A stretch of DNA of 25,652 nt from Promethearchaeota archaeon (GTDB lineage Archaea > Asgardarchaeota > Lokiarchaeia > Sigyniarchaeales > SOKP01): assembly GCA_048941265.1 (NCBI GenBank), contig JBHLNT010000052.1, positions 1 to 25,652 on the forward strand, written 5' to 3'. The position numbers were made by a program, and so were the translations under genes. The notes beneath the pieces were generated by a model, which saw nothing but the letters and a program-made list of their open reading frames with translations, had not been told where the DNA came from and made no database searches. Positions 1-25,652 of the stretch are shown piece by piece. The stretch's first letter is position 1. Each line of letters opens with the position of its first letter.

Positions 1-775
1 TGTATATTTTGGTTTTGGTCTTAGTTTCTTATTCATTCAAATAGGAGCATTTAATTTAAAATATTTTGCCTTATTTATGTCAATTTCAGTAACCGTGTTA
101 TCATTCTCATTGATATATTTTATCTATATTTGGGAGAAAAATGTTATTAATTATAAGAAAATTCCAACTTTTTATAGTGTTTTTTTATTTGTTTTTTCAC
201 TTATAAATACGATACTTATATTAGTATTCAGTGAGGCAATATTTACTCTTTTCTCAACACTTTATGTAGTTTTAGCATTTATCCTTATAGTTTTTATCCT
301 TGCTCTAATGATGCATTTTACTTTAAAAGTTATAGGTACTCTACGCATTCGGGCGCTCTCTTGTTTTCTCGCAGTATTATTTATTAATTTAGGAGGTATA
401 ACCGATCATCCACCAGTAATTAATATAGCTCCTAAATTCTTCATGATTTTCAGTCCATTAATCTTAATTAGTAATATTTTTCTATGGTATTATGGTTTGA
501 ATGGAGTTGTTGATGGTATAAGCTCATATTATCATCAAGAAAGGAGATGTATTGTTGATCGAGGGATAATCCCTAAAAATGTTCATATTTTTTATTGTCC
601 AAACTGTTCAGCAATTTATTGCGAAAAATGTTATAAAGAGGTTATAAAAAAAGATGGATGCTGGATTTGTGGTGAAGGATTTGAATCAACCAAAAAAGAA
701 GAATGGCAATCTATAGAAGATAAATCGATAAGTGTTGATATTAAAAACATCCATACAAAAGATCCCAAAGAATGA
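1..775 (+). CDS. Multi-pass membrane protein with C-terminal Cys-rich (RING-like/zinc-binding) domain; 5' partial
   Basis: The frame of the 77..775 ORF stays open back to position 2 (VYFGFGLSFLFIQIGAFNLKYFALFM...), so the gene starts before the window. Several hydrophobic helices are followed by CIVD...CPNC...YCEKC...CWIC. Confidence 0.75.
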   Translation, partial: VYFGFGLSFLFIQIGAFNLKYFALFMSISVTVLSFSLIYFIYIWEKNVINYKKIPTFYSVFLFVFSLINTILILVFSEAIFTLFSTLYVVLAFILIVFILALMMHFTLKVIGTLRIRALSCFLAVLFINLGGITDHPPVINIAPKFFMIFSPLILISNIFLWYYGLNGVVDGISSYYHQERRCIVDRGIIPKNVHIFYCPNCSAIYCEKCYKEVIKKDGCWICGEGFESTKKEEWQSIEDKSISVDIKNIHTKDPKE

Positions 776-930
776 TCATAATAGGAGAAAAAGTAAAAAA
801 TTCAATCGTATAATTAATAATCTATTTTTTCAATTCTACCAAACATTAATAGTTTATCTTTAAAGAATTACAACTTTATCTTTATTAAATAAATAGAAAA
901 TTTAAATTTTCAAAAAAGGAATGAATTATT

Positions 931-2220
931 ATGGAGAATTTAGATGAGATTCTTAACATCGTCGACAATTTGAATCCTGATGTAGTTATGGATATAATGA
1001 CCAAGCTCATTAGGATTGATACTACTATTCCACCAGCTAATACCTATCGAGAATATGTCGATATAATTTCCCCCTTCTTTAAAGAATTAGGGTATACATT
1101 AGAAGAAATAATTGTTCCAGAAGATTTAGTCAAAAAAATTCCGCTTCCTCTTGAAGGACCACGTATAAACCTGGTGGCTACCAAAGATTTTGCTCAAAAA
1201 GAGTATGTTACATTTTACGGACATATGGATGTAGTCCCTGCTCCAATGGATGGAATAGATAAATGGCGTTTTCCCCCTTTTGAAGCAACTATAATTAAAA
1301 GCGGAAAAATTTACGGGCGCGGAACCTCTGATATGAAAGGAGCTATGGTATGCTTAATATTGGCACTTAGAATAATAGAGAAATTAAATCTTACTCCAAA
1401 ATATAATATCAGAATCGTTAATTGCACTGATGAGGAAGTCGGCTACTATCCTGGAGTATGTTATTTGGCCGAAAAAGGTTACTTGAAAGGGATTATCTTT
1501 TGCATGGAAATGGCAATAAATCCGTTTATAATCCACGGTGCCGCCGGAACTTTAGATGTAATCGTTGAAACGATTGGAAAAAGCTGTCATTCCGGGATGA
1601 ATTTTCTCGGTGTAAATGCGCTGGAAGAAATGATTCCCATATTAAATGAACTAATGGAATTGAAAGAAAAGGTTGAAGTTCGTCAAAGTAAGGATATTTT
1701 AGGACTTCCAAGACCCGGTTCAAAAGAAAGCTTTAACATGAGCCCCATGTTCAACTTGGACATTATCAAATCCGGAGAAAAATCTAACATCGTACCTGAC
1801 TCGTGTAGACTGACTATAAACAGAAGAATCATCCCAGATGAAAAATATGAGGATGTGAAACAAGAGATTTTAGAAGCAATCGATCGGGGTAAAGCGAGAA
1901 GTAAGGCCCTTGATGTTAAAACTACCTTCAATTACATGTATCCCGCTTTCAGAATTAATCCCAATTCTCCGCCTATTAATAGGATTAAAAAGGTCATGTC
2001 CTTAATTCAAAATGTACCGGAAAATCAAATTGAAATGTTGGGAATGGCTGCATCGTTAGATATGAGCTTTGTATCCGAAATCTTAAACATTGATGATATT
2101 ATCATACACGGCATAGGAACTCTCGGATCTAATGCCCACGGAGTAAATGAGAATGTTAAATTGAAAGATATGAAAACATACATAAAAGAATTGATTGTAT
2201 TTTTATGTGCTGATTTGTAA
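931..2220 (+). CDS. M20 family metallopeptidase/deacylase (ArgE/DapE-like)
   Basis: Metal-binding motifs GHMDVVP, GRGTSDMKG, DEE, xEM and C-terminal NAHGVNE; dimerisation domain (GKSCHSG...NIVPD...RR). Confidence 0.92.
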   Translation: MENLDEILNIVDNLNPDVVMDIMTKLIRIDTTIPPANTYREYVDIISPFFKELGYTLEEIIVPEDLVKKIPLPLEGPRINLVATKDFAQKEYVTFYGHMDVVPAPMDGIDKWRFPPFEATIIKSGKIYGRGTSDMKGAMVCLILALRIIEKLNLTPKYNIRIVNCTDEEVGYYPGVCYLAEKGYLKGIIFCMEMAINPFIIHGAAGTLDVIVETIGKSCHSGMNFLGVNALEEMIPILNELMELKEKVEVRQSKDILGLPRPGSKESFNMSPMFNLDIIKSGEKSNIVPDSCRLTINRRIIPDEKYEDVKQEILEAIDRGKARSKALDVKTTFNYMYPAFRINPNSPPINRIKKVMSLIQNVPENQIEMLGMAASLDMSFVSEILNIDDIIIHGIGTLGSNAHGVNENVKLKDMKTYIKELIVFLCADL

Positions 2221-2377
2221 AAGAGTAAAAATTCAAATATATTTTTCCATTTTATTTTACTATTTAAACCTTCAAAATCAAAAGCTAATTATTATTAAAA
2301 GGAAAAATAAAAATAAAAAAAAGTATTGAAAAATTTCTTATTCTGATGTTATAATAAATATCTAAGGGGATGTTTAT

Positions 2378-2575
2378 TTATTCTTCTATAATGGTTATTG
2401 CTTCCTCAGGGCATTGCGTTTCACAAGCCCGACATCCAACACAATCTGGTCTGTTGGCCTCGTTAATCTTAACCTTGCCTCCTTCTGGCTCGTCAAAGCA
2501 TTCGCTTGGACATACTTCGTAGCAAGTGCCACATCCGCTGCAGGCATCCATATCAATTTCGATTCCAAATGACAT
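2378..2575 (-). CDS. 2[4Fe-4S] ferredoxin
   Basis: 65 aa, acidic, two CxxCxxCxxxCP motifs (CSGCGTCYEVCP; CVGCRACETQCP). Confidence 0.95.
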   Translation of the reverse strand: MSFGIEIDMDACSGCGTCYEVCPSECFDEPEGGKVKINEANRPDCVGCRACETQCPEEAITIIEE

Positions 2576-2768
2576 GATCTTTTAACTCTTTTTATGTTCT
2601 ATAATTTTTATTTTCTTAAATTAAGATTTATATTAATTCTAAATCTTCTATTTTTAAAAAATTATATAAAAAATTTAAATTTCTTTTTTATTTTGAAAAA
2701 TTAACTTTTATCAACCTATTTCCAAAAATAACAAAAATATTTTAATACAAATTTGTAAGAATACTGCC

Positions 2769-2866
2769 TATAAGATTTATGAAGTGCCCGTCATGAAATC
2801 TTCAATGAAATTAATAGAGATGAAGTTTTTAAAGATGTGATTTACTGGTTAGATTCACATCTTTAA
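2769..2866 (+). pseudogene. C-terminal remnant of an alpha/beta hydrolase (monoacylglycerol lipase/lysophospholipase type)
   Basis: Reads YKIYE, then a 1-nt frameshift at about 2784, then ARHEIFNEINRDEVFKDVIYWLDSHL-stop. This matches the catalytic-His C-terminal motif (Y.g.rHE..nE..r..V..d...WL). No intact upstream ORF. Confidence 0.7.
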
Positions 2867-3098
2867 TATTTATTTTTTAAATCCTCTTGAGAAATTTAAA
2901 TTTAGGTATTTGATTCAAAACGATATACTTGAATTCCTCAAAAAATTTGATTTTTATTATCAAGTTATCTAGTAAAAATGAAATGGTTTTAATTTTAAAA
3001 TAGTTTAAATTTTAATATAAAATGCTATTAATAAAATAGTATTAATCTAATAATAAATAAAATAAAAAACAAAAATTATAAAAATTTAGCTCGAAAGG

Positions 3099-3440
3099 GT
3101 GATTTATATCGCAAAAGATAAGATTATCGGCTTTTTGATTATGGTGGTCGGCGTTATAATCGCTATTGTTTATACTCTTGGATCGGTTGTCGATTTGTAT
3201 ATGGAAACTTTAGGCGGTAAAACAGGTGGTTTCGAGGTTGGATTTATTACTGCTTTATTTGGCGGTATTGACATTTTCAATTGGAGATTGTTTGTTGTGT
3301 TGCCACTCTGGTTGCTTGTGATTTTAATTTGCATTATAGCCATTTGGATTGGGTATAGCATGCTCACAACTCCTGCGCCCGTGCCACTGGAAGAGCTTGA
3401 GGAAGAGTTGGCTGCAGAAGAAGCCGCTGAAAGCGATTAG
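3099..3440 (+). CDS. Small two-TM membrane protein, DPM2/PIG-P-like; start uncertain (GTG 3099 or ATC 3108)
   Basis: Two hydrophobic helices (DKIIG...VYT and VVLPL...IWIGYSMLTT) followed by PAPVP and an acidic tail. Confidence 0.7.
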   Translation: MIYIAKDKIIGFLIMVVGVIIAIVYTLGSVVDLYMETLGGKTGGFEVGFITALFGGIDIFNWRLFVVLPLWLLVILICIIAIWIGYSMLTTPAPVPLEELEEELAAEEAAESD

Positions 3441-3621
3441 AAAATTCGCTAAAACAATTTATTAATTTTTTTTCTTATTTTCCTTTATTTACCCTAAAAC
3501 CCATAAGTTATATAGAGAAGATCTTTTAATCGTAGATTATTATAAATATCAATTATATGTATAATTATTAGCGATCTCGCATCCTTGATTTTCCATGAAA
3601 TAACAAAAAAGGTATATATGC

Positions 3622-4074
3622 ATGATAATAATTAGGAACCTTGAAAAGGAAGATTTAACTTCATTAAAAGTTCTTTTAGATGAATTAAATGATGTCTTAA
3701 AATCCAAACATAAAATTAGTGAAAAAGATATAAATTCAAACTATATAGATATCACCAAATATCCAGAAATTTACTCTAATTATGTTGCCAAAGAAAATGA
3801 CAAAATGATCGGATTCTTATCTATGGTTTTTTATAAAACATTTCTTCATAAAAGAGGTACTGCTTTAATTAATGAATTAATAGTAGCCAAAAGTCATAGA
3901 AATAAAGGAATTGGAAAAGTTTTAATTGAGAAAGCAATTCAATTAGCAAAAAGGAGAGGAATGGATGAAATTGAAGTTGGAACAGAAATATCGAATGTTA
4001 ATGCTCAAAGTTTTTATAAAAAGGTAGGTTTTAATGAAGAGCACGTATTATTAGGAAAAGAATTTGAAATTTAA
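3622..4074 (+). CDS. GNAT family N-acetyltransferase
   Basis: Acetyl-CoA motif LIVAKSHRNKGIGKVLI and C-terminal NxxAxxFYKKVGF. Confidence 0.93.
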   Translation: MIIIRNLEKEDLTSLKVLLDELNDVLKSKHKISEKDINSNYIDITKYPEIYSNYVAKENDKMIGFLSMVFYKTFLHKRGTALINELIVAKSHRNKGIGKVLIEKAIQLAKRRGMDEIEVGTEISNVNAQSFYKKVGFNEEHVLLGKEFEI

Positions 4075-4099
4075 ATAAGCAATTAAATTTAAGATTATT

Positions 4100-5068
4100 A
4101 TGAATGAAACGAAACATAATGAAAATTACGTTCTAATTATCGGTTCGAGTAATATGGACTTAAATATCTATTCTCAGAGGCTCCCTAAACCAGGAGAGAC
4201 GGTCACTGGGGGAATATTTCAGCAATTTTTGGGTGGTAAAGGTGCTAACCAAGCAGTTGCTTCCGTACGGTCAGGTGCGAATACTGTTTTTATAGGAAGA
4301 ATCGGAACTGATGCATTTGGAGATCAGATGGTATCTCGATTAACTTCCGAAGGCATCGATATGAGCCATACTATTAGAGATGCTCAACACGCAAGCGGAG
4401 TAGCATTTATTATGATTGATGAGCATGGTGAGAACATGATAAGTGTGGCACCTGGGGCTAATTTTCATTTAAATAAATCGGATATAACCAAATCATCTAT
4501 TATAATTAAAAATGCAACTTCTTTAGTAGTACAGATGGAAATTCCGATTGATACCATTGAAGAAATATTTAAAATTGCTTCTGAAGGGAATGTAATTAAA
4601 ATCCTAAATCCCGCACCTTTAAAAGTTATTCCCATAAATATTTTAAAAAACATAGATATAATCGTTCCTAATGAAGGTGAATTATATCGATTACATACCC
4701 TCTTTAAGCTCCCTGAGTTAAAATCTGAAGGTAAGAAAAAAATAATCCAAGCCTCTAAATCCATTGCAGATTTAGGAATAAAGTTCGTTATTACTACCTT
4801 AGGAAATAAGGGGTGTTTAATCTACGAAAGAGAAAATGAAAAAATCATTGAAATACCTGCAATTAAAGTACAGGCTATAGATACCGTAGGAGCAGGGGAT
4901 TGTTTTAATGGAGTATTAGCAAGTAAATTATGTAATGGCCAAACCATCGTAAATGCTGTCAAATATGCCACAGCCGCCGCTTCTATAGCTGTAACTAGAA
5001 AAGGAGCCCAAGATTCCATGCCTTATGCCCAAGAAATAGAAGAACAATTTAAAAAATTAAAGCATTAA
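4100..5068 (+). CDS. rbsK: Ribokinase (PfkB family)
   Basis: GSSNMDL...LPKPGET, GGKGANQAVA, GENMISVAPGAN, QMEIP, NPAP, PNEGE, DTVGAGDCFNG, GAQDSMP. Confidence 0.9.
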   Translation: MNETKHNENYVLIIGSSNMDLNIYSQRLPKPGETVTGGIFQQFLGGKGANQAVASVRSGANTVFIGRIGTDAFGDQMVSRLTSEGIDMSHTIRDAQHASGVAFIMIDEHGENMISVAPGANFHLNKSDITKSSIIIKNATSLVVQMEIPIDTIEEIFKIASEGNVIKILNPAPLKVIPINILKNIDIIVPNEGELYRLHTLFKLPELKSEGKKKIIQASKSIADLGIKFVITTLGNKGCLIYERENEKIIEIPAIKVQAIDTVGAGDCFNGVLASKLCNGQTIVNAVKYATAAASIAVTRKGAQDSMPYAQEIEEQFKKLKH

Positions 5069-5087
5069 CTATTTTAAAAGAATCAAT

Positions 5088-5759
5088 ATGATGCTAAAAG
5101 AAATAATTTCCAGTAAAAGAGGAACTTGTCTTAGAAAAAACGGCTCAATTGAATTAAAAATATCCATTAATCATGCTGTCTATAAAGATATCTTTGTAAT
5201 CAATGGTCAGAAGCTTATCACTACAGATTTATCTTCATCGGTATTAAGTATAAAACCAAATGATTATTATATGCTAATAAACAATGGGATTGAAACAATT
5301 GAGGTTAATTATAGTTTAGATATTTCGAAACACAAAATTTTGTATGATCCATATAAATTCGAAAAATTACAAAAAAAAACCTATACCCCTGAATATTTTC
5401 AAAAACTATACAAGATTCCTGAAGATTATATAGATATCTTGCCAAAGTGGTATAGCTTTAAATTTTCTTATAAAGAATATAATATCATATTTATTAAACC
5501 CCAATTAGGCATTTCACTTCAAACTCATAAATATAGAAACGAGTCTTGGGAAATTATAGCTGGAAGACCAATCATAATTAATGGCAATGCTGTGTATTAT
5601 TTTGTTGAGAACAATACTAAGTTTGAAATCCCAAAAAATACCATTCATTCGGTTATTAATCCTAATGTAGACAAATTTGTAATTTTAAAAGAGCAATGGA
5701 GTGGATATTTTGATGAGGAAGATATTAAAAGGCTTTTTAATCCCAATAATTATACCTAA
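5088..5759 (+). CDS. Cupin protein with a C-terminal type II mannose-6-phosphate isomerase-like domain
   Basis: C-terminal half has IKPQLGISLQTHKYRNESW...IPKNTIHSVIN...E..SGYFDEEDIKR, resembling the PMI-II cupin (SLQ.H..R.E.W...H...N...E...G.Y..EDDI.R). N-terminal ~120 aa not recognised. Confidence 0.65.
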   Translation: MMLKEIISSKRGTCLRKNGSIELKISINHAVYKDIFVINGQKLITTDLSSSVLSIKPNDYYMLINNGIETIEVNYSLDISKHKILYDPYKFEKLQKKTYTPEYFQKLYKIPEDYIDILPKWYSFKFSYKEYNIIFIKPQLGISLQTHKYRNESWEIIAGRPIIINGNAVYYFVENNTKFEIPKNTIHSVINPNVDKFVILKEQWSGYFDEEDIKRLFNPNNYT

Positions 5760-5992
5760 GTAAAAAACTCAATCAAATGAAATTCTTCAAAAGAAGCGAT
5801 AAAAATTGCGTTTCTTTTAAACTTTACTTATTCCTTTTTAAATTTTATGCTTTTTACTTCTGTTCTTTGTAAATTTATAACTCTTTTTAATAAAATTAAA
5901 AAATTAAGCAATACTAAAAACCTTACACGTAATAAATAAACCATAAATTATATACTGAAAAAGGAAAACGGAACAAATAGATTGATGAAAAA

Positions 5993-6499
5993 ATGGCTCC
6001 TAATGAAGAATTTGATGAGGAAGAATCAGAGGAATTAGAAGAAGAAGAGATCTCTGAGGAAGAAGAAGAAGAATTAGATACAGAAGCAGAGTTAGATCGC
6101 CTTAGATTTCATTATCGTGGCTATACTCTAGACGAGCTAAAAAAAATGAATATGGATCAATTTATTCAATTACTTCCCGCAAGAGCAAGACGTTCCCTAA
6201 GACGCGGTTTACCACCTCGTCAAAAAAAATTACTAGAGCGATTAAGGAGAGCATATCGAGCAAAAAAAAGAGGAAAAGATCTGCTCACCCGGACTCATGT
6301 GAGAGATATGGTTATTTTCCCAGAAATGGTTGGATTAAAAATTGGAGTTTATAATGGCCTAAAGTTTGAAATTGTTGAGATAAAACCTGAAATGATCGGT
6401 CATTATTTAGGAGAATATTCCTTAACTCGAAAACATGTGCAGCATGGTTCTCCAGGTATCGGAGCCACTAGAAGTTCCAAATATGTTCCATTAAAATAA
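5993..6499 (+). CDS. rps19p: 30S ribosomal protein uS19 (eukaryotic S15-like) with acidic N-terminal extension
   Basis: [64 protein letters not shown]. Confidence 0.97.
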
Positions 6500-6529
6500 T
6501 TATAAATAAACAGAGAGAGATGAAAATTC

Positions 6530-7009
6530 ATGCCTACATGGGATTACAGTTTTCAAGAACAAAAATATGATACAGATAGAATTGCTAAAGCATCTGGGAG
6601 AGATTTAAGGATCAAACCTAAACACGCAAGAGAAATCTGTGCATGTATCAAGGGAATGAGAGTTGATCAAGCAAAAAGCTTTTTAGAGGATGTGATTCAA
6701 TTAAAAAGATCCGTCCCATTTAGGCGTCATAAAAAGAAACAAGCGCATAGGAAAGATTTAAAGCAATTTAAATGGCCCTCGGGGAGGTACCCTCAAAAAG
6801 CTGCAGCAAGAATTTTCGAGGTTCTTACAGCTGTGGAATCTAATGCCGAGTACAAAGGCTTAGACATAGACTTGTGCCGGATTATTCACGCTGCGACACA
6901 TAGAGGAAGGATTATAAAACGCAATATTGAACGTGCGCATGGAAGTTCTTCAGCAAAATATAAACATCTTTCACATGTAGAACTTGCAATATATGAAGTT
7001 CCTGGATAA
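6530..7009 (+). CDS. rpl22p: 50S ribosomal protein uL22
   Basis: AKASGRDLRIKPKHAREIC, SVPFRR, GRYPQKAA, NAEYKGLD, RAHG; position after uS19. Confidence 0.97.
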   Translation: MPTWDYSFQEQKYDTDRIAKASGRDLRIKPKHAREICACIKGMRVDQAKSFLEDVIQLKRSVPFRRHKKKQAHRKDLKQFKWPSGRYPQKAAARIFEVLTAVESNAEYKGLDIDLCRIIHAATHRGRIIKRNIERAHGSSSAKYKHLSHVELAIYEVPG

Positions 7010-7075
7010 TTTATTTAACGATTAAAATATACTAATATGAATTCAAAAAAAATAATTAAAAAAATTGATTAAAAC

Positions 7076-7855
7076 TTGCCGTTATCGAAGCATTTTATTG
7101 AACAGGGAATAAAATTGATGCAAATTAATGAATATCTGCGCTCAGAACTTGTACGAGCGGGATTTGCTGGAGTTGATTTACAAAAAACACCATTAGGAGT
7201 AAGGATTACGCTTAAAACGAGTCGGCCTGGATTGGTGATCGGAAAAGGTGGTAAACGGATTCAAGAAATAACAGATGTTCTAGAACAGCGATTTGGATTA
7301 GAAATGCCTCAGATTGAAGTAGAAGAAGTGGAGCAACCCGATTTAGATGCTCAAATCATGGCAGAGAGATTAGCTTACAGTTTAGATCGAGGCAGGCATT
7401 ATAGGAGAGCAGGATATTACATTTTAAGAAAAGTAATGGATGCGGGTGCGAAGGGAGTAGAAATTAAAGTCTCAGGAAAGGTAACCTCTCAAAGAGCAAG
7501 AACCCAAATTTTTCGAGCAGGAACAATGACCAAAAGTGGTCAACCCGCTCAAGAAGCAGTAGATAAGGGTGTGGCTCAATGCATACAAAAGAGTGGTGTA
7601 TTGGGAGTGGTGGTTAAAATTATGCGAGCGGATTATAAAACAGGAGATGGAGTTGAAATTAAAGAGGATGCTTTAAAAAAGGCGCAAAAAGATTTAGAGA
7701 TAAAGCTTGGTAAGACGCAAAAAAGATTGGAAATAGAGGAAGAGGTAATAGAAGGGGAAATCGATAAGGAAGTAAAAGATATAATAGATGAAGTAGATGA
7801 AGAGGATGTAGAAGAAATCTCTTTAGAGTCAGAAGAAGAGGAAAAAAAAAAATAA
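7076..7855 (+). CDS. rps3p: 30S ribosomal protein uS3 (TTG start) with acidic C-terminal tail
   Basis: KH domain RPGLVIGKGGKRI; LDAQIMAE; GAKGVEIKVSGK...RART. Confidence 0.97.
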   Translation: MPLSKHFIEQGIKLMQINEYLRSELVRAGFAGVDLQKTPLGVRITLKTSRPGLVIGKGGKRIQEITDVLEQRFGLEMPQIEVEEVEQPDLDAQIMAERLAYSLDRGRHYRRAGYYILRKVMDAGAKGVEIKVSGKVTSQRARTQIFRAGTMTKSGQPAQEAVDKGVAQCIQKSGVLGVVVKIMRADYKTGDGVEIKEDALKKAQKDLEIKLGKTQKRLEIEEEVIEGEIDKEVKDIIDEVDEEDVEEISLESEEEEKKK

Positions 7856-7881
7856 CAAAAAATTTTGAAGAGTGAAAAAAA

Positions 7882-8121
7882 TTGAAAATTATAACTGCTG
7901 AGCAAATCCGACAAATGGATGAGAGAGAAAGGGAAAGGTCATTGGTTGATTTAAGAGAACAATTAATGATGCTTTACTCTACTCAAACAGGTGGTGGAGT
8001 CTCTGATAATCCTGCTAAGGCAAAAATGTTAAGAAAACAAATAGCTAGAATCTTAACAGTAAATCGAGAAGAAGAATTGCTAGTTGAAGAAGAAGGAGAA
8101 GAGTGGTACGAAGAAGAATGA
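7882..8121 (+). CDS. rpl29p: 50S ribosomal protein uL29 (TTG start)
   Basis: IRQM...LVDLREQLM...NPAKAKMLRKQIARILTV; position after uS3; GAGTGA SD upstream. Confidence 0.93.
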   Translation: MKIITAEQIRQMDERERERSLVDLREQLMMLYSTQTGGGVSDNPAKAKMLRKQIARILTVNREEELLVEEEGEEWYEEE

Positions 8122-8432
8122 AAACAAATCCCAGATATTTAAGATATCATGATTTAATTGGTTTTTACGCTTATGCTAAGCTTATTTCAAAAAAAAAAAA
8201 TGAAACATATCAAGATATCGGTATGATAATTGATGATACTAAAAATATGTTAATTACAAAAAAAAATAAAGTTACAAAAAAATATATCAAAAAAGACCAT
8301 ATATTTAGGATTAGACTTCCAAGCGAAAATAATGACGGTAAGGAAGATTTGCTGGAAGTCGAAGGGACTAAGATTATAGGTCGTCCTGAAAATAGATTAA
8401 GAAATTTAAGAAAAAAGAGATGGTTAAGATGA
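8118..8432 (+). CDS. rnp1: Ribonuclease P protein component 1 (Rpp29/POP4)
   Basis: HDLIG...GMIIDDTKNML...IKK...F...VEGTKIIGRPENRL; canonical position between uL29 and uS17. Likely ATG at 8118 overlapping the uL29 stop (ATGA) rather than GTG 8103. Confidence 0.92.
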   Translation: MKTNPRYLRYHDLIGFYAYAKLISKKKNETYQDIGMIIDDTKNMLITKKNKVTKKYIKKDHIFRIRLPSENNDGKEDLLEVEGTKIIGRPENRLRNLRKKRWLR

Positions 8433-8776
8433 GTAGAAATATTGGCGTGCCTGGAGTTAATCCTCCTAAAATAAAAGAATGTAATGATGAGTTTTGTCCT
8501 TTTCATGGGACTACAAGAATTAGAGGAAAAATTACTCAGGGCATTGTAGTCTCTAAAAAATCTCGAAATACTGTTATAATTAGACGTGATTATCTTCAAT
8601 TTGTTAAAAAATATCAAAGATATGAAAGGCGTAATTCACGACTTCCATGTCATTTACCTGAATGTTTAAAATCAGAAATAAATATTGGAGATTTAGTACG
8701 CATCGGTGAGAGCCGAAAGATCTCAAAAACAAAAGCTTTTATCGTTTTAGATAAAGTACTCGGAGGAGAGAGCTAA
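8429..8776 (+). CDS. rps17p: 30S ribosomal protein uS17
   Basis: RNIG...CNDEFCPFHG...RG...KYQRYERR...GDLVRIGESRKISKTK. Likely ATG 8429 overlapping the rnp1 stop. Confidence 0.96.
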   Translation: MSRNIGVPGVNPPKIKECNDEFCPFHGTTRIRGKITQGIVVSKKSRNTVIIRRDYLQFVKKYQRYERRNSRLPCHLPECLKSEINIGDLVRIGESRKISKTKAFIVLDKVLGGES

Positions 8777-9202
8777 ATGGGAACAAGAAGGAAAACAGGC
8801 AGAAAAACAATGGCCAAGCCGCGGACAAGCGCTGGATTATGTAATGGTTCAAGAGTTCTTATCACCGATAATTCTGGAGCTAAAATTGCACAAATCATAA
8901 ATGTAGATCATAGTAAGACCCGTTTAAGAAGATTACCTAAAGCTTCCGTAGGTGATGTGTGTACGGTTACAATTAAGAAAGGACGACCCGAACTTAGAGG
9001 AAATATCTTAAAATGCGTAATTGTGCGACAAAAAATGATATTCAGAAGAAAAGATGGTACACGGTTATGCTTTGAGGATAATGCTGGAGTTTTAGTATCC
9101 AAAGAAGGAGATCCAAGAGGAACTGAAATTAGAGGTCCGATTGCAAGGGAGGCAGCCGAGCAATTTCCAAGATTGGCTTCCATCTCATCTTTAATAATAT
9201 AA
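8777..9202 (+). CDS. rpl14p: 50S ribosomal protein uL14
   Basis: DNSGAK, RLRRLPKASVGD, KKGRPELR, VIVRQK, FEDNAGVLV, GTEIRGPIAREAA. Confidence 0.97.
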   Translation: MGTRRKTGRKTMAKPRTSAGLCNGSRVLITDNSGAKIAQIINVDHSKTRLRRLPKASVGDVCTVTIKKGRPELRGNILKCVIVRQKMIFRRKDGTRLCFEDNAGVLVSKEGDPRGTEIRGPIAREAAEQFPRLASISSLII

Positions 9203-9226
9203 GAAAATTGTGAAAAAGTGAATTAA

Positions 9227-9670
9227 ATGAAAATTAAATCAAGAAAACCAAACAAACAGAGAAAAGCGCTTTTCAATTACAAAAATCATCAAAGGTCAAA
9301 GTTAATAACTTGTCGATTAGCTGACTTCCTTTCAGATGAGTATGGAATCAAAAAAATTCCCCTTAGAGTAGGTGATTCTGTTAAAATCTGTAAAGGAGAA
9401 TATAGAGATTTTGAAGGTGAAGTATTAGAAATTGATAAGAATTTACGGGTGAAGGTAAAGGAAGCAGTATTTGAAAAATCTGACGGAACACAATTTCATC
9501 CCACCATTCATATCTCTAATCTCGTCATTACTAAATTTACGGAAACTGGAAAGAAAATGGATGGTTGGAGAGCAAGTATGATTGAGCGAAAAGCGGGATA
9601 TTGGGATGAGGGATATCTTGCTCCCAAGAAAACTAAACAAAAACTAGAAGGAAAGGAGGGGAAAGAATAA
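9227..9670 (+). CDS. rpl24p: 50S ribosomal protein uL24
   Basis: SRKPNKQRK, KOW motif PLRVGDSVKICKGEY...GEV, IHISNLVITK. Confidence 0.95.
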   Translation: MKIKSRKPNKQRKALFNYKNHQRSKLITCRLADFLSDEYGIKKIPLRVGDSVKICKGEYRDFEGEVLEIDKNLRVKVKEAVFEKSDGTQFHPTIHISNLVITKFTETGKKMDGWRASMIERKAGYWDEGYLAPKKTKQKLEGKEGKE

Positions 9671-10426
9671 ATGACTAGACATGGAGGCCAAAAGACTTTA
9701 AAAAGGTTAAATACCCCAAAATTCTTACAGATCAAAAAAAAGCATGGAACATTTTTCGTAAAAAGTTCACCGGGCCCTCATCCATCTAGAGACTGTTTAC
9801 CCTTATTACATATTATTCGTGATCTTCTTAAATTCGCAGATAATCATAGAGAAGCAAAAAAATTGATAAGCTTAGGCTATTTCAAAGTAGATGGAAAGGT
9901 TGTAAGAGATACGACTTTTCCTGTCGGATTAATGGATGTGTTAGGTATTGAAAAGATCAATAAAAATTTTCGAATATTGCCGGACTCACATTATGGTTTA
10001 ATATTACATGAAATACCTGAAGCAGAGAGTTCTTTTAAATTATGTAGAATTAACCAAAAAACTACAAAAAAAGGGGGGCATTTGCAGTTAAACCTTCATG
10101 ATGGGAGAAATATCTTAATTCGGGTAAACGATCCAAGAAATCCTAAGGAAGATATTTATAAAAGAATGGATGTTTTAAAAATTTCCGTTCCAGAACAAGA
10201 AATTCTTAAAACTTTAAACTTTAAAGAAAATAATTTAGCGATTATTATGTCTGGTAAAAATATCGGGCAAGTGGGAACTATAAGAAGTATAAAAAAGTTG
10301 TTTGGACCTAATGCTAGTACCGTATCCATTGAGCAAAATGGAGAACTAACCGAAACTTTATATGATTATACTTTTGTTATAGGTCAAGATCAATCTGAAA
10401 TTAGCTTACCAAAAGTAGGTACTTAA
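9671..10426 (+). CDS. rps4e: 30S ribosomal protein eS4 (S4e)
   Basis: LKRLNTP, PGPH, PLLHIIRD, VDGKV...FPVGLMDV, QLNLHDGRN, GKNIGQVG. Confidence 0.97.
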   Translation: MTRHGGQKTLKRLNTPKFLQIKKKHGTFFVKSSPGPHPSRDCLPLLHIIRDLLKFADNHREAKKLISLGYFKVDGKVVRDTTFPVGLMDVLGIEKINKNFRILPDSHYGLILHEIPEAESSFKLCRINQKTTKKGGHLQLNLHDGRNILIRVNDPRNPKEDIYKRMDVLKISVPEQEILKTLNFKENNLAIIMSGKNIGQVGTIRSIKKLFGPNASTVSIEQNGELTETLYDYTFVIGQDQSEISLPKVGT

Positions 10427-10449
10427 AAAAAAATAAGGTGAGATACTCA

Positions 10450-11040
10450 ATGTCTACCAAAACTAAAAAAGCTAAAAAAACTCAAGCAAATGAATTCGAT
10501 AAAGTATGGGAAAATCCTATGAAAAGACCATTTTTGGAAAAAATGGTCCTTAATATAGGTGTAGGAGCTGGTGGAGAAGAATTGGAAAGAGCAGTAGCTG
10601 TGCTTGAAACAATAACAGGTAAAAAGCCTGTAAAAACTATATCAAAAAAGAATGTTAAGGAATTTAATTTGAGGAAAGGAAGGCCCATTGGCTGTAAAGT
10701 AACAATAAGAGGAAATGAGGCAGAGAAATTACTAAAAAGATTAATAATAGTCAACAATAATAAAATCCTTAGAAAAAGCTTTGATAATTATGGTAATTTT
10801 GGTTTTGGAATTACAGAACATATTTCCATACCTGGTGTTGAGTATGATGCCCAAACAGGGCTCTGGGGACTCGATGTTATGGGAAGAATTGTACGACCTG
10901 GAATGAGAGTCAGATATAGAAGAAAACAAAGTTCCAAAATTCCAAAACATCATTATGTAAGTAGAGAGGAAGCTCAGTATTATTTAGAAAAAAATTATAA
11001 TATTCAAATAGTAAAAGAATTGGCTTTAGAATTCTTTTAA
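10450..11040 (+). CDS. rpl5p: 50S ribosomal protein uL5
   Basis: NPM...EKMVLNIGVG...ELERA...IGCKVTIRG...FGFGITEHISIPG. The GTG at 10438 is part of the SD AAGGTGA, so ATG 10450 is the likely start. Confidence 0.96.
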   Translation: MSTKTKKAKKTQANEFDKVWENPMKRPFLEKMVLNIGVGAGGEELERAVAVLETITGKKPVKTISKKNVKEFNLRKGRPIGCKVTIRGNEAEKLLKRLIIVNNNKILRKSFDNYGNFGFGITEHISIPGVEYDAQTGLWGLDVMGRIVRPGMRVRYRRKQSSKIPKHHYVSREEAQYYLEKNYNIQIVKELALEFF

Positions 11041-11061
11041 TACAATAAGGAGTGAAAGATT

Positions 11062-11211
11062 ATACCGCAATCAAAAAAACACGGCAAAGGAATCCGTGAA
11101 TGTAGAAGATGTCACACCCATAGAGGATTAATTAGAAGGTACGGACTCTATATTTGTCGGAGATGTTTCTACGAGATAGGAAAAGAGATCGGCTTTCGCC
11201 GGTATGAATAA
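11062..11211 (+). CDS. rps14p: 30S ribosomal protein uS14 (zinc-binding), missing from the ORF track; apparent ATA start
   Basis: Manual translation: (M)PQSKKHGKGIRECRRCHTHRGLIRRYGLYICRRCFYEIGKEIGFRRYE-stop, with CxxC...CxxC, between uL5 and uS8. An in-frame TGA at 11053 is followed only by AAG ATT ATA. SD AGGAGTGA at 11048-11055. Confidence 0.95.
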   Translation: MPQSKKHGKGIRECRRCHTHRGLIRRYGLYICRRCFYEIGKEIGFRRYE

Positions 11212-11240
11212 ACATAAAATTATAAAAATAGTGAGAAAAT

Positions 11241-11624
11241 ATGGTTAACACTTTGGCTAATATGGCGAATATGCTAAAGAACGCAGAATTCGCAAGGAAA
11301 AAAGAAGTAATTATAAGTCCTGCGTCTAATTTAATACAGCGTATTCTTCGTATCTTTCAAAAACATGCTTATATTGGCGAATTTGAAAGGTATGATGATG
11401 GTCGGCAAGGAAAATTCAAAGTTGCGTTGCTAGGAAAAATAAATGAATGTAAAGCTTTACTGCGTTTAAATTATAAAGTAAATCAATATGAGACATTAGA
11501 AAGAAAATTATTACCCGCACCTGGATTAGGGGTAATAATCATGTCCACGAATCAAGGCATTATGACAATGAAAGAAGCAGAAGAGAAACACATTGGTGGA
11601 CATACATTATGTTATATTTACTAA
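11241..11624 (+). CDS. rps8p: 30S ribosomal protein uS8
   Basis: LANM..MLKNAE, PAS, YIGEFE..DDGRQGK...LLGKIN, LPAPGLG..IMSTNQGIMT..EA....GG. Confidence 0.97.
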   Translation: MVNTLANMANMLKNAEFARKKEVIISPASNLIQRILRIFQKHAYIGEFERYDDGRQGKFKVALLGKINECKALLRLNYKVNQYETLERKLLPAPGLGVIIMSTNQGIMTMKEAEEKHIGGHTLCYIY

Positions 11625-11646
11625 TTCAAATATGAGGTAAATCAAA

Positions 11647-12228
11647 ATGGTTAAAGTAGCGTTTTTTGATGAAACATTGGATATTCCAAAAGGTGTGGAA
11701 GTGAAAATCGAAGGAAATAATCTTGTTACTGTGAAAGGGCCAGAAGGGGGGCCTATCACGAAAGATTTCAGTCACGCGAGAGGGATTAAAATTGAGCTTC
11801 AAGATAAAAAATTACGATTTACCGCACATTTCCCTAAAAATCCTACTATAGCATTAGCTAAAACAATAATTAATATTATAAATAATTTGGTTATAGGAGT
11901 ACAGAATAACTATAAATATGTTTCAAAAATATGTTATTCCCATTTCCCTTGCACTGTTGAGGTAAAGGAAAAGACAAAAGAAATACACGTTGTCAACTTT
12001 TTAGGTGAAAGAGCTCCAAGAAAAGCAAACTTTCCTGATAATGTGAAAATTGAAGTAAGTGGTGATGATGTTTACTTTATCGGACCAGATAAAGAGGCTT
12101 TAGGGTTAGCAGCTGCAAATGTTAAGAGAGCTTGCCGTATTCGAAAAAAAGATCCTCGTGTTTTTCAAGATGGAGTATATTTATATAAGAAACAAATTGG
12201 CAATGAAGTCATCTGGGAAATACTGTAA
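11647..12228 (+). CDS. rpl6p: 50S ribosomal protein uL6
   Basis: IPKGV, VKGPEG, YSHFP, NFLGERAPR, KDPRVFQDGVY. Confidence 0.97.
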   Translation: MVKVAFFDETLDIPKGVEVKIEGNNLVTVKGPEGGPITKDFSHARGIKIELQDKKLRFTAHFPKNPTIALAKTIINIINNLVIGVQNNYKYVSKICYSHFPCTVEVKEKTKEIHVVNFLGERAPRKANFPDNVKIEVSGDDVYFIGPDKEALGLAAANVKRACRIRKKDPRVFQDGVYLYKKQIGNEVIWEIL

Positions 12229-12252
12229 AAACTAAAAAAAGAGGTAAAAAAT

Positions 12253-12753
12253 ATGACTCAAAAAGAACGATTATTAGAAATTCGAAAGAATATAAAAAAG
12301 AAAAAACCTTCATTTAGAAGAGTTGAATCGTGGAGATATATTAGAGTTAAAGATTCATGGAGGAAAGCAAGAGGAATCGACAGTCAAACAAGAAAAAAAA
12401 AAAAATCTGGGGTTAAATCTCCCTCAGTTGGATATAGATCTCCTAAAAAAATACGTGGTTTACATCCTTCTGGCTATGAGGAAGCCAGAGTTGAAAGATT
12501 AAATGATTTAGAAAAATTAAATCCTCATAAACATGCCCTTAAAATATCTAGTAGGCTGGGCTCAAAGAAGCGAATAGAAATAGTTGATACTGCTCAGAAG
12601 AGAAATTTTAAAATATTAAACATTGGAGTGACTCAAAAAGAAATGGAAGAGTACGAAGCTATGTTAGAATCGCCAATTGAAGGCTTAGAGGAAGATGAAG
12701 AATTTTTAGATGAGGATGATTTTGAAGAATCCCTTGATGAAGAAGATATATAG
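12253..12753 (+). CDS. rpl32e: 50S ribosomal protein eL32 with acidic C-terminal extension
   Basis: KKPSFRR.ES.RY..V..SWRKARGIDS...GYRSPK..RGLHPSG...KKRIEI. Confidence 0.96.
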   Translation: MTQKERLLEIRKNIKKKKPSFRRVESWRYIRVKDSWRKARGIDSQTRKKKKSGVKSPSVGYRSPKKIRGLHPSGYEEARVERLNDLEKLNPHKHALKISSRLGSKKRIEIVDTAQKRNFKILNIGVTQKEMEEYEAMLESPIEGLEEDEEFLDEDDFEESLDEEDI

Positions 12754-12785
12754 GACTAAAATAAAAATAATGTATGTGATAAATA

Positions 12786-13241
12786 ATGAATTTAACTGCA
12801 CAAAAAAGAATAGCAGCGGAAATATTAAAATGTGGAGAAAACAGAGTGTATTTTGACCCATATCTTATGGATGAAATCAAAATGGCAATAACTAGAGAAG
12901 ATATTCGAAATTTAATTAAAGAAGGTATCATACAGAAAAAATATAAAAAAGGCGTTTCTAATCAAAGGAAAAATATTAGACATGAAAGAAAGAAAAAAGG
13001 ATTAGGTAGAGGTTTAGGTAAAAGAAAGGGTTCAAAACATGCGCGTATGCCCAAAAAGAGAGCCTATATAAAACGAATCCGCCCTATTAGAAGAGAATTA
13101 AGAAAATTGCGAGATAAAAAATTAATCACTCCCGCTAATTATCGAAAATTATATAGAAATGCCAAAGGTGGAATGTTTAATAGTGTGCGGCAGCTCAACC
13201 GATATATTAAAGATAAAGAATTACAAAGAAGAGGTAGGTAA
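12786..13241 (+). CDS. rpl19e: 50S ribosomal protein eL19
   Basis: QKRIAAEILKCGENRVYFDP, AITREDIRNLI, GRGLGKRKGSKHAR, YRKLYRNAKGG. Confidence 0.97.
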   Translation: MNLTAQKRIAAEILKCGENRVYFDPYLMDEIKMAITREDIRNLIKEGIIQKKYKKGVSNQRKNIRHERKKKGLGRGLGKRKGSKHARMPKKRAYIKRIRPIRRELRKLRDKKLITPANYRKLYRNAKGGMFNSVRQLNRYIKDKELQRRGR

Positions 13242-13243
13242 AA

Positions 13244-13837
13244 ATGGCACATGGACCGCGTTATAGAGTAGCCAAAAGGAGAAGATATGAAGGAAAGACT
13301 AATTATCATAGGAGATTGAAATTATTAAAGTCAAGAAAACTCCGAATTGTTATTAGAGCATCCAATAATCATATGGTTGTTCAATTTGTTGAATCTAAGA
13401 AAGGAGGTGATAAAGTTTTGGTATCTGCTTTTTCTAAAGAATTATTAAAGAAATATAATTATAATGCAAATACAGGAAATATACCTGCTTCATATCTTAC
13501 AGGTTATTTAGCGGGATTACGGGCAAAAAAAAATAATATTCAGGAAGCTATTCTTGATTTGGGAATATTTTACCACAGAAACCGTATCCTTGCTGCCTTT
13601 AAAGGGATAATTGATGCTGGCATTGAAGTTCCCTATAAAGAGGATTTCTTTCCCGAAAATTTAGAACAAAGAATAAAGGGAAATCATATTGAGAATTATG
13701 CTAAAATTCTTAAGCAAAGCGAGCCAGAAAAATATGATCAAATCTTTTCTGGATACTTGAAAAAAAATAAGATAAATCCTACTAAAATTAGTCAAACAAT
13801 AACCAATACTTTACAAAAAATAGAAAATAGTGCTTAA
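13244..13837 (+). CDS. rpl18p: 50S ribosomal protein uL18
   Basis: GPRYRV..RRRYEGKTNYHRRLKLL, RIVIRASN, GNIPASYLTGYLAG, AILDLG. Confidence 0.97.
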   Translation: MAHGPRYRVAKRRRYEGKTNYHRRLKLLKSRKLRIVIRASNNHMVVQFVESKKGGDKVLVSAFSKELLKKYNYNANTGNIPASYLTGYLAGLRAKKNNIQEAILDLGIFYHRNRILAAFKGIIDAGIEVPYKEDFFPENLEQRIKGNHIENYAKILKQSEPEKYDQIFSGYLKKNKINPTKISQTITNTLQKIENSA

Positions 13838-13856
13838 TTTAAAGAGAGAAAGATAA

Positions 13857-14471
13857 ATGAGTAGAACAAGAAGAATAGAGGAAGAATGGATTCCAAAAAC
13901 TAAACTTGGAGAATTAGTTAAAGAGGGATTAATTGACTTACCTCGGATTTTTCAAAATAATTTGGTTGTAAAGGAAAAAGAAATTATCGATATTCTATTA
14001 CCTCAATTGAAGGAAGATGTCATTAATATCAAAATGGTTCAACAAATGACAGCATCTGGGCAACGTTCAAGATTTAAAGCTGTTGTAATCGTAGGAGCCG
14101 ATGGATTCTTAGGTGTAGGTGCAGCAAAGAGTAGAGAAGTAGGACCAGCAATTAGAAAAGCAATTGATAAAGCAAAACTTTCCGTAGTACCTATCCAAAG
14201 AGGTTGTGGAAGCAAAGAATGTGGATGTGGTGGAACTCACAGCATTCCATTCAAGATTAACGGTAAATGTGGAAGTGTTCGCATGAAACTGATTCCTGCT
14301 CCTGCAGGAGTAGGATTGGCCTGTGCCGATAAAGTTAAACAAGTCTTAAGACTTTGCGGAATAGAAGATATTTGGAGTAATACGTTCGGAGATACTCGAA
14401 CAAGTGAGAATCTCGTAAAAGCTACTTTTGAAGCTCTTAAAAACGCCCATAAATTTAATTTTAATGTATAA
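13857..14471 (+). CDS. rps5p: 30S ribosomal protein uS5
   Basis: WIPKTKLGELV, VQQMTASGQRSRFKAVV, RGCGSKECGCG..HSIPF, LIPAPAGVGL, NLVKATFEAL. Confidence 0.97.
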   Translation: MSRTRRIEEEWIPKTKLGELVKEGLIDLPRIFQNNLVVKEKEIIDILLPQLKEDVINIKMVQQMTASGQRSRFKAVVIVGADGFLGVGAAKSREVGPAIRKAIDKAKLSVVPIQRGCGSKECGCGGTHSIPFKINGKCGSVRMKLIPAPAGVGLACADKVKQVLRLCGIEDIWSNTFGDTRTSENLVKATFEALKNAHKFNFNV

Positions 14472-14487
14472 CTATTGAGTGGTGGAT

Positions 14488-15015
14488 ATGGTTATGGCAA
14501 CAAATAAAAAAGCAAAAATGAAACAAGATACCGATCCCTCCAAACTCTTTTTTGCAGTGCGGATTAGGGGAGCTCCAGGTATGAAACGAAAAATATTAGA
14601 TACTTTAAAGATGCTGAGAATGCATAAAGTAAACCATGGAGTACTAATTTGGGCTGACAAAAGTTATAGAGGCATGTTAAATAAATGTAAGGATTATATT
14701 GCATTCGGAGAAATTGATGAAAAAACATTATTAAGATTACTAAGAGTAAGAGGAAGAATTGAGGGAAATAAACCACTCACGGATGAGCATATCAAAAATT
14801 TGACGGAATATAAAAATATTAATGAATTTGCGAAAGCTTTATTAGATGGTAAAATACAATATCGGGAAAAGTATGTATATAAGCTTAAACCAGTGTTTCG
14901 ATTACACCCCCCCCGAAAAGGTCATCGAGGTAATATTAAAAAACATTTTGGTGAGGGGGGAACTTTAGGAAATGTTGGTCCATACATAAATGATATAATT
15001 CATAAAATGCTATAA
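14488..15015 (+). CDS. rpl30p: 50S ribosomal protein uL30 (long archaeal/eukaryotic L7-type)
   Basis: AVRIRG...DTLKMLRMHKVNHGV...GML...DYIAFGE...KPVFRLHPPRKG...GGTLG. Start ATG 14488 or 14494; the upstream GTGs overlap the SD. Confidence 0.95.
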   Translation: MVMATNKKAKMKQDTDPSKLFFAVRIRGAPGMKRKILDTLKMLRMHKVNHGVLIWADKSYRGMLNKCKDYIAFGEIDEKTLLRLLRVRGRIEGNKPLTDEHIKNLTEYKNINEFAKALLDGKIQYREKYVYKLKPVFRLHPPRKGHRGNIKKHFGEGGTLGNVGPYINDIIHKML

Positions 15016-15033
15016 TGAGGATTAAAATTAATT

Positions 15034-15513
15034 ATGAGAAAGTTTCCTAAAAAAATTAGAAAAAAGAGAGGAAGCCGCACTTGTGGCTACGGTAGGGTAG
15101 GACAACATAGAAAGACCGGACAAAGAGCTGGAAGAGGCAAAACAACTCAGTGGAACAAAAGTAAAAAATCATATTATTTAAAACAAAAAGAGCTTGGATT
15201 TCCTGACCCCGATTGGGACTTTGGAAAGAAAGGTTTTAAACGACCGCAAGATATGGTTCGACTCTCTAAAATTAATGCTGTTAATGTAAAAGATTTAGAT
15301 TATAAAATTGAAAAATTAGTTGATGAGAAAAAAGCAACTAAATCAGGAAATACCTATACCATTAATTTGGAAAATATTAATATCCAGAAAGTGCTTGGAC
15401 GAGGAAAAATTAATAAAAAAATAAACGTATCTGTAAAGAAAGCTTCCGAACAAGCAATAGAAAAAATTGAAGCAGCTGGAGGAAAGGTTACAATTCTCCC
15501 AGAAGCAAAATAA
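15034..15513 (+). CDS. rpl15p: 50S ribosomal protein uL15
   Basis: RKKRGSRTCGYGRVGQHRKTG..AGRG, FGKKGF, KVLGRG, ASEQAIEKIEAAGG. Confidence 0.97.
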   Translation: MRKFPKKIRKKRGSRTCGYGRVGQHRKTGQRAGRGKTTQWNKSKKSYYLKQKELGFPDPDWDFGKKGFKRPQDMVRLSKINAVNVKDLDYKIEKLVDEKKATKSGNTYTINLENINIQKVLGRGKINKKINVSVKKASEQAIEKIEAAGGKVTILPEAK

Positions 15514-15549
15514 TTTTTAAAATATCTGTTTTTAGTTAGTCAATAATAA

Positions 15550-16695
15550 TTAACTTTTTTCTTGTCGAGCTAATTCGGCTTTCTTATTTGTTATTTTTGT
15601 ATATAAATCAGCTCTATCTAATGGAGGTTCTTTCTCATGCTCTTTTTTATGTAAAGTTATAGCCTCTGCCGGACAAGCTGAGACACATAGTCCACAACCT
15701 ATACAATGATCTCGCTTTACTGATGAAATTTCATTCATTATGGTGACCGCATCCATGAGACAGCGAGTCTCACAAACTCCGCATCCCGTGCAAATCTCCG
15801 AATCGACTTCGGCATAAAAATTACTTGAGATATATTCTATTGGTTTATCAAACCGTTTAATATGAGACGTGAGTTCACAGCAACATCCACAGCAATTGCA
15901 TATAAAAAAGGGTACTTGTGTATTATCCGGTTGGACAATAAATCCCGCTTCTTCAAACTTATCCACTAGTGTAAGAGCTTCCTCCTTAGTTAATTGGCGA
16001 GACCATCCTTTATCGAGCGAGATTTGTGCTCCCCTCCCTAATGTCATGCAAGTTTCGCGAATATCCGACAATTTACAAGGCTCTCCAAGAATATCCTTGC
16101 TTTTTCTACACACACAATCCATAATAGCTATTAATCCTTTTGTGATTGACTCATCTTCTATTATTGCTCTTACATTATCATATGTAGATATAGAATGTTC
16201 AGAGGAAATGCTCTGCCTAACTGGAATAGTGCGCAATTGGTTTATTTTTGTTCTCGTAAACTCATCCATAAACGCCTCTTCAATATATTGTTCAAAATCT
16301 TGTACAAAATCCTTGTTTAGACGATCTAACTGATATTCATACATGCCAACAGCTAAAAAGGCGATGGCATAATATTTTGTTTCTCTATTCTCCTCAACCA
16401 CTGTTGCATGTGCTATACTCCCTTTTTTATACATCCGATACAAAATCTTCTCGAGTTCCTCGATAGAAATTCCCGTTCTCTTTACACGCCTATAAATTTT
16501 TTTTAAAGGTTCCGGCGTGAGTCTCAGGTTTAAGGCAGTTTTAGCTTCTTCTGGAGTAAATAAATGCTTTAATATTTTAATTTCAACTCCAGAGTCCGTG
16601 GAAGGGTATCCAATGGGGAGATTATTGAGGTGTTGCCGTAATTCTATGTAAACTTCAAGATCATCATTTTCTCGAACTGATTCTCCTTCAGTCAT
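15550..16695 (-). CDS. 4Fe-4S cluster-binding protein (N-terminal HTH-like region, Cys-rich middle, C-terminal 2[4Fe-4S] domain)
   Basis: ILKHLFTPEEA, CVCR...C.......C, ICNCCGCCC, CTGCGVCETRC and CIGCGLCVSACP. Confidence 0.88.
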   Translation of the reverse strand: MTEGESVRENDDLEVYIELRQHLNNLPIGYPSTDSGVEIKILKHLFTPEEAKTALNLRLTPEPLKKIYRRVKRTGISIEELEKILYRMYKKGSIAHATVVEENRETKYYAIAFLAVGMYEYQLDRLNKDFVQDFEQYIEEAFMDEFTRTKINQLRTIPVRQSISSEHSISTYDNVRAIIEDESITKGLIAIMDCVCRKSKDILGEPCKLSDIRETCMTLGRGAQISLDKGWSRQLTKEEALTLVDKFEEAGFIVQPDNTQVPFFICNCCGCCCELTSHIKRFDKPIEYISSNFYAEVDSEICTGCGVCETRCLMDAVTIMNEISSVKRDHCIGCGLCVSACPAEAITLHKKEHEKEPPLDRADLYTKITNKKAELARQEKS

Positions 16696-16872
16696 TATAA
16701 TATCCCGTAAATATATGTAAACGACTTTTAATTACTTTTAATTAAGTTTTATTTACAATGTTATTATAATTATTGGTTAATTTATAAAAATTTTTTATCA
16801 AATTTCAGATAAGGATACAAAAATGAGAAAAAAATTATTTTTGCTAAAAAAATAATAATTACGTTTGTTAAT

Positions 16873-17499
16873 CTAATTTTCTGAAATATCAAGCATTTTA
16901 TATATCAACTGGATTAAACCAGGCAGAATAAAGATAAAACCAAGGATATTTCCAATAAGATGTACAGTAGTGAACGGCAATCCAATAATATAAGTTGCCC
17001 AAAAGGTATCTAATGTGCCAAAAATGCTTAAGGCTCCAATCAATGTGGAGAGAATGTCGTACACAAATGTAATTATTGCTCCCATAATCGCAAAAATTAA
17101 TAGCACGCGAAAAACATATAAATCTTCCTCTGGTTTAAAATATTCTCTGTTCTTCAAAAAGTTATGGGTCATTCCTCCTAAAATGCCGACTAAAGAATAA
17201 TGACCTAACTGATAAGCAAATAACGGTAAAGGGGATACACCATAAGGATTAAAAAATACAAATATAAAAGAGCTCATTAGTCCTATGATCGCTCCATCCT
17301 TTTTTCCTAATATAAATCCTGACAAAAAGATCATTAAAGTAACTAACTCTATATTAGGAATAAAAACTAACATATACCCCATAACTACGGTTAAAGCAGC
17401 AAACGTGCTTATGAGCACAATACGAAAAGTATTTTTTTCAAGCCAAGGACTTCCATTTGATTTTTCTTGCTCTATTTCTTCTGAATTCAATTTTTCCAA
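16873..17499 (-). CDS. ECF transporter substrate-binding (S) component, CbrT-like
   Basis: About six TM helices; FAAL in helix 1, IPNIELVTLMIFLSGFILGKKDG..IG, FNPYG, GLPFTTVHLIGN. TTG start with GAGGT SD. Confidence 0.82.
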   Translation of the reverse strand: MEKLNSEEIEQEKSNGSPWLEKNTFRIVLISTFAALTVVMGYMLVFIPNIELVTLMIFLSGFILGKKDGAIIGLMSSFIFVFFNPYGVSPLPLFAYQLGHYSLVGILGGMTHNFLKNREYFKPEEDLYVFRVLLIFAIMGAIITFVYDILSTLIGALSIFGTLDTFWATYIIGLPFTTVHLIGNILGFIFILPGLIQLIYKMLDISEN

Positions 17500-17546
17500 A
17501 AATACCTCTTTTTTGTATTAAAATATAAGGATGGGTTAAATTTAAA

Positions 17547-17571
17547 TATGTAGGATAATTTATCCTACATA
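17547..17571. promoter_or_regulatory. Perfect 12-1-12 inverted repeat in the divergent ECF-S / DUF4430 intergenic region (candidate operator)
   Basis: TATGTAGGATAA-T-TTATCCTACATA, directly beside a TTTAAA TATA-like element at 17541-17546. Confidence 0.6.
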
Positions 17572-17651
17572 ACCCTAAAATGAGAGAAGAATTTCTCTAT
17601 TAGTAAAAATTGATGAATAAAAAAATTACTTGTTTAATAAATATATAAATT

Positions 17652-19481
17652 ATGACAAAAGAAAGAATATTATCATATTCCATCATGCTTTTAGTTGTAT
17701 TTGGATGTCTATATCTATGCTCTTTAATAAATACAACTAATTTTGACTATAACAATGAAAACAATTCTAATCAAAATATAGTTATTAAAGAAAGTGCTGA
17801 AAATATCCCCCTTGAATATAATCAGGAACTAGATCTCAACGGTACATTTGTTTATAATGTAACTCAGTTCGAAGGGCCATTATGGTGGTGGTCGTTTGAT
17901 GGTAATAAAGGATTTTTTAATTCAAGTTCAGGAAATAAAATACTTGTTAATTTTACAGGATTTTACGATAAACACGCTTTTGATGGTTCATGTTTTTCTG
18001 AACCGGTACCCTATATTAATATTACATTCGTAAATAATAGAACTCTGTGTAATGTTTCTAACACTGAAGCAGCCGATGCCATGGGGATAGGTTATAATAA
18101 TTTTGATTCAGGATTTTTAATTCCTACAAACAATATGACTAAATTAAAAGAGTTAGCAACGATAGAAAGTTCTGGTCTTTGGTCAAATGGCATTGTTACA
18201 ATTGAAGAATCCTATAATTTTATCTATATTAGCTATGAACAAACAGATGGACCTCAAAAGACTTATATGATTTATGAAAGGTCAAGTGGATTGTTAATAT
18301 GGGCAAAAACGTTTATTTTCGGCTTTAAAATGGAAATTTATTCCCTAAATTATACATTTGATTATAGTTTAACATATAATTATACTGTAAATGACTTTAC
18401 TGGACCATTAGAGTGGAGCTCTTTTGATGGTCCTAAAGGCTATATAAATTCAAGTGCAGGGAATCATATTCTTGTTAATTTCACAGGATATTACGATAAA
18501 CATGCTTTTGATGGCTCTTGTTTTTCTGAGCCGATCCCTTATATTAATATTACATTTGTAAATAATAGAACTATGTATAACGTTTCTAACACAGAAGCAG
18601 CCGATGCTATGTTTATAGGTTATAATAATTTTGATTCGGGATTTCTAATTCCTACGGACAATATAACTAAATTAAAAGAGTTAGCAACGATTGAAAGTTT
18701 TGGCTTGACGAATGGAATTGTTTCCATTGAAGAGACGATGTTAACTATTAAATTTACGTACGATCAAATCGATGGAGATCAATTTACATCCCTAATATAT
18801 GATATAAGAACTGGATTATTACTTTGGGTCCATACTGAAACTAATAATTATGTACTTGAATTGACTATAAATGGAATCACACCAGGAGAATATACTATAG
18901 GAATATCAAATCCATCGGCTAAAAATGATTATGATGAGGTAAAAGTAATTAAAAAAACCGAAATATCAGAAGATTCTTTAATATTATTTACAAGTATAGC
19001 TAGTATAGTTGCTACTATTACTACCGTATTGGCTCTATATGCGTCCAAGATTAAGAATTTAAGACCAAAATTCATATTGATCGGAATTATCGGTGTTGCG
19101 TGTTTTACAGGGCTTATAACTTATAGCTATGGGTTAATTCCCTTTCCAACAACGTTGCAAGAAAAAAGTGGCAAAGAAGTAGAAGATATAACTTTAATAG
19201 TAGACTATGGGGATGGGAACATAAAAAAATGGGAAGATATATCTATTGATGGGGATGACGCTACTGTATTTGAAGTTTTAAAAGAATACTGTGAAGTAGA
19301 ATATGAGGATTATGGTGATAAGGGGGTATTAGTAACATCTATAGATGGGTATAAAAATGGGGAACATAACTGGTTTTATGGTGTAAATGGTGAGAAAATT
19401 GGCTATAGCTGTTCTAAATATGAATTAGAAGATGGTGACGTAATTAATTGGGTATACAGTGATGATTACTCACCCCCATAG
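17652..19481 (+). CDS. Membrane-anchored surface glycoprotein with two tandem ~176-aa repeats and a C-terminal DUF4430 (transcobalamin-C-like) domain
   Basis: N-terminal TM/signal; duplicated domain rich in N-x-S/T sequons; TM hairpin; then ITLIVDYGDG...TVFEVL...YEDYG..G.LVTSIDG....NWFYGVNG.....S.Y.LEDGD.INW.Y. Confidence 0.8.
   Translation: MTKERILSYSIMLLVVFGCLYLCSLINTTNFDYNNENNSNQNIVIKESAENIPLEYNQELDLNGTFVYNVTQFEGPLWWWSFDGNKGFFNSSSGNKILVNFTGFYDKHAFDGSCFSEPVPYINITFVNNRTLCNVSNTEAADAMGIGYNNFDSGFLIPTNNMTKLKELATIESSGLWSNGIVTIEESYNFIYISYEQTDGPQKTYMIYERSSGLLIWAKTFIFGFKMEIYSLNYTFDYSLTYNYTVNDFTGPLEWSSFDGPKGYINSSAGNHILVNFTGYYDKHAFDGSCFSEPIPYINITFVNNRTMYNVSNTEAADAMFIGYNNFDSGFLIPTDNITKLKELATIESFGLTNGIVSIEETMLTIKFTYDQIDGDQFTSLIYDIRTGLLLWVHTETNNYVLELTINGITPGEYTIGISNPSAKNDYDEVKVIKKTEISEDSLILFTSIASIVATITTVLALYASKIKNLRPKFILIGIIGVACFTGLITYSYGLIPFPTTLQEKSGKEVEDITLIVDYGDGNIKKWEDISIDGDDATVFEVLKEYCEVEYEDYGDKGVLVTSIDGYKNGEHNWFYGVNGEKIGYSCSKYELEDGDVINWVYSDDYSPP
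17850..18700 (+). repeat. Intragenic tandem duplication, period 528 nt (176 aa)
   Basis: TACGATAAACA at 17964 and 18492. Peptide ILVNFTG.YDKHAFDGSCFSEP.PYINITFVNNRT..NVSNTEAADAM.IGYNNFDSGFLIPT.N.TKLKELATIES occurs twice. Boundaries approximate. Confidence 0.92.
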
Positions 19482-19500
19482 ATAAAACAATTTTTTTTCT

Positions 19501-19908
19501 TTATGCCGTGGGAATTTGTTTTAATACAGGTTCCATTATTTCAAAAGCTTTTTTTAGCTTATGCACGTAATATCCAAGTTTAAAAGCTTTTTTACAGCTT
19601 GAGAAGAGCATATAATTATTATCTGCTGCTCCTACTAAAATAATAGTATATCCTTTTGTACCTCTTATTACGATTTCCTGCAATTCACCCTGATCTAAAC
19701 CTTGGCTTATTTTTTGCCCTAAGGAAATTAAAGTAGCGGGACTAGCACTATATATATCTGCAACAACATCAGCAGTTTCAGAACTCGCAATTCTTAAACC
19801 TGTTTTTGAAACGATTGCTGTTGCTTCTAAATCTGTGCTACCCTCAATTGTTTCAAGAAGACGCATTAAATCATCAAGTATTTGTTGGTCAATTTTAACT
19901 TCCATCAT
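19501..19908 (-). CDS. Roadblock/LC7 (MglB-like) domain protein
   Basis: 135 aa; L...E..TDLEATAIVSKTGLRIAS...SA..ATLISLG.K....L..GELQEIVIRGTKGYTII......LGY. Confidence 0.88.
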   Translation of the reverse strand: MMEVKIDQQILDDLMRLLETIEGSTDLEATAIVSKTGLRIASSETADVVADIYSASPATLISLGQKISQGLDQGELQEIVIRGTKGYTIILVGAADNNYMLFSSCKKAFKLGYYVHKLKKAFEIMEPVLKQIPTA

Positions 19909-19970
19909 TTTTCATCCAAACCTTGTTATTAATAAAAGGAAACTTAATTATATTATAAATGATTAAGAAT

Positions 19971-21383
19971 TTATATTTTTAGTCGGTTTTTTAAATGGAA
20001 ACTTCTTAATTCTTTTAAAACCACTGGATCGCCTTTCTTTACCAAAAGATCCTTACTTTCAACTCCTACGATTACAGCTCCTTTGGTTCCAAAAGTGTCT
20101 AAGATTTTCGTAAAAGGTGGTTCTAGTGATCTTCCCACAATTTTTTTTGCACCAGCGGCAGATTGAGCGAGTCCTATACAAATTAAATCTTTTTGAATTT
20201 TTCCCTTTTTTATTTTGAATTTATGAAGTAAAGGGGGTTTTTTATGAATTTCTATTAATTGTGCAGATCCTAAGATCCTAAGCGTTGTTGGAGGCAAATC
20301 TAAACGACTTAGCAGCATAATTGATTTTCCCTTATTGATTAAAACTTTCATATTTAACCACAATACTGCTTTAAACTCAATATCGTTTTTACCCACATTA
20401 GTTTGAATCTTTTTTTTGTCCAATTCATAATAGGGATATATTTTACCGGTCGTTGTAAACATTCCAATTGTAACATGTACTTGTGTTCCAAAATGAGTTT
20501 CAGGTTTAAATAGCTTATTTTTATTCACTTTTATTTCTAATATATCGCAATAATCAAACGCACTGGGATTATTAGTAGCAATACAGCCTCTATAAATTTT
20601 TTTAACGTCCAAGTTTTTAACATTTATCCCAACTCGATCTCCTGCCTTCGCAGAATTCACATTCTGATGAAAAATTTGAATGTTTTTAACTCTTCCTGAG
20701 GTTTTAAGAGGTAGTACTTCTAAGATATCATTAAGCTTTAGTTTACCTTTTAAAATGGTACCTGTTATGATCGCTCCCATACCTTTAATAGAAAAATGAT
20801 GGTCAATTGGGATAATGATATCTTCTCCAAAATCTCTTTCAATTTCTAAAGATTCAATGGTATTTAAAATACCGTGACGTAGCTCTTCGAAACCATCTTT
20901 TTCTTTTGCTGATACGGCAAAAATAGGGATGTTAGATCCGTAAGGGGTAGATCCAAAGAATTCTCTAGTCTTTTCAATCTCTTCTTTAATATCTCCTTGA
21001 AAAAGGTCTATTTTATTTAGAATTATGATTATGCTTTTGATTTTTAATGAGTCAATCATAATTAGGTGTTCTCCAGTCTGAACTTGAGGACCCTTATTTA
21101 TATCAATAACCAATATCGCACAATCTATTATTTCTACTGAAGAAGCACTTATTTTAATCAAATCAGCATGTCCAGGACCATCCACCAAAGTAACCAAGTA
21201 TTTATCAAGTACAAAACTAGTAAAACCTAAATCAATCGTAATTCCCCGTTCTTTACTTTGCGGATGAGCATCAATGCCAGCTGTTGAGATTATTTCAGAT
21301 AAAATTGCCACAATTGTCGTTTTACCAGAATCAATATGTCCAAATAATCCGATATGAACAGGGATTTTATCTATTATATCCAT
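19971..21383 (-). CDS. selB: Selenocysteine-specific translation elongation factor (archaeal SelB/eEFSec type)
   Basis: GHIDSGKT, ERGITIDLGF, DGPGHADL, QTGEH, NKID, SAK; domain II IDHHFSIKGMG..ITGT and GDRVG; archaeal SelB C-terminal signatures RLDLPPTTLRI, GLAQS and TFGTKG. Confidence 0.94.
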   Translation of the reverse strand: MDIIDKIPVHIGLFGHIDSGKTTIVAILSEIISTAGIDAHPQSKERGITIDLGFTSFVLDKYLVTLVDGPGHADLIKISASSVEIIDCAILVIDINKGPQVQTGEHLIMIDSLKIKSIIIILNKIDLFQGDIKEEIEKTREFFGSTPYGSNIPIFAVSAKEKDGFEELRHGILNTIESLEIERDFGEDIIIPIDHHFSIKGMGAIITGTILKGKLKLNDILEVLPLKTSGRVKNIQIFHQNVNSAKAGDRVGINVKNLDVKKIYRGCIATNNPSAFDYCDILEIKVNKNKLFKPETHFGTQVHVTIGMFTTTGKIYPYYELDKKKIQTNVGKNDIEFKAVLWLNMKVLINKGKSIMLLSRLDLPPTTLRILGSAQLIEIHKKPPLLHKFKIKKGKIQKDLICIGLAQSAAGAKKIVGRSLEPPFTKILDTFGTKGAVIVGVESKDLLVKKGDPVVLKELRSFHLKNRLKI

Positions 21384-21565
21384 GATTTATTTCATTAAAA
21401 AAAATTCAAATCAAATTGAATTGTTTTAACATATTATTTAAAAATTAAAAATTTTAACTCAAGAAAAAATATCATCAAAAACTGAACTCCAATAAATTTA
21501 ATTAAGGTTATTATAATTTTGATCATAACATAACTTTTTAGTAAAATACTGAGTGTGAATTATAT

Positions 21566-22447
21566 ATGGTCAAATATTGTGTATATTGTGGTAAACCTGT
21601 AAAAGAATCCGATAAATTTTGTATACACTGTGGAAAACCCCGACTTACTAGCCTCCCAAAAACCGAAATGAAACTCGAGGAACCAATCATAGAGGAGCCG
21701 AAAAAAGTTGAACCAGAAATTAAGGAAGCTAAAAAAGATAAAGAAAAAGAAGAAAAAGGTGAAGCTGAGCCAATGAAAGAAGAGGATTTAGAAGTAGAAG
21801 AGGAAAAGGAAAGAGAGGCAAAACCACTTCCAGATGAAGTAAAACAACAAATAGATTATTATCTTGAACTTAATGATATTCGATTAAAAAAAATAACTTT
21901 AGCTGATAAATTGAATGATTTACAAAAACAATTAAAAAGTACCAGATACGAGACTGACTTTGATTTTGGCGAGCAAATTGATGTTCAACTAAAAGCAGTC
22001 AAAACTGTGATGGATGAATTAAAGCAACAAGAAGATCAGGTTAAAGAAAAAATGACTGATAAGTTTATCGTAGAAAAATTGGACTACGACATCGATACAA
22101 AGCGAGATCAACTTAAAAATTTAATAAGAGAGCATAAATTAAAAAAAATTAAGGATAAGGATGTTGTAAAAAGACTAAAAGAGAAATACAAAAACCAGCT
22201 TGAAACATTCATAGAGGAAAAAGCGGACTTAATAGCAGGGATACAATTATGGATTGATGATTTACGAGAAGAAAAAGTTGAGTTAAATACCGAAAGAAAA
22301 TTTAATAAAGCGAGGTTTTCTTCAAAAGAAATTTCAGAAGATGAATACAAAGAAAAAGACAGTGACTTTGAAATTCAAATTAAGAAATTAGAAAGCAAAA
22401 TTAAAACTTTAGAAAACCTGACTGAGAAAAAAAAAAATAAAGAATAA
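21566..22447 (+). CDS. Zinc-ribbon protein with acidic linker and CdvA-like coiled-coil C-terminal region
   Basis: YCVYCG...FCIHCG ribbon; E/K/P-rich linker; long heptad helices ending ARFSSKEISEDEYKE. Confidence 0.7.
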   Translation: MVKYCVYCGKPVKESDKFCIHCGKPRLTSLPKTEMKLEEPIIEEPKKVEPEIKEAKKDKEKEEKGEAEPMKEEDLEVEEEKEREAKPLPDEVKQQIDYYLELNDIRLKKITLADKLNDLQKQLKSTRYETDFDFGEQIDVQLKAVKTVMDELKQQEDQVKEKMTDKFIVEKLDYDIDTKRDQLKNLIREHKLKKIKDKDVVKRLKEKYKNQLETFIEEKADLIAGIQLWIDDLREEKVELNTERKFNKARFSSKEISEDEYKEKDSDFEIQIKKLESKIKTLENLTEKKKNKE

Positions 22448-22484
22448 TTTTATTTGGATTCAAAAATTTTAAATTTTGATAAGA

Positions 22485-22610
22485 ATGAGAAAGAAATTAA
22501 TTGCGGTTATGATTTTAATCATTGCTTTAAGTTTATTAACCATGGGGATAATTGAGGGGCAAATTTATCTTATAGCGCCTTTTTATGAAGAAATGGCCCA
22601 AATAGACTAA
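22485..22610 (+). CDS. Small single-TM membrane protein (41 aa), not in the ORF track
   Basis: MRKKLIAVMILIIALSLLTMGIIEGQIYLIAPFYEEMAQID-stop; basic N-terminus plus hydrophobic helix; fills the gap between convergent genes. Confidence 0.55.
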   Translation: MRKKLIAVMILIIALSLLTMGIIEGQIYLIAPFYEEMAQID

Positions 22611-22653
22611 AAATTAGCTTATATCTTATTTTCCGTTTATGACTAAATATGAT

Positions 22654-22962
22654 TTAATAATCCCATTTTCCTTTTTTGCCAGCATGAGAATTGTCAAGAA
22701 ATCCTTTTTGCTGATATAACTTTTCTTCAGATTTTCTCACTTTATTGACAGCTTTATAGTGATTTTTACAGAGATAAATTTTATGTTTTTTATTTTCATC
22801 AACCTTCAGTTTTACTTTTTCGACAAACTTCAACCATTTATTTTCACTAAGAGACCGAATAGCAGGTTCTCCACATTCTTTTACAGAACATGGTTTTGTT
22901 TTACTTGCTTTTCCACTAAGATCTTTCTTCTCTCTAAGTTCTTTTGGGAGTTTCATTTTCAA
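22654..22962 (-). CDS. Small basic zinc-finger protein (CxxxxC...CxxH), conserved archaeal hypothetical type
   Basis: CSVKECGEPAIRSLS...IYLCKNHYK; Lys-rich. Start TTG 22962 or ATG 22956. Confidence 0.75.
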   Translation of the reverse strand: MKMKLPKELREKKDLSGKASKTKPCSVKECGEPAIRSLSENKWLKFVEKVKLKVDENKKHKIYLCKNHYKAVNKVRKSEEKLYQQKGFLDNSHAGKKGKWDY

Positions 22963-23041
22963 AATTAACTAAAAATTTTATTACAAATAGAACATTTATG
23001 ATTTTAAAATCGTTTATGTCTTAAAATTTTTTCTAAAGCTA

Positions 23042-23752
23042 ATGGATAATCTAGACTTAATATTCAAGGAAGATTTAATAAGAAACAAACTTTATCTCTA
23101 TGATTCCTCAGAAAGAACTATTATCAAGGATGAATTTTTTACTCCATCAGCAGTTTTATTTTCGATAATTCCGCATGTAGATAAACCTTATGAATTGGTG
23201 GTTATTCACCGCACTGATAAAGGAGTAAAACATCGGGGTGAGATGTCATTTCCGGGTGGGAAAATAGATCCTCAAGATAATTCTTTAATGGATACTGCCT
23301 TAAGAGAAACTGAAGAAGAAATAGGTGTCCCAAGAGAGAACATAAGAATTATAGGGTGCCTCCATGATTTTCCAACCATGAGTCAATACATAATCACTCC
23401 ATTTATCGGTATCATCAAAGAAGATCAAGTAATGAAAAGAGATGAAAGAGAGGTTCAAGCGATTGTTAAAGTACCAATCAACTTTTTTGTGAATAAAAAA
23501 CATTTCAGAGAGCAAACCTTTGAAATAGCAGGAAAGAAATTACCGGTGTTTTATTTTAATTATAGAGATAAGATCACCAATAAAACTTATACAATCTGGG
23601 GTGCTACTGCCTACATGATTGTAAACTATATTGAGCTTGTATATGGTTTAAAAATGTCTAAGCTTGGAATAAGAAGATTTAATATTCAGGAAATTAAAGA
23701 TTTAAAAGATTTTTTAAAATATAGAGATCAAATTACTGAAAAATTAAAATAG
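23042..23752 (+). CDS. Nudix hydrolase, CoA pyrophosphatase (NUDT7/Pcd1-like), copy 1
   Basis: SAVL...R....KHRGEMSFPGG motif, Nudix box TALRETEEEIG, ITPFIG, IWGATA. Confidence 0.93.
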   Translation: MDNLDLIFKEDLIRNKLYLYDSSERTIIKDEFFTPSAVLFSIIPHVDKPYELVVIHRTDKGVKHRGEMSFPGGKIDPQDNSLMDTALRETEEEIGVPRENIRIIGCLHDFPTMSQYIITPFIGIIKEDQVMKRDEREVQAIVKVPINFFVNKKHFREQTFEIAGKKLPVFYFNYRDKITNKTYTIWGATAYMIVNYIELVYGLKMSKLGIRRFNIQEIKDLKDFLKYRDQITEKLK

Positions 23753-23760
23753 GTAAAACA

Positions 23761-24435
23761 ATGGAACCTTTGAACTTCATTTTTGATGGGAATTTAATAA
23801 GAAGTAGATTAAAACATCTAAATTCGCCAGATAGATTAACTATGAGAGAAGAACCTTTTGTAAATTCAGCGATAGCCTTTTTAATCATTCCTTATAAAAA
23901 TAATCCTTATGATCTGGTTCTGATCCGTCGAACTAAGAGAGAAGATGATAAACATGCAGGAGAAATGTCTTTTCCAGGTGGAAAAGTAGATTCTCAAGAC
24001 AATTCATTAATTGATACAGCTTTTAGAGAGACAGAAGAAGAACTTGGGATCCCAAGAAAAAATATCAATTTACTAGGCTGCCTTGACGATCATTTAACGC
24101 CAAAAGGTTTCATAATAACTCCAATCGTAAGTTACATCGATAAAAATCAGGAAATGATCAAACAAGATGAGGAAGTGAAAGAAATTGTAAAGATTCCTAT
24201 AAGTTTTTTTGTGAATAAGAAAAATTATCGAGAGAGAACTTATTCTATAAAAAAAGACTTAATAGGGGTTGGAAAATTTAATTACAAGGCGCCCAATGAT
24301 AAAAAATATGTAATTTTTGGAGCAACGTCTCATATAATAGTAAATTATGTCGATACAGTTTATAATACGGGATTAATGACGCCAGGGTGCCGACGAATTA
24401 AATGTGCCGATATTAGAGATAAAATTGTTAAATAG
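23761..24435 (+). CDS. Nudix hydrolase, CoA pyrophosphatase (NUDT7/Pcd1-like), copy 2
   Basis: SAI...LIRRT....KHAGEMSFPGG, TAFRETEEELG, ITPIV, IFGATS; paralogue of the upstream gene. Confidence 0.93.
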   Translation: MEPLNFIFDGNLIRSRLKHLNSPDRLTMREEPFVNSAIAFLIIPYKNNPYDLVLIRRTKREDDKHAGEMSFPGGKVDSQDNSLIDTAFRETEEELGIPRKNINLLGCLDDHLTPKGFIITPIVSYIDKNQEMIKQDEEVKEIVKIPISFFVNKKNYRERTYSIKKDLIGVGKFNYKAPNDKKYVIFGATSHIIVNYVDTVYNTGLMTPGCRRIKCADIRDKIVK

Positions 24436-24523
24436 ATTTGACTCTTAAAAAGAACTTTTAAACTCTCTTCAGTTCAAATTAACAAAATTTTATATTATTA
24501 TCCAAAAAAAGTGAAAAATACGA

Positions 24524-24670
24524 TTGAGCAAGAAGAAAAAAAGAATATCTGAGGAAACTGAAACAGAGGAATATGGTATCGTATTAAAAAAAAGGAAAAA
24601 ATATAGGCATCGAATCTTTCCACAGAAAGGTAAGAAACCAAGAGAAACTGATGATTATAAAGTAGTTTAA
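24524..24670 (+). CDS. Small basic protein (48 aa, TTG start), not in the ORF track
   Basis: MSKKKKRISEETETEEYGIVLKKRKKYRHRIFPQKGKKPRETDDYKVV-stop; AAGTGA SD-like element upstream; purine-rich coding-like composition. Confidence 0.55.
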   Translation: MSKKKKRISEETETEEYGIVLKKRKKYRHRIFPQKGKKPRETDDYKVV

Positions 24671-24688
24671 TTTTAAAAATAAACCATA
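24643..24688 (+). repeat. 46-bp direct repeat, copy 1
   Basis: AGAAACTGATGATTATAAAGTAGTTTAATTTTAAAAATAAACCATA, identical to 25461-25506. Confidence 0.95.
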
Positions 24689-24737
24689 TATTCCTTTTTT
24701 CAATAGTTAGTAAAAATTTGTCATTGTCGATAAATTG

Positions 24738-25193
24738 TTAAGAACTCAATACCAATATTATCATTATGAGAGCGACTAGAATCCAAAACAAATAATATAT
24801 GACCTGCCACTTATGTTCTTTTAAAGTTCTATTAACAATCCATAGTGGAATGAAAGTTAAACAACCCCAAATACTAATTAAAAGAAGCGAACCTGGTATA
24901 AAAAGAAAAAGATTAAAAAGAAGAGGATTCAACCAGATAAAAATCTCAAAAACATACATTACAATCAACATAACAATAAAAAGTCTTTTTTCGCTCCAAT
25001 CTTTTTTAATAAAAATGTAAAATATTAGAATTATACCCAAATATAAAAATAGAATAAATGGCATATAAGAGATCCATTCAGCTAATCTAGCATGCCATAC
25101 AGTAATATATTCAACAATTACCCAAAAGATAAAAGAAAGGATTATATATTGTAATCCCTGTGATTTTTTAGTGAAATTTTTGGTTTCTTCCAT
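24738..25193 (-). CDS. Hypothetical multi-pass membrane protein
   Basis: 151 aa with about five hydrophobic helices; no recognised motif. Confidence 0.75.
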   Translation of the reverse strand: MEETKNFTKKSQGLQYIILSFIFWVIVEYITVWHARLAEWISYMPFILFLYLGIILIFYIFIKKDWSEKRLFIVMLIVMYVFEIFIWLNPLLFNLFLFIPGSLLLISIWGCLTFIPLWIVNRTLKEHKWQVIYYLFWILVALIMIILVLSS

Positions 25194-25209
25194 ACACTAA
25201 ATTTAAGAT

Positions 25210-25410
25210 TTAAAGATATTTTAACCTTACAATTATTGATAAAAACTTATCATTTTCTATAAAAATCACTATAAAAATCCCTATGGTGAAAAGCCGCCAC
25301 AAATGAAGATCAAACGCAGGAACATCATTCATTTGATAATAGAGCTCCGGCATCAGCAGATATAGCATGCCATAGTAAATCGCGACGACAATATCAACAA
25401 TCAGTATGAT
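25210..25410 (-). pseudogene. Possible degraded membrane-protein fragment
   Basis: Open stretch IILIVDIVVAIYYGMLYLLMPELYYQMNDVPAFDLHLWRLFTIGIFIVIF...; cut off upstream by a TAA in an A-run, with no start ahead of the first helix; higher GC than flanks. Confidence 0.4.
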
Positions 25411-25460
25411 TTTTTATACTCTTCAGAAGTCCTGCTGCTAATTTTAGACAAAAAACCTGA

Positions 25461-25506
25461 AGAAACTGATGATTATAAAGTAGTTTAATTTTAAAAATAA
25501 ACCATA
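25461..25506 (+). repeat. 46-bp direct repeat, copy 2
   Basis: Identical to 24643-24688 (offset 818 nt); ends 38 nt before tRNA-Sec. Confidence 0.95.
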
Positions 25507-25543
25507 AATTTCTTTTAACACTTTAAATTCTATTACTTAATAT

Positions 25544-25652
25544 GGCCCTTGACGGTCGGAATTGCTTTGAGATCATTTCGATCTCCAACGATAAGTGGTC
25601 TCTGACGCTGGGCTTCAAACCCAGTTATCCTGCGGAGGGATAGGAGTTCGAT
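25544..25652 (+). tRNA. selC: tRNA-Sec (anticodon UCA) with a 34-nt BHB intron (25561-25594) in the D-stem; 3' end beyond the window
   Basis: After removing 25561-25594: acceptor 5' strand GGCCCTTGA, CG, 7-bp D-stem GTCGGAG/CTCTGAC with TGGT loop, 6-bp anticodon stem GCTGGG/CCCAGT with loop CT-TCA-AA, long variable arm TATCCT/GGGATA, then GGAG-TTCGAT. selB lies 4 kb away. Confidence 0.92.

Follow-up and report, generated by a model that had tools for sequence, protein, structure and literature searches.

A predicted bulge-helix-bulge intron in the D-stem of a Promethearchaeota selenocysteine tRNA gene

The D-arm has been described as a hallmark of archaeal tRNA-Sec and as its contact with PSTK (for the hallmark, see PMC5330540; PMC4989117). 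One report speaks of "only a single case" of a tRNA-Sec intron before Daphnia (PMC5330540). In Lokiarchaeota, a 31-nt intron was reported in the T-loop of a tRNA-Sec that has a 7-bp D-stem and whose gene is linked to EFsec (Mariotti et al., 2016; PMC4989117), and a 2022 review gives this T-arm intron as the only archaeal case (PMC9499178). A preliminary description of a contig from an Asgard archaeon (Promethearchaeota), which gave the T-arm position of the published intron correctly (PMC4989117), proposed that a tRNA-Sec gene at the contig end is split within the D-stem itself. Here we ask whether that interruption is an intron, where its ends lie, which enzymes could remove it and how widely such introns occur among relatives of the host. 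The DNA analyzed, hereafter the window, is the whole of a 25,652-nt contig (C284) from a genome of 5.0 Mb in 361 contigs with 30.5% G+C.

The tRNA-Sec gene at the contig end

The plus strand of the window ends in an archaeal-type tRNA-Sec gene with anticodon TCA (25544-25652), of which the 5′ three quarters are present and which the contig end at 25652 cuts inside the T-loop (Table 1). The UCA anticodon lies in a 7-nt loop on a 6-bp stem, as in the archaeal 9/4 tRNA-Sec, and the long variable arm is present; the acceptor and T-stem are represented by their 5′ strands, with the 3′ strands and the discriminator beyond the contig end. The insertion separates nt 6 from nt 7 in the 5′ strand of the D-stem. 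Joining 25560 to 25595 yields a 7-bp stem, GTCGGAG/CTCTGAC (one G-U), closed by TGGT, and this 7-bp stem with its 4-nt loop exists only once 25561-25594 has been removed. On re-reading the sequence, every coordinate in the preliminary description proved correct to the base. A covariance model built from the uninterrupted exon-2 core (R1) gives 91.2 bits at the window and finds one tRNA-Sec core in the whole genome. The 3′ part of the gene was sought in the other 360 contigs, but neither an exact search with the reverse-complemented acceptor strand nor a degenerate pattern for T-stem and acceptor with one mismatch allowed turned up anything tRNA-like in them.

Table 1. Features of the tRNA-Sec gene, its predicted splicing motif and the SelB gene in the window
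Feature	Position	Strand	Content or basis
SelB/EFsec, archaeal, 470 aa	19971..21383	-	Pfam: GTP_EFTU 1.8e-35, GTP_EFTU_D2, aSelB_III PF21440 3.9e-11
Exon 1	25544..25560	+	acceptor 5′ strand, linker and D-stem nt 1-6; sequence, orthologues
Acceptor 5′ strand	25544-25552	+	9 nt
Linker	25553-54	+	CG; sequence
D-stem 5′ strand, nt 1-6	25555-25560	+	GTCGGA; sequence
Predicted intron, class A, BHB-type, 34 nt	25561..25594	+	base-exact absence in intronless orthologues; covariation
Exon 2, cut by contig end	25595..25652	+	sequence; R1 core model; relatives
D-stem nt 7	25595	+	G
D-loop	25596-99	+	TGGT
D-stem 3′ strand	25600-06	+	CTCTGAC
Anticodon stem	25607-12 / 25620-25	+	6 bp
Anticodon loop	25613-19	+	CTTCAAA; TCA at 25615-17
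Variable arm	25626-42	+	17 nt; 6-bp stem and 5-nt loop
T-stem 5′ strand	25643-46	+	GGAG
T-loop, then contig end	25647-52	+	TTCGAT
Central helix H, 5′ strand	25555-25558	+	GTCG; exon; D-stem nt 1-4 in mature tRNA
Central helix H, 3′ strand	25589-25592	+	CGAT; intron; 4 pairs with GTCG, one G-U
5′ bulge	25559-61	+	GAA; cut inferred after 25560
3′ bulge	25593-95	+	AAG; AA 25593-94 intronic
h′	25562-64 / 25586-88	+	TTG / CAA; 3 bp
Intron hairpin	25569-74 / 25580-85	+	GAGATC / GATCTC; 6 bp, extends h′

Judging from its gene content, the host is a selenocysteine user. SelB is encoded 4.2 kb upstream of tRNA-Sec on the opposite strand. The selD gene (L176, 1468-2685; G000:C297:3133-3933) has an in-frame TGA in an HG-U-SCK motif, so that SelD is itself a selenoprotein. 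The C-terminal half of SepSecS is present at a contig start; matches to PSTK were no better than weak, at 31.9 bits where the cut-off is 290.5. By sequence, then, the end of the window is a genuine tRNA-Sec gene, and the insertion in its D-stem has the form of an intron.

Orthologues with and without the insertion

When the 109 bases were compared by blastn with 60 related genomes, full-length matches were found in 14. In other genomes the match came in two immediately adjacent pieces, bases 1-17 and 51/52-109, which identifies these as orthologues lacking exactly the predicted 34 bases. Thirty homologous loci were extracted, of which L027, with its 5′ end cut, and the truncated window were set aside for gene length. 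At all remaining loci, removal of the insertions left colinear genes of 90 nt (91 nt in L035) with a 9-bp acceptor, a 7-bp D-stem, a 6-bp anticodon stem, TCA, a long variable arm, a 4-bp T-stem and a discriminator G. The 27 full-length 90-nt orthologues, which represent 23 distinct sequences (the 91-nt L035 is outside this count), all share a terminal G, the 9-bp acceptor stem and the 4-bp T-stem. Each stem shows compensatory changes among the 23, and one acceptor pair is non-standard; four of the seven D-stem pairs vary yet stay paired, and covariation is seen at four of the six anticodon-stem pairs. An encoded CCA follows the discriminator G in 28 of 29 loci (3′ ends of L013-L040) and also in most loci of families f2 and f4 (L148-L166); archaeal tRNA-Sec genes are described as lacking an encoded CCA in a 2022 review (PMC9499178).

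The window's exons are the same as those of its nearest relatives across all 75 bases present: the 17 nt of exon 1 are identical in orthologues, and the exon 2 segment is 100% identical to that of eight relatives. In intronless orthologues of the host's family, exon 1 abuts exon 2 exactly at the predicted junction, and intronless alleles are also found among DNA contigs of the same sediment samples. The intron boundaries proposed in the preliminary description, 25561-25594, are thus reproduced to the base by orthologues colinear with the predicted splice product.

We then counted insertions across the host's family. R1 matched in 129 of 135 family genomes, and 104 further stretches were fetched; 15 weak matches (27.9-31.5 bits) were dropped, which removes genomes G138, G140 and G142, and the resulting census comprises 133 loci in 126 genomes. 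An insertion at the D site is present in 54 of the 129 loci readable there, and falls into two classes. Class A, the window's kind, is 29-34 nt long, ends in CGATAA or CAATAA and occurs at 48 loci in 47 genomes from 10 of 13 genera. Class B measures 32 nt, has its motif one base upstream with the helix GGTT/AACC, and was seen at six loci in five genomes of one genus. T-loop insertions after T59 (59/60) are present in 50 of 130 readable loci, and anticodon-loop insertions at 37/38 in 13 of 133. Among the 126 loci fully readable at all sites, 58 are uninterrupted, 34 have D and T introns, 17 a D intron only, 11 an anticodon-loop and a T intron, four a T intron only and two an anticodon-loop intron only. 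Hence 68 of 126 genes carry interruptions, which fall at four positions (D-stem 6|7, D-stem 5|6, 37/38 and 59/60), and 45 of them have two introns. Outside the host's family, the survey covered families f2, where no D-site insertion was found at 12 loci (14 genomes) and one locus has a T-loop insertion, and f4, where none was found at five loci (four genomes). One candidate D insertion, L100 (G063:C410:927-1204), was rejected, being an intronless gene with a 15-nt partial copy of exon 1 located 18 nt upstream. The single-contig genome G078 has two tRNA-Sec genes (L109 and L118; G078:C1:1145225-1145282 and 777920-777977), both with a 32-nt class-B D-stem insertion, the two insertions differing in sequence.

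The census also bears on the part of the gene past the contig end. Wherever a 34-nt D insertion is accompanied by a readable 3′ side (15 loci), the T-loop has an insertion too, and the same holds for 18 of the 20 readable loci that share the window's GGAG T-stem. This co-occurrence makes a second intron in the window gene likely; from its relatives, a T-loop (59/60) intron of roughly 30 nt very probably starts at the first base past the contig end. The suggestion of a second intron just past the window edge has thereby gained support.

Could the arrangement be a product of assembly or binning, with the insertion or the exon order arising as a chimera of co-occurring strains? Matching DNA is found in sediment, mangrove and cold-seep metagenomes, and the samples do contain many related strains. 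Summed over four DNA runs, depth is about 4,300-4,800 at exon 2 against 7-130 at exon 1 plus intron, and some metagenome contigs have exon-1-like sequence running straight into exon 2. Moreover, in seven of 134 loci, that of the window among them, the contig stops precisely at the D or T insertion site (L012, L027, L046, L055, L087, L094, L134). These breaks would be accounted for if mixed alleles with variable introns interrupt the assembly graph at intron sites. Against a chimera, the same exon-intron-exon order stands on contigs of 47 genomes, some longer than 1 Mb (G001:C6), and single metagenome contigs bridge exon 1, intron and exon 2 (two span 25477-25607 and one 25200-25607). We regard an artefact as exceedingly improbable, and treat the insertion as a real part of the gene.

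Candidate splice sites and the enzymes that would act on them

The geometry is laid out as in canonical archaeal introns, with an outer helix, a 4-bp helix and a 3-nt bulge on each strand. In the window, the 4-bp helix lies between the two bulges, and cuts after the second base of each bulge remove exactly 25561-94. Across class A, all four central pairs are formed in 46 of 48 loci and three of four in the other two. The third central pair is C-G in 34, U-A in three and U-G in three of 40 distinct sequences, and in two genera (g7 and g11) GTCG/CGAT has become GTTG/CAAT, a compensatory change from C-G to U-A. All six pairs of the intron hairpin show double changes among the 40 distinct introns. 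The central helix is paired in 98.7% of cases, with none of 500 shuffles reaching the observed values, and the ten named pairs are paired in 95.5% of cells in the 40 distinct introns compared with 86.3% after shuffling (again 0/500), although these sequences are related by descent and the shuffle count is therefore not a probability. When the partner is slid by one to three columns, pairing of the ten falls to 24-48%. Conservation of the central helix partly reflects shared ancestry, the same GTCG/CGAT occurring in 39 of 48 class-A loci. The exons, by comparison, are nearly invariant, while the middle of the insertion varies in sequence and length (29-34 nt) and its BHB-forming ends are kept.

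The motif is relaxed by comparison with the canonical BHB. At 53 of the 54 D-site loci the outer helix on the exon side, h, is limited to 2 bp, and h′ has at least 2 bp in 42 of 54; because h is only 2 bp, the motif would be the relaxed HBh′ form rather than a canonical BHB. Nor is it the minimum-energy fold: in the truncated window fragment its pair probabilities are about 0, and in full-length relatives the minimum free energy (MFE) structure retains 6 bp of the D-stem and leaves the intron looped out, so that the motif competes with the D-stem. Enforcing the BHB in seven precursors kept all other arms and cost 1.4-4.9 kcal/mol above the MFE. The BHB of the preliminary description therefore holds up in its pairs and bulges, in the relaxed form and at that energetic cost. 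Motifs were also scored at the other two sites, covering 48 of 50 T-loop and 9 of 13 anticodon-loop introns. T-loop insertions have four of four central pairs in 24 and three of four in the other 24, with the T-stem as the outer helix; anticodon-loop insertions have four of four in all nine.

The enzymes that would act on such a substrate are encoded in the genome. Two EndA homologues score above the Pfam cut-off (107.4 and 69.4 bits), one a 201-aa open frame on contig C258, the other a 198-aa open frame on C323. The first is best matched by chains 3p1z_B and 3ajv_B and retains Tyr, His and Lys; the second is closest to 1a79, with Phe and Ser in place of the Tyr and His of that chain and with Lys kept. 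We take the Tyr and His of 1a79 at those sites to be catalytic. The pair would fit a two-subunit (alpha-beta)2 enzyme. Asgard archaea are described as having an (alpha-beta)2 EndA, whose L1 loop has been linked to broad specificity, and (alpha-beta)2 EndA cuts HBh′ substrates (PMC5829648). RtcB is also present (569 bits).

The following course of events may be proposed. The precursor would be transcribed with the 34-nt intron separating nt 6 from nt 7 in the 5′ D-stem strand, and would give up its partial D-stem so that GTCG could pair with the CGAT close to the intron's 3′ end. The result would be the 4-bp helix of a relaxed HBh′ motif, with the splice sites in the 3-nt bulges GA|A and AA|G. 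An (alpha-beta)2-type EndA would then cut both bulges, and RtcB would ligate the exons, giving the 7-bp D-stem and 4-nt D-loop of archaeal tRNA-Sec. From sequence, we infer both that cleavage and ligation take place and that they do so at these bonds.

Two other readings have to be weighed against this course. The insertion might stay in the RNA, the gene being either a decaying pseudogene or the source of a tRNA that works with a 34-nt D-arm expansion. The MFE fold of full-length relatives is indeed a cloverleaf in which the D-stem keeps 6 bp and the insertion enlarges the D-loop, and a preprint warns that, among D-arm insertions, some "may not be introns at all" (10.64898/2026.10.13.758758). 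The pattern of variation speaks against retention, however: the exons are near-invariant around an insertion with a variable middle, its ends keep the BHB with compensatory change, and orthologues without it have exactly the spliced sequence. Furthermore, this is the only tRNA-Sec of a genome whose SelD needs UGA read as selenocysteine, and the hallmark 7-bp D-stem (PMC5330540; PMC4989117) appears only after excision. Retention is thus very improbable.

Alternatively, the intron could be removed by way of another fold, in another register, or with extra factors acting on a precursor whose D-stem is paired. The height of the BHB conformer above the MFE and the 2-bp h would suit this, as would class B, which has a helix of its own (GGTT/AACC) one base upstream and indicates that the D site tolerates different registers. 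On the other hand, the other register from which the same product would result forms none of the four central pairs in the window, the central helix is almost always paired and includes a double change, and HBh′ is accepted by (alpha-beta)2 EndA (PMC5829648). We consider removal by such another route very improbable as well. It is highly probable, in our assessment, that the host's sole tRNA-Sec has a 34-nt BHB intron in its D-stem that is spliced by EndA and RtcB, very probably together with a T-loop intron. Given that the hallmark D-arm is present only after splicing, selenocysteine decoding in these organisms would depend on EndA and RtcB.

Precedents, detection and turnover of the introns

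The gene resembles the Lokiarchaeota tRNA-Sec in its 7-bp D-stem and 4-nt D-loop after removal of the insertion, in its TCA and, judged from its full-length orthologues, probably in its 9/4 fold and G discriminator, comes from the same phylum, and likewise has EFsec a few kb upstream on the opposite strand (PMC4989117). The T-loop intron of that gene also recurs in the 50 family loci counted above. The window's intron differs in lying in the 5′ strand of the D-stem rather than in the T-loop, and the family differs in having two-intron genes, D plus T in 34 of 126 loci and 37/38 plus T-loop in 11, and in that its D-interrupted genes go undetected by Rfam and ARAGORN.

Introns outside position 37/38 are established in ordinary Asgard tRNAs. 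In three Asgard genomes, 92-95% of tRNA genes are interrupted (Valentin-Alvarado et al., 2024; PMC11291895). A preprint reports that 30% of intervening sequences escape tRNAscan-SE, the D-arm accounting for most of those missed, and that two EndA paralogues occur in 44 of 60 genomes; selenocysteine tRNAs are mentioned there in the methods only (10.64898/2026.10.13.758758). The class described here shares with these non-canonical BHB introns a length of about 20-35 nt at non-37/38 positions (PMC11291895; 10.64898/2026.10.13.758758; PMC4090602), a 4-bp helix with two 3-nt bulges and a relaxed outer helix, omission from standard annotation, and an (alpha-beta)2 EndA in the genome. Those reports concern mainly ordinary tRNAs of Atabeyarchaeia, Freyarchaeia and Jordiarchaeia (PMC11291895; 10.64898/2026.10.13.758758), whereas the host gene here is tRNA-Sec; the main texts of both do not mention a tRNA-Sec D-stem intron, although their supplementary tables may list one. 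The D-arm positions given elsewhere, 20/21, 22/23 and 25/26, are in the loop or on the 3′ side (PMC4090602), in contrast to the 5′ strand in the window.

For tRNA-Sec itself, "unusual insertions and deletions" were noted in tRNAsec of some Lokiarchaeia (Sun et al., 2021; PMC9723677). They were seen through Secmarker alignments of Asgard genomes and were neither called introns nor placed; the word "intron" has no occurrence in the full text of that paper. These insertions are probably the same objects as the introns of this family. The available text of PMC11227280 is silent on tRNA-Sec structure. A full-text search found no published description of a D-stem intron in tRNA-Sec, though supplements may hold one. 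The position had been suggested to be new: this stands for tRNA-Sec as far as print goes, but D-arm introns in Asgard tRNAs are already in the literature. In mechanism it is a tRNA intron of the usual archaeal kind, and the lineage is one in which such introns are now known to abound; the new elements are the gene that hosts it and its position there, the occurrence of two introns in one gene, and the polymorphism across the family. The printed statement that the Lokiarchaeota T-arm intron is the only intron in archaeal tRNA-Sec needs to be corrected accordingly.

The main practical consequence is under-detection of tRNA-Sec. ARAGORN found no tRNA in the window and Rfam no match in it at gathering thresholds; RF01852 gives 21.8 bits for 25579-25650, below its gathering score of 47, which is explained by the intron and the truncation. 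All 11 intronless orthologues score 53.9-63.6 bits with the same model, which upholds the tRNA-Sec identity assigned in the preliminary description. The one locus with a T-loop intron only scores 49.4 bits, the three with a D-site insertion only score 44.2, 35.0 and 34.4 bits, and loci with two insertions score 28.1 bits or have no match at an E of 1 or less. ARAGORN called tRNA-SeC(tca) in none of seven precursors, with the intron option on or off, compared with seven of seven relatives spliced by script and three of three intronless genes. The expectation that standard finders would miss the gene was therefore borne out for ARAGORN and Rfam. Because ARAGORN does not see D-intron genes and Rfam scores them under its gathering threshold, a survey that makes detection of tRNA-Sec a requirement for the selenocysteine trait can mistake users among Asgard archaea for non-users.

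How such introns come and go has been named as an open problem (10.64898/2026.10.13.758758), and presence/absence polymorphism at one orthologous locus offers a clean test bed for intron gain and loss. Nearly identical exons with a 34-nt intron occur across genera, in the window (g1), G035/L013 (g2), and G084/L050 and G113/L088 (g11), with one to three differences within the intron, while congeners of these genomes have other intron variants or none. The cross-genus near-identity could reflect exchange between lineages or mis-binned metagenome contigs. Gain, loss or exchange would also be in keeping with the second intron class one base away and with the coexistence of intron-bearing and intronless alleles in the same sediments. 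We offer only as a doubtful possibility that the class-A D-stem intron is no passive relic but a unit repeatedly gained, lost or exchanged at one homologous site of a single-copy gene on which selenocysteine use depends; if true, tRNA-Sec would be a natural single-locus system for the arrival and departure of BHB introns.

Several features of the surrounding DNA may be recorded. A Roadblock/LC7 gene (19501-19908, minus strand) adjoins SelB, and between SelB and tRNA-Sec lie tandem NUDIX-domain genes (23042-23752 and 23761-24435; 236 and 224 aa). Just upstream of tRNA-Sec, a 67-nt direct repeat with 91% identity (24632-24698 and 25450-25516) flanks an ORF of 151 aa (24738-25193, minus strand) that has no Pfam match. 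A third, partial copy of the repeat is located on another contig (C72:190-216).
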